A stretch of DNA of 64,000 nt from Trichosphaerium sp. ATCC 40318. Its lineage: Eukaryota > Protista > Tubulinea. How positions within the stretch are numbered: the stretch's first letter is position 1; each line of letters begins with the position of its first letter. The stretch lies in assembly GCA_038496445.1 (NCBI GenBank), contig JALMLS010000326.1, positions 17,373 through 81,372 on the forward strand, given 5' to 3'. A program made the translations under genes and the position numbers. Below are positions 1 to 64,000 of the stretch, piece by piece. The notes under the pieces were generated by a model that was not told where the DNA came from, made no database searches, and worked only from the letters and a program-made list of their open reading frames with translations.

Positions 1-1457
1 AAGGCCTATGTAGTGGTTGCAGTGACTCACGTCATTCAAGTCCTATTTTTTTGGTTCTTTTTTTTTTTTTTTGTGAACTGTGTGTTTAAGCTCCGCCGGT
101 TGTTTCTCCTTAATCTCAATTATTTGTTTTTTCCTGATTGTGGTGTTTAGATAAGTACCTTGGGTAACCCTACAATCTCGGAGATTAAGCACATTTACGA
201 TGAGCGTGATGCCGTCATGTCGCCTGATGATCCTGGTTTGAGCTATGTGAAACTGGGTCTTCAAGGGCTTAAATTGCAACCGAACAATGTGTTTTCAATT
301 CAAGAGATTGATGTAAAAGAGGCCTGCTTGATTCGTTTGAAGGTCAAATTCACGTGTCGTCCTCGCGCCTTCCTCAAGAACTTTCCTAATGGTAGTTTCG
401 TTCGTATGAGCGTCACCTTAATGTTCCCTGACAATGGCCGTACGTATTAATTTCATCTTCAACATACTTTTTTTTTTTTTCTCTTTTCGAATCAAAATGT
501 CTGTGGAGACACAGAAAAAAATAGCAACAAAATTTTGACGTTTTGTTAGGTTGGAGCACATTGTTTCACCCTGAGGCGACATTCCGTTTCAATCCCAACA
601 ATTGTAAACCTAAGAATGGGCGATTCTGCCACATCTCCCCTAGCAAATACGTGAGCGAGGAGGATAACGTCACCTTTATTATTGGCGAGGTACATTACTC
701 ATTTTTTACGCCTGTACTAACTGCAATGTTTGTAGAACTTGGCTAAAGATATTCAAGTTTACTTTGGCAATCTCCGTTGTGAGGTTTTACCTGCACAAGA
801 GAGTAGGTCATACGCTTGCTGGCGCGGTGTAACAATACCGCCGATGGAAGCTGTGCTTAAGGCCAATCACGGCAGTGAACACCTGGTGGCGACTGGCAAT
901 GGCGAGTGGCGTGTACGCGTCAGAGTACTCCAAAAAGCCAAGAGCAAATTTGTCACCGTTGAGGGCGAACAGTTCTTTAGCTACAAACCTTACAGAGGTA
1001 TAGATAAACTTTTTTGTTTGTTTTGTGTGTTGAGCTAACGCAGTTTCAGCAGGCCTTCAAACCATTACGCGCCAACTCGGTAACTTTACTGTGAACCAAC
1101 AAGCTTACCCTCAACAACGCGGTATCCCAATGGCCATCCCTCACACTATGCCACCACTTCAAGACCACAGCATGCACGCCATACAAGAGGAGGAAGGCGA
1201 TCAACCTTCAGGGCACTACATTCATGGCTACCCTCCTAATGCGCAAATGGAACACCAGAGACCTCTCGTCGCTCCTATGCCACAATACGCCCAACACCAA
1301 GGCGGTACGTTGTCTAATTCACGTTATATCTAGCGCACAGCCATTTTTTTTTTTCACTTATTGACATTGTGTGTTTTTAGGGCAAGAAGGATTCCTACCC
1401 AATGATCAAGCCGCGTTCATTCAAGGTCCTGTTGGCGCCGTAAGCTACGGATACTAA
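1..1457 (+). CDS. Putative Ig-fold transcription factor with IPT/TIG domain and Q/P-rich tail (5' end incomplete or uncertain; multi-exon)
   Basis: Spliced translation gives ...CHISPSKYVSEEDNVTFIIGENLAKDIQVYFGNLRCEV...GVTIPP...QFFSYKP (IPT/TIG pattern), preceded by a beta-rich domain (LIRLKVKFTCRPR...VRMSVTL) and followed by a Q/P/H-rich region. Stop TAA at 1455-1457. Confidence 0.55.
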
Positions 1458-1779
1458 GACTTGGTTGGGCGTGTTCTCTTGTGCATATGTATATATACAG
1501 TTGTCAAATCCCTGACGCCGAGCTGACCTTTTTTTTGGCTGCCGGCAAGAAAAAAAAATGTACCATAATCAATTTGTACAAAGAAAGTGTAGATAAAAAA
1601 AAATCATTTGTTTTTTAAAATTACTGTCAAACAGTTCCTGTGCTCGCCTTTGTTTTCTTTTATTTCACGTTTCTTACAACAAGAAAAACTGTTGAATCTT
1701 TGTTATGCGCAGGATTTTAAGTGTACAACTATGACTCAAAGCCACGACGCAACTCAATTGTGGCAAAAAGGTCGTACCG

Positions 1780-3939
1780 TCAAATGGGCGGTGCAGCCAT
1801 GGATGGAGCCATCAGATTGAGGGTGTGCCGTTGTAGTGTTGGTGATTTGGCGAGTAATGGTGGTACTGCCAATGTATTACCTACTACTGGTATTCCTGGT
1901 GCATAGTGTCGGATTGTTGCGATCAGAGCGGCAGCATCTCCCTCCCACCAATACGGTACAAGGACAAGACTGATACCTGGTAATACTCAGCGTGTCAGAC
2001 TACGGAAACCTTTTGAACAAATACACGAGACGCACCTGCTCTACTACACGCTTCCATCTTTTCAGCGTCTCGCACCTTTTGTGTGTCGGACAAGTGTCTG
2101 TCGAATATGTCGTCAAAGTGATGCTCACCTAACACATTCGCGCTTGTTAGTGACACGTGCTTGGCGTCGGTTCGCCACAAGTCGGTAGTTTATCGCACCT
2201 TGGTACTCGATGGCCAGGTTGTGCTCAGGAATAAACGCATCAACCTGCAGGCTGTGGTGCCTTTCTCCAATCTCAACTTGCGCGTTCTCCAATACCGAGC
2301 ACGCCTCGAAGAGTTGACGTAATTGTGTTATTAGCGCACTATCAACAACATTAGCCTTCCAAAAGAACGAAAGTGATGAGGATTCGTGCCTTTGTGAAGT
2401 AGCTTTGCCTACCCACGAAAAGTGTTCCCAGCGCCATTCGTGTTTGGGTTCTATCAATGCTAGCACTGAAGGCCAAAACCGTTGTATGCCATGGCCACCA
2501 TGTTGTGCTATTTGCTCAAGTGAAACACGATACCTTGGAACAATAATCAGCCTATTTGGATTATTGTATGTGTGCCGGTACCATGCTTTAGCATTCGACA
2601 ATTTTAGTTGTTTTTGTAGATGTTGCAAGTACGCCTTTTGATGTCGCTCTTCTAACCAGTAGTGTCGCCATTTGAACGCCCATGACGGCCAAGGGTAGTT
2701 TGGATACGCTACAGTCAGTGCCCTCGATAAACAACCATAACTGTCAAAAAAAAGAGTGAGTCTAGTTAGTGTATGTGGAACGAACATGTGACTCCAATCC
2801 GGCTAAAATTACGTACTTGGACCTGATACCACTCGATATTGGCATATCGCTCCGTATCGCATCTGGCCATTCGCCCATGGTCTTGATACTGTATTGAAAC
2901 GCAACGTCTTCCAGGTACACCTGCAGCCCACGTGTGTTATTCCAGTAATTTACGGGCGTGTGACTAATATCGTGCAATCCACGGTTAAGAATACCTGGCT
3001 GTACACACTTGCGTACCTGAAGGCCCAAGGAAGCCAATTGTACTGTGGATAAAGTCGCATTAGACAGCGTGATATGGAACCGTTATAATGCTGGCTAAGT
3101 GTCTCGTGTCAGGTGGGAAAACAGAAAGAAGAGATGAGGTGTATGGACGTACACTAATATGGCGTGTCCGCCGTGTTTAACTATATCTGGCTTGCCTTTG
3201 GTGTACCAATCCTCCATGACTTTGATGCCCATGGCCTGACCCATTGTTTCTAAGCGCCGACGATGCGCGTCCTTGTCCGGTAAGGTGCCGTATGGTCGAC
3301 TCTTCCACCTGTGGTAGGGGTATGCATGCTCTATTGCGTTTTGTAGATTACCATTGTGCGCGTTCCTATGCCGACAATGAGATTAGGACGGGCCTGGCGT
3401 AATGATCAGGCCGAATGTGATACGGCTACCCTATAACGTACAATACAGGACGACCACCTGCGCGATGCACTTGTGACGAAGCCACCTGACGCCACGCATC
3501 CAGATGCTTGACACGTAGTCGTTCTCCAATTTCGTTCAATAGCGACACCTGGTGCTCACGATCCTGCCAATACGCCTCTAACTATACTGAATTGTTGGCG
3601 ACAATGTTTTGTGCTACCTTTTGATTGCCAGTGATGGTCAGGGTACACGTATGTCAGGCACCGAACACTTGAGCTGTTAAAACGCTTTCTAGATCGCATA
3701 TTAGGTATAAAACGTGCGGTTAAAGCGTGCTTGACAGATGGTGGGATGGCTTCATCGTCCAATATTGAAACGCGATACCAATCATCCAGCTCCTTCACGT
3801 GGTGGCGAATTGCAGCGCTATTAAGCTGCTTTTTGAGCGTGTTGCGATAACTCTATGCTGTAATTCAACCAAACAATCTATCATTGGTGTTATTTCATGC
3901 TTCTACGCGTACCAATGACCTCGATGCATTGTAGCGCAT
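1780..3939 (-). CDS. Tandem-repeat protein (5 x ~70 aa DWY-type repeats) with C-terminal PD-(D/E)XK/RAP-like nuclease domain
   Basis: Repeats contain ELDDWYRV, HLDAWRQV, VMEDWYTK, TMGEWPDA and NAKAWYRV, each followed by a (Y)PxxxW motif. C-terminus reads LQVDAFIPEHNLAIEYQGEHHF...RDAEKMEACSRAGISLVLVPYWW. R/S-rich N-terminus MRYNASRSLSYRN. Confidence 0.75.
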
Positions 3940-4289
3940 TTATTAGGGCGTTTGAGTAACTATAGTGCCAACTTTGTACACGTAATGCATGAAGCACTCT
4001 GTGCAGCTTCAACGATGCCCAAAAGAGTTGTGTCACACTTGTAGAGGATTAGGTCAGTGAGATAAAAGATTTCAAATGCGGTCTTTTCTGAACTTTTATG
4101 CGTGCAACAAAACAAAATGTCATCTACACGTGTCATCATAATTCTTGTGGCGTAAAATAGGCGCTAGTTCGTGCACGTGATGGAAAATATTGAGCGCGTT
4201 GTAATAGATGCATAAATAAATATATTTTTTGTTCTCACGTGAATTACACGCTACTAATGTATTATTTAGTTTTTACTTGTTTTTTTCTA

Positions 4290-6847
4290 GTGTTACACTT
4301 TGTGGACATTATTATACTGTACAATTAAATTAACTCCAAGCAAGGTCAATGGCGTAGACCTTTCATGATAGCAGAACAAAACTTGTCCTAGTATGCCAGT
4401 AAGCAAACAAGACGTGATGATTAAAAACGACGCAACGTACCGTTTCCTTTACAATGTCGCCGTCAAACTCAAACTGTAACGCATCTTGCAGACATAATCT
4501 GATTTTATGAATAGCGTTTAGTGTTGCTTGGTGCTCCTCCTTTAAAGGTTCAGGTTGTTCTTCTTTCTCTGAAGAGCTTGGGCTGGTGCGAGAGCATGAA
4601 CTTGGACTCGGGCTCCTTTGTTGGCTTGCATCGTCTGTTAATTCAGCCATGAGCTTGGCAACTTCAAGTTGTATCTAAAGAGTGTTAATCAACGTATGAC
4701 TCACTACAAATAGAGATGGTAGCGTACCTCTAGCTGGGCAAAGTCACAAGACTCACTACCTTTCTTAGGTTTTCTTTTCCTTAGTCTGTGCCCATGACTT
4801 GGAACAGGAAGCGGATCAAACTCTGTTTTTGATAGGTCCTCGTCGGAGGAATAGGCAGGCGTAGGTTGCGATCTCAATCTGTACCTACTACGCACGCGGC
4901 TACTCGAGACGCCTGATTGTCGCGGCCTCAATGTGTATTCAGTGCGCCTTGAGTTAAAAAGGTGAGTATACGAAAACGAAAAACAGTGCAAGTGTTAGGA
5001 CTTACGACGAGGATTGAGACGAAACGTGCTTCTTTTTGCGTCTTTTCTTAGGTCTCTTGTTTTTTTCAGTTTTGTAGTAGCTCTCAGCAGTAGGCAGCTT
5101 GCGTTTTGCCAAATACTTCTTGACTTCGTGTTCTTTCCTGTGGGTTGCAGTGAGTATCACATTTGCCGTGCGATTAAGATTGTGTACCATTTCATGTACG
5201 GCTCGCATTTGGCGGTGTGTCCTTGTCTTCCCTTCATACAAGTAAAGTTCTTACCACAACCAGGGCATACCTACAGGTTCTGTCAGTACAAACACTCAAC
5301 ATTGGTGATCTATCCGGTTGGTGGGTGCGTACCAATTCTTTAAAGGAAATGTGCAGGCCGTTGGAGGGATTGAACGTTATCGAAAACTCAACAGGCGCTA
5401 CGAGTGCTGTCGTTTCCTTACTATTTTTTGTAGGAAGTGACACTGGGATAGATTTTGCCTTGATGCCACGAGGTGGACATGAAATGGGCACTGCACATTG
5501 TACAGTGTTGTCGTAAGTCGGGTCGTCACTCATTGCATCAGATTCCTCTTCCTTTTCACTAAGGTCCTTGTCGCTGTCCGAATCGGGACTCTCGTGCGAA
5601 ACGGTGCTTCTAGCTTCACTAAGCGCTGAGTATTCATCGTGGTAAGGAGAGCTACTGCCGTCAGTGTGCGCTTCTTCCAAGTCGTGGACAGCTACAATCG
5701 GAGCATGCTTTAAGTTTGTGACAGCGGCTGGTAGAGGTAATACTGTTGGAGTTTTTGTGGCTTCAATGTCAACATTGCATGGTTTACCGACTACGTAGCG
5801 CAACTTCTTCTTCAGCGGCGAATCCTCGCTGTCAATCTCGTCACCGGCTCGCTTTTTCCGTTTTTTCGTTAAAGGTGCGGTAGTGCCTACGTCAAGCACG
5901 TGAGTACCCGAAAACTAAAAAACCAAACCCAAAAATCAAAAAAAAAAAAAGGCAGTTTTGTATACGTACTTGTTGGTTTACTGTCAGTCGCTAGCGACCA
6001 GAAACCCGAGCCATTCACATTGCTTCGGAACAGCGCACCATCGTGGGCGTTGAGCGTGTCACAGATGGTTCTCTGCCAATTTTTGTCTTTTGTTCGACCG
6101 TCAGAGAAAAGTCTATCCCAATATTTGTTCATGAAGCGATAGACATCAGCCAAGCTGTGAAAATCCCTACAAAAAAACCGTTGATATTTGTGTCACAAAC
6201 CAATACAAAAATGGGTTGGGAAAGTGGCGTAATAAGACCAGTATTGGTAGCGGCTGAGGCCCAAGGGTAGTCGTTTTTGAAAAAAGTGCCGTTAAAGAAA
6301 TTTCTTGTTGCTCGAAATTTACGTGCCTGCCATTCAAAACATTCAAGTTGAACAGTACAATCTTTAACACTTGTAGCCACGATTTTGGAAGCGTGTTAAA
6401 AAAACTCGCTGGAGCGCAACGGTTGCAGCGAAATTCGTAGAAGCTGTCTCCAGGTAGCGGCGGGCAAGGAACCAAGCAATCAAATGCCGACACCATTTCT
6501 ACATTTTAACTGTTAGTTGTAAACGTTGTAACGGTTAAGGTTTTTTATGCCTATTTGAGCGTCTTTTGTTGGCTACAAAAGAGATCGACTCCGAGTCAAC
6601 ATAAATGTAACCTTTGAATGTTTTTAACCCTAGAAACACACTTACCAAGCGTATAAAGCGTGTGACAGCCTTTGCAGCAAAGTTCTACAGCGTTAATATC
6701 GTTCGTTGGCACTGAATTGCCGTGTTGCTTATTCGTCATCTTTATGGGTTTTTCGAGTGTGGTAGACCCTATTTGTTTTGTGCTTGCGTTAACGTCACGG
6801 ATCACTCCGCTTAGGCTTGAAGTTGCTGTGTTTGTATTCTCAATCAT
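4290..6847 (-). CDS. Nuclear protein with ASH2L/KAT14-like PHD-winged-helix N-terminus and long low-complexity acidic/basic region
   Basis: CKGC...DCLVPCPPLPGDSFYEFRCNRC...KSWLQVLKIVLFNL and FMNKYWDRLF...NWQRTICDTLN...FRS...GFWSL. Basic NLS-like runs (KKRKKR, KKRRKKK). Ends approximate. Confidence 0.55.
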
Positions 6848-7366
6848 GTTAAAGATGGTTTGGAAGCCTAGACAGCAAAAATATTTGAGTGTTGCGTCTA
6901 CAAACGTAGATGAGCGCCTGGCGGGAAGCGTACGTATATATAGCTATGTCAGAATGATTTACAACGGTTTGGAGTGTATGTTTAGTGGTTTAAAGTTCGT
7001 TTTGGTGTTGTCGGTTGCAATTTTTGTTTAATTTTCTATTGTTTGTTAAACTCTAAAAATACGAAAATTCTTGTTATGCATAATGCTCATTTTGTTTTTC
7101 AGAAGCACCTAAAAACCTATTACTAACCGTTCCAGGACGTTTTGGTGAAAGTTACCTTTTTTAATTGCCGAAACCGCACACTCCATTACGTTATGCGTTA
7201 CTATCCTACAATTCGCTCAAACAGCGAACTAGAGGCCTTTTTAATAAAAAAAACCCGGTTTGGATATGTTTTACAAGTTAAAAAGGGCGTGGGACATCCA
7301 AAAACGCTCGATGTAATGCACCTACGCGTAAATTGATTCTTTTGTATTGTTTTAATACCCGACCCG

Positions 7367-8670
7367 CTAGTTGGAAGGTTCGCCATATTTTTTAACGTAA
7401 GCATGCGGCTCTAGACCACCATTTCCGCAAGCACATTGTATTGAGCCGCCATGAAATGTGCCACCTCTTTTATCGCGCCCACAACGCGAAGTACAAATCC
7501 AGACGTACGCGCACCAAACACGTTCAAAGAAACCCTCACGATACAAGCTTGTACCGCGTTTGTTACAGGTATAACATTTTAATCCTCCTATCCCGAAACC
7601 GCATTTGGCACATGTGAACGTTGGAAAGTTTGTATCTGATTTGATATGTAACGATGCGTCTGGACGTGCTATCATTGACTTACGACAACACATCGGTGCC
7701 TCCATTGCCCCACATCCCTCTGGGCAATACGCTTGCCCATTTCTACGCACAACGAGTAGGTTTGCGCATTTGGCACAGGAGTAGCCGGCTAGGCAGAGCT
7801 TGCACCTTTTGCAAAAGTATGAAGGTGGTTTGTCTACGTCATCTTCAGGTAATTCTTGTACCCGTATGCCCTCATCTGAGCTAGTCTCTACGTCTTCCTC
7901 CTTTTCTACGATTGCTTTGGCGTTGTGATACCACTGGGCGGACGAGAAACGGAATTTTACGAGATCTTGCAAATTGGGATTATTCTCTATGTACTTTATC
8001 ACTTTCCTGGGGGGATCTCTAGTAAATAACCGAATGCAAAAGATGCATGGAACTAAGTACCTGGCAGCCTTGTGGTAGTTGGTGTATACTATAGCCGGTG
8101 CGGTTCTGTTCTTGTCATGGCGAAAGAGGATCATGTGCTTCAAAGTGTGCAAGATGGCGTTCTCCTTAGTCAGTTGTCTGATTGTGCAGGTATCCTTACT
8201 GAATAGCGTTTGCAAGCTCCCTCCCCTTTCGGACGAGCAGTGCCATACCACGCATGAGTCGGATTGAGTTTTGATGCTATTAACAGTGTAAAGTGTAAAG
8301 GGCAACGGCAACACCACTTTTGTTGATTGCCCCACATACGAATACGCATCAAGTGAATAGAACTGCGTGCCAGTTGTAGAAACGTATCGTTTGAACTGGT
8401 CGTGGTCAGTAATTTCCAAAAGCGCTGCCTTGGCTCTAACATCGCTGTAGATCAGTTTACAGAACAGTTTACAGACCAGTGTAGCCCTGTACACCTTGAA
8501 CACCATAAACGTAAAAAAAAACGGTTACAGTTTCGTACAGACATCTGGTCCATCCTATACAGGATCTCACAAAGCACTTCTGCTGGTACTAACCCACAAC
8601 ACGAGCTTTCAAGTGCTTTTACGCTCGGTTGGAGTTTATCAACTTCTAGCCGTTGTGCCTTCGTGCCCAT
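7367..8670 (-). CDS. F-box protein with two C-terminal Cys-rich zinc-ribbon repeats
   Basis: F-box-like LVPAEVLCEILYRMD. Repeats PSYFCKRC...YSCAKC...CPEGCG...PMCCRKSM and PTFTCAKCG...LKCYTC...CACGNG. Confidence 0.55.
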
Positions 8671-8849
8671 CGTGCCAGTATTTATAGAAGAGGTCGCATT
8701 AACAAAGTGAAGTCACATGTTAAGCCATACATTTTTTACATCAAATAAGTGACCCGTAGTACAACCCAGCAATACTCCCTGTTATGCACTACTTTAGGAC
8801 TGATTTTGCGAAATCGTATCTCTATTGGTCACTTTTTTTTTTTCGCTTA

Positions 8850-10231
8850 TTAATTTTTTGGTAAGTTGTTGAGAGCATTACCAATCTTACATTTATGAAT
8901 ACTGTTGTAGCGATTGTACTTGTCAGATGACGGGTCGCGATCCAGTGGTGCGCCTCTAGGTACTCTTCCTATACCTTCTTCATGTCCTCTAGGGCCATAT
9001 CCACCAATTACCTACGGTAGCAATGAGATTGTTACCTCGTGTCAAATCCTTTATTTAGAAAATGTACCAAGAGGCAATCATCAGACAGAGAGGTGCTCGT
9101 GGCGCATGCACGTGGCTCTGGTACATCGCCGCTCTGCTCTAGCTTGTGCCAAACATGTGTAACAATATCAAAGGCATAGAGATCATTGTAGTAGTTCACG
9201 TGATCTGCGTGTCCTCCCCACACGCAAAAGTACCTCTCACGTGCAATGAATGAAATACCCGCTTCCCGCCCACAAGGGCCGTTTCCGGATGCTACATATA
9301 ATAAGATAAGACTACAATTTAACATAAAAGATTCTGTCCGTGCCTTTTAGCTGAGACCACGTGTGCGTATCTAGGTCAAAGACGTAGACATTGGTATCGT
9401 AAACAAAAGCGTTTGATTTGAGGTCGTATCCACCACACCCACCTGGACTTCTTTGTTAAAAAGTGGTTCGTACTGCTATCGTTCGCACCAAAGAGATACC
9501 ATTTATGCTTATAACGTGCCATATAGTGATCCCGGCGACCACCAGGCTCTGCACCATTGGTTTTGATAACATCCCATCTCAATGTAGATTCTAGCAGCTG
9601 CAGTAAGCAACACTTGTCCGTCTGCCTTGTAATGTACCTCCTTCCTCGCATTGAAGGTGCAACGCGGCCATATCAGTGAAGTGTACAGAGTGATCCCAGC
9701 CGCCAAACACCCAAAGCACTGATTGGAACAGAGTAAGTTTCTATGCAGGTGCAACTGTTTCGTCGTACTGTCTTTATAAACTGTGGAATGATGTGCCTTT
9801 CGCGATAAACGTCCCTCGCCGCACGTGGCCGGTATTTGCCATTCCATGGTAGACAAGCAGAACATGCGGACGTGATCATAACTGCTCAGTGCACCTGTAA
9901 GCGGCTACAGTGCCAATAGATGAAATAACGATGCGCACATGCGTTGGGGGATACCAGTGTGTACACCGTCGCGTCTATTGGCGTGTCCTCGCCCTCCTTT
10001 ACCAAAAGTATTAACGTTTTAGTGTATGGACACTATAACGTGCCATGAACATATACACGCCCATCATAGATCATTGTACAGTGATCTGAGGAAGGTACTG
10101 GCTCAATTGTTTTCGGTGGCACAATAGAGCACGCATTAGTTGTTAGATCTACCATATAAAACTTGGTGTAGTGTTTTAGTACTTCGGAAAGGGTGGACGG
10201 CGAGCTGGTACCTTGTTTGAAGCCCAGCCAT
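8850..10231 (-). CDS. Kelch-repeat beta-propeller protein
   Basis: Multiple kelch units: PGGRRDH..., CVWGGHADHVNYYNDLYAFDIVTHVWHKL, VPEPRACA, FDLDTHTWSQL. Confidence 0.8.
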
Positions 10232-10499
10232 GACTTGCGCCTCCAAATATGTATAAGAAGTTCCCGTTGCGTACTGAATCATGTCCGTGCATGCCTATCG
10301 ACTATTACGCGAGAAAGAGAATAAATCAGTTATTTAACCTGACAATTGGCATCCATGTAGCTCTAGCTTGCTCCAGCTCACTGCAGTTACTTCAGCCATT
10401 GCCTATCGACACCAAAAATGTGGAGTATTAGCGTGGACCATTGCTTGATGATATTCAGTTAACAATTTTTTTTTCATGAGCTTCAGTGGTTTTATTTTT

Positions 10500-13400
10500 G
10501 TACAAGTGGGTGGAAAGTGAGTGTTGTGGACATGTTACAATTTTAGGTCAGGGAGGACTCACTCCTTGATAGGTGTAGTGCTGGATCACTCAACATTTTG
10601 TCAACGTGCTGTTGTATGCTAGGCGGCAAGTCCATGCCATAGTTGTGGACGCCATCTGGTCGCATGAACGGATACCCCAATTGCTACACGAAGCCGTTAG
10701 TAACCCGTGATTTGTGCATGTGCGAAACATCCGCAACTACAATGCCATACCTGCTTTGGTTTGAACAAAATATATACAGTCCTGTTGTTGGTGAAATGTG
10801 GCGTCGTTCCAACATAAAACCATCCCCAACATACCAGCAATCCCATTACCCTTGCAAAGTGCGCACGTATTGCACTACACAAACTTCATTAGCACTTAAA
10901 ATGTTTGAAATAGGACGTACCCATAATTACGCTGAATGTTGAGACTATTCTCCGGAACTGGAAAAAAAAAAAGAGTTAGATTCGAAAACAACTACAATTG
11001 TTGAGAAGATTAATGCTCGCACGCACGTGATAGTACGGTTTCGATATCCCATAATTCATACGGAATGCGACCCAATTCATCTGCAATAGCAGCCATGACA
11101 CCGTCATCGAAACCCAAACTCTACACGATTGTAAAAATTAAGTCGAAAACGTGGCCTACTACTGTGGCGAGAAAAAAAAAAGAGGTACCTGGAGGGTGGT
11201 TACTTCGTCCTCTTCATCGTATAGTACATACCAGAACTCACCAGGTAGTGTTTTTGGAGATTTTTCGAACAACATACCGTAGCCGCTGGTACCCAACATT
11301 TCTGTAGTGAAACGCCATACCAAATGCATTGCTAATCAATTTGTCAGTTCAGAAATAAAAATACAATCTAAAAAATGCGTACAGTGTTGATGGCACGCGT
11401 TCATCAGTAAAAGTGTTGAAGGTACCATTGGTGGCACACGTCCATTGAATTGTGTGGCAGTGAATGTATCCTCAAAGAACCTAAAAGAGAGGTAAGAAGA
11501 CAATCTCAATATTTGTCCAACAGCAAAGAAAACCAAATTACCAGCTTTGTTTGCCGTGTACACTGCCTGAGTCGTCAGCAATTGGCACTTTCAGTGCATC
11601 TGCCCAAGCATGGGGTACAGCTCCTGAATTTTCAAATCCCTAAAACAAAAATGAGCCCAATGCGTTGAGAACTTGCTATTAAAACCAAAAATTTAAAGAG
11701 GCGCACGTACAATGGCATACCACATTACAATGCTTCTCCCTTTTGATGGCATTGTGAGTTGATGAGTGATGGCTCCATAAGAGCAACGCTCGCTTTGAGC
11801 GCTATCACGTTGAAATATGAGACTGTGTTTGCCCGTTGGACCACGCAGTCTATAGCCCATTGCTAGAAATTACATTTAGTTCAAGGTTCTTATTTGTTTT
11901 GTGCGGTGCTGACTTACCAGACATGACAGGCAATACGTCCAAAAAGTCTATGCGGTTAGTGATTTCGCAACCTCTAAACAGAAATGTCAAAATGTGTACT
12001 ATCATTATACTATTCAGTGTAACATACATTGAGGCAATGCCTTGTGTATCCCGTTGAAATACGTGAAAGTTGTCCCTATCAGTTTGAAAGTACTTTTCTT
12101 GGTACACAGCACCCTGTACTTCAACATATAGTTTACCGTTGTGGAAGCTAAGAGGGTTTACAATCATATAATTGCCTCTTGCCAACGTTTTGCTGTCTTT
12201 GTGCTTGATAAACAAGCTCCCTTTACCACACCTATTAAAAAAAAAAGTTTAGCTTTCAGTAAACCTTGTAACCCTTCATGACATACTCAGTGTGATAGAT
12301 GTAGCCAATTTTTTGTAGCTTGTTGAATATAGCCACACGCCAGACTAAGTTTCCACCAGGTCTATCCGAATAGAGCTCTTTATTCTAAGCCCCAAGATGT
12401 TAGATATTGCAACATTTAAACGCTACATACCAGCTTGAACTTGTAGCCAAGCAGATTTTGCTTGTCATCACGGACAGTGCGGGCTTCAAACAATTTCGCC
12501 AACTTTCCACACAGGAACCGCACACACGATTCGTCGTTTGTCTGTCAAATGTTTTGGTTAGTTACGTCAACAAAGAACAACAAGATAACGGGGTAGCGTA
12601 CGTGTATGAAGTATTCAGTACTTGAACTGTCAGGAGGGTACAGTATAAAGTACCTACAATTAGGGTTAATGACATGTACGTATCTGGGTGTGAGGACATG
12701 GTACCTAACGGGATCGAGTGCTTTAATGTTGTCACCAATATTACAGAGTATGGTAGTTGCATGTTCTGGGCACTCTTCACTAAAACTTGCCTCTGGGTTT
12801 GCTGTTACTACGTAACCGAGACCACTGAGTTTCTGCAATAGAGAAACAAATAATCGTTTGACTTCTCTAGAAGAAGGCAATAGAATTTCCCTATTGGGAA
12901 TTACTACTAAAATAGAAAGCAACGTTTGTTTGTTTTGTTTCAACCAAAAAAATTTATGACATAATAATTAACAACAGTTTGTAGTAAAGCTGGTTTTGGT
13001 TGGGATGTGCTATTGAAACAAAAGAAATGTACCATAATCTATCTTCTGTCTCTGACAATTCTGGGCGTACTCCCATCTCCATGCACATCTTTAGCATTGG
13101 GATAGGCGGCAGTGACCCCTAAAATTGGTTTAGGAATACGTTGTTGGTTGGTGTGCTATTTAATATTGTGTAGCGATGGGATGGCGTAGTTTTTAGTGCC
13201 GTGGATCCAGAGCAGCATACCATTACGCGTAACATGCATGGTCTATCAACTATTTGTTGTACTGTTACGAGACTAGGAAGCAGGGAGTAATCGATTGATG
13301 GCTATTTGAAGGTAAGTGCCTGATTTGTATGTTGTACAACTAGTACCGAAAAGTTGTCTATGAAGGCGATGTACAAAGACAGGACCATAGTACCAATGTC

Positions 13401-13855
13401 TTTTGCATCTTTTGTTGTTTCAAGTGTAAACACTCCTCCTTCCAACTGAAATACGTTAACGCAAGTCTCTTTATCACTGTAGTACCTTGGTGTCGTCGGT
13501 GGATTTGTGCTCGATATCTACGATTACGAGCGGTCCTTCGTTCACTGTTAGTTTCAAAAAGAGGTGTTTGTGACGCACGGGTAGACGATAGGCCTTTGGT
13601 ACGACGTGAATACAAAAAAAGTTCTATGCAAACGGGTTGCTTGTAAACAAACCTACATCTGTTAAAACTGTATCAATAACGTATTTCATACCCAAAACAA
13701 CGCTCTTTATCCTGAGTAAACGCTTTCAGCGGCTTTTTCCACTGTTGATCCTCATTTAGCCGTATTCTAACCTTAGCAATGTTCTTGTTGGCATTGACCT
13801 TATCAATACGCAAATCGAACACACCAATAGGTTCGCGCTTCTGACTCACATCCAT
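10500..13855 (-). CDS. Uncharacterised multi-exon protein with N-terminal C2-like beta domain (could be two genes)
   Basis: Chain of GT-AG-linked exons from MDVSQKREPIGVFDLRIDKV to ...IGTMVLSLYIAF (C2-like) and onward. Recurrent GYxxx...FQRD motifs downstream. 3' end uncertain. Confidence 0.35.
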
Positions 13856-14078
13856 TGCCAGTTACAGACACTGTGAATAGCGTAGAGCAGTTAACTAACA
13901 CTTAACAGCATTTTAAAAGTTTGTACCGGCTTGTTGACGGTAAAAAATTACACGGGACATGTAAAATAATAACGGTATCCATCATTCATTCGTAGCGCTG
14001 TTTATTTTACATGCTCACGTGCCATAAGCGTGAAGGTATGTACAATTTATTGTGGTGGCTCCAGTGTAGAAAGTCTTG

Positions 14079-15103
14079 TCATTCTTCTACGTACGCGTTT
14101 ACTACCTTGCGCACATTGCGGCGATACTTGTGCAGCATAGCCAAGTTCAGTTGATTGTCGCTGAAACCCATTGCGTTTAGTTGGTGGATTCCTTTACTAT
14201 ACTTTTTAGGTATCCCGGACGAACCAGCAAAGTCTGGGTACATCACCTCGAAAGAGGCCATCAACTGTTGAATTTCTTCGTCTTCCTCGCTGGTAGTTAC
14301 TCTTTCTCTGTGCTTCCTCAAGCCCCTGCGCAGCCTTCTTAGTCTCTTGGCTACTCTTTTTGGGTTGGTAATCTCCAGTGGTCCATTTGCCAGCAGCTCT
14401 TTCACGTCCTCAAACAAGCTATCTGGTGTCAGTTGCCAGGTTTCCATAGCGTTGGCTAAACATGTACATGTTAGATTGTTACACTAAGAAAATACGTACC
14501 AACTTGGTGTTTGAATTGTAGCCTGGTGATTGGCGGTTCTGTAGTATTGAGGTATGCCTGTAGGCAATATGGTCAGCAAAAGAATTTATATTCACCGGTT
14601 TTGTAATACCTCCAATTGCTTGAGAAACGCTGTTTGTGCTTGCATATAGTTCGTATTTGTTGGCTCGTTTGTTGAATCTTCAAATGTCAACTCGGTCTCG
14701 TCGCAGGCCGGCAGAGGCGCACTATCGCCTACAGGCGCAATTCGCAAGGCAACCTAAAGTTTGTAAGCATCAGGAACATCCATTGAGATTTGTTGTTCAT
14801 GTTGTTTACCATTTTATTTTTCGATGCCACATGACGCGTTAAATGACTGATGCTCTCTTCAAGTTCCCTACAACATTGTGTCACGCGGTATTAAAATAGA
14901 AACGCATACAAATCTGAAGTAACTGCAATTCTATCCCCGTCCTCGTCTATGTACGTAAAAACGAAATCGTTCAATGCGAATGCAGAATACAAGGCTTTAG
15001 CATAGTTATGCAGCTCTGTGTACGAAGGATTACGTTGGAACGGTACAACCCTCTTTTGATCATTCAACGCCAACTGGATCGTTACCTGACCCTTCCTCCT
15101 CAT
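14079..15103 (-). CDS. PB1-UBA ubiquitin adaptor (p62/NBR1-like)
   Basis: PB1 OPCA motif FTYIDEDGDRIAVTSD at the N-terminus. UBA KYSKGIHQLNAMGFSDNQLNLAMLHKYRRNVRKVVNAY at the C-terminus. Confidence 0.85.
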
Positions 15104-15317
15104 CTCTTATTGTCTTAAAAATTTGGGTCTAAGTCTTGTGTTCAGATAACCTCGCTTGACCCCGAAACGCGGTTTTTGCAATGTTGCTGCAATAAGCTCG
15201 AAACTATTCGGTGGGTGAATAAGAATACTCAAATATGGTAACGAAATGCACTAAGCTCAAGTTGATGCAGAATGAACAGTTTCCCAGTGTCATTTTGATG
15301 GTTTTTTTTGTACATTT

Positions 15318-16474
15318 TTAGGTTTCAATAGCGTGATGGCTGTGAGCGCTGTGATCGTGCTGTGTGAATTCCTGACTTTCGTGTGTATGCGCATGGAAGT
15401 GGGATACCAGAAGCATAACAGCAATGCCGAGAACAAGGATCAGAAATTTTTTGAAACGCTCGCGACGTGTTGGTTGTTTTTTATCGTGTGCATCGTGACC
15501 ATCACCAAACTCTTCTACGATTACTTCAACCAAAGCCACATAAATAAATGTGCCTAAAGATGTGTCAAGATCTGGGGAATTTACCTTCAAAAGCAAATGG
15601 CAAAAAAAAGGTGTACCAGCTGCAACGGCTTTCATGGATTCAGCAATCATTGAGTTGGCTGTACCAAATGCAAAGTGCGTAAAGAACATTGCAACAAGGA
15701 TGCCAATCGGTGTCGTTGCTGCAAACACTGACACTACTTTCAGGATTTGTTTGGTGCCTACATTTGCCTTAACAAGAGAAACACCAAGAGCAAAGCCTAT
15801 AAAATATATGTCAGTACGTGTGAGTGCCATCCGTTGTAAGGTGCCAGCACGTACCTGCGAAGAATTTGTGCGCTACAATAGCTATCAAAATTGCGGATGT
15901 TTCATTTGCTGTATCTTCAACGCCAACAGCAAGTCCTTGTGTAGTATGTAAGCGCCAGGCTTTTGATCACTATTGAGTGTCAAATCTCGGGAAAGACGTG
16001 CCTTCTATGAGAGAGTGGACGCCTAGGAGGGTTGCGAGGACATACATATTGAGTTGCTGTGCAGGGCGTTTGCGTGACATCTGATCTTCTTCATCGTGAA
16101 CCATGACTGCTTGCACGCCGTGCGAATGCCCATGTTCGCCAGGGCTCATTAACACGCGCTCAACAAATAACGGAAGCAATAATCCCACAATGCAACACAA
16201 ATAAGCGTAGTAGCTACAAAACGTGAGCGACATACATCAGCGCGTCGTACGCATCAACTCCTTGCTGTTCAAATCCATGTATCGCTTCTTCAAGCATATG
16301 CATAAGCCCTGCTGCCAGGAAAATACCACCAGAGAAGGCGTTGCCAAGAGATAGTAATTGGCGAGATTGCTTACGTAGAGGTATCACTCCACCAACAAAT
16401 GCTATTAGCGCGATAAACGCTGCGGCGCCTATCTTAAAAAGTGCCAACGAGCCAGCACTGTCTTTATCTGACAT
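15318..16474 (-). CDS. ZIP (SLC39) zinc/iron transporter
   Basis: GNAFSGGIFLAAGLMHML, His-rich loop HGHSHG, LGVHSLIEGLAVG, TTPIGI, GTFIYVALVE. Confidence 0.92.
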
Positions 16475-16617
16475 CCAAACAAAATGGTGATAAAATGCTA
16501 TAAATAATTGGTACAACAGCTGGTTTGTACGTAGAGAGTGGTGTAAAAAAAGCCAAAAACCCTGCGAAATTCAGCTAAGTTGACTTAGCACTACAGAATA
16601 ACGATCAGGATGTACTA

Positions 16618-19600
16618 ATGAGTGAAGGTACGTTATGGCGCATAAAAACAGAACTATGTGGGCTTACCAGCTTAGGCGTATCGAATTCCTCAACGCCTAC
16701 AGATCGGCTGTTAAAACGGTCGGCAAATAGCGGTCGCATGCTTTTAAATGTAGTAGAAGGTGGTGGCGCATCTGTTGGTGATGACAGTGTTCACGAGGTT
16801 ATAAAACAAGTTAACGACCATGCCCTAAAGTCTAAAAACGAGGAGGTACACATATCACATTGGCGCTTTCGCTCATTATTTGGTCTGGTAGATATTACGA
16901 CTTTCTGAAGATAAAAATACGCTAGAAGCTCGGCTACGCTCCAAAGATCGCGAGTTAACGCGTATGAAAGCTCTTTTGAGTCGGTACAAACATGCACTAA
17001 ACCAGGAGGACCCATCAGTACAACAGGTTCGCCTTCTAATATTTCTTACAAACGTGTTTTCTGTGCAATAATTTCCTCCACTCTATTAATAACCAGTACT
17101 TTAGTTTAACGTTTCAGAAAAAGAGGATATGGATTGGGATAATGTGCGCAAAGCCAACCAAGAAGTTGAACAGTTGAAAGGTGCAATGGTACATACGATT
17201 GTATAATATGTCGCTAAACATCTGTAGGCATCACCTGTCGGCGATAGTAAAGCCCCTTGCAATGATGGTAGACTCAGAGGTAGGGCTTTGTCAAAGGCTG
17301 TAGAGGCTGTCAGAAAAAAGACAGACAAGCCACCAAAGGAGGGTGAGGAGGCTGATGATGAGAAAAAAGACGGCAAACCACTCACGTAGGTGCTTGAAAT
17401 CTGAAGCGAGGTACTCACTTGGAGTAGGCGTTCGAATTCCCGTTGGGGATTGGTAAATGTCAAACAATTGGCGGCGATGAGAAGCAAGTCTATCGTACGT
17501 GCTTTTAAAATGGTAGTAATTGGCGCTACTGAACACCACGTGACTGATGAATATTAAATGTTCCCTAGGGAGCGACTGAGGTCGTTTATGACACACCTGA
17601 AGCGTGTGTTGAGATCTTATCACAAGCTTTGTACAAAGCAATCTTTTACATTTTACCTCAATCTAAATGAGGTGTAGGCCACCTGTATCACGGAAACTGA
17701 GGTTAACTCAACTGATGAAGATACGCCAACGCATAGAAGAATCAGACAAAGTTTGGTTGCAAGAATTTTTCGATCAAGGTGAGTAGAAATCAAAACTGAA
17801 GAAATGGTGCTTAGTACCACGTGTTCGTTGTAGGTGCTATGAATAGTTTGGTCAAGATATTGGAATTGTATGAATCAGAGCCGACAAAAAAGTTTGATGT
17901 TGTAATGTGTCAGTTGCAGACACTGCAATGTATCAAGGCAATGATAAACAACGAGAATGGCATCGAGACTTTGCTGCAAAGCAAGGACAATGTGAGTATT
18001 TTATTGATGCTGTTTGAAGTATTCACATAGCGCTATAGATCCTTCAATACTTGATACCATTTGTGGATAGATCTCAAAACCTATTGATGAAAGTGCAGTT
18101 TGTCACACTCATGTCAACACTTGTCATGTATAACCAAGACGGATACCAAGTAGTCCGATGCACGTTTAGAAATATGCGACCTACAGTTGCCTAACAAAAC
18201 TCTAGCCGAATACGAGCAAGGACCTACGCTCGAATCAATAGTAAATTCGCTAGAGAACGAGACAGGCAAGTAACTTACTTACAACACAGTCGTTTCAATT
18301 AATGCTGATCAGATAAGTCTCTTCAAAGGGCATACCTTCAACTATTAAATGCTATTATTATAAGCACTAAAGGTCTAGGCGACCGTGTCAAGTTTAGAGG
18401 TTTTTTGGAGAAACAAGGATTACGTAGGATTGTAGATAGTCTATTTAAAGACAAATCCGATCCTTTATTACATACACAAACTCAAGTGTACCTTATATCT
18501 AGCTCAAGAGATAAAGACAAGGTTAAAGAGTTGTCAGTTATCGATGGTATCAATTTGGAAGATCATAAATCTATATTAGATCGTTTAATGGAACAGTCCA
18601 AATCTTGTGGTAGCGGTACACTTACTACATATAAAAGTTGGCATTAATATTAATCTGCGATAGAAACTTCCCTTCTTAATATCCTGCGGCAATTTTTGCT
18701 CATACCAACAAATAAGAGTCCTTTACGGGATCAAATGTGGAATTGTATTGAAATGTCAGTACAAAGAGCTGTCAGATCGGAAACTGTTGAACAAGTCAAG
18801 CGAATAGATGTAGAGGAAATGCATATAGAGCTAGAGATGCTCAAGGGTACGTTTGTTGTTACTAATTGACTGTTTGTAACATATACACCAGAACTAGCAG
18901 CACCATTACCTCCCGATTCAGTATCCAACGATGCATCCCTAGTTGAGGAGGACGTAGTCCCATCTCCTGTTGTAGCTGCCCCACCCCCGCCACCACCACC
19001 TCCCGGCATGGGTGGCCCACCTCCACCGCCTCCGCCACCTCCTGGAATACCTGGACCACCACCTCCCCCAGGCATGCCAGGCCCACCCCCGCCTCCTCTA
19101 GCTCCAGGAGCTCCCCCTGGACCACCACCACCACCAGGCATGGGCGGACCACCACCTCCTCCTGGTATGCCTCGTGTGGCCAGACCTGTAGAGATAAAGC
19201 CGTCTGTCAAATTACGACCTTTCTTTTGGCAAAAGGTTCCCACAAATAATACACCTGTTTTTTGGAAAGGTTCGCAAACTATTGACGGGATGGGAGGTAA
19301 TAATTACTTATTTAGAATTGGATGTACAAAAGCACGCTTTGGATGAAGAGTTTAGAGCTATATTAGAGAAGGCCTTCATGCACAAAAAGAAGGACAAAAA
19401 GCCAATTGTCCAATCATCCAAAAAGGCGCCTACCACTGTACAGCTTCTGGACACCAAGCGAGCCAACAATATAGGTGCGTCAATGGCACATGTTTTTAAA
19501 AACCAAGTTGTGTTGTTGACATTACTTTTATAGCGATAATACGTACTCAGTTCAAGTGCAGCGATAAACAATTGCGAGATGCTATAGTTAATGTCAATCC

Positions 19601-21020
19601 TAAATTAAAACCAGAGGCATTGAAAGCGCTGTTGAATTACATACCATCATCTGAAGAGGTATATTTGTTTTTTGTGATTTAGTTGCTATGGTCGAACTAA
19701 CCAGATCTGATAGCGAGAAATGTTGTTAAACTACACAGGTGATAAGACTGTACTTGGGAAGGCAGAGCGTTTCTGCATGGTTATTGTGACGATACCAAAG
19801 TTGGCTAAGGTGCTAGAAACCTCCATATTTAAAAAAGAGTTTGCTCTTAAAATCGCAAAAATACAAAATGTACCCAAAATAGATGGCGGTATTTGCTGGG
19901 TTTGACTCACTCTCTAATACATAGGACGTATCGCTACTTAGCACGCTATTGACAAATATACGGTCAAGCTCGAGGTTGGCACACTTGTTTACTGTCCTCC
20001 TTCATACTGGCAATTTCATAAATGCAGGGACAAGAAGAGGAAGAGCAAATGGCTTCAAGCTAGACTCACTAAATAAATTCAAGGATGCAAGATCCTCAGC
20101 ACAATCTAACGTAAATCTACTGCACTTGCTATGTGATTACCTAAGAGAAAAGCATCGCGTTGCTCTACTCTGGCAAAAAGATTTCGTATCGCTTGACAAG
20201 GCAATGCAAGGTACCACCATCCCTTACACTGTGGTGATATATTAACACAATTAACTCTACAACAGTTGACTTTGATCAAATGAATTCTGAAGTGTTCGAC
20301 CTTAAAAAACGTCACCGCGAGTTGGTCAAATTTGTGGAGAATGGTGATCCTGTTGGAGAAGAATTTGATAAATACAGAAACATAATGGAGGTAGTAACGG
20401 CTTTATCACCCTCGTTTGCCTTGGATATCAGATGATCTAATTATTTGCAAAAGGATTTCTCAAGCGAGGCTGCTTTGGAGATAACACTTATTTATGACCA
20501 ATTTACCGAGCTTGATGCACTCAAAAAAAAGGTGTTCAAAGACTTTGGTGTTAAACCTGCGACCAAGTTACTTGACTTTTTAAAGATTTACCAGGATTTT
20601 GGAGAGAGCTTCAAGGTTTCAACAACTCAAAATGATTCCGTGCTCAAAGTCTATGTAGGTATGCCGCGTTCAAAATAAGAGAAGGGCCTTAGCTGAGGCC
20701 AAAAGGCTGAAACAAGAAGCCAAGGATAAGGCTAAAGCATCACGCTCAAAGTCTTCGCCAAAGTACGTTATCAATAGTCCAATACTGGTATTAACAAAAT
20801 TTTGTATAGGGTGGAGCGATCAGCTGACGAAAAGCGGGTACACGTGCAAACCAATGACTATTGTTTATACTAACTGGTATTTTAGAGCCAGCTCAACAGG
20901 TTAGATAAACGAAAGGAAAAGCGAAAGAACAGAAGAGGTTCTGACAGGAAAAGGGATAATGGAACAGGTGTTCTAGATAGGATAGCTGATTCACTACTCA
21001 ATGGAGACTTTGAAGTATAA
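16618..21020 (+). CDS. Diaphanous-related formin (GBD/FH3-FH1-FH2, probable DAD)
   Basis: WLQEFFDQG...CIKAMINNENG (GBD/FH3), polyproline FH1, and FH2 motifs KLRPFFWQKV, LLDTKRANNI, LHTGNFINAGTRRGRANGFKLDSL. C-terminal GVLDRIADSLLNG. Confidence 0.93.
18979..19170 (+). repeat. Formin FH1 polyproline coding repeat (GM/GI-PGPPPPP units)
   Basis: C-rich CCN repeats encoding PPPPPPGMGGPPPPPPPPPGIPGPPPPPGMPG... Confidence 0.9.
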
Positions 21021-21111
21021 GGAAGGGAATCACAGACAACACAGAGAGATGCATCGATTCACGTTGAATGAAGCACAAAATAAAAAAACCAAAACGAACA
21101 TTTATTTATAT

Positions 21112-22990
21112 CTACAAGTTGTCGTCAGAAATTAGTGACCCTCCATCTTGTCCACCATAGCTTCTTGGCCTTTCGTCTGAAAGAAGGTTTTTAATTGGTT
21201 TGATGGAAAAATACTGCTCAGCTCTTAACAAAAAAATTAGGTGATATGATACATTTTTTGTGGTTTTTTTACCTTGTTGGCCAAAGCAAATAGTTGAGGA
21301 AACCTAGAACCAACGTGTTACTGCAGATGACCAATGAGTCAACCATTGTAATTTTCTTTGGGAATGAAGAGTTTATGGCTTCAGCGAGTATCACATAAAA
21401 TATGAGAGACAAATACCTACAAAATATTTTTAGACATGAGGCTACTGCTCCTTCGTACCAAACAGAGAATCCAACAGTAAAGAAAATATAAAATCTTCTC
21501 TTTTCAGGGATACTCTCAAGTTTGTACGTGTGATAAATGCACCACAAGAACCAACCCATTGTCGCCACCCTATCAACGAAGATTTAGTACTGTTGCTTTT
21601 TTATATAATGGCACGTGGCATTAGAAGCGCACCTGAGGATGAGGACTATGATTCCAGGAACGCTATCATAGAAATATATAGTAGATGCTGGATCCCTTCC
21701 AACAACTAGATACCATGATGTTAGCCACCCAATGTTCAGTAAAAAAAACGGAATTAAAAAAAATTCTATAATTTAGTGTGCGTGCCATCCCAAATAAAGA
21801 GTGCCAGGTAGGCAATCACGAGGTTAGCCAGGACTACTATAATGATATTGCGCTGTGTGAGGTAGTTGGATGTTATTGCCCAACCTTTGGCGATCAGGAT
21901 AGACAAAAACATGAGCACTATTATTGCTGCAATGTGTAACACTTTGTAGCAAAGTAAACAAAATACTTAGTAACGTAAAAAAAAATAGCGTACAGTCTCC
22001 AAAGCCTTTCAAACCAGGTGCACCCTGACCATTGCTGGCATATATAGCATAGTGAACAAAGTGACAAAGTAGTGAGAATTGTTGTAGTAACAGTGCGGTA
22101 GAGAGCAATTTTACAATCTAAGCAGCAGTGTAAGATTACATAAAACTCATTCTCAAGGGGTTGATCTGCATCACTGCCTACCGGGTGAAAAGCTCCTAGT
22201 TTATATAGTTTCCATGCCCCGTACGCGTGCACTGTAATACCAACCATATAAGTTAGCCAGAATATGAGATAGACGTAAATCATGCCTAGCACAAAACTAT
22301 CAATTTTCACGTGTCAATTTTTATATGTTTACCGGCTTCATCATACGAAAACTCAGTGTCCCATGGCCCACCAGGATTGGTCATATGTATTGTATAATTA
22401 TGAAGGTCAATACCTGTTTGAAAATTGTTAAATAATGGCACTGTGGATTTCTCAAAAAAAAAATCGAATTTAAGGTTCGAACCTGTATCTGACTTGCAAT
22501 CGATCACAGCAAAATAGTAATACTTGGCATGTCCTTCCTCTAATCCTCCTATACGTTCTTCGATGCCTGACATGATTGGTTTGTTGAAGAAGGCTATAAT
22601 AACGTCAGTACAAGAAAGTTATAGTTTTGCAATTTAGGTTTGAAGTTTCGGCACTAGTAAATGAGGTCGTACACTTTGTCAGCTTTTCATTGCACGTCGA
22701 ATCCTTTTTGTATACCTCTTTCCACGCGCTGTCAGTGTACACAGCGAATCTTGGGTCGGAAGATTTATTTGCGAGATAAATAGTGTACTCAAACGCTGGT
22801 ATTGGTGGATGGGCCGCGTAGCAGAACTTGGTGAGATAGTGGAACGCTCTGTCGGTGTCTAAATCTCCTAATGTACGAGTTATTGATGAATTGACGTAGA
22901 TTGTGTGCCCTGTGCGACTTTGGAGTGTGTAGTTTCAAAAAGTACGATCAAAATCACCAGCGTTATATTTATCAGTTTATTGTACACCAT
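21112..22990 (-). CDS. GPR180/TMEM145-like 7TM membrane protein
   Basis: Signal peptide, YLTKFCY, YYYFAVIDC, HMTNPGGPWDTEFSYDE, HYAIYASNGQG, LIAKGWAI, RDPASTIYFYDSVPG, LLWPTR. Confidence 0.85.
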
Positions 22991-23175
22991 GGTGAATAGT
23001 AAACTATCGGCTTGCCAGAGTGGGTGTTAATTGCCAAATCTATGGTGGTATGTCAACCCAAAAAAAAACCGAACAATTTGAGTTGTACAACATTTGACTT
23101 TTGGTGCACAAGAAATACAGTAGAAACCGGTAAATTTAACATACACGCACTGGTTGTGTTATGCTATAATCAAAA

Positions 23176-26100
23176 ATGAAGCGAAAAAGCGAAGATTTGG
23201 CAAACCCACAGTCCAAGCGTTTACGTACGATTAACACGAACAAGGTGCGTAGTCTATTAGTTTTATGGTTGTAACGGCATCAGAACTCCCATGTGGAACG
23301 AGTGGAAAGACTTGACGTAGATATATTTCGTACAGAGAGGTGCGGGGCGTACTACTACATGATTTTATGCGTTTTTCTGTTTTTCGTGCAAAGTGGTTCA
23401 TGACATTTTTCTCAACTTTCTTAATACCATATTACGCGCAAGTAGCACATAAAACTACTGTTAGCATCTTCAAAAATAAATTACAAAGATCAGTGGTGTT
23501 AAATTTGGTTATAGGGTATTCCGTGAGGCTCCTGATGGCATTACGAGTAATATACACAGAGATCTACCACTTTTTGCGGACCTAGCAAGTGACGCGTTTA
23601 TACGCGTAGCAGACGTACGTTGTAACGCAAAGACCATAACAGGGCTAACAAATCAAAAGATTTTACAAATTTCACTTTTAACAACCATGGGAACAAAAAA
23701 ATTTCAGGGCACTCATCATTTCTAACACTGCTTGCAGGAGCTTCAACCATACGTTGCTACATTACCACAAGTTATCGTTAACAAGGACAAAATTATTAAA
23801 ATCATTTTCGACAGCATTTACAAGCACAGGCATCACAACGACAAATATTTGATAGCGAGACTTCTTGGCTCATTTGCAAGAGACTTACAAGCAGATTTTT
23901 ATCCATATTTTCCAGAAGTAATGAAGCGCCTCTATCCTCTTGTAGACGCGACAAAACCTGAGCCTAATGAGTCTCTATTCACTACAATAACTTACATATT
24001 CAAATATTTGCAAGCGCAGTTGGTTGAGGACTTTGAAGATGTGTTCGTTATGTACAGAAGATACCTCAAGAGTTCAAAATGGTGGCTTCGTCAATTCGTT
24101 GCTGAGAGTTTTTCTTTTCTTGTAAGGAAACTTCCAGAAGAGCGCATGGATGAAATGATTAAGTTGATGCTAAAGAAACCAAAAGAGTTAGAAAAGTGGC
24201 AAATCTACTCTGTCAACGGATACCAAAAGACAATCATGCTTATCTTGTTTTATGCAGCGAGAGGTGTAGCAAAGAATTTAAATTCAAAGAGCAAAGCTAT
24301 ACTGCCTGCTCTTTTAAAATATTTGCACATTCATCCAGGTCAAGACAGAGCACTATATGGTACGTATCATAAATGTGTAGCAATATTGGTCATGTACATA
24401 TTTTAATGGGTTGTTTTAGATTGGAGCGTACCTATCATTGACAATGTCTTCGACAAGTTGCAGTTTCACACTATAAAGGGTGACCGTAAATCTCTTGTGG
24501 ATGTATTGGTAAATGAAGGTCTCAAACCTCTTGCGCGCAAAGGCAGCGGTGGCAAAGATACTGCAATATATTTACAGCACTACCTCAAGATAGTATTGCG
24601 CATCATCTCGTATTATCAAGATGTCTTCGGTACCCACATGATTTATGCCTTTGTTGCATCTCACCTCATTTTCTAGGGTGGACAGTTGATGCTGTAGCAG
24701 GGGCTTTAGCCAAGCTTCTGAAAAGCAAAGACATGGGTAAAATGTGCAACACAGCGCCTACCATCAGAGAGCACATTACAGATATTTTTTCAAAATTGTG
24801 TGAGTTAGTAGGAAGAGGTGCTATGGACGGAAATGTTATGGTTTCTATTAGAACAGCACTTAAAGGTAACCAAAAAAATTTAACATGATCGAGTTGTCAC
24901 CACTCACTCGCCTTGTTTAGCATTATATGATTCTGATATTGACATTCCATCTATACTTACGATAACACGTGTTCTCGCGCCTATCAATAAGGATTTCTCT
25001 GCTTATGTCCTAGAGTTGTTCAACGGTTATCTATGCGGTCTCACAAGTGGCATATCTTCAAACTTATGTCGTGAGCTTGTTGCAACATTAACAGCATTAT
25101 CAGACTCCAACCCAGAATTCACAATCTCCACGCCAACTGTTGTTGAAGGATGGATAAAGACTCGGTTGTCTAAAGCTACATTCGAAGGAGACGCAGAAAA
25201 GGATAACGACACTTTTATTGATTTAGCTGTTATTTGCAAGTCAATACCACACTTGACGCTTAAACTCCCTGCAAAAAAAATGGCAAAGTGGATTACAGAA
25301 ATTCTTGAAAGCGCAATAGCCGCATACAAATCGTACGTGGATTCAGTATTGTTAGTTTAAATTGGTCGTTGTATTTATTTTTTTCTTTAGAGTCACACAA
25401 GAAGACAGAGGAAGATTACTCAACGTTGCCTTGTCTAAACTCATCACAACGCTCGCTTCATACCCACACCTTCCGAAAGAAACTATGTACCAAATAATGG
25501 AAAGGTACGTTGGTGTATAAAATGCAAAGTACTTTTGAGTAGGTTGCTTATTTCTTATTAAGGTATATTGACGCTAAAATCTTTGATCCATCGATCGTGT
25601 TTGGTTTTGCTAAGCTTGTTAAAGCGATTGCACCTCCAAGCAAATCAATTGGATTTCCTGACATGATTCGAGACAAATTTTATGAATTGTTGATGGTAAA
25701 GAACTCCCACTACAGAATGGGTGCTCTTCAGTCTCTTACAGCTGCTTATCCGACCTTGCAACCGATTTTGGATACTGCTATAGAATTGGATGCGTTACCG
25801 CGTGATCCTCGCCACTCTCTTGGACAGCGTGTCATTCAGAAGCTTCAAGAATTATCAAGGAGCGTATCCAGCACAAGTATGGAGATTGGTGTTATATTAC
25901 GAGTTCTCTTTGGATTTATTTATATCCCATTTACGCCTTGGCATATCGCTGCGCGTACTGCATTGGGTGTTATTGCAGAGGAACATTACGAGCCGTTCAC
26001 TGCTATATTTTTACCACTCTTCAAAACGACATACGTCAAACGAAAACTCATGAACTCCACGTTCAGAAATGAGAGGTTTGCACAGCAGGTGCGTTTGTTG

Positions 26101-29100
26101 CAGTTTGTATTTTTCAGAAATAACTAACGATTGACTGAAGGAAGCTGAAGAAGCTGAAGAAGCTGGAACCTCTGGTAAAGATGCAAGTGATCAGCAGGAA
26201 GAGCATGACACAGTCATGGAAGAACAAGAAGCAGTAGAGGAAGAACCTAAACCATCAAAAAAATATGTGGCTAAAAAGAAGCCAACTAAAGCCAACGAAA
26301 AGAAAACAGTTGCACCCAAAAAGAAGGGCAAAAAAGGAAAACGTGCGTGATCACGTTTTTTTTAAAGAAAGTACTTCTTACTTACGATTCCTTTAGGTGG
26401 CGATAAGAGGCTGAACAAGCAAATAGAACTCATGAAAGCGCGTGAGAAATCGCTCAAACCTACGACTGTAGTGAGGTCGTTTCAATCTATTGAAGAGAAA
26501 TTGATAGAAGAGGCTACACTCAAGTATAGATCATCAGCAATAGGTCGCTTTTTGGATATGCTTTGGCAGCTTATTCTCCAACTACCAAATCTCCTATTTG
26601 AAGAGGAGGGTGAGACTCTATTCTTGCGCTCTTACATAGATCGTGATGAATTTGGTTCTGACATTGGCGTGCGAACTAATGTTATGTCAATGATTGCACA
26701 CATACAAGAACCTCAAAACTTGAAATGGCATGAAGAAGTACTAGACTCCATCAAAAGGTACTCTAAAGCACACCTTGTTTTATAACTAATTGAATTATCA
26801 AAAGGGATTTGCAAAGCAATAACAAGAATGTCAGCCACCACGCATACAGAGCACTCAAAGCGTACAATTTCCCTTGGTTAGCTCCTTACGAAGAGGTTCT
26901 TGATGAGATAGTAGCTGCTCCTGCTACCATTTCACGATGGGATTGGTCTCCTGAAGCAACCAATATCGTTGAAGCTCACCGACCTGATCTGCTAGCAACG
27001 CTTGTGGCATTGGTTTATCCACTAGTGTCTTCCTTCAATCCTGTACACTACAATCTCAAAATTTACCTTTCGTTGCTTATACTATCTTTAGAAACAAAGA
27101 AGAAACGATAAGTCTGGTGTGTTAGCTGTGTTACGTGCTTTGAGCACCTGTAAGGCATCTGAACTTGAAAAACCGTTTTTTCAACGCATTATGTCACAGT
27201 TCTCGCCCAAGAAGAGCGTGAAACCCACAATTAAAGGCGTACATCGTGCCATGTATCCAACTTTTCGATACTTCTTCACGTTAAGCGATAATCTTGTCAG
27301 CACTTTTGGTGCCACGTACGTACTCTGCTTTGTAGTTGTTTGTAGACGGCCCTAACTCTATTTTGAAGTTTGATGCCTGCTGTCGATAGAATGATTACAG
27401 TGCTTGCCAGTGCCTTGACATGGGGTGATGATCCACCAAGAAGCAATAAAGAGAGATCTATAGTGCGAAAGAGCGCATATAAATGCCTTGCAACACTTCT
27501 TTGGAGCTACAGAAGTTTCAGTTGTAGCAACAAAAAAACTGTTGAATTACTTACAAAGATTGGTCAATTGGAAACTGAACGTGTGTTTGGTATACATCGT
27601 ATTGACAATGACACTATTGGTGGACGTATGGAACTCATTCAAAGCATGCTTCATATGACACATATTCCTCACTTGTGCATGTGTAATTCGCGTATTGTCA
27701 TTGCTGTCACTCGTTTTATCACAGCTTACCACAAAGCTGGTACGTCCTCTTTCGTTGCTTGTTCACTTTAAAATATAAACCTAATGGTTGACAGGTAACC
27801 CTACAAATAATCTATTGATGGCCGCTTTTGATACAATGGCACGGTTTGTACAGCTTGGCGTGTCCAAGCAGAACATCAGATTTTGGTTCCAGACAAACAT
27901 GGCTGATGCTAGCAAGACAGCTCCAGAGTTTATATTGGATGCTCCACTTGATATCAGGGACAACAGTATTGTCATGGATATTGACAGTACACAAAATAAG
28001 TTTAAAAGTGTATTGCAGGACGTTGCAATCAACATTGTGAAAGCTACCATCCCTTATCTTCTCCCTTCAAAGTACGTCAACAGATACTAAATCAAAGTTA
28101 CTTATGTTTTTTGAAGGGTTGGATTAAGAGCTCTTGGTATCTTGCTGTCTCTCACTGAATTTCTGACAGAGCGCGAGAGCAAGCTTGTCTTTTCTGGCAT
28201 ACTTGGATTGCTTAAGAAATTGATGGATGTTCCTTTTGACAATCGTACGGCATAGTTTAACGTTGAGTGTTCTTTTGGTCTAATCAAGTACTAGCGATTG
28301 CTGGATACGAACGTGATTGTGCTGAGCTCCTTCAACTCACACTTCCGTATGCTGAAAACCCTGAGAATTGTATTCCAGTACTTTCAAAGTACTTGGCTGT
28401 TCACATGAAAAAGGACATCAGTTTTACAAATGCTATTCTCAACGTGTTTTCTAAACTTGGTTCAAAAAATCCTCAAAAGTACAAGGATATTGTACGTCTT
28501 TTATTCCTTTTTTTTGTCTATCTAACATCACCTAATGTACTGCCATAGATGTCTGCTGTTACAAATTTATGTTCTCCATCTAAACAAGTTGTTTTCGATC
28601 AACTAAAAACCATGAAAAGTATTAATTGGGCAGTACTAGACAGGTTTCAGCTGGCTCCTCTGTTCTATGTCCTCATGGAACACCTTGACAGTGATACCAT
28701 TGATATACAAGCAATGGTCACTACAGTTCTCTCGTCCATCATCGTAGCTGGATATGACAAGAGCAAAGAAAAGAAGACGCGGCATTATTACCACAACGTC
28801 CTCAGTACTTTTGTTTATCAAAAAATTCTGAACTTTGCAATCTGCACGTCAGACACATTGCGCAAGACTGTCTGTACTTTGGCTGATCTATTGACAACAC
28901 GCTTTCCTGAAAGCCACCCAAACCTACAAATTCTGAGCCCCAAACCTGGCATGTTCTTTCGTTCGCTTGCCACCGAGTCCAGTGAAGATAAGTTGATCGC
29001 ACTCGGCAAGCTTGCAGATAAAATTGTTGAGAACAAGATTGAAGCCCACACAATGAAGTCAGTGGTTCTCCCTATTTTAACACGCATGCAATATGAAGTG

Positions 29101-32100
29101 TACTTGAAACAACCGTACGCTTTTGCTTTCTTTAGCTTGTTATTGGTACTTACTGCAACGCAATAGTAAAGAGAGCCGTGAAGCTTGTACTCAGAAGTTG
29201 ATGGATATGTGGCGTACTATGACACCTAGCCTACCACAAGAAGTGTTACAGTATTCCATCCTCAACCTACTTCGCTCGTTTAAACAAGAGACTGCCTCAT
29301 GTGGTATGAGCTTAGCTGCTGCCATTATAGAGAGATTAGACGTACGTGAAAATAGAAGGCTGTCTAAAATTGTGTGGTGCTAACATTGCTGTAGTCGAAA
29401 TCTTTGGATGAAAAATCTCGTGTATTACTTTTCAAATCAGTTATGCCAAAGTTGTTTGCACTTGGTGCAAAGACAGATGATGGTTCTGGTATCATAGCCA
29501 TCGTTGCTTTGGTGAGATTGATTCGCTTGAGTCCTAGAAGCCAGCAACAAACACAGTTCCGAGTTCTGTTTGCGAGTACGTCTTAGTTCTTACCAAGTAA
29601 AATGCATGTTGGTTCTTATACAGTTCTTTAGAGGTTGTTGAACAACTCCTTTCACGCAAAGCGGAAATGCGAGCATGGGGTAACAAGACTCTTGTAGAAG
29701 TCACTACACAAATTGGACCTGAGTGGTTATCATACATTGTACAGGAGCTCAGTGATCGCATGACTGCCGGATTCAAGGTACTACGATTTTACTAAGATAT
29801 CTCATGAGACTTACAGCAATCTTTAGCGCCACGTATTTGGTGTAGCTATTCGTGATATCTTGAAGAGTATCAGACCTCCTGTGTTTAATCATGGTGTAGT
29901 GGATGAGGTCATTGATAATGTGATGGATATCAGCATAGAACACTTGATTGGTAAAGTATCAGACGAAAAGAAGCTTGTTGCTATAACTTCCAAAGTACCT
30001 GAGGCTAAAGCAACACCTACTGTAGACACGTACGTCGTATTCAGAGGCTCGCAATCATAGCCACAAAGTAACAGGTGTACATAGCATGAAGTACTTGGCT
30101 ACATCTATAGACTTCTTTAGAAGTGTCAGAACAATTCTCGCGCGATTTAAAGAAGCTTTCAATCAACCTATTGAAGGAAAGAAGCGTGGACAACTTTCTA
30201 GTGGTGTATACAGCTTTGTTAGCGAGTTGTACACAAATACAACGATGACTATGAGGGACATGCTACTACTCCTACACAAAGAGATGGAAGAGCTCATAGC
30301 TGTTGTTCCAGTGCAAAAGCCTGAAGTAGAAGATCAATTCAGACACATGCGCGTATGTCAACGTTCTCTTTTCCTCAAAAGTTTTATTCTAAACTCTTGC
30401 TTATAGCAGGAGAAAACGTTCAAGTTAATGGGCTCCGACAGACCGAAAGTGCGACCGGAGGATATGGATAACCGACATTACTTGCTTTCAGCTTTGTTGT
30501 CACTTTTAAGACGTTGTTTGGAGCACAAGAGGATCAAACCAACAACGGAGAACCTTGGGCTACTTGAACCTGTACGGGAGGACCTCTTATTTTGTATTTA
30601 CTGACTGCAGTATGTAGTTTGTGTCACTGCTTCATCAAATGCTTCACCACCGTGTGGCACGTGTTAAAAAGCAAGCTATGCTGTGCTTGATGCACTTTCC
30701 ACACTCGAAAAGATCGCCGGCTCAAACCAAGCTAAGGCCTGCTATACTTGAACAGTTAATTCAAGTTATAAGGGTACTCATAACACTCAATATCACTAAT
30801 GATGATTTCTCGCTAACATATGTCCTTGTAGCGCTCCAAATTACACTCAAACACTGGCGATGTTGCTTTGGAGGTGTTGACAAATATCTTAAAACAGACA
30901 GGACATAAGCAACTTCCAGAAAAAGATATAGACATATTGATCGATCACTTCCGTGTTGATCTAATGGAGAATCACAATGTTGATCTCACGAAACCATTTG
31001 AGTTTTTTAGAGTACGCCATTACCAAAATATTTTAAAAGCGCTTGTTGGTTGTGTACTGACACATTTGTTCGCACATTAGATGTTAATTTCGGGCCGGTT
31101 CATGTCTCCTGGTTTGTATGATGCTATTGACAAGATTGGACATCTTATCCTTAATGCTACTCATGATAAGACGCGTAATGTTGCGCGTCAATTGTATATT
31201 ATGTTTTTATGTGAGTACCCTATGGAGAAGAAGAGATTTGTCAAGCACTTAAACTTCCTTCTTTCAAATTTGGAATATCCAACGCCTTCAGGAAGAAGAA
31301 CACTTTTGGATACATTGTGGTCCTTTTTGGGCGTTGTTGATGATAAGATAGCGTCAACTTATTCAGGCTTTATGTTCCTTCCAATAGTTGTTGCATTTGC
31401 AAATGAGACTGATCCGGAATGCAGAAAGTATGCCACTCTATTGCTTGAAAGATTGATCGGTACGCTCTTTTTTTGAAAAAACTTCAATTCAAATCTGACG
31501 CAGTTCGAATTTAGAGATCTGTTGGGCGACTAAACGTGATTGGTTGTTATCTACTGTTACGAAGTGGCTACATAACCATACTCAAAAGTAAGTTTTTTCG
31601 ATTGGATTAGCGCTGTATTTCATTGTAAGCTAAACTTTTATTAGTGGCGTTGACAAAAACGGTGATGCAGAGCCTGACGTACTTGAACTAACAGCGCTAC
31701 GTTTGGTGGCAATGTTTTCAAAAGTATTGAAATCAAAGCTAAGAGAACATTCCTCGTCGCTATTGTCTCATCTCTCAACGTATATCAGCGCAGCTGCAAC
31801 CCCAAGCACTGGTACAATCCCACGTGATTTTAGAACCAACTAACAGTTGTTGCAGTGCAAGGAAAGGGTGAATGGAAGCGAATATACTTGTCATTATTGG
31901 CTGTAGAGGAGATGTTGAAGTCAAGCCAAGTCTCTTATTTTTCGGAAGAGATGAAGCCAATAACGCTATCTTTGGAAGACGCTCTTGTTTTCCCACATCA
32001 ATGGATAAGGTACCCTCAACTTTGGAATCATGTTATACTCACCAAGCGAACGTTTAGGCAAACAGCAACAAGATTAGTAGCGAGGTTATTCAGTGTTCTA

Positions 32101-32766
32101 AACAAGCAAACAAAGAGATTAATGAACTTTGATTTGAGCTTTTACTACAACATTATGGCATCTTCATTCAAGCAATTACAAAGCGAAAACTTAAAGGAAG
32201 AGCACTTACAACAAATAACGAAGAATATCTTATTCATATCATTGAGAGGGTACACTTCATGGCGTGGATTAGGCAAAAGGAAATTGCCTCCTCAACTGAG
32301 AAGCAAAGCTAAAACACCAATTCCTTTTGTTGCCTACGCCTTTGAATCATACTCATCTGTGGCATGCCAAGGTATTAATCAAATTAATGCATCTCTGATG
32401 TTCTATGCTGCAATGGCTTCTCAGATGGAAGAGGAGCATGTTAAACATTTTGTTGATACCATAGCAAACGCCATTTATCGCGTATATCAAGACAAGCAAG
32501 CGCCTAAAGAAATGAAGCAAACAGCTGGTCAAACAATGGAACTTATAAAATCTAAAGTCGGTGATACCGAGTTTGCTAGTGCATTGAATCGTGCAAAACG
32601 TGGATTGGAAGAAGGTATCGCCACAAATCCAAAAATGAAGAAACTTCAAAAAGTAGCTGGGTTTGCGAAGAAGCGACCTCTTGAAGAATCAAAACGCGAT
32701 TCAAATAGACCCAGCATACGTGTCAAACGTAGGAAACTACAAAAGATGCTGCAGGATGAATTGTAA
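23176..32766 (+). CDS. UTP20: U3 snoRNA-associated HEAT-repeat protein, SSU processome component 20
   Basis: VATLPQVIVNKDKI, FARDLQADFYPYF, FVAESFSFLVRK, FLCEYPMEKKRFVKHLNFLLSNLEYPTPSGR, ANETDPECR, FPHQWIR. Very large multi-exon gene. Confidence 0.9.
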
Positions 32767-33116
32767 TAAAATTTTTTATCATCCAGTAATTAATCAAACT
32801 GAGCAATCAAACTGAGCTGTCAAATAGGAACCAATAGCTACCACCACATTTTAGACCTTACCCATGCTTTTCCATCAAGAATACGAGAGGGACGTTGGTG
32901 TTAACAGTAAATTATACCTGTTAGAAACAACATTAACCTTAAACTGTCATTGCTAACTATTTGATTGTTTTGAGAAGAATCTGCAACTGATAAGTACAGA
33001 AATGTAATTTAACGGACGTACGTTGGTAATGTTTACGTGTTCATTCAAAGAACGTAACGTTTTGTGCCTTAATATTTGAAATCGCACTTAGCAAGCGTTT
33101 TCTCGCTTCTCCAAGC

Positions 33117-34290
33117 ATGGCAAACGATTCTGAACATAGAAAAGACTCTGATAGCTTTCCTAAAGTTAAACTGGTGATTATTGGTGGTGGTGGTGTTGGT
33201 ATACACAACATAAATTAATTTTAAGTGTAAATACGCTGTTCAATACAACAATTACCTTGAAAGTGCATTTTTGTACCAAACGTTAATTTAATATTTACCA
33301 TAGGAAAAACTAGCCTGTTTTTTCGGTTAGGTGGTCGGAGTAAGTGGTTCTGGTGTTTTAATCGTTTTTTACATTTTTAGAGCACTTTCAAACGAAAAAT
33401 GTTCCACGTGTTGCCGAAAATAAGTTGTACGCACATGCTTGTTAAATGGTTTTTTGTCAGTTGGCAATACCAATCTATTGCAACTAACAGATTTAGTATA
33501 CAACATGACATGTGCATTGGTTGTAAGATCAAATTGGGTGCGTACATTGAGCGGTTTGGAGAGTACTCTTGTTTCAACGAACAAGTCAACCTTGTACTAA
33601 TTTGATTCAGACCTATGGGATACTGCAAGAGGTGAAATGTTTGACAGATTTCGTGTTATTACCTACATAGGAGCGGTACGTATTTAAACTAGTGGTGTTA
33701 AAAAACGGCTTTTTAGATCATTACAATATATGGCTTCTTTTAGTTTTTCTCTAGGATGTACTTCTACTATGCTTCAGTCTTGTTGATGAAGGAAGTGTTA
33801 ATAATGATGTCAAATACAGGGTACTAGGCAACGGTTGCTATAATATAAACTGTGTATAGTTTTTAAAACAGTGTCAAACTGACTCTTTTTGTAAGTTTAC
33901 TCCTGAAGCAGACCATAATTGTCCAAATGTGCCTGTAATATTGGTTGGTACTAAAGTAGATATAAGAGATAAAACTCAAAAAGGAATGACTACAGAACAA
34001 GGAATTGAGCTGGCAATAGCAATCAATGTACAAGCTTATATTTTGGTTTTTTTTTGTTGCAGTTTCCGTCTTCTTATTTTTTTTAATAGGCACATAGCTA
34101 TGTTGAAGTCAGTTCCTTATCAGGTAGTGGAGTAGAAGATGGTGAGGATTAAAAGTTGACATAGTATTTTTGAGTCTAATTGTGATATATAGTTATCAGG
34201 GAAGCTTCAATGGCTGGTTTAATGTTTAGTGGTGTCTACAGCGCTAAAAATCAACAACCTACAAATACACGTAGATGCAATGTTATGTAG
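33117..34290 (+). CDS. Atypical Rho-family small GTPase with CAAX box
   Basis: KLVIIGGGGVGKTSL; LDLWDTARGEMFDRFRVITYIGADVLLLCFSL; CPNVPVILVGTKVDIR; YVEVSS; ends RRCNVM*. Confidence 0.85.
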
Positions 34291-34573
34291 AATATAAAAG
34301 GTGTACATCAATTTCATTATAACAACTCTTTGTATACTATCACAAAGTGCTGATCCTATTAAATTGAAATCAGGATTGAGCAACTACACTCACTTTTAAC
34401 CACAAATCATGAGTTTCGTTGGTGTTCATACTATTGATCTCAGTTGTGACAACAGTTTGATGAAGGCCTCAGATCACTGAAAGGCGTGCATTGACATTAG
34501 AGCATGTAGGTATAGGTATAGATAAAGGAAGGTGTCAAACCGATACAAATTTGTTAGAGACGATGCTGTACAA

Positions 34574-37048
34574 TCACTTAGAGATATTGACCTGTGGATG
34601 TAACAATGTGACAGGTGTACCATGGTTTTGTTTTCTCGAAATGCTGGCGTGAAGAAGTGCATAGCTGACGCTGGGTAGTTTTCGAATTCTATATCCCGCT
34701 ATGTACCTAGGAGTGGAAAAGTTGCGCTCACAGGACAATGAGATAAAGCAAAACAGTTTGGAAAACAATCTGTTTTTATTTGAAATATAAACTTACAACT
34801 CTTCAACAAGAAATTCTCCATCACCGTCCTTGGTTTGAAAAGTACCAAGGTCCAGCTTTGCCAACTGTAACATACAGTCAGTGTCATTAGCTTGTACGCC
34901 AAGTTTAGTATCTATGCTGTCAGCTTGTTGTTCTCCCTCAAGGAAGCAAGAAGAGGAACAGGCAACGTTGTAAACGTTGATTTTTCCTTTAATCAGACCT
35001 CCCTCGAATGCAGTTGCTATCACTTTGACGTCTAGTTCGGGATGCGATGAATATAGATCAATTCTGCCATCGTAGTTGTACTTGTATGCTTTGTAATTGA
35101 AGTAATAGACAGTGTTGTCAGCCCTGAAAGAAAACAATAATTTAGCAATTTTGAAAAAAGAAATGTGTGTGAGACGAACCCTGTGCGAAGATCAGGAACC
35201 GGCTTTGTTGACACGTAAAAAATCATATCGCCAATAACTTCAACTTGCATACATACCCTTTGCGAGTTGGCATTGCACCCACCCAGCTTTTCATCAACAG
35301 TAATGTGCATTGTAAAAGCACCTCCTCTTTTAATCTCAACATTATCCATGTCGTAGGTCCCAATCTTGTCAACCGTATACGTTTGAACGTCCTTTAGGGG
35401 TACAGCGTCGACCTTTTGTCCGTTTATGCCTTCCAAGTTGGAATACTTTGCCTGGCCGCTCCCACAATATTGCCTTCTTTCTGTTCTCCATAAATCACCA
35501 TTCCATTTCGCAAGGTTATAAAAGTGCATCCACCCATTTTTGGAGCGCATATATGGATACGAAGCATAATCCACGCCAATCATATTCTGTACTAGATAAT
35601 ATAGAACAGTTTCAAAAGCTTGTGCCGAAGCTTTTCGTTCTGGAGACAATAATCCATAAAAGAGCCAGAATACAGCAGCGCTATTGGCATTGTTATTTGG
35701 TGACAAAGGGGTGTACTGTGTCTCCAGAGCAACCCAAAAAGGTACAAAGCAATATCTATTATTATAAGTGGGCTCTAGAGGACTCTCGGTAGGGTTTTCA
35801 AAAGCATAAGTCCACCTGTCCCCTTGTACAAGGCCTAAACAGAAATAAGAGTCTGAGCTGGAAAAAAATAAGAAAAAGCCAAGCATCACGTACCGGTTAC
35901 AGCAAGCGCTGCCCAAGCGGCTGAGCTTTCGATAAACATTTTTGCTTTGGTGAATTCATCTCCGTCTAAGTTGTCTGCACCAAAGTTGTATTGTACGTAG
36001 TGAAACAATTCGTGAGCCGTTGCTTCGCGAGCTTTCAAATCATTGCTCATACCCTCAGAATTCAATTTCATTGGGCCGTCGCTAGGCGAAGAACCCAGCA
36101 ATTTTGGATCCATTGCATAAATGTTAACTTGGCATTTGGAATTCTCATCGTTAAAAGGCATTTTACGTGCAGTGAACCACTCGGCATAAACATTCCAAGC
36201 TTCATCTAGATGTTGTGCTACCTTCTCCGCATATTCCGATGTAAATTGATCTTCTGGGGTACCACCAGTGCAGTTCTCGCACCAGTTGAGCATAAATCTG
36301 CTATATCCAAAAGTATCATGGTGGTTAAAGCAAGGAGGGTCACCTTGGGTGCAGTCATGTTCCGTTTCATTTTCTTTTTGTTTTCTGATGATTCCATAAA
36401 AAGGTCTTGTTTTTTTTCGTTTTCATTTTCTTGTTGATTGTCAGATCCTGGAAGGTCGTAGTTTACAATACCCCTATAAAAAGGAAACCCACATTCGCCA
36501 ACCCTTTGTACCAGGTATTGACCAACCAGTTCCCAACCAGAGTCGGCTTCAGGGCATACAGAACTCGATGAGTAGTTTGAAGAAGTGCCATCCATTCCGG
36601 AGATGCCATGGTAGATACAACATGCACCTTTACCATAATGGGATCCATCAAGAGTCACGGTATTGGGAGGTTTCTCGTTGTACGGTTGTACGCCTCCTTT
36701 CATTTTTTGGTAGTAGCAATCTTTGTTACAATCCTTTGCACCCCACCCCGTAACAGTGTAGTCATCAGGGAACGGAACGGTAATGGTTTGCCTGCCGGCG
36801 TACGGTGTCGTGGAGATGTAACAGATGCGGTTACCGGAAACTAGACCTGGATTTGGGATGATATATGCCCAGACGCAGTTTTTAAAGTAGACAGGCTGTA
36901 TTAGTGTTAGTACTCGGGTTTTTTTGTGTTCGAGTTTTTGACAGTTGCGTACGTCTGCTTTTGCTTCTGATTCTAGTTTTGTTTCGGCAAGTGTTAAGGG
37001 AGCGTAGAGTAATATGCAAAACAGCAAGCATTGTAGAGAAGCTGACAT
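34574..37048 (-). CDS. Secreted zincin-like (HEXXH) metallopeptidase with Cys-rich N-terminal domain; apparent frameshift near 36370-36420
   Basis: Signal peptide MSASLQCLLFCILLYAPLTLA. TAHELFHYVQY followed by MFIESSAAWA (likely third-ligand Glu). Only ~3 introns. Confidence 0.7.
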
Positions 37049-37462
37049 GGTGCTTGCTTTGTTGGTTTTTAGTTTTTTGATTTTAAAAGTCAGGAGGTAC
37101 TGAAACGTTTTTTCGATGAAATTTTGATACCAAGATTTCGTTTGGTCTGAAACGACTTTTTTCATAGAAATGTACAATTGTAATTTGAAATGTTATTTCT
37201 ACGAAAAAGGTTATGCCGATTGTTGTTTGTAATCTAAAAGTCAAAACTGCGGCCAAACTATAATAAGGGCGAAAAATAAATAAAAATTGCAAGTACGTGG
37301 AAGACTATTTTCAGTGAAACTTATTTAAATAACAACACAGAAACAAGGTGAACAGCTTTTTATGCGAAATCAAATCACAGCAAAAACGTAGTGGTGATCC
37401 TTGAGCATTAGTGAGACTTCAGTTTCAGATGTCGTTGTGAAGATGTTGAAAGGTGTTTCATC

Positions 37463-38928
37463 TTACTGTTGCCCAAATGTGACAGCTTCAGGGATTAATT
37501 GAAATCTATATATTGTACAAGCATTGGTGGCGATTCAGTTACTGTTCAAAGCGTTAGAAAATGTTCGTGATATTAGAAAAAGTATAGATTGTAAATGTTA
37601 TAGATGAAGGCATAGAAGCACTCAAACATAAAAATCTTGACAGCGTTACCCCTTTTTTATTGTGATAATGTGACAGATGCTGTATCCAATCGCTGAGAGA
37701 TGCCTCCGTGGAAGTTTATGTATAAACATTATATATGCTTTATATCATCTCCATGGAAGAAGCATTCAGGTTGTCAAGGTAAACGTACAGAAATCAGGTT
37801 TGCTTTTAATTCTGCTGTTACATCTGCAACATAGCTCACCAATAAAAATTTTCCAACCCAAAACAATTTTTGTTTGTATCCAAGTAAGTACCCAGTCAAC
37901 GGCTCGGACAGCCTCATCTGTACTAATGATCCTCCAATGCACTTAACAATAGTAATTCTTGCGCTTCTACGTTTTCAGTGAGGATGTAGAGCATATTATT
38001 GTCGTCAACTGCCATTGCCTTTATCTTTCCAATGTTTTCCTCAGTAGTTGCTTCTAGCGGTGTAATGCATTTGTCTTTAAGCAGAAACACCTTTACTGGT
38101 TTACCACGTGTGACATACAAACCATTATAGTATCGAGACGAAGCATAAACGGAATAGTGAATTAGATTAGGGATCTTACTAAGCACTGTATGTTTGTCTT
38201 CATTTCCAATCTTTACAATTTCTCGTGAACTGATTGAAATCACCTCTTCACTGTCCTTATCTAAACAAATGCCTTTACATCCTAATATAGGTTAATTGTA
38301 TTCAAGCGTTACAAACAAATACACGTACTAAAACAGCGTTTCATTATTGGCTGTTTGGTGTTGGGCATCAGTTCCAAAACCTTTCGTGTACCACTTGTAG
38401 CTATCATCTTTTTAGATTTGGGTGCATACATTAAATATTGTAAAGTCGCTCTGTCTTTGAACAATCCATATCCCTCAGCAGGCTTTATTTCACCTGTATC
38501 CATGTCTAGTTCGTAGGCGCCAGTACCTTTAATAATGACATATACCTAAAATAAACTGTGAAAAAAAAGACAAGATAACTTGCACGTGATTTAAAAAATT
38601 TCGTATTGGTAATTCCCTTACTTTATCTGATGGCCCAGCACATGCTGCAGTAACGAATGATGTAGCATATTCTGTTTTCGGTGTATTTGGATGAACGTGT
38701 GGATGTTTAATGATATAACGCGTTGGGCATACGTAACTGACAACCTTTGCGTTGTTAGCAGAAGGGATAGATGATAATCCACCTAAAACGTACCTTGCCT
38801 ATCGGAGTCGCGTATGCTACGTCTTTGGTAGCGTAACAGCTAATTCTAAACGCTTTGATCGCTTGTTCATCCAAACTTAGCGCTATCGCGACTAGAAGCT
38901 CATTTGGTAATAACAGCAATGTACACAT
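37463..38928 (-). CDS. F-box protein with beta-propeller-like C-terminus
   Basis: LLLLPNELLVAIALSLDEQAIKAFRISC (F-box). Propeller-like blades ACAGPSDKVYVI, CKGICLDKD, IKAMAVDDNNMLYIL, IPEAVTFG. Confidence 0.6.
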
Positions 38929-39230
38929 TACACAGCTGATGGATTAAAGGTAAGCAAGTGGCGGTTTATGATGGCGGGTTTGTTTTAACTTTATTGACTC
39001 AATTTACCGCCAATTTTCGTTCTAACACGTGTTGGCCTTGATTTTTTTTGCCTTTAATGCTACTTGGTAAATTCTTATGCGGAGTGCAATAACCTCTGCA
39101 TAGCTTGCGCGATTTTGTGTATTCTAGCTAGCACTATGTCTCCATTCAAAGGCACATGAGGCTCAAGTACTGTGAAGCAAACTGGTCACACCACGACAAA
39201 CGAGATGTGTCTTCCAGATAATGATAACCT

Positions 39231-40269
39231 TTAACTTATAACGTTGAACGTAGACCTAGCACATGTACGTAGCCACCTGGTAGTATTTTAAAACACTTTG
39301 TAGGAATAAAAAATGTATACCTTTGCCTAGATAGTTTTTTATACCAGGTACTAAACTTGGTCCAATCCCACTCGAACGATGGATTGTGCACAGCGAGCAC
39401 TTGAGGCCATAGTTTAATAAAACCATATCCAGCTCTTGACGATAGCTGCTCAATTGATACACGATACCTATTAATACATTTTTGTTAGTTATTGCATCAC
39501 TCAATGGAGGCTCCAAAATATTGTACCAATCTTCATGGCTTTTTATACTGTGACTATCTTCTAGCTCCTTTAAAAAAGCAAATTGACGGGTTTTGTCCTT
39601 CCAGTAGTTCCTTGGTGCAAACCTAGATTGCCAATCAGCTTCAACGTCGACTAGTATTCTAAATGAAATGTGTACTTGAAACTCAATGCGTTCCAGTTGT
39701 GATTTGGGTACAACGTAGAAAGGCACGAAGATAGTGAGCTGTTATAGTAATTCCTTAAAGTGTGGGGTTAAAACTAGAGAGATTGAAGACAAAAACCATA
39801 CTTTAGGATGGCACGTGCGCCACAGTCTATAACGTCTTGGTTTACTACCTTGTACCAGTCGTCAAGTACCTTCACTTGGAGTCCTTCTGCTACTACGTTC
39901 AGTTTAGCTGTCTGGTGATGAGTGGCTTGCCACTGTCGATGACCTGCTCGGCTAAGACATCCATTAGCACGACTTTAAAATAGCGTTGTAGTGCCTGAAA
40001 CTGTAGCGATTCCATGGATATTGTGGATACGCTGCTTCAAGCCATTTTGATAAGGAACCGTCGTAGTGGTATCTATTTACAAGCTTAGTTTTACTATTAA
40101 AGGTAGTAAGTCACCTCAACAGCCTCAATGTAGTCGACACGTTCGCAATTGCGGGTTCTTGGACGTCATACCATTCATCCAAGCTCTTAATGCGCATTTT
40201 CTGCCCTAAAGCTTCTAATGCCGTTTTACCCACCACATAATGGCGAATGGAACACTTTAGGTGCAGCAT
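39231..40269 (-). CDS. Short paralogue of the 1780-3939 repeat protein (3 repeats, no nuclease domain visible)
   Basis: IKSLDEWYDV...AAYPQYPW, KVLDDWYKV...TLYPNHNW, IKSHEDWYRV...WPQVLAVHNPSFEWDWTKFS. Ends RWLRTCARSTFNVIS*. Confidence 0.65.
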
Positions 40270-40358
40270 AGTTTGAAATTAGCTCAATTTTGCGTGTCGG
40301 GCGTATTTTTATACTGTAACATGCGGCTACATGGCCACAACTGTTGGCATTGTGTTAC

Positions 40359-41746
<1,388 letters not shown>

Positions 41747-42052
41747 GATCGCTAAGGCGCGTGATTATACTGTTTATACAATAATGACGCACGGTCCCGT
41801 TATGTAACGTCCATCACACACAAACTGATTATGACGGTGCGGCCATAGCTCAAAACGCCTCATTTTATTACTAACCACCTGTTACAAGCGTCGTTGTTGG
41901 TGCTAGGATGCCTGTCAGAGAATTGAAAAAAGTTGACGTTTGTGGAAGCTTCAACACTTAAGAACTAGTTTATGTCCCAATTCACCATTGAAAGAGCAGT
42001 TCGTAAAGTGTCGTAAACAAAAACTGACTAATTTCAGGTCAAGAGAAGGAAA

Positions 42053-45000
42053 ATGGCATCTAAAAGCTCTTCTATGATTGGGTTTGGGTCGTACTTTGGT
42101 GTAGGCGGCGATGAAAACGTTTTTGCGCCTAAAATCCTGAAAAAGCTTCAAAATGTAACTCCAGCTCAGTTTTCGTGCGGTTCTAGGCATACTTGCGTCG
42201 TAACAGGTGAATACACGAATTTCATTTTAAAAAACTTACGAATTCCTCAGAGGATGGACAAACGTACAGTTGGGGATCAAATGAGCATAACCAGGCATTT
42301 TAAAACAATTTTCTTTTTTAAACGGACTAATGTAACTGATTATCACTAGACAGGACGCTATCAACGCCTCATGTCTCCACAGGCACGTTAAAGTATAGTG
42401 GACGTTGTAAAACAACATATTAAAGCCGTGGAGCTAAAATCGATCCTTGCTAGTCCACGCCCGCCGCTTTCTCCGCAATAACACCTCTAACATTTTTGCT
42501 AGCGTATTCCTGCTTTGGAGTCGTTGCTGGTAACTCAAGTTTCTTGTGGAGACGCTCACACATTGATTCTGCTTGGTACGTTTCACGTATTTTTTTTACC
42601 GCTATTTACGAAATCACGTGCCTATACTTACGAAACTGAAGCCTCTGGTCGCGTCTTGTCATTCGGAAAAAATCATAGAGGCCAAGTAAGTGCTAAAAGT
42701 ACATTTTCAAAACCACGTGACCGAAGTGACATTACAATTTTGGAAGATTAATGGATTCTCATATATTTTTTTTTAAGCTAGGCCACGGTGATTTAGAAGC
42801 CAGAGAAAAACCGAAGGTTATAAAGGAATTTGACACGCATCGCATAAAGAAAATAGCTGCAGGTGCCAACCACTCGCTAGCCTTAGATCGTAAGTACCTT
42901 GTTGAAGTATTATGTCATTTTCTCACTTATACTGTAGGTGTTGGCTGCGTTTTCGTTTTTGGTACGTTTCTCAAGGTTGTAACATTACGCTCATCTAAAC
43001 CAACCTTAAGGAGATGGAAGCAAGGGTCAGCTTGGCAAAGGGTAACAATAAATTTGGTCTAGATTTACAATTAATATTGTAAATAGTGATAAAGGAGTCA
43101 GGAGATGGCCTACAGCAGTTGAAGGTCTACTTATATTACCAGTAGTAGACATGCAAGCTGGTGAATCACACACAATAGTCCGCACAGGTGAGGAATTATA
43201 CAGCTACTTGAAGTCATTAACTGTGTATAGTATCCGGTAACTTGTATGGCTTTGGAAGCAACGAGGTACTTCAAATTAAGGATGTCTTAGTTAACACTTT
43301 GAACAGTTCGGACAGCTTGGATTTGGAGATACTGCCAATCGATTGGAGCCAACTTATATATCTGCTTTTAAAGGAATGCCAATAAAAAGCTTCGCTTGTG
43401 GTGCTCACCACACTGCCGTTGTTACGGGTAATATTATGTTCCAAATTCAATTTAGTACTGACATTGCGTTGTAGCTAGTGGTGATGTTTACACTGTCGGT
43501 GCAGGAACTTTTGGTCAATGTGGAACAAAGAAACTTGAACACCTACGATTTCCCACTCGTGTCTCCGGGCTTAAAAGAGCAACACGCGTTGCATGTGGTA
43601 GACGTCACACTATAGTAATCACAAAAGATACCGATGAAGCAGGTAACTACTTTCGGCTTTACATTCTTAGTTTTTGCTTATCTTTTATGAAGGATTACCA
43701 ATGTCTAAAGTCTATACTTTTGGTTGTGGATCTTCTGGACAGGTAAGAGGATATTAGCTAATGTAATCTCACTTTGTTTTAGTTAGGCATTGGCAGGAGT
43801 CTCTCCAAAAACCCAGAGGTACTTGATTTGGATGAACCAACAAAACCAAGCTAACCTATACTAGCCTACAGAACTTGAAGGAATGAGGAGTAATACAGAT
43901 TACCTACCTGTTTGTGGAGGAGAATTTACTCTAGTTTTAAGCTCAGGTAATTACTTGATGGTTCTTAAGTATGTTGGTGCAACTCTTATTAATGCTTGGT
44001 ACTAGACCATGTAATACAAGAACAACCATTCCCTATAGCTCATTTAACTTTACCTTTGATCCAAGAGCTCGTTGCAGACTATAAAAATAACAATGTACGC
44101 CAACTCAATATCTATTTTAAAGTGTTCCTTTGTGCTTATTATTGTTGAAACAGGGTACAGGCACAAGTAACCTGGAGAGGACGTTAGATCTTGTTTTTTC
44201 CCATCCAAATACCCTCAATAGTAGTTTTATTACTAAAGACAGTGCAACTACAAAAGGTACATCAATTTGATGGATTGTTTAAACTCGCAGCGCTAATTTT
44301 GTTAAAAAAAGTGTCAATCTCCGATGTGCGCAGTAGTTTCATACAGATACTTAATGTGCAGTCAAGCACAGGCATTGTTAATGTTATAAACAATGCAATC
44401 TCAAAGTGCCTAAACAATCTGCCTGGTAGGAAGATTAGGAGCGCAGAACAGCTCCGTATGTATTTGATAATTCTTGAGGTAATTATAGCGTTAAACACTT
44501 GCTTTGTAATTTACTTGATAGTACCCTATGCTCTTGGAGCCAAGCAGGCATAATCTGACAGTACTAACAAAACTTGTACGATCGCTAATGAATATGCCAC
44601 AATCAGTCAAAACTGTGTTGCACACGTCATGGAAAAAGTAAGTGGAAGTGGAAGCTATCTTTTTGCTTTAACTATTTTGTTAGCATGACATCTGAATACT
44701 TTATTCGGCTTGTATATATATTTACCAGATTTTTATCGTTGCTATTATCTATGAACATTGATGAGCCTGTCGTATCTACAACTTACATCCTTCAAGACTT
44801 GTGTACGTTTGCCCCATTGAAACTTTTCTATTTTTGTGTTAACTTTTTTTCCAATTTAGATAATATTAACGAAGAGATGCATATTGTGCCTTACTACAAG
44901 TTCTATTGCATATCAATAGGTATACATTATTACAGCTGTAACTACTTCTCTAACGTTATGATAAAGACGCAGTTCTAAAGGACAAGGAGAGTATGGCAAA

Positions 45001-46848
45001 GGAATATAACCGCTGGCGAGGGTACATATTGTTTTGAAGCTTGCTTGAGGACTTATTCTTTTATGTAGTTCTAAAAACGTCTTTTCTCTTCTGAGATACC
45101 CATTTTTGCTTACCCCTGTCGCTAAAACGGAGATTCTACGGTACGACGCCGCAGAACAAATGAAACTCCAAATACAAGTACGGAAATAAACAACCTCACT
45201 TACACGTGCTTAAAATTGTGATTGCTAGAACACTATACATGATGCTATTCGCTCAGGATTTGTTCAGAATCCTTTCCTAGTATTTTCCGTGCGAAGGGAT
45301 CATATTATTCAAGACACACTCAACATGGTACGCATACTAAAGTCACCTACCTTGAATTGTATTGATATCCTGTTAGTTGGCATCTCTTGGACCAAATGAT
45401 CTAAAAAAACAACTTAAAGTTAGTTTCACTGGAGAAGAAGGAGTAGACGAAGGTGGACTTGCAAAAGAGTTTTTCCAGCTCGTCACACAACAACTTTTTG
45501 ACCCAAAGTTTGGTATGCTATTGTCTTGATTTCTTATTCTTATCCTCTCTCAGGAATGTTCATCGACATCAAAGAAACACAACGCCAATGGTACGAAGTT
45601 ATAGCATCAACACCACGTTTCGAAGCCATTTTTTTTACTAATTGTGGTTGTAGGATAAACGCGAACTCTTTGGAAACAGATGTTGAGTTTAGACTGATTG
45701 GGATGGTTATTGGTCTTGCTATATACAATGGTGTCATTATAAACGTTAATTTCCCACTTGCTATTTACAAGAAACTTCTTAATATACCATTGAAATTCCA
45801 AGATTTGCTTGCAACCTTTCCGGTACTGATTTTTCTCTGATTTGCTTTTTTTGTTAACTGTTTCGATCTTAGGTAATTGGTAATAGTCTTAAGAAACTTT
45901 TGGAATACCCTGGGGACGATGTGGAAGATGTGTTCGGCATTGACTTCTGGTATGTTTTTTTCTTTCAAAAAAAAAATTGTTCACGTGTTTTTTTTCTTCT
46001 TTAGTGCAGAGTACACAGGTCTCTTTGGAGAATCCGGATTTTACGAATTAAAACCAAATGGTAAAGAAATACCAGTCACTAATGCAAACCGTCAAGGTAC
46101 GATTATTGACTGAGTTTTGTAAAGAGCTAATTTCTTGTTTTTTTCTTAGAATTTGTTGATCTGTACACAAAGTGGCTTCTTAATGACCACATCAACAAAC
46201 AATTCACCGCCTTTGCGCAAGGATTCACACAAGTTGTTGGTGGAGAGCCTTTTAACGTGAGTTACAAAAAGAAGTTGCAGGTCACAGAATAATTAATCAC
46301 TAGATGTTCCGACCTGAAGAATTAGATTTGTGCGTTTGTGGAGATCGCACCGCCGAGATTGATGTTAACGAAATGGAAAGATGTGCCAAGTATGACGTAC
46401 GCCAATGATCTCACCTAATAGAAACAATATGAATTCTGTAAATAGGGAGGATACAGTAAAAGTAGCAGCGCCATTAAGATGTTTTGGGAGATTCTACGAA
46501 ATTTTTCACCAGCAGAGTTAAGAAACTTTTTGCTATTCACCACTGGCTCTGATAGGTAATGGCTCTCTATTTTAAATAGTAACGTATTACTAACTCATCA
46601 AATAGAATTCCTATCATGGGTATATCATCCATTCCGTTCTATATACAACGCGCTGGACCTGACTCAGATAGGTATGCACTATTTTTTTTTTTTGGTTGTT
46701 ATTTTGGTTTACTAACGAGCTTGTTAGGCTTCCAACAGCTGTTACATGTTATAATCATTTAATATTACCAGAATATAGCAGCAAAGAAAAAATGAAAGAA
46801 AAACTAACAGTTGCAATACAAAACTGTTCAGGCTTTGGATTAAAATAG
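42053..46848 (+). CDS. Small HERC-type E3 ubiquitin ligase (RCC1 repeats + HECT)
   Basis: RCC1 motifs SCGSRHT, SCGDAHT, AAGANHS, GQLGHG. HECT motifs [54 protein letters not shown]...GFGLK*. Confidence 0.93.
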
Positions 46849-46920
46849 ATCAAATAAATCCACAAAAAAAATTTCTAAGCGCTTACAAGTGATAACTCAA
46901 AGCACTTTGTTGTTTTAAAA

Positions 46921-49900
46921 TTACATTTTCTTTTGGCCTGTGGTATTAGCCATACCAAGGAGTCCCTGGTGCTACAGTAGGAGATCTCAAAGGTGTTAAA
47001 GGCGTGCTTGGTCCGCTTAAAAATAAAACATGAGAAACGATGGAATAAGCGCGTTTTTTGTTCTCTTACCTGACCCTCTTTGTATCTAATTTAGAACTTC
47101 GTTTGTCTACAATTTGCAATGGTTTCACAACTTCAAGTAGCTCAGTAAGCTCGGGAGTCTAAATTTAAGAATTTTAGTCAGATCACGTGATAGGTTAGAG
47201 GTTTTTGATGAAACGTACAACTGGCATTTCATTTATCTTATCAAGATGTTTCATAATTACACCAACAACTTGTGCCATTGCCTCTGGATATTCCATTGTC
47301 TCTCCTCGAACAGTAACCTTTTGTGTTTCACCTGTTTTGTACTTTTCCCAAATCAAGCTGAGACGCTCAGGTGAAAGAGTTGAAACTAAAAAAAAACGTT
47401 ATGTTTTGAAGGAATCACGTGGGCTTGTGTACTATTTGTAGGGTCCTAAAAAAGGTTGTCAATGTAAGATACTAATTTTGAAATAGTCGTACAGATATTT
47501 GGTCAATGTATGATGTCATGGCATCGTTAATCTTCTCAACGACTGGATTCATTACCATCAAAAAGTCCTCTTTTCTTCCAAACTTTCTAAAGTTTGCAAT
47601 AGACATCATAACCTTAGATATAAGCGTCAAGTTACGTGTTGTGTTATCAGAAGGTTTCTCTATTTTGAAATATAAGCAACTAACATAAACAGCGATGATA
47701 TATTACGCACGTTCTGCAAGACCATAGAGACGGCTGTATGGCGTTGTCAAAGCCGAGTTAAAAAATCGCAAAAATATAAAACTTGTGACTCCTGTATACT
47801 TTGCCAAAGGCTCATCTGGCCATCGCTCTGATACTTTCAAGCGTATATACTCAAAAATACGTTGTATAGGCCTTATTGAATGGGGTATTAATATCAACAT
47901 GATGACAGCATTTACATACTCTGGAACAAGATGAAAATTGTCGGCAATATCCTTCCATATGGCTTCAACGCGTTCTCCAAGTCTCTTTGCATGACGTTCA
48001 GTTTTCCCTTCATCTCCATTCAAGTGCATTGGATTGAGCTTTGTAAAGATTATTAGAACATAAAATCAAGCACGTGATTTTTGTACTTCTAGTGATGTCT
48101 CGTCTTTGTACAACTCTTCTATATGATGTTTCAACACTTTTTGAAGTAGTTCATTTGCAAGAAGATTCAAGTATCCCTCAACACAATGTGTGACAAGTGT
48201 AGAACTTCTAAACAGGACAGCAGACTCTCCTTTAAAAAAAAGGGTAAGACGGTCAAATATTTTGTTTGTTATCGTACTTGTGTTATCTATCTCAATTTTA
48301 AGAAGCATATTGATGAATGGAATGGCCTTTTTCTTGTGATGTAATGCAGCTATGAGGCACCTCAATACTGATTTTCTCTCCCATACATCTCCGGATAACT
48401 GATCAAGGAGGTTGGCTACGAAAGGGGAAGAGGAACACACCTAAAAAGCCCATTAACTAAAACTAGTAATTGCAAATTTCAATGTACATCAAAAAATCCG
48501 TCATAGTATGTGTCAGGAAGGATACATGTAACCTATACTTCGTTATTACTACCATCAGCTTAATGCATCCGTGCGTACAATATATTCCAATTTTATTCTT
48601 ATACTACCTACTGTAGTGTTGTCGTCTTCTTCGATAGTGTTTACACCTCCTCCTTTTCTCTCAAGATCGAACCATCCCTGAATCTTACGTGCTGCTCTTA
48701 ATATTGGTACCAAGATAGTTTTCTCACACATCGCTGGACTACGACCTAAGTGACTCGTTGATTAATATTACCAAGTATTTCTAATAAATGTCGTGTTACC
48801 TTTACCGAAAGAAGATTGACTGCACACTCTAAATGTTATTTCGCTCGCCTTTGGATCAAGATCACTGCAAAACGTGTCAAGAATTATAAAATCACGTGAC
48901 TTATTTACAAGTAACGAATATAACGCACGTGTAAAATTCTTGCACCCATAGAGCGCCACCATTCTTAGATTTAATCGCCATTGTCCTGAAGACCTTTTCT
49001 CCATCGATAAATATCCTGACAAACGGATTTGGAAGTTTTTTGCTTAGCTTACGCCCTTCTATCACTATTTTTTTGTAAACCAAATAACGAATTAATATTT
49101 TTTGAGAACATGGTTGTGCGTAATTTGAAGCGAAAAAAAAATTAAAAAGGGTTTAGTGCCTTTGATGTACAATGTGATTTTTTCGTTTGATTTTAAAAGA
49201 TGCATTTTAAGTTCTTCTGGTAGTTCTGATATTTTGTTTGTAGGTACAGCAGCTTTGACACGTATTTGAGGCGAGTTCATTTCATCTATTTCAGGTCAGT
49301 TAACAATTATTGGATTGCAGGAAAAGGCGTACCAGTTGTTTTTATTTTGAGAACTGTGGTGTCTAAACTCTGGCTGCGAACACTGTTTTTTCTCTTTGTA
49401 GTTATCGTAACACTACCTTTTTTACGGCTCCAAGTATTAGCTTTTTCTAGCCTTTCTAATTCACCATCACCATCACTCTTTGATCTTTCCTTCACGTGAC
49501 CTTTAACCCGCTAGAAAAAAAGTTAAAAGTGTGCTGATCAAACAACTAAAAACGAAAAAATTCTTCAAGTTAGGCTTCATAATTCTTCCACGTGGAATTT
49601 ATCATTATTGTACCTTTGGTTTTTTTGAAGCGTGAATTGAGTCTAAATGGCTTGGCTTCTTAGTTTTATGTTTCTTCCCTTTTGATCTCGATCGTGGTCT
49701 TGTTTTATGTTTTTTTTCTTTTTTTGGTGATTTAATTATTTTTGAAGTTTCTTGTACTTCTTTTTCTTCTTTATCTTCTGACTGGAGACCAAAATGCATA
49801 GTGCTCTTACGTCGTTGATCTTTCGCTTCTTGATAGTTACTATTCGTACTTTCATCCTCTAACAAAGCAGAACCAGCGAATGGCATAACAGTAGGCTCAG

Positions 49901-50551
49901 CTTCATCTATAATGTGCCTGCATCTTGTCTCTGTTTCCAGAATTTTCTAAAAAAGAAAGTTAACCCTTCGTTATCACGTGAACTTGCGTTAAAACGGTTT
50001 TTGTTTCGGTATCATAAAGACATTCACGTGACCTTAAAACATGACTTTAATCGATGTCCCAAACCCACCAGAAAATTGAGGGGCATGTTATTCAGTTCTT
50101 CGGCGATGTAGTCCAAATGTTGATCCATCTTTGATAAAACTTGGAGTAAAGCTAACGTAAATTTTTAGATTAACTCTATCGAAAAGAAGAATATTTCTCG
50201 TTTGTTTTAACCTCTAATCGCACCTTCAACTATTCCTTCCTTCTCAGACACAGCCAAAGCAACTTTATCGAATATTTCCATAGAATCATCATTAACAACA
50301 ACAGCGATCTCTTTTAACAAGTTAACAACATATCACGTGCGTTTGAAACGTTTTCTTTTTTTCTTTTTTCTCTTGGTACCTTTTGATATCTGCACTACAA
50401 CAGGCGCACATATGATAGCTACACGAGACGTTATATCGCCTTCTTTGGGCTTTAAAAACCCTGTCATAACCTCAATCTTCGCTCTGTACTTTTCTGTGAG
50501 CGTCTGTAGAAGCTGGCGCAGATGCGCTCGCTTCGATTCCATCTCCGCCAT
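46921..50551 (-). CDS. Ras GTPase-activating protein (C2 + RasGAP) with long basic linker; 5' exons above 49300 assigned tentatively
   Basis: C2 PNPFVRIFIDG...WVQEF. Arginine finger VLFRSSTL. Signature TSFIFLRFFNSA and RNLTLISKVMMSIANF. Confidence 0.85.
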
Positions 50552-50923
50552 TTAAAGTCACAAAGTTCAGCAAAAAACTGCACAAGCGTCTGCTCTGTGT
50601 TTCCAAACTCCTTAAAAACTCTTTTACAAATTGAGAATCCCTCCTATTGTATTTGTATTACCCCTATTGTTAAAGTGCACTCCATTTTCTCGGACTAGCG
50701 CATGACCGGAAGGAAGTAAATTGCGTATCACGTGGCCAAGACAAACTTTTTATGGATTAAACATCCATGCGCTCAAAAGATACTGGGGATACGCCGTAGT
50801 TTTTTGAATGCTGACATAGTATGCTATATATGGGTTGGTATTTAATTGACACCGCAAAGCTCACGATTGTGATTTATGAAGTTCTTTATCGGTTTTTTTT
50901 TATTTTTTATTGTACATTCTGTT

Positions 50924-53114
50924 TTACACAAGCACTTTCTTCAGCCTTGCGAATAACCTTGCGATAGCAACCATTTCCTCATAAGTACTATGATGTAATG
51001 TAATGGCAGCATCCGCCAATACAAGCTTGGCTTCGTTTATTTGATGTTCAGCCACTTGTTTAGCGTAATCTAACTTGGACGTCTCACCTACAAAAGCAAA
51101 AGTCAAATCGAAGGAAACAGTCCACAGCAACCTTCAAAAAAAATAGTGTTTTATTACGGACCTGTATAACGGCGAAACGGGCGTGGTTCTGAACTACCAA
51201 CGAGTGATCTCAAGTTTTTAAGGGGCTACAAGTATGTTAGAGGGTTTTGAAATATTTTACTATTTAAGTAGGTTAAAATGTATGCAACTTAACGTACTTC
51301 TTTGATCGCTGTAAGTATTGTTACTACATCTTTAATGTCGCTTGTATTATGAGCGCATTGTGCTTTATTGTATACGTCAATAAGACAATCTCTTAGGATT
51401 GGTATGATAGGTGTTATCTTGATACGAAAGTTTTGTTTCTTCATTTCTGTATTGTCTTGCTGTTGATGTTGTTGCTGTTGTTGTCTGACTGGGCTAGCTG
51501 TACGCAGTTGCTGTGCTTCAAACTGTAAGATACGTTGCTCTTCTTCAATTTGCTTCTGTTGGTTCTCAAACATCAAGCGAGAACGTTTCTCTGCTTCTTC
51601 ACGTTTTCTTACCTCTGCTTTTTGCATACGTTGTATACGTGTATTTTCTGCTATTTGTCTCTCATGTTCTATTTCACTTTTACTCTTCCCTCCTTTAGGA
51701 GAAGAAGCATGAGTACCCAAAGAATTTATATTTCTTTGAGCCTTCCATTCCTCGTATTTTCTATGATCTTCATTGCTCCACCCTTTGAAGACTATTACTT
51801 CAAAAACTATTGTTGTAATTCAAAGAAAATTGGAGAATTGGCGTACACCATTGAGGTCCCTTGGAATAATCAGGTCCTTTGGATGAAGTCTTTCCTCCTG
51901 TACTATTTATCAAAACTTTTGGTCTGTTTAAGTTTTGTAATGGTGAAGAACGCTCATTACGCTCAGCACGTGCAATACTCTTTTCGTTTTTCTCAAATGC
52001 ATTGGAGATAGCATTGTCATCAATGTCTGCTTCCATCAGTCTAGGTGTTGGTCGTTTACCTCCCATGAAACGTAATGCGTCGTGGAATACTTCTTTACAA
52101 TACTCATTGAGCTTGGCACTACATTCAAGCTTCTAGAGTTAAAAAAACCGAATTCTTCAATCTGTAAAAAAAAAAAAGGAAAATGTCAAAGTGTCAAAAT
52201 GATACATAGGGTACACCTAGTTTTGCAGCCAAATCTTGTCCGTCTTCCCTTTAATTTTTTCTTTCAGTGCGCAAGTCGTACTTCTATTAGAACGTACCTC
52301 GACACTTGCCTCTCTAAATCAACTTTGGTGGCGACTAAAACAGCTTTTATTCGTCCATTAAACTTTTGTGTATCTGAAATAAACCAAGTTAAAAAGAGGT
52401 TGGTAACCAAACACAAAGCTTCCAACCTTTCATCTTGCGTAATTTATTTATCCACTCTTCCTCCAAGTCTCTGAAAGCCATTCTATTGTTCACAGGGTAA
52501 CAAATGATAAAAGTAGAGGCGTTGTGCGCTGCTACCTGTCAAAGTACTTTTATCAGCCAAGATTTTGAATAAAATAGTCTGTAACCATGCGTACCTCGAA
52601 GTAGCACTCAAAGGCGTCGGATGACGCTGTGTCATAAACGCACACGTGTTGAGACTTTCCGTCAAAGTTAAAAGTATGGTTTTTATCATCCTAGACGCGT
52701 TGGTATCATTTTCAGGTCGTTTTTAATCATTACCTTAACTGTTGATTCGTATTTATCTATAAACGTACCATGAAGCGCTCTGTTGAGTAATGAAGTCTTT
52801 CCTGAGTACGTAGGACCGACTAGCGCAATTTTTGTTTCTGCTGCTGGTTTAGGCGCATTATAGTCCGCATACGGCATCATGAGGTCTTCTTCTTCGTCGT
52901 CTATTTCCTATTACAGGACTTTTAGACCAAAAAGCACCAAAAAGCGTTGTGTTAGTACAAATGTTTGACCCATCGCCGTTATCACTCTCCTAGAATCGAC
53001 TGGAACAGGAGCACCGGGTTTTATTTCCTCTTCGCGTACAGTAGTTTTAAATTTCTTCTTACCCTTTCCGAGGCGTAGCCTCTTTATATCGGAAAGCTTC
53101 AAGCCTTTGCTCAT
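50924..53114 (-). CDS. Protein with atypical Ras/Rho-like GTPase domain and C-terminal coiled-coil/helical region
   Basis: KIALVGPTYSGKTSLL; VCVYDTASSD; VLVATKVDL; LECSAK; followed by a Q/E/R-rich coiled coil. Confidence 0.7.
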
Positions 53115-53269
53115 ACTGCTACGCTATGCTAAAAGGAGTAGGTTTGACTTTTTTGTACTCGCTGTTGTGGTTTCGATTCAAATATCTAATACCCGACTTG
53201 GAACTAATAGCTACGCATTCTATGTTCGTAGCAACATTAAGAAAGTGGAAACTCATTAAAATCGCTGCA

Positions 53270-54292
53270 ATGGCACTAAAACTGGATAATTCATTGTTGA
53301 GTATGCATTTGTACTGTTAACGTCTATAAAGCTTTTACATGCATCAGATTCGGATAGTGGCTTAGACATCCGTTTACCTTAACACAGCACTCAAATCACT
53401 GTGCCTGTAAATGAAAGTAGCTTATCGCATAGCAGGCCATGTTCTATTGCAAACGCCGCGGTATTCGTGCGATTTGAGTGCGTGCATTACGACAAGGTAA
53501 TTAATACACTACAAAACGGTACTAACGTAAACTAGCACGCGTGGTATTGTCTATAAGGCTACTAAAACAGCTTCTAAAAGAAAGTATGTCTTAAAATGCG
53601 CAAAACGCACTGCACAAATATCGTGGGAGGATAACAACCTTTTTCAGAGAGATTTGGTAAGCCTTTAAATATCTAAACAATCTCAGAGAGTCTAAAAAAC
53701 CAGTTCGCCGCTTTTGACACTTTCCATTTCACTGAAACTACTCTTTAAAAAATGTTATATTCTAAGGTAAGTTTAGGCCCGTGGAGTAGCCATACAAGCC
53801 TCCTTTGATTGCAAATATATTTTGAGTCCAGTGAGGACTCTATCTACGTCACGACTCGGATTTTGTGTCATTTTCGCCAGAGCTTCTGGAAATGTGGGTC
53901 AGATTGCCACTCTAACTGGCAACACAATAAAGCTCATTTTAGCCAGCGTATTAGTGGCTTTACGAGCACTCCATAAAAGAAACATATGTCATGGGGCTAT
54001 CAAAGCGTCAAGTGTGCTCTTCATGTATGATGGTAAAATCAAGTTGTCTAATTTTGATGCTGCCGAGCAGCTTGATAATGTTGACTTCCCGGTCTACATG
54101 AAAAAAAAGAAACGCGAAGATATTATTTCGCTAGCCGCTATGACTAAAGACCTTGCCAGAAGTTCAAGGCAAAACTTAACAAAAAATGAAAGGAAGGAAC
54201 TTAACGGTTTCGTAAAAGCATGTAAAGTGCCAAACCAAACGCCAAACAGATTATTATCGACTCCATTTCTGGTGGACTTTATTGCAAACTGA
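53270..54292 (+). CDS. Pseudokinase (protein kinase fold lacking catalytic motifs)
   Basis: ALRALHKRNICHGAIKASSVLFMYDGKIKLSNFD: HRD is HGA, DFG is NFD, and no APE motif is visible. Confidence 0.75.
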
Positions 54293-54503
54293 CTTGGTTT
54301 GGTTTCAGGTCAACCTCTAACTTTGAAAAAATGTCATCAAATAAAAACTCTTGTACATGTTCTAGCTACTTATTTTTCTGAATTGTGAAGTGTACAAATC
54401 TTGCGTTATGGTCTTAACATGAATGTAATAACGTCAACAAATTTATTGAGTTGGAGCATTTATATTTACAGTCAGTATGCTCGGTAATTGGTAAAATCCT
54501 TTT

Positions 54504-57500
54504 TTATAAGTTGTTGTCAGCTTCTTGTTCTTTGTCTGATGGTGTCTTTTTAGGACCAATCTATTCAATTATATTAGCTATAATAACTTTTAATACTGTA
54601 TAAAAGCGTACCAAAGAGAGTACTACAGGAAGTAACACTAGAGCATGCAATACACCCAAAAGTGTAATGCTGAAAAATTGACGGAAGAAAACTTGAAAGA
54701 TGAACGACTTCGAAAACGCTAGTACAAGTACAGCTAAAAATGTTGATACAGCGCCATTCAATACTGCTCCGCCAACATCAACAAGCTTTAAAAACACCAA
54801 GAGTTAGCAAATAAAACAGCAAAGACACTTAAAATCAAAACGAGTAAAAAAAAGAAAAAATGAAGACTTACTGCTTTGTAAATCCTTTCATCATTGCTTC
54901 CACTCTCTTGTAGGTACGCATGGCCAATATGAGTTGAATAATCGACTGCAATACCAACCGCAAGAACCAAGTTAATAACGGACACCTAAACCCACGTGGG
55001 TCAGCACAAAACACAAAAATGTTGTAAATTGTTTTTCGAATACGTACAACGTCTAGATTGATACTCCATAGCCACATGACACCAAATATATCGATAAGAG
55101 TCATCAACACACAAACAAATACAGTCTAGGAAAAAAAATGAGCTACTTTGCAAAAATCTCGAAGTGTTTTGTTTCCTTGTACGCACCACTGACACAAAAA
55201 GGTTTCCTAGTAGTAGAACAGTGACTATGAATACCGCTGCAAGTGCTAGTAGGAGATTGACAAGAATCTCTCTTTGGATGATGGCATATTGATCAAACTC
55301 CAAAAAGCTGAAAGAGTAAGGGTATGCATGAAGTCCTGAGTTGTCCACTGTATTTCTGATACTTCTTGTAGCATCTACTTGATCAAGTGCTTTAGTAAGT
55401 GCAATCAATCTAGAGTACATCCTAGAAGCACGAATAGCTGTTTGAGAACCTGAATAAAGTCAGAAATCATGAAACTTGCAGTGCATTAATTGGTTTTCAG
55501 TGATATACCATTTTGGAACGTGATGTCATTGCTGTATCTTGCTCCTTCTGTCAAAAGCCAAGAGCTGAGTGTGGAGTGCCATGTTTCGGTATCATTTGGG
55601 GCTTGATTCGTACGATTGAGGTAGCCTTCGAAATCTATAAACCATCCAGTAACAGCTAAAAATCATTTAGTTGTTGATCTTTGTACAAGAGACTGGTGGT
55701 CGTACACGATTCGATGAACTCGTTCGAATTGACTTCTTCTATCATCCCCAGAACCCTTTCCTTCATTTCAAAATGATCAAACTCTCTGGTGACAAGAAAA
55801 ATTGGTACTCTGTCATCTTGGAAGAACGAATCTTCTACCTCGGAGTACTCTAAAAAACAGTCTTAGAACCAGACACGGTCGAAAGCCAAAAAAACGTACC
55901 TAAAGCGTAAGAATCACTTGGCAAGAAAAATACAGGATCGAACTCAGGTTGTGTTTGGATGACACCGTAAATACCAATACCCAAAAATACAATGAACACG
56001 AAAATCTGTGAAAGACCATTTAGGTAAAAATATCCGTGCGACAGACGTACAACGATAACTTTGGCGATGTTCCACTTTAATAGGTATTCAGCGTAATAAT
56101 GCCAAACTCGTCCGACGAAAGTCTCTAATTTGCCTGCTTTCTTTTCTTCTTCAGAAGGCTTATTAACACTGCAACAACAACATTCTCTCCTGCGGCCTTT
56201 CTGGCGACGAGTATCAAGTGCCAAAATGGCTGTGAATAGCGTAACTTGAAGCAAGTATACTAGAGCCACACCAATAGATGCGTATTTACAGAATGAACTG
56301 AGAGCAGGTAATACAGTAATACTACCAATAGCAAAGGCAAGCAAATCGGTCAATGATGTTACAGTAACTAAATTGTGAGTGAGCACAAAACATCAACTCC
56401 AAAACTCAAAACGTACTTGCTGCACCAGCAGAGCTAAGCGCTGAAGCAACGCGCTTTACACTTGAATCTTTTGGGTTCGTACGATCCAATGCATTTACGC
56501 TAAAGAAAGTTAGTACTGGTAGAGTTAAGGAAAGGTTAAAAAAAGAACTGGAAAAAAAGCTAAACTAGAAAACCAAAGTGTTGACGACGTACATGATGAA
56601 CATATCATCTACACCAATACCAAGTAACAAAAAAGGTAATACAGATTGTACAGGTGCGTAGAAAAAGCCCATGGCAGATGCAAGACCAAAAGATCCACCA
56701 ACACCCATGCCAATAGACAAGATACCACACAAAGGTACGACAACTAATGAGAAAAAAGTAAGAAAATTGTACCCAATCAAACTCCGAGAGATATACCTCG
56801 TGTCTTAACTGTATGTAGTTTTGTGAACATGAGAAGGACATATGATATGATCAAGAAATATCCAATACCCAAAAGTTGTAGATCTCCACTTAGAGCATTA
56901 GAAAACTCATCACCAAATGATTTCTACAAAAAAACAATTAGTAATCGATTGCTATTGAAATAAAAACACGTGCCTCAGCGTTTGTAAATAGTTCAAAATT
57001 TTCAAAGTTTACGTTCAAGGTAAGCGCAAGGAAAACATCTTCTTCCCAGGTTGTCGCTGGTAAATCTACAAAATCGCCATTCTGAAAAACCTCCCTGTTC
57101 TCAAGTGTGTACGAAAAGAAAAGTGCTCTTCCGCTAGCACGACCGTTTTCCTCAGTGTAGCCACTAATCAATGCCTTTAAGTCAGTATCATTGACTACAG
57201 CATTGGCAACACTTTGTTGGACATCTGGATCATTATTTAAAGCGATCTCATCGAAATCCCAGACGGACTAAAACATATTAAAGAAATTCATTGAAGACTT
57301 AAAAAAAAATCATAGGTCGGTTTTTGATCCCACCAAAAAAACGTACCAGTATTGATCTTAGGATACAATTATCGAAAGAGTCTTTTAGGCAAAGAGAAGT
57401 AAAATTCCACTGTTCGCCTTCCACCTATTTTATTGTGAGTTGTTTCTAACGTGTCTAACGTATTACAGAAGTAGAATTTATGGTTGTTTATACGTACTGT

Positions 57501-57896
57501 GATTGTCGTATTCACGATTTTGTCATGCAACTCCAGAAGCTCTAAAAGGGCGGCTTTATTGATCACATTTGTTCCAGTCGCTATATACTCCTCGAATCTT
57601 GGCGCTCTGTTGAAATTACTCCGGAAATCGCCTAAAGTTAAAACTGCTTCGCTATGGTGTCTTAGAAAAGCAAAATAAACACGCACATACCTGTTACCAG
57701 GTACCCAGAGTCTCTCTTCTCGATTCTCTTGTTCAAAGTTAATAAACCCAATCATCAACGCTCCAACCAATGCAAAACTCAATACGATAACCAATATAGG
57801 ATGCTCTGCATCAAATTTGCCGACTTGGTAGAAAAACCATTGAACGCCTTTCTCAGACTTCTTGGCAGCATAATTTACGAACCCACACTTCTTCAT
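54504..57896 (-). CDS. Patched/NPC1-like sterol-sensing RND membrane protein
   Basis: ERLWVP, PFLLLGIGVDDMFI, TSLTDLLAFAIG, LPALSSFC, AVGIAVDYSTHI, VLNGAVSTFLA, GVLHALVLLPVVLS. Confidence 0.92.
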
Positions 57897-58606
57897 TGCG
57901 GTGAGTGGTGCTTCTTGTGTTAGTTATGGAGAAATGACTTTTGAATACCGCCGAAAGACCGAAAACACTCTTAAACGATACCCTTTACAACGTTATATAC
58001 GTGTTAGGTTAATATAAGCCTCGTTTATTTTTCTCCGCGTACTATGTTACGACACATGTTCAACGAAAATTTTCGGACAAGTACAAAAAAATAAAGCCGG
58101 TTTAGAACAATTTGGTAAACTTGTCAGTATGACTGTAATGCCATTGTGGTGTTTAGTACGCCGGATGCAAAAAACACCGGAACCGGCGTTTTCCTTTGTA
58201 AAAGTGGCGGAATACTATTGCTCGTTTTACAACGTCACGGGCTCTAAAAATCCCTTACACACACGTCGCAGGGTAAACAAACAATAGAACTAGTGGAGCT
58301 ATTCTTGAATTCAATGCGTACATGCATGGAAAAATTCTCAAAATTACGATACAAACAAAAACGTGATTTTTCCGGTTGAATTGCATAGAATGAACAGAAA
58401 GTGGGTGCATGTAATTTTTTACAAATCTAGAATTATACATTCAATACTTTGGAAGATACTGAGACAGGTATTTATTCACAAGCGTCTGCCACAAGTTCGA
58501 ATTTTTAAGATAGAAAAAATTTTGCATTTTGAAATCGAAATATCTCCTTGATAGTGTCTTGCTATATGGAAGATCAGCACAAGATCCCCACATGAACAAT
58601 CATATC

Positions 58607-58681
58607 TTTTGAAAAGCCTCCGCCCCACCCGTTGAATAATATTCATTTCCAGGCGAGTACATCTCAGGCATTGTTCCAAAA
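58607..58681 (-). promoter_or_regulatory. Candidate form-II SECIS element with non-canonical core
   Basis: Minus strand: UUUUGGAA caau GCC uga GA UGUaCUCGCCUG gAAA UGAAU auu AUUCA a CGGGUGGGGCG GA GGC u UUUCAAAA. Shows helix I, tandem GA/GA, helix II, AAA bulge and apical minihelix, about 90 nt after the stop. Confidence 0.65.
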
Positions 58682-58769
58682 CGCATCTCTTAGGTTTTTT
58701 TGTATTTTTTTTTGAACTTGTGGCACTGACTGAGGATTTTCTCGTCCTCCTCTGTCTCTAATCTTTATA

Positions 58770-59701
58770 TTATCCCTTCACAGCCTTCTCTGCTGCTTCT
58801 AGAATATCTTCATTCTTTGGTGTATCAATAAAAAAGCCTTGTAAATGAGTATAGCTGGTTTTTGGACCAGGTCCAAAAACAAAAGTTCCACCGAGAAAAC
58901 TAAGAATATTAGAATCTCAAAAAACGTGGTACAATACGTACGGATCTGAACCATTCATGTTCCCTTTAGGAATACTTCCACCAAGCTCAGCTTTTAAAGC
59001 TTTATTCAGTCTACCTAGTTTAGGATACTTCCATACTATCGAATAAAGGTAAGCTTGGCGATCAAGATAAAAGTTATTACGAATAAAGTCTTTCGAAAAC
59101 TTTCGCATTTCTCCGCGAAACTCTGTTTAAACTGTTGTTCTTACCTTTCATTAGATCTACAAGTCCACCGGCTTTTTGAGCTTGAGCGCCCAAGGCCTTG
59201 TGTAAGGCGTAGTCGTTGGCAAGAAATGCTCGACCAGGCCAAATGTTTGTTTGAACGAACTCGGCTGCGCCAAGGTCAGTGCCAAAGACACCTAGTTTTC
59301 TGTTATTGATCGTTCGGAATTAAATTGTTTCTATGGATCATCAAAATGCCAGCATATTGTTAAACATAATGTGGAAACGCGTACCAATGAGTTCTACACC
59401 AAGTTCTTCGAGTTTGGGTTGTATTTGTGCTAAAACGGCTGCTTCGCCTCTGGTCCACTGTCACCCAGATCTACGTGAACGTTAACGCCACATACAGTGC
59501 TTGAAGTAGGATTACCTTCGAAACAACCTTAAAACTATTGGTTTTTCACCGTACAAACTCTCTAGCGTGCACTTTTCGCCATTAGAGCCATCCTTTATTG
59601 TAAGATAAGTATAGCAATAACGATCGATAAATAACCTCTTTAGAGAGCTCTGTGAGCTCAACATTAGCAATTTGGTCAAAGAAATCGCTCTTCTCCGCCA
59701 T
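58770..59701 (-). CDS. Peroxiredoxin-like 2 (PRXL2/SelU, AhpC-TSA_2 type) protein with in-frame UGA, candidate selenoprotein
   Basis: Six GT-AG exons give MAEKSDFFDQIANVEL...EKPIVLRLFRRSG[UGA]QWTRGEAAVLAQIQPKLEELGVELIGV...GSDPFLGGTFVFGPGPKTSYTHLQGFFIDTPKNEDILEAAEKAVKG*. Confidence 0.85.
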
Positions 59702-60009
59702 GTTTGGATGATTGAAGTGTTTTTTGATTTATGTGCTGAACTTAAAACGTTAATCCGAATTAATGAGTATTCTGGTAGCGTACTCAGTTGAAATGTGTCT
59801 CAGTATTTATTTTAACCATACTTGCCTTAATTGACTATGTTGCCCCAAAATGTTCAGTATTTTTCTAGTACAACGGAATAGCATCACCAATTTACATTAA
59901 TAATTAAACGCAGAGTTGTTAGAAATCAAAAAGTGTAGTCTTCTGTCATATACAATCAACTTCTGTCTATTGCATTATAACCGCACAACAGTACGTATAC
60001 GATATACAG

Positions 60010-61877
60010 ATGAACACGCCGCCACGACCGTACAGAAAGCACTCAGCTCGTAAAAGCGAGCGTAAAAAACGCGTCATCAAGGTGGGTGGTTCATTTCGCG
60101 CGCAGTTAGATCAAAAACTAACTCCAAAAAGGCGACAGATTACCGAACGTTGCGAAATAACGCTGCGCCGCAGTTACGATTCGTTACAGATGAAGAAGCC
60201 GATGATTGGTGGCAAGCCGCTTCACTTGTACGCCTGTTCGACTTTTTTGAGTTTTTGCGCTAGTTACGTATTTACAACGTGTAGGGTAACGTAGCTTCAG
60301 TCAAGGATGTAATAACAGCGCTTCAGAAGCGACAAGCTTTATCTTACTTTGAAAAGTGCACGCTACGGTACTACGTAGGTACGTACAACGCTGATCCTCA
60401 TTTTTAAACCGCTTATCATGCTCACTTTCAGAGAAGATCACAGACGGACAAAGCAACTAGAAAAATCCAAGTTTATAACGTTCGTTGCAGCGTTTGGCGA
60501 TTTGGACACTTATTTGCAAAACGTATAACAGAAAAAAAACCAAAAATGAAATATTAAATAGTGAATTAGGCTTGTGCACTTTTTGACGAACGTTGCTTTG
60601 TTGGACATCTCAATGCTGCTGATGCAAGTCTTATATTAAAAGGACAACCTCTTGGTACCTTCTTGGTTCGATTCAGTGCTTCAGACCAGCACCTAAGCGC
60701 AAGCACGTGAAAGACATGTGTTTTCTTTTTTTTTTTTTGCGCTTTTTATTTTTTTTTTTGGGTTACAACGAGCGGTGGATGTCTGATTTTTTGGTTGTAG
60801 GTTATATTGATGGAAGCGCACGCGTGAACCATTTGAAAATTTTTTTGAGAAAAGGGAAGTTTACTATCCGCACGGGAGAGGTTTTTGCGAAACTATACGC
60901 TGTCTTGAACCACTACAGAAGCTACTTGCGTTTCGAGTACAGGATGGGACTATTACTTAAACACAGGTACGTATTGTGACCACCCCTTGAAGTTGTTTAA
61001 GATGATGTTATCTCGTTGTTAACGAATTGTAAGATATTTTGTTGTTGATTGTAATCAACGACAAGCTCAGCTCATATTGGCCAAGAAAAAAGTAGGAAGG
61101 TATGATAAGAGTATTGATGGTTAACACACGTACTCACTTTTTTAGTTTTTTGTTTCGTCTTGGCAAGGTGCCCTGTAATATTGTACTAAGTTACAAAGTT
61201 AATGAAAATGAAATAATTCATCAAAACTTGCCCATGACAGAGAGTAGAGGTTCCCTGAAGTTTCATTTCGGTGAGCACAAGCATGATAGTCTTATTGATA
61301 TAATGCGGACACATTCAAATGAATTAAAGTACCCTCAAGAGATTGGTGCACGGATGCCAATACGCACGTGTTTCTGCCTACGTTTGACTAACTTTTATCA
61401 GAAATAAGCAAGCTCCGTGAGTATGCGATGTATGGTACTGATTTAGAGATGGAAATCTCAGCGCTAGAAGTACCTACATGGCTTGGTGCTACTGATAATA
61501 CAACAATGCTACGTGCGGTAGAGACATTGTTGTTATTGTGTTCTGAACGAGGTACACTAAAAAAAAATTATTTATGTATTAAGCTATCTTGTACTTAGAA
61601 ATGCAGAATATTATTGCAGACCATAATAGAATGGATTTTATAATATCGTTGCTTGAAGGAGAACACAGTCCTGACCCAGAAGTAGCAAAGAACTGCAGAA
61701 AACTAGTACAAGTCTTTCAACAAAATGGTAAAATATTTTCTTTTTCGTTTCGCTTTGAACTTAACATTTTACGCTCGTGATTGGTAATTTGCCAACTTTT
61801 TTTGTCAATTTGTCAATTCTGTCAACTATCTCTTACTATGTAGTGCAGGTAAGATGTGTGCTTGTAATAAGTATTAA
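60010..61877 (+). CDS. Tandem SH2-domain protein
   Basis: SH2 1: CFVGHLNAADASLILKGQPLGTFLVRFSAS...VNHLKI. SH2 2: CNQRQAQLILAKKKVGSFLFRLGK...IVLSYKV...IIHQ. 3' end uncertain. Confidence 0.75.
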
Positions 61878-62299
61878 TACGAAATGCATGGAAGTATACA
61901 AAAGTATAAACACTGTACCTTTGACAACACAAGCTGTGTTTTATTGGCCAATTGTAACTAATGTAGCAGTAACAATGAAAAAAATGAAAAAGCACGTTTT
62001 AGATAATTAATGTCAAAAAGCGGTTTTTTCCCTATTTACTGTTTAACTTAAAAGATTAGGCATTCTTATCATCTAGCAATGCTAACTAAAAGCCCCTACG
62101 GCCGCATCTAAAGGGGCAATTGGATTCTGACGCATCATGGAGTGCAAAACTCCTATTTTTTATTGTTAGCAACTGGGATAGCAAAAAAGGAGACATGCTG
62201 AAAACAATTTGACCACAAACAATTGGTTTTAAAAACCGTTGTAAGTGATATTAAATTAAAATTAGAATAAAAGCGGAATCAAACAAAGAAACTGAAGGT

Positions 62300-62835
62300 A
62301 TTTTTATTTGTTTTAAACAAAATGGTAAATATATTTGTTTAGGACATGTAAAAGAGTGCTGTCCTGTGCACATATCGAAGCTGAAGCTCAATAATAGCGT
62401 TAAAAGGAGTATAGAACAAGATATTGAAAGAGGGATACCTCCGCTTAGTGTGGTACGTCAAATTATTCTAGACACTACCCTTATCATTTTCTGTACAGTA
62501 TAAATCATTTTTGGAGAATGATGCTCATGATCCGCTGAATTCGTCAGAAATACCTAGCACGGACAACATGGCATACCTTGCGCGTAAGGTACACCGTAGG
62601 CACGAAATGCACCACGAGGTATTATTTTTGGTTAATTAGAAATGTTTTTACACTAACACAAACTAGGTGTACTCAAACATTCGGTTAATGCATCCTTTGT
62701 CCTCACGAATTGTTCAGGCAACGAATGATGTCATATCATTTGTTCACCCTGAGTTAAACACTTATTTACGTGATTTTGATAACAGTGTACTCTTTGTTGA
62801 TGGCACCTACGGAATAGCAGATATTAATGCGCAGG
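62300..62835 (+). mobile_element. Degenerate intron-containing Mutator-like (MULE) transposase fragment
   Basis: Spliced exons lead to NSVLFVDGTYGI, resembling the first catalytic Asp motif (hhhDGT[YF]) of MULE DDE transposases. The frame breaks down after this point. Confidence 0.45.
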
Positions 62836-63382
62836 TGAGAGCTACACAGGCACAACTCTTCTTTATTTTTTTGATAGGCTTTGTTTTTTCCGTGAAAGCA
62901 GAAGGAGCAAGCATAAAAACATAGCTTTCTAACTGGCCGCTAGAGTACCACAGCTTGTTCTCTCCATGGAGTTTTCCGTGTGAAAAAGTCTGCTGCTGAA
63001 CAAGGTGCCGTGTAAAGCAATTTTCACGCAGCCATTTTCCGTGTTTTCTCAGCTCGCCATCGAACCTTGTTGTAGTTGCAGTGCGCTTGGATAGCTCTGG
63101 CCACTTTTGGCGTACTTCCATGTCTAAATCTATTATATCAAGCTGTAGCTCAAACGGAAGGCGTAAAAGACCGTTTTGTAAAGAAATTTCGAGACCTAAC
63201 TACTTTTCTTGTTAGACACTTCGAAATAGTATTTTTACGTGGTACGTTGCCTTGTAATGCCATCCAAGCTAAATAAAACGAAGCGTGTTCGTTGTAGATT
63301 AAAACCCTTTAAGACGGACGTAAATCGCTTTTTTTTACAGCGCAGAACACCTAACACTCTTGCTTGTATCAAAATAAAAGAG

Positions 63383-63989
63383 TATTTTTTTGACAGAAAA
63401 AACAATAAAAACGATTGACCATTCATTAAAAGTTTGGGAAAATCATAAACAAGAGCGATTGTACCACCAATGGGTCACTGTAACCAAATTTTACAGTTTG
63501 CTTGCCCTGGACCGAAATACAACTATGGAGGACGTAGGCGAGGGGTTACACTTTGTTTACAATATTTTGTGCACTTGAATTCTCGAAATCATTTTGTGTG
63601 TTTCTTGAACGCTGTTTACAGTTGATAGTAACATAAGCAGTAGGGTGAGCAGTGCCATGAGAGTCCATTGGCGCGAATTGCTGTTAAGGGTTTTTGTTTG
63701 TTTTTTGTTATTCCTGCTCGTTTTTTGTGGAATCGTACGTAGCCTGAACGACCTTGCTATTATCTGGGCACCCGCCCAACCAATAACTTCGCAACAAGCT
63801 TGAAGCACCAATACTTCGCCATCGCCACCGTGTAACATCTCTGCCGTTAACCAATCGTTACCGTTGCCCAGGGTACACCAAACGAGGAGGTGTGTTACGT
63901 CGTACCCCTATTTTTTTGACAGAAAAAACAATAAAAACGATTGACCATTCATTAAAAGTTTGGGAAAATCATAAACAAGAGCGATTGTA
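63383..63989 (+). repeat. 81-bp perfect direct repeat (63383-63463 and 63909-63989)
   Basis: Both copies read TATTTTTTTGACAGAAAAAACAATAAAAACGATTGACCATTCATTAAAAGTTTGGGAAAATCATAAACAAGAGCGATTGTA. Confidence 0.95.
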
Positions 63990-64000
63990 GAAGCAATTGA

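Follow-up and report, generated by a model that had tools for sequence, protein, structure and literature searches.

The gene encoded on the minus strand at 59701-58770 of the window, which is the whole 64,000-nt stretch of DNA analysed here, carries an in-frame UGA, and the locus raises the question of which element in the mRNA, if any, recodes this codon. A preliminary description had put forward a hairpin further downstream (hereafter H1) as a SECIS element of unusual sequence. The host gene upstream of H1 is a six-exon gene of the PRXL2/SelU type, the structure of which was derived from the spliced contigs of four runs, belonging to four different studies, placed on 57800-59800. The exons lie at 59740-59635, 59591-59516, 59470-59383, 59289-59145, 59035-58942 and 58899 to about 58457 on the minus strand and are separated by five GT..AG introns, each joint being supported by 2-4 runs. 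The following parts of the gene are referred to below.

58770-59701, minus strand: coding part of the PRXL2/SelU-like gene, from spliced contigs with GT..AG joints
59461-59463, minus strand: in-frame UGA, codon 51, separated from H1 by 535 nt of mRNA
58770-58772, minus strand: stop codon UAA, from the sequence
58455-58769, minus strand: unspliced 3'UTR of the PRXL2-like mRNA, 315 nt, from contigs and a poly(A) transcript

The reading frame comprises 199 codons with the in-frame UGA, and the host protein matches the Pfam family AhpC-TSA_2 with 44 bits. In an alignment with prostamide/prostaglandin F synthase (9us9; PRXL2B), the UGA corresponds to the first of the two Cys in the CxxC motif; both are replaced by Ser in the mutant entry 9usa. 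None of the covering contigs has a letter difference listed at the UGA, and the JGI transcript likewise carries it. Downstream of the UGA, the coding sequence varies at 4 sites among the four runs (2 synonymous, 1 changed codon), compared with about 7% of positions in the UTR flanks in the same runs. Since the UGA occupies the site of the catalytic Cys, is kept, and is followed by a constrained coding sequence, it was accepted as a premise that a SECIS is required in this mRNA.

The public JGI gene call (L002 59-658, protein P0001) translates the UGA as Trp (SGWQW), and the selenoprotein is thus on record in a mis-decoded form; the full-length protein was analysed through this entry. Relatives of the protein were sought with exon 4 in an exhaustive search of 1.84 billion protein representatives, which returned only P0001, the gene's own product; a word search with P0001 retrieved itself alone, and exact look-ups of two ORF pieces gave no match. 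A metagenome scan with exon 4 retrieved only a bacterial dTDP-glucose dehydratase, which is a false hit. Downstream of the PRXL2-like gene, its neighbour on this strand occupies 55850-57896 of the window, with its ATG at 57896. The ORFs of this neighbour contain the sterol-sensing/Patched-like motif LLLGIGVDDMF, and run X8 contributes a contig of 2349 nt that aligns on 57800-58011.

The placement of H1 in the 3'UTR of an expressed mRNA was confirmed by the spliced contigs of the four studies together with the poly(A)-tailed transcript. The 977-nt JGI transcript L002 has an AAUAAA signal at 58474-58469 and receives its poly(A) tail after 58455. Within the mature mRNA, H1 begins 88 nt past the stop codon and finishes 152 nt ahead of the poly(A) site. 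Polyadenylation upstream of the hairpin had been named in the preliminary description as grounds for rejecting it; as the poly(A) site lies 3' of H1, this objection is removed. The anatomy of H1 can be read directly from the minus strand as follows.

58607-58681, minus strand: H1, the SECIS-like hairpin, 75 nt (58681-58607), from sequence and fold
58681-58674 and 58614-58607, minus strand: basal helix of H1 (helix I), UUUUGGAA with UUUCAAAA, 8 bp
58669-67 and 58618-16, minus strand: lower stem of H1, GCC paired with GGC
58666-64, minus strand: bulge UGA (U58666-G-A58664), unpaired
58663-62 and 58620-19, minus strand: tandem of GA opposite GA, the proposed sheared-pair bases
58662-58667, minus strand: 5' core CUGAGA, with A58664 at the site taken by U in the SECIS elements of the cited literature (PMC1874613, PMC3753652)
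58618-58621, minus strand: 3' core GGAG, with G58620-A58619 facing the 5' GA
58661-58650 and 58621-58631, minus strand: upper helix of H1 (helix II), 11 bp, 5 of them G.U
58646-58648, minus strand: unpaired AAA, 13 nt past the 5' GA and 26 nt ahead of the 3' GA
58633-58645, minus strand: apical minihelix forming a type-II top, UGAAU (58645-41) with AUUCA (58637-33), closed by an AUU triloop

All structural elements of the preliminary description were found at their coordinates on the minus strand (58681-58607), and the GA-to-AA spacing of 13 nt is as it had been given; a bulged A58658 within helix II and an unpaired U58615 are absent from that description. Energy evaluation of the described structure gave -18.6 kcal/mol versus -19.6 for the minimum free energy (MFE) structure, which adds a U58666-A58619 pair to GCC/GGC and contains a different 5-bp minihelix. 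Folded in isolation, H1 is a simple hairpin with the 8-bp helix I, and GCC/GGC is able to close its internal loop down to a 3-nt bulge. The stability z-score is -1.66 to -2.0, with 8 of 200-300 shuffles equally stable, and at a z of only -1.7 to -2.0 the folding energy by itself is no distinguishing mark. No further copies of H1 were found in the window, in which it is single-copy and not a repeat.

The published rules for SECIS elements combine sequence and structure. The primary rule of Lobanov et al. (2007) reads NUGA, 10-13 nt, AA or CC, 15-39 nt, GA (PMC2375036), and the core consensus is UGAN/KGAW (PMC3753652). Clery et al. (2007) reported U at loop position 3 in all SECIS elements; in mammals, changing the core U to G cuts Sec insertion by 88% and changing it to C abolishes SBP2 binding, the U>C change at this site being a cause of human disease (PMC1874613). 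According to the same work, SBP2 binds canonical kink-turns with a 3-nt bulge and requires a non-Watson-Crick pair above the GA tandem as well as a stable and long helix II. A 3-nt bulge closed by GCC/GGC is an arrangement that lowers SBP2 affinity, and Sec insertion was almost abolished in a rat SECIS with a closed internal loop (PMC1874613). Furthermore, Y-shaped elements are discarded by SECIS filters (PMC2375036).

H1 agrees with a large part of these rules. It lies in a 3'UTR downstream of a UGA at a Cys-homologous site, at a distance of 535 nt versus the >51-111 nt required, and its AA spacings of 13 nt (range 10-13) and 26 nt (range 15-39) are both within the published limits (PMC2375036). 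The third pair, U58661.G58621, is non-Watson-Crick and the fourth, G58660-C58622, is Pu-Py, and the 11-bp helix II is long, all as PMC1874613 requires. The tandem G58620-A58619 lies opposite G58663-A58662 with paired bases flanking both sides, and the kink-turn layout of GCC/GGC, U58666-G-A58664, GA/GA, U.G and G-C is present at the sequence level, the sheared non-Watson-Crick pairing being predicted from base positions only.

The departures of H1 are concentrated in the core. The sequence G58665-A58664-G58663-A58662 (GAGA) does not conform to NUGA, as it places A at loop position 3, and in the 3' core GGAG the G at K fits KGAW, unlike the G at W. Weighed against the determinants that agree, A58664, the closable loop and GGAG leave H1 in accordance with most structural criteria and in conflict with the most conserved sequence criterion. 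Consequently, the eukaryotic type-II architecture claimed for H1 stands as far as the spacing, the AAA, the third and fourth pairs of helix II and the tandem GA are concerned, and calling it established was an overstatement, since the core breaks both the NUGA and the KGAW rules (PMC2375036, PMC3753652). A shifted register with C-U58666-G-A58664 as the core restores the U; it was rejected because a 3x1 internal loop would then have to sit above the GA pairs, with the AAA at 15 nt.

The surroundings of H1 in the UTR are structured as well. The whole UTR folds at -85.5 kcal/mol with a z-score of -4.0 (0/100 shuffles equal), and its fold contains three nested long-range helices, namely 58758-52/58467-61, 58725-14/58498-87 (a perfect 12 bp) and a helix termed P1. 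Together with a second hairpin, termed H2, P1 defines the following features.

58674-58685, minus strand: 5' strand of P1, UGCGUUUUGGAA, from the fold, pair probability 0.995
58523-58534, minus strand: 3' strand of P1, UUUCAAAAUGCA, from the fold
58550-58606, minus strand: H2, located directly 3' of H1, with a helix of 5+7+4 bp and a 7-nt loop
58521-58685, minus strand: variant-free block of 165 nt in four non-reference haplotypes, coinciding with the P1-closed junction

P1 is a 12-bp helix of 58685-58674 with 58534-58523 and closes a 163-nt three-way junction (58685-58523), the arms of which are H1, from GCC/GGC upward, and H2. Its 5' strand is common to P1 and the basal helix of H1, and in the whole-UTR fold the basal helix loses, with a pair probability of ~0.001 versus 0.995 for P1. 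The sequence UUUCAAAA is present twice on the minus strand, at 58607-58614 and at 58527-58534, so that two alternative partners are available for the 5' strand UUUUGGAA, and the RNA might switch between the local H1 hairpin and the three-way junction. On the minus strand, UGCCACAAGUUC / GAACUUGUGGCA at 58714-58725 and 58487-58498 form a perfect inverted repeat of 12 nt that spans 215 nt of the UTR; both members of its terminal pair vary, each in a different haplotype, the X1 variant having U58725>A and L002 having A58487>U.

Sequence variation was compared in four non-reference haplotypes (the second contig in X1, X2, X12 and L002). Seven variable sites were found in 58686-58769 and four in 58487-58520, compared with 0 in 58685-58521; the X12 contig has two further differences, placed near its ends by the listing rule of the variant table. 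When 11 sites were placed uniformly in 315 nt as the null model, the variant-free run of 165 nt gave P = 0.003 (maximum-gap test), the empty fold-defined domain of 163 nt gave P = 0.0003, and H1 alone gave P = 0.047, values that are to be read with the linkage of sites within haplotypes and the thinner coverage of the distal UTR in mind. The constraint is real and acts on the whole junction, not on H1 specifically: as the invariance takes in H2 and P1, it does not point to H1 in particular. The 75-nt delimitation of the preliminary description was accordingly too narrow, the conserved unit being the 163-nt three-way junction including the second hairpin.

The apparent double change at 58520 and 58501 in L002 would convert A-U to C.C and thus gives the small helix no support. 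Runs X3, X5 and X6, two of which are under other organism labels and one of which is a marine metatranscriptome, contain 5-7% of the words sampled from 58400-59750, an amount comparable to the length of the invariant junction or of a single exon.

An invariant domain that extends beyond H1 over the entire junction, within a UTR this unusually structured (z = -4.0, none of 100 shuffles, three nested long-range helices), would also suit a 3'UTR regulatory structure that acts in stability, localisation or translation and is unrelated to Sec. The UGA would then be subject to low-level readthrough or to termination, and UGA followed by C, as it is here, is a weak termination context. The core GCC-UGA-GA / GA-GGC of H1 is that of a generic kink-turn, which could in this case be bound by a different member of the L7Ae family, for example L30 or SNU13, and L30 favours kink-turns with a protruding A or C (PMC1874613). 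However, the UGA is exactly at the catalytic Cys, is present in all transcripts and is followed by a constrained coding sequence, which together constitute a selenoprotein signature, and SelU-type selenoproteins are known in unicellular eukaryotes (PMC2375036). The AAA at SECIS spacing and the type-II top of H1 would also have to be coincidence, and a purely regulatory role of the junction is therefore considered unlikely, albeit the best placed of the competing explanations.

H2 itself offers a second competing explanation, in which it is the SBP2-binding element, either alone or in a split signal with the AAA-bearing top of H1. Its core is textbook, with A58603-U-G-A58600 (AUGA) opposite G58558-A58557, it shares the invariant block and the three-way junction with H1, and its fold has a z-score of -2.15. 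Nevertheless, no unpaired AA or CC was found 10-13 nt above this core, and helix I has just 4 bp, which puts it below the helix-I threshold applied. The MFE structure pairs U58602-G58601 with C58556-A58555, which amounts to a Watson-Crick competitor to the sheared pairs of H2. For a split SECIS, we know of no precedent. In addition, SBP2 is disfavoured both by the Watson-Crick nature of the third pair (U58599-A58559) and by a fourth pair of the Py-Pu type (PMC1874613), and with AGAC as its 3' core H2 departs from KGAW at K as well as at W (PMC3753652). A search of Rfam at E<=10 with a 76-nt slice of H2 gave no match, and no copies of H2, which is single-copy, were found elsewhere in the window. 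A recoding signal centred on H2 is somewhat less probable than a purely regulatory junction. The defects of the two hairpins are complementary, as H1 lacks the core U and H2 lacks the AA, among other features.

Pattern scans with the NUGA_AA/CC_GA rule of PMC2375036 and a lenient helix-II score identified zero canonical candidates in the 977-nt mRNA or in the interval to the ATG of the next gene, and a canonical SECIS past the poly(A) site was not found either. When the core U was relaxed to any base, H1 became the sole candidate inside the 3'UTR. The Rfam SECIS models gave no H1 match at any setting: no SECIS or kink-turn family was matched at the gathering score in the whole window, or at E<=10 in slices of 2 kb, 361 nt and 91 nt around H1, the last with a reporting threshold of ~7 bits. 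This null result counts against membership in the SECIS families and is not decisive, having been obtained without a positive control from the same genome.

The frequency of such hairpins was estimated using a relaxed descriptor that allowed any two bases before the 5' GA and demanded GA...GA, AA at a spacing of 10-13 nt, a helix II no poorer than that of H1 and a helix I scoring -6 kcal/mol or better. It returned 13 matches, including H1, in 128 kb (both strands), which corresponds to a chance rate of about 1 per 10 kb or ~3% per 315-nt UTR, a figure that is suggestive, not compelling. A plus-strand hairpin at 39665-39719 that fits the pattern ATGA_AA_GA perfectly was rejected as a SECIS, as it overlaps with an ORF of 156 aa on the minus strand and its fold is no more stable than those of shuffled sequences (z = -0.3); Rfam gave no match for it. 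The resemblance to a SECIS is probably accidental here, and the case cautions against false positives. That the SECIS-like details of H1 have likewise arisen by chance in an ordinary UTR hairpin, with the true recoding signal not yet recognisable, is the least probable explanation, for although the 13 relaxed matches with their probably spurious ATGA hairpin, a stability only about 2 sd below shuffles and the lack of covariance-model support all speak for it, the odds of a match in a given UTR are low, H1 has the added features of U.G as third and G-C as fourth pair and sits in a block without the variation that flanks it on either side, and the mRNA contains no other candidate.

Among known systems, eukaryotic type-II SECIS elements (NUGA_AA_GA; UGAN/KGAW; Rfam RF00031) are close to H1 in overall build. 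Both belong to the 3'UTR of mRNAs in which a UGA stands at a site homologous to Cys, and they share helix I, an internal loop or bulge, the tandem G.A/A.G, a non-Watson-Crick third pair, a G-C fourth pair, a helix II of ~12 nt, the unpaired AAA at 13 nt, a minihelix with a small loop, and an AA-to-GA distance of 26 nt. H1 differs from them in having GAGA instead of NUGA and GGAG instead of KGAW, in a loop that can be closed to a 3-nt bulge, in its position inside a three-way junction (a Y shape), and in matching no covariance model.

The core of H1 is also similar to the kink-turns of the L7Ae family, such as the U4 snRNA 5' stem-loop, box C/D and Kt-7, which likewise combine a C-stem ending in C-G, a 3-nt bulge 5' of GA, tandem G.A/A.G and a third-position wobble followed by G-C. 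It resembles the layout GCC-AAU-GA / GA-GGC of the U4 5' stem-loop and that of Kt-7. Helix II is short or missing in these RNAs, whereas that of H1 extends over 11 bp and is topped in the SECIS manner; H1 is also located in an mRNA 3'UTR, and its loop position 3 is A where U4 and box C/D have U.

Departures from AUGA before the quartet, which is G58665 in H1, and a pronounced apical minihelix are known from the GUGA-type SECIS of Ostreococcus and the lineage-specific SECIS of Toxoplasma (PMC2375036, PMC3753652); these variants keep the U of UGA, unlike H1. The accessory 3'UTR stem-loops of selenoprotein S (PMC3628699) resemble H2 in being a second conserved structure beside a SECIS or candidate SECIS, and differ from the arrangement here, as H1 and H2 share a predicted closing helix.

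Taken together, H1 is best explained as the SECIS of the PRXL2/SelU-type mRNA in a gene-specific, non-textbook form, to which we assign a probability of roughly 0.5. We infer that H1 forms a kink-turn, is bound by protein and takes part in recoding. In the proposed mechanism, G58663.A58619 and A58662.G58620 would be the tandem sheared pairs of the kink-turn, which would be bound by the cell's SECIS-binding protein through its L7Ae-type domain, with A58664 rather than U as the flipped-out loop base. The 11-bp helix II would set the customary spacing between the core and both the unpaired AAA and the minihelix, and the complex assembled on H1 would deliver eEFSec together with Sec-tRNA to the UGA, which lies 535 nt further 5'. 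H2 and the 12-bp P1 probably stabilise or modulate H1. The fuller version of this reading, a working SECIS with A in place of the otherwise universal U (GAGA) that acts as one arm of a conserved 163-nt junction, the other arm having AUGA/GA and no AA, is held more tentatively, at somewhat below even odds. As H1 lacks the U reported in all SECIS elements of the cited literature, its role is likely, not proven; a working SECIS without this U would surprise a specialist, and the present evidence is circumstantial. The lineage-specific SECIS variant suggested by the preliminary description is unlikely, as the variant would be specific to this gene.

The gene is a compact natural test case, with one UGA, a 315-nt UTR and two adjacent hairpins of complementary defects. 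Should H1 be inactive, the opposite puzzle would arise, namely an expressed and conserved Sec-type gene with no recognisable SECIS. Should it be active, the consequences would first concern the detection of such elements: the cited pattern-based SECIS searches require the core UGA and consensus-trained models are built around it, and a functional SECIS with an A core would be invisible to UGA-based searches. The core-U rule would then be a preference, not a necessity, and SECIS recognition in this amoeba would either tolerate a purine at the flipped-out position or be shared between two hairpins. An active H1 would also be informative about the way in which the flipped-out base is recognised by the L7Ae-type pocket of SBP2.

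What the first reader, a model, noticed from the sequence alone, without database searches (positions are those of the whole stretch)
58770..59701. Hidden selenoprotein: PRXL2/SelU-like gene with in-frame UGA in a UxxT redox motif
Seen: after removing canonical introns (59635-59593, 59515-59471) the frame reads LRLFRRSG-TGA-CAG-TGG-ACC, with TGA at 59463-59461 (codon 51), and continues intact through further exons to the family C-terminal motif LGGTFVFGPG. The alternative nearby acceptor (tgacag|) shifts frame into a stop, so splicing cannot remove the UGA. Established: PRXL2/SelU proteins carry RRxG-C/UxxC at this position, and UxxT is the glutathione-peroxidase-type motif. Inference: this is a Sec-containing PRXL2 with no resolving Cys (UQWT), a variant that standard gene callers would split or truncate.
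Basis: partly seen in the sequence, partly recalled or inferred. Interest (0 to 1): 0.88.

Follow-up and report, generated by a model that had tools for sequence, protein, structure and literature searches.

The report
Probable selenoprotein: PRXL2-like peroxidase gene
A small, expressed six-exon protist gene for a peroxiredoxin-like (PRXL2/SelU-type) enzyme carries a UGA exactly where relatives have the catalytic cysteine, so it very probably makes a selenocysteine protein, but the recoding hairpin in its 3'UTR is not the textbook form.

Summary
A six-exon minus-strand gene (59701-58770, 199 codons) has an in-frame TGA at 59463-59461 (codon 51). Spliced contigs from four public runs and one JGI transcript show all five junctions. 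Three of those runs (X1, X8, X12) and the transcript cover the codon and read UGA; no form skips it.

The product passes Pfam AhpC-TSA_2. Its only solved relative is prostamide/prostaglandin F synthase (PRXL2B). Codon 51 aligns with the first Cys of the PRXL2B CxxC motif, and Thr54 with the second. The active site is therefore U-Q-W-T.

Rfam finds no SECIS. The 3'UTR does hold a hairpin (58681-58607) with SECIS geometry, in which the invariant core UGA reads AGA. It lies inside a 163-nt domain that does not vary among four other alleles, while the rest of the UTR carries 11 variants.

Best reading (about 0.7): a real selenoprotein that acts as a GPx-style peroxidase on a PRXL2 fold and is recoded by a non-canonical SECIS. 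Selenium incorporation, the Sec machinery and orthologues could not be tested.

Sec-containing SelU and bacterial UxxS AhpC-TSA_2 proteins are already known, so this is a new variant of a known kind. The scan has untested notes of similar UxxT PRXL2-like genes on other pieces of this genome.

The parts
59636..59701 (-). Exon 1, with start codon ATG at 59701-59699 (codons 1-22). The 5'UTR reaches at least 59759.
   Evidence: junction 59635/59591 in X1 and X8; L001 starts at 59759
59516..59592 (-). Exon 2 (codons 23-47 plus 2 nt)
59385..59470 (-). Exon 3, carrying the active-site motif RRSG-U-QWT
59461..59463 (-). In-frame TGA, codon 51. It aligns with the catalytic first Cys of the PRXL2B CxxC motif.
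59145..59291 (-). Exon 4 (matches AhpC-TSA_2 profile positions 24-62)
58942..59035 (-). Exon 5
58770..58899 (-). Exon 6 coding part, with the LGGTFVFGPG motif and the TAA stop at 58772-58770
58455..58769 (-). 3'UTR (315 nt). AATAAA lies at 58476-58471 and the poly(A) site is near 58455.
58523..58685 (-). Invariant, structured 163-nt 3'UTR domain. It is closed by a 12-bp stem (58685-58674 with 58534-58523) and encloses the SECIS-like hairpin and a second hairpin.
   Evidence: folds. No variant in four non-reference alleles, against 11 variants in the other 152 nt of the UTR.
58607..58681 (-). SECIS-like type-II hairpin.
- Helix 1: 58681-58674 with 58614-58607.
- C-stem: 58669-58667 with 58618-58616.
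- 3-nt bulge: 58666-58664.
- Helix 2: 58660-58650 with 58631-58622.
- AAA: 58648-58646.
- Helix 3: 58645-58641 with 58637-58633.
- Apical loop: 58640-58638.
   Evidence: Not recognised by Rfam.
58662..58665 (-). 5' core 'GAGA', where a canonical SECIS has AUGA. G58663 and A58662 would form the tandem sheared pairs.
58619..58620 (-). 3' core GA, the partner of the tandem G.A/A.G pairs

Best explanation
This is a real, expressed gene for a 199-residue thioredoxin-fold protein of the AhpC-TSA_2 (PRXL2/SelU) family. UGA-51 is read as selenocysteine.

Shown:
- the spliced mRNA carries the UGA;
- the UGA sits on the nucleophilic first Cys of the family's CxxC motif;
- the second Cys is Thr, giving U-Q-W-T;
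- the catalytic domain lies entirely downstream of the UGA.

Inferred:
- Recoding is driven by a type-II SECIS-like kink-turn hairpin in the 3'UTR (58681-58607). It has tandem G.A/A.G pairs, a 10-bp helix 2, an AAA run 13 nt after the core and a mini-helix 3. Its first quartet base is A (AGA/GA) where a canonical SECIS has U.
- The enzyme works like a glutathione peroxidase on a PRXL2 scaffold. The Sec selenolate reduces a hydroperoxide or endoperoxide to give a selenenic acid. Because no resolving Cys is in the motif, an external thiol (glutathione or thioredoxin) recycles it.
For: - Gene model and frame.
- All five junctions in four runs from four studies, with the UGA unchanged in X1, X8 and X12.
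- An independent JGI transcript reads TGA at this codon, although its deposited protein shows W there.
- Pfam AhpC-TSA_2 scores 44.4 bits (cut-off 27) over residues 62-176. Single exons hit the same profile in order.
- PDB 9us9 (prostamide/PGF synthase) matches at E 1.3e-5, ungapped across the site, with residue 51 on Cys of RRFG-C-VV-C and T54 on the second Cys.
- The protein-language search gives AhpC-TSA_2 clusters at 0.96.
- My relaxed SECIS descriptor hits once in the UTR. It hits 8 of 1500 shuffles (1 as good) and only 2 other cores in 128 kb.
- The K-turn fold costs 0.9 kcal/mol over the MFE.
- The whole UTR folds with z = -4.0.
- The 163-nt domain around the hairpin has 0 variants, against 11 in the remaining 152 nt of the UTR. 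For a domain fixed in advance, (152/315)^11 is about 3e-4.
- CDS differences downstream of the UGA are 3 synonymous changes and 1 Ser-to-Asn change.
- Literature: Sec-SelU occurs in Ostreococcus and Thalassiosira (PMC2375036). A GGA/GA SECIS core works in Toxoplasma SelT (PMC2647825). UxxT is the GPx motif (PMC1088965).
Against: - Rfam's SECIS models give no match, even at E<=10 on the 95-nt hairpin alone.
- The hairpin breaks the rule that UGA/GA is invariant (PMC2647825). Its 3' quartet base is G, not A/U, and helix 2 is at the short end of the range.
- My descriptor was relaxed after I had seen the hairpin, so it is post hoc.
- No orthologue or paralogue was retrievable, so there is no covariation evidence and no test of UGA/Cys conservation.
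- The Sec machinery of this genome is known to me only from untested scan notes.
- The structure model was useless (pLDDT 35).
- No protein-level evidence exists.
Confidence: 0.7

Rival explanations
1. Sec is inserted, but the working SECIS is the overlapping candidate with a canonical AUGA core (58646-58643), AA at 58633-58632 and GA at 58601-58600. The GAGA K-turn hairpin would then not be the SECIS.
For: It has canonical AUGA..AA..GA letters and 6 of 8 flank pairs. It lies in the same invariant domain.
Against: AUGA-to-AA spacing is 9 nt, outside the 10-13 rule (PMC2375036). Helix 2 has only about 7 A-U-rich pairs, against 11-16 bp expected (PMC2647825). Forcing this fold costs 12.8 kcal/mol because it breaks the G+C-rich stem. 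Rfam does not see it either.
Confidence: 0.1
2. The UGA is a true stop. A Cys codon (TGY) mutated to TGA and the change became fixed. The mRNA would then yield only a 50-residue peptide, making this a young pseudogene.
For: No canonical SECIS is present. TGY to TGA is a single-base change. No homologue carrying UGA was found.
Against: The UGA is present in every allele and dataset that covers the codon. All splice sites and 148 downstream codons are intact. Downstream changes are mostly synonymous. Word depth of the transcript's contigs is similar to that of the neighbouring gene in X8 (contig depth is a poor measure of expression), despite a premature stop upstream of three junctions. A SECIS-shaped invariant element sits in the UTR.
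Confidence: 0.12
3. UGA-51 is decoded without selenium, either by near-cognate readthrough (Trp, Cys or Arg) or because the organism reads UGA as Trp, as in the deposited JGI translation.
For: P0001 in the public collection shows W at residue 51. UGA followed by C is a leaky context (general knowledge).
Against: The contig behind P0001 has TGA and does not translate to P0001 under the standard or bacterial code, so the W comes from the translation table. All three Trp residues of the protein use TGG. Trp or Arg at the nucleophile position would kill a thiol or selenol enzyme. Scan notes describe many UGA-plus-SECIS genes in this genome (untested).
Confidence: 0.06

Closest known systems
Selenoprotein U / PRXL2A-C (Pfam AhpC-TSA_2, PF13911), including prostamide/prostaglandin F synthase PRXL2B (PDB 9us9)
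   Same: Same Pfam family above the cut-off. The RRxG motif precedes the redox centre, and Sec/Cys sits at the same aligned column. Sec-containing members are known in fish, birds, Ostreococcus and Thalassiosira (PMC2375036).
   Different: The second Cys of the CxxC/UxxC motif is Thr (UQWT), so no intramolecular selenenylsulfide can form within the motif. The sequence is very divergent: 28 bits to PRXL2B, and no other hit in searches of a 5.8-billion-sequence (full length) and a 1.84-billion-sequence (exon 4 only) collection. The SECIS is not canonical.
Glutathione peroxidases (UxxT/CxxT motif)
   Same: The same CxxC-derived UxxT redox motif, with Sec first and Thr fourth (PMC1088965). A one-Sec peroxidase cycle with external thiol recycling is the likely chemistry.
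   Different: This protein is not a member. There is no GSHPx Pfam hit, and the scaffold is AhpC-TSA_2. The Gln and Trp next to Sec here are adjacent in sequence, whereas in GPx they come from distant loops. Any catalytic role for them is speculation.
Bacterial AhpC-TSA_2 selenoprotein with UxxS, and SelL / SelL-related redox proteins
   Same: Sec lies at the first motif position on the same fold, with a hydroxyl residue at the fourth (UxxS; table in PMC9312934). There is a weak NCBIfam match to SelL_rel_redox.
   Different: This gene is eukaryotic and spliced, and its recoding signal is in the 3'UTR. The NCBIfam score of 18.5 bits is far below the cut-off of 120.
Eukaryotic type-II SECIS element, and the GGA/GA SECIS of Toxoplasma/Neospora SelT
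   Same: A kink-turn with tandem G.A/A.G pairs, an unpaired purine 5' of the quartet, a G:C pair just above the quartet, AAA 13 nt after the core, 26 nt from AA to the 3' GA, and a helix 3 with a 3-nt loop (rules from PMC2375036, PMC2647825, PMC3753652). The Toxoplasma case shows that the U of UGA can be replaced.
   Different: The first quartet base is A (AGA/GA). I found no report of this in the papers read. The 3' quartet base is G instead of A/U. The hairpin sits in a Y-shaped 163-nt domain. No Rfam SECIS model matches it.

Membership tests
AhpC-TSA_2 / PRXL2 (SelU) family | Pfam PF13911 match above the gathering score | tested here: met
   44.4 bits against a cut-off of 27, residues 62-176 of P0001, which equals the model with W written at codon 51. 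Exons 4 and 6 alone hit profile positions 24-62 and 94-111.
AhpC-TSA_2 / PRXL2 (SelU) family | Redox-active Cys or Sec at the first position of the motif after RRxG | tested here: met
   HMMER alignment to 9us9_A puts RRSG-[TGA]-QWT-R against RRFG-C-VVC-R.
AhpC-TSA_2 / PRXL2 (SelU) family | Second (resolving) Cys of the CxxC/UxxC motif | tested here: not met
   Thr54 aligns with the second Cys. The only Cys in the protein is C30, at a non-conserved column.
AhpC-TSA_2 / PRXL2 (SelU) family | Thioredoxin fold with the motif between strand 1 and helix 1 | tested here: inconclusive
   The single-sequence AlphaFold2 model has mean pLDDT 35.5. The strand 41-46 and helix 55-70 pattern fits, but confidence is too low to use.
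Eukaryotic selenoprotein (UGA = Sec) | In-frame UGA retained in the mature mRNA | tested here: met
   Spliced contigs of X1, X8 and X12, and JGI contig L001, all carry the UGA.
Eukaryotic selenoprotein (UGA = Sec) | UGA aligns with Cys (or Sec) in homologues | tested here: met
   It aligns with the first Cys of the PRXL2B CxxC motif. This rests on one homologue only; no others could be retrieved.
Eukaryotic selenoprotein (UGA = Sec) | SECIS element in the 3'UTR | tested here: inconclusive
   There is no Rfam SECIS match. A SECIS-shaped K-turn hairpin with an AGA/GA core is present, rare by chance and invariant.
Eukaryotic selenoprotein (UGA = Sec) | Sec machinery (tRNA-Sec, SBP2, eEFSec, PSTK, SepSecS, SPS2) in the genome | not testable with these tools
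   None lies in the window. The only evidence is untested scan notes of a tRNA-Sec and many other UGA-plus-SECIS genes elsewhere in the genome.
Eukaryotic selenoprotein (UGA = Sec) | Selenium incorporated in the protein | not testable with these tools
   This needs 75Se labelling or mass spectrometry.
Eukaryotic SECIS element | Quartet UGAN/KGAW with invariant UGA/GA | tested here: not met
   The quartet reads A-G-A-U / G-G-A-G (58664-58661 / 58621-58618). The tandem GA/AG pairs are present, but U is replaced by A, and W by G (rule from PMC2647825).
Eukaryotic SECIS element | Core-to-AA distance of 10-13 nt and AA-to-GA distance of 15-39 nt | tested here: met
   The distances are 13 nt and 26 nt (rule from PMC2375036).
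Eukaryotic SECIS element | Helix 2 of 11-16 bp; type II adds helix 3 and a small apical loop | tested here: inconclusive
   Helix 2 has 10 pairs plus one bulge (11 with the U.G closing pair). Helix 3 has 5 bp and the loop 3 nt. The length is borderline.
Eukaryotic SECIS element | Match to curated covariance models (Rfam SECIS_1 to SECIS_5) | tested here: not met
   No match at E<=10 on 2001, 326 or 95 bases.
Glutathione peroxidase family | GSHPx domain (PF00255) | tested here: not met
   Pfam finds only AhpC-TSA_2 and a weak AhpC-TSA match. Only the UxxT motif is shared.

The most novel reading that the evidence does not exclude
UGA-51 is decoded as Sec through a kink-turn SECIS whose quartet begins with A instead of the otherwise invariant U (AGA/GA). 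It is embedded in a 163-nt invariant Y-shaped 3'UTR domain. That would be only the second natural exception to the UGA/GA rule, after the GGA/GA of Toxoplasma and Neospora SelT. The product would be the first PRXL2-fold selenoenzyme with a GPx-type UxxT centre, possibly one of a small paralogous group in this protist.
Probability: 0.45. Interest if true: 0.62.

Novelty: new variant of a known kind. Interest (0 to 1): 0.5.

Why it matters
First, annotation. The only public protein for this gene (P0001) writes Trp at the active site, and no other deposited protein matching it was found. The gene is therefore invisible as a selenoprotein, and counts of this protist's selenoproteome will miss it.

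Second, enzyme evolution. A UxxT centre on a PRXL2 scaffold would show that the change from CxxC to UxxT, which defines glutathione peroxidases, also happened independently in the SelU family.

Third, and of most interest to specialists, the recoding signal. If the AGA/GA hairpin is the working SECIS, SBP2-type recognition tolerates a purine at the flipped-out position. Current SECIS search tools, which require UGA, would then systematically miss such genes.

Tried and rejected
- Rfam scans for SECIS or any RNA family on the whole window, 2001 nt, 326 nt and 95 nt found nothing relevant. There is no tRNA in the window.
- The canonical-letter SECIS candidate (AUGA 58646 ... GA 58601) was rejected as the main model. 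Spacing is 9 nt, helix 2 is weak, and it costs +12.8 kcal/mol.
- Reading the same hairpin with CUGA (58667-58664) as the core was rejected. It puts AA 15 nt away and needs a 2-nt bulge directly above the quartet.
- The CUGA candidate at 58577 was rejected for poor helices.
- My descriptor's other two hits (+36770 GGGA, +39665 AUGA) lie antisense inside minus-strand ORFs, so they are chance hits.
- Homologue searches returned only the gene's own transcript product. These were the exon 4 search against 1.84 billion representatives and the word-index search at E 1e-3 and E 10. The JGI metagenome scan found nothing.
- The joined protein with a stop has no reference, so it could not be handed to tools. 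I used the exons separately, and then P0001.
- The single-sequence AlphaFold2 model was too poor (pLDDT 35) for fold searches.
- Checking stop-codon usage in neighbouring genes was uninformative.

Full report
**1. The observation**

Reading the minus strand and assembling the exons in a script gives a six-exon gene. The exons are 59701-59636, 59592-59516, 59470-59385, 59291-59145, 59035-58942 and 58899-58770. The introns are 43, 45, 93, 109 and 42 nt, and all are GT..AG. The CDS is 600 nt, encoding 199 residues and a TAA stop.

There is one internal TGA, at 59463-59461 (codon 51), in the context LRLFRRSG-TGA-QWTRGEAA.

**2. Is the UGA real and in the mRNA?**

Logan contigs of four runs from four studies were laid on 57700-60100. 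All five junctions appear exactly as modelled, and no other joint was seen.
- X8 record 9 (937 nt) covers 58457-59725 with no difference from the window.
- X1 record 3 and X12 record 6 also cover the TGA without change.
- X2 does not reach the codon.

A search with exon 4 alone against 1.84 billion representative proteins returned a single protein, P0001 (199 aa, 100% identical). It comes from a 977-nt JGI transcript contig, L001. P0001 shows W at residue 51, but the contig reads TGA there, and the tool reports that the gene does not translate to P0001. The W is therefore a product of the translation table and not an allele.

The window DNA, three runs and one independent transcript all agree on TGA. 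Assembly error, RNA editing and splicing-out are excluded, as far as contigs can show. Contigs drop rare isoforms.

**3. What the protein is**

P0001 equals the model with W written at codon 51. It passes Pfam AhpC-TSA_2 (44.4 bits, cut-off 27, residues 62-176). Exons 4 and 6 alone hit the same profile, in order. The whole domain lies downstream of the UGA, so a 50-residue product would lack it.

The only solved relative is prostamide/prostaglandin F synthase, PRXL2B (9us9_A, E 1.3e-5). The alignment runs ungapped across the site. RRSG-[51]-QWT-R lies against RRFG-C-VVC-R. Codon 51 falls on the first Cys and Thr54 on the second.

A weak match to a BCP peroxiredoxin (3drn) puts Thr54 on the Ser that occupies the peroxidatic Cys position. 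That is the register expected for CxxC-derived motifs: TxxC in peroxiredoxins and UxxT in GPx (PMC1088965).

The feature search of the ESM Atlas gives AhpC-TSA_2 clusters at 0.95-0.96. NCBIfam gives only a weak SelL-related match.

The protein is very divergent. Word-index searches at E 1e-3 and E 10 and a JGI metagenome scan found no relative. I could not test whether orthologues keep UGA or Cys. The AlphaFold2 model without an alignment was unusable (pLDDT 35).

**4. The recoding signal**

The 3'UTR is 315 nt (58769-58455), with AATAAA at 58476-58471. The contigs of X2, X8 and L001 end at 58455-58465.

Rfam finds no SECIS. This holds at gathering score on the window and at E<=10 on 2001, 326 or 95 bases. 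That counts against a textbook SECIS.

By eye and by script there is a candidate with canonical letters: AUGA at 58646, AA at 58633 and GA at 58601. Its AUGA-to-AA spacing is 9 nt, while SECISearch requires 10-13 (PMC2375036). Its helix 2 has about seven A-U-rich pairs, against 11-16 bp expected (PMC2647825). Forcing this fold costs 12.8 kcal/mol.

A scan note on this window (s1-406702) pointed to a hairpin at 58607-58681. This hairpin is the thermodynamically preferred fold. Read as a kink-turn, it has the following parts:
- helix 1 of 8 bp (58681-58674 with 58614-58607);
- a C-stem GCC/GGC;
- a 3-nt bulge, U-G-A (58666-58664);
- tandem sheared pairs G58663.A58619 and A58662.G58620;
- a U.G pair, then a G:C pair;
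- a helix 2 of 10 pairs with one bulged A;
- an internal loop G-A-A-A (AAA at 58648-58646, 13 nt after the core, and 26 nt from AA to the 3' GA);
- a 5-bp helix 3 and a 3-nt loop.

Against the SECIS consensus (unpaired R, quartet UGAN/KGAW, G:Y above it; PMC2647825, PMC3753652) it differs at two points. The first quartet base is A instead of U, and its partner is G instead of A/U.

PMC2647825 states that UGA/GA is invariable, with one exception: the GGA/GA of Toxoplasma and Neospora SelT. Replacement of that U therefore has a precedent.

Keeping the core and the AAA unpaired costs only 0.9 kcal/mol over the MFE.

I wrote a descriptor that relaxes only the U: NNGA, 10-13 nt, AA, 15-39 nt, GA, plus a helix 2 of at least 8 pairs ending at the AA and a lower duplex. 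It hits once in the UTR. It hits 8 of 1500 dinucleotide shuffles, with 1 as good. It finds only two other cores in the 128 kb of both strands. Both of those lie antisense inside ORFs of the other strand. The descriptor was written after I had seen the hairpin, so these figures are indicative only.

**5. Conservation within the species**

Four non-reference alleles cover the UTR: X1 record 1, X12 record 4, X2 record 7 and L001.

Their 11 variant sites lie at 58767-58686 (behind 58685) or at 58520-58487. None lies in 58685-58523.

That interval is exactly the domain closed by a 12-bp long-range stem (58685-58674 with 58534-58523). This stem appeared in the MFE of the whole UTR, which was computed before the variants were mapped (z = -4.0). 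The domain encloses the SECIS-like hairpin and a second hairpin.

For a domain fixed in advance, (152/315)^11 is about 3e-4.

In the CDS, the differences downstream of the UGA are three synonymous changes and one Ser-to-Asn change. The numbers are small, but they fit purifying selection on the reading frame after the UGA.

**6. Mechanism**

- Shown: the gene, the mRNA, the position of the UGA on the family's nucleophile, and Thr at the resolving position.
- Inferred: Sec insertion through the non-canonical SECIS.
- Also inferred: a GPx-like cycle, in which the selenolate attacks a peroxide and the selenenic acid is recycled by glutathione or thioredoxin, because the motif has no resolving Cys.
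- From my own knowledge, not tested here: PRXL2B reduces the endoperoxide PGH2 using thioredoxin and needs its first Cys. That fits a peroxide-reducing role.
- Gln52 and Trp53 next to Sec recall the GPx catalytic residues, but this is only a resemblance.

**7. Rivals**

- A fixed nonsense mutation (young pseudogene). This is disfavoured by the intact splice sites and the 148 intact downstream codons. It is also disfavoured by contig depth comparable with the neighbouring gene, a weak measure, and by the invariant SECIS-shaped element.
- Selenium-independent readthrough, or a UGA=Trp code. This is disfavoured because all Trp residues use TGG and because Trp at the nucleophile would inactivate the enzyme.
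- The canonical-letter candidate as the true SECIS. It is possible but energetically and geometrically poor.

**8. Known context and novelty**

Sec-containing SelU occurs in fish, birds, Ostreococcus and Thalassiosira (PMC2375036). A bacterial AhpC-TSA_2 selenoprotein with UxxS is listed in PMC9312934. UxxT is the GPx motif (PMC1088965).

A Sec-PRXL2-like protein is therefore a known kind. The UxxT centre on this scaffold and the AGA/GA core are the new aspects.

Scan notes report many other UGA-plus-SECIS genes in this genome. They also report a tRNA-Sec and two further PRXL2/SelU-like genes with U..T motifs, one said to have a canonical SECIS. I could not read those pieces, so I treat them as leads and not as evidence.

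**9. Verdict**

This is a new variant of a known kind, of moderate interest. Most of that interest rests on whether the non-canonical SECIS works.

Noticed in passing
P0001 / L001:59-658: The public protein collection holds this gene's product only once, from a JGI transcript contig. TGA was translated as W there, apparently because a UGA=Trp table was used. The active-site residue in the database entry is therefore wrong.
   Followed up: yes
window 58523-58685 (minus): The invariant 3'UTR block is larger than the SECIS-like hairpin. A 12-bp long-range stem encloses a second stable hairpin (about 58606-58545) whose role is unknown.
   Followed up: partly
window 39665-39735 (+): There is a hairpin with canonical AUGA..AA..GA letters and spacing (12-13 nt). 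It lies antisense inside a minus-strand ORF (39256-39726), so I judged it a chance match.
   Followed up: partly
window 39256-39726 and 40111-40269 (minus): Two ORFs share a similar motif (HEDWYNILEPP / DEWYDVQEPA). This suggests exons of a gene with repeated domains, or two paralogues.
   Followed up: no
window 31855-32766 (+): An exon encodes the C-terminal domain of UTP20 (small-subunit processome component; Pfam PF23099, E 8e-11) and ends in TAA.
   Followed up: no
window 55850-56386 (minus): An exon encodes a sterol-sensing/Patched domain (Pfam PF12349, E 3e-20). This would be a Patched, NPC1 or Dispatched-like membrane protein gene upstream of the neighbouring gene.
   Followed up: no
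window 57369-58011 (minus): The downstream neighbour is expressed (X8 contig of 2349 nt). Its 175-aa terminal ORF has no Pfam match.
   Followed up: no
window 36218-37177 (minus): A 319-aa ORF with no Pfam match, with a hydrophobic stretch and a Cys-rich middle part. It may encode a secreted or membrane protein.
   Followed up: no
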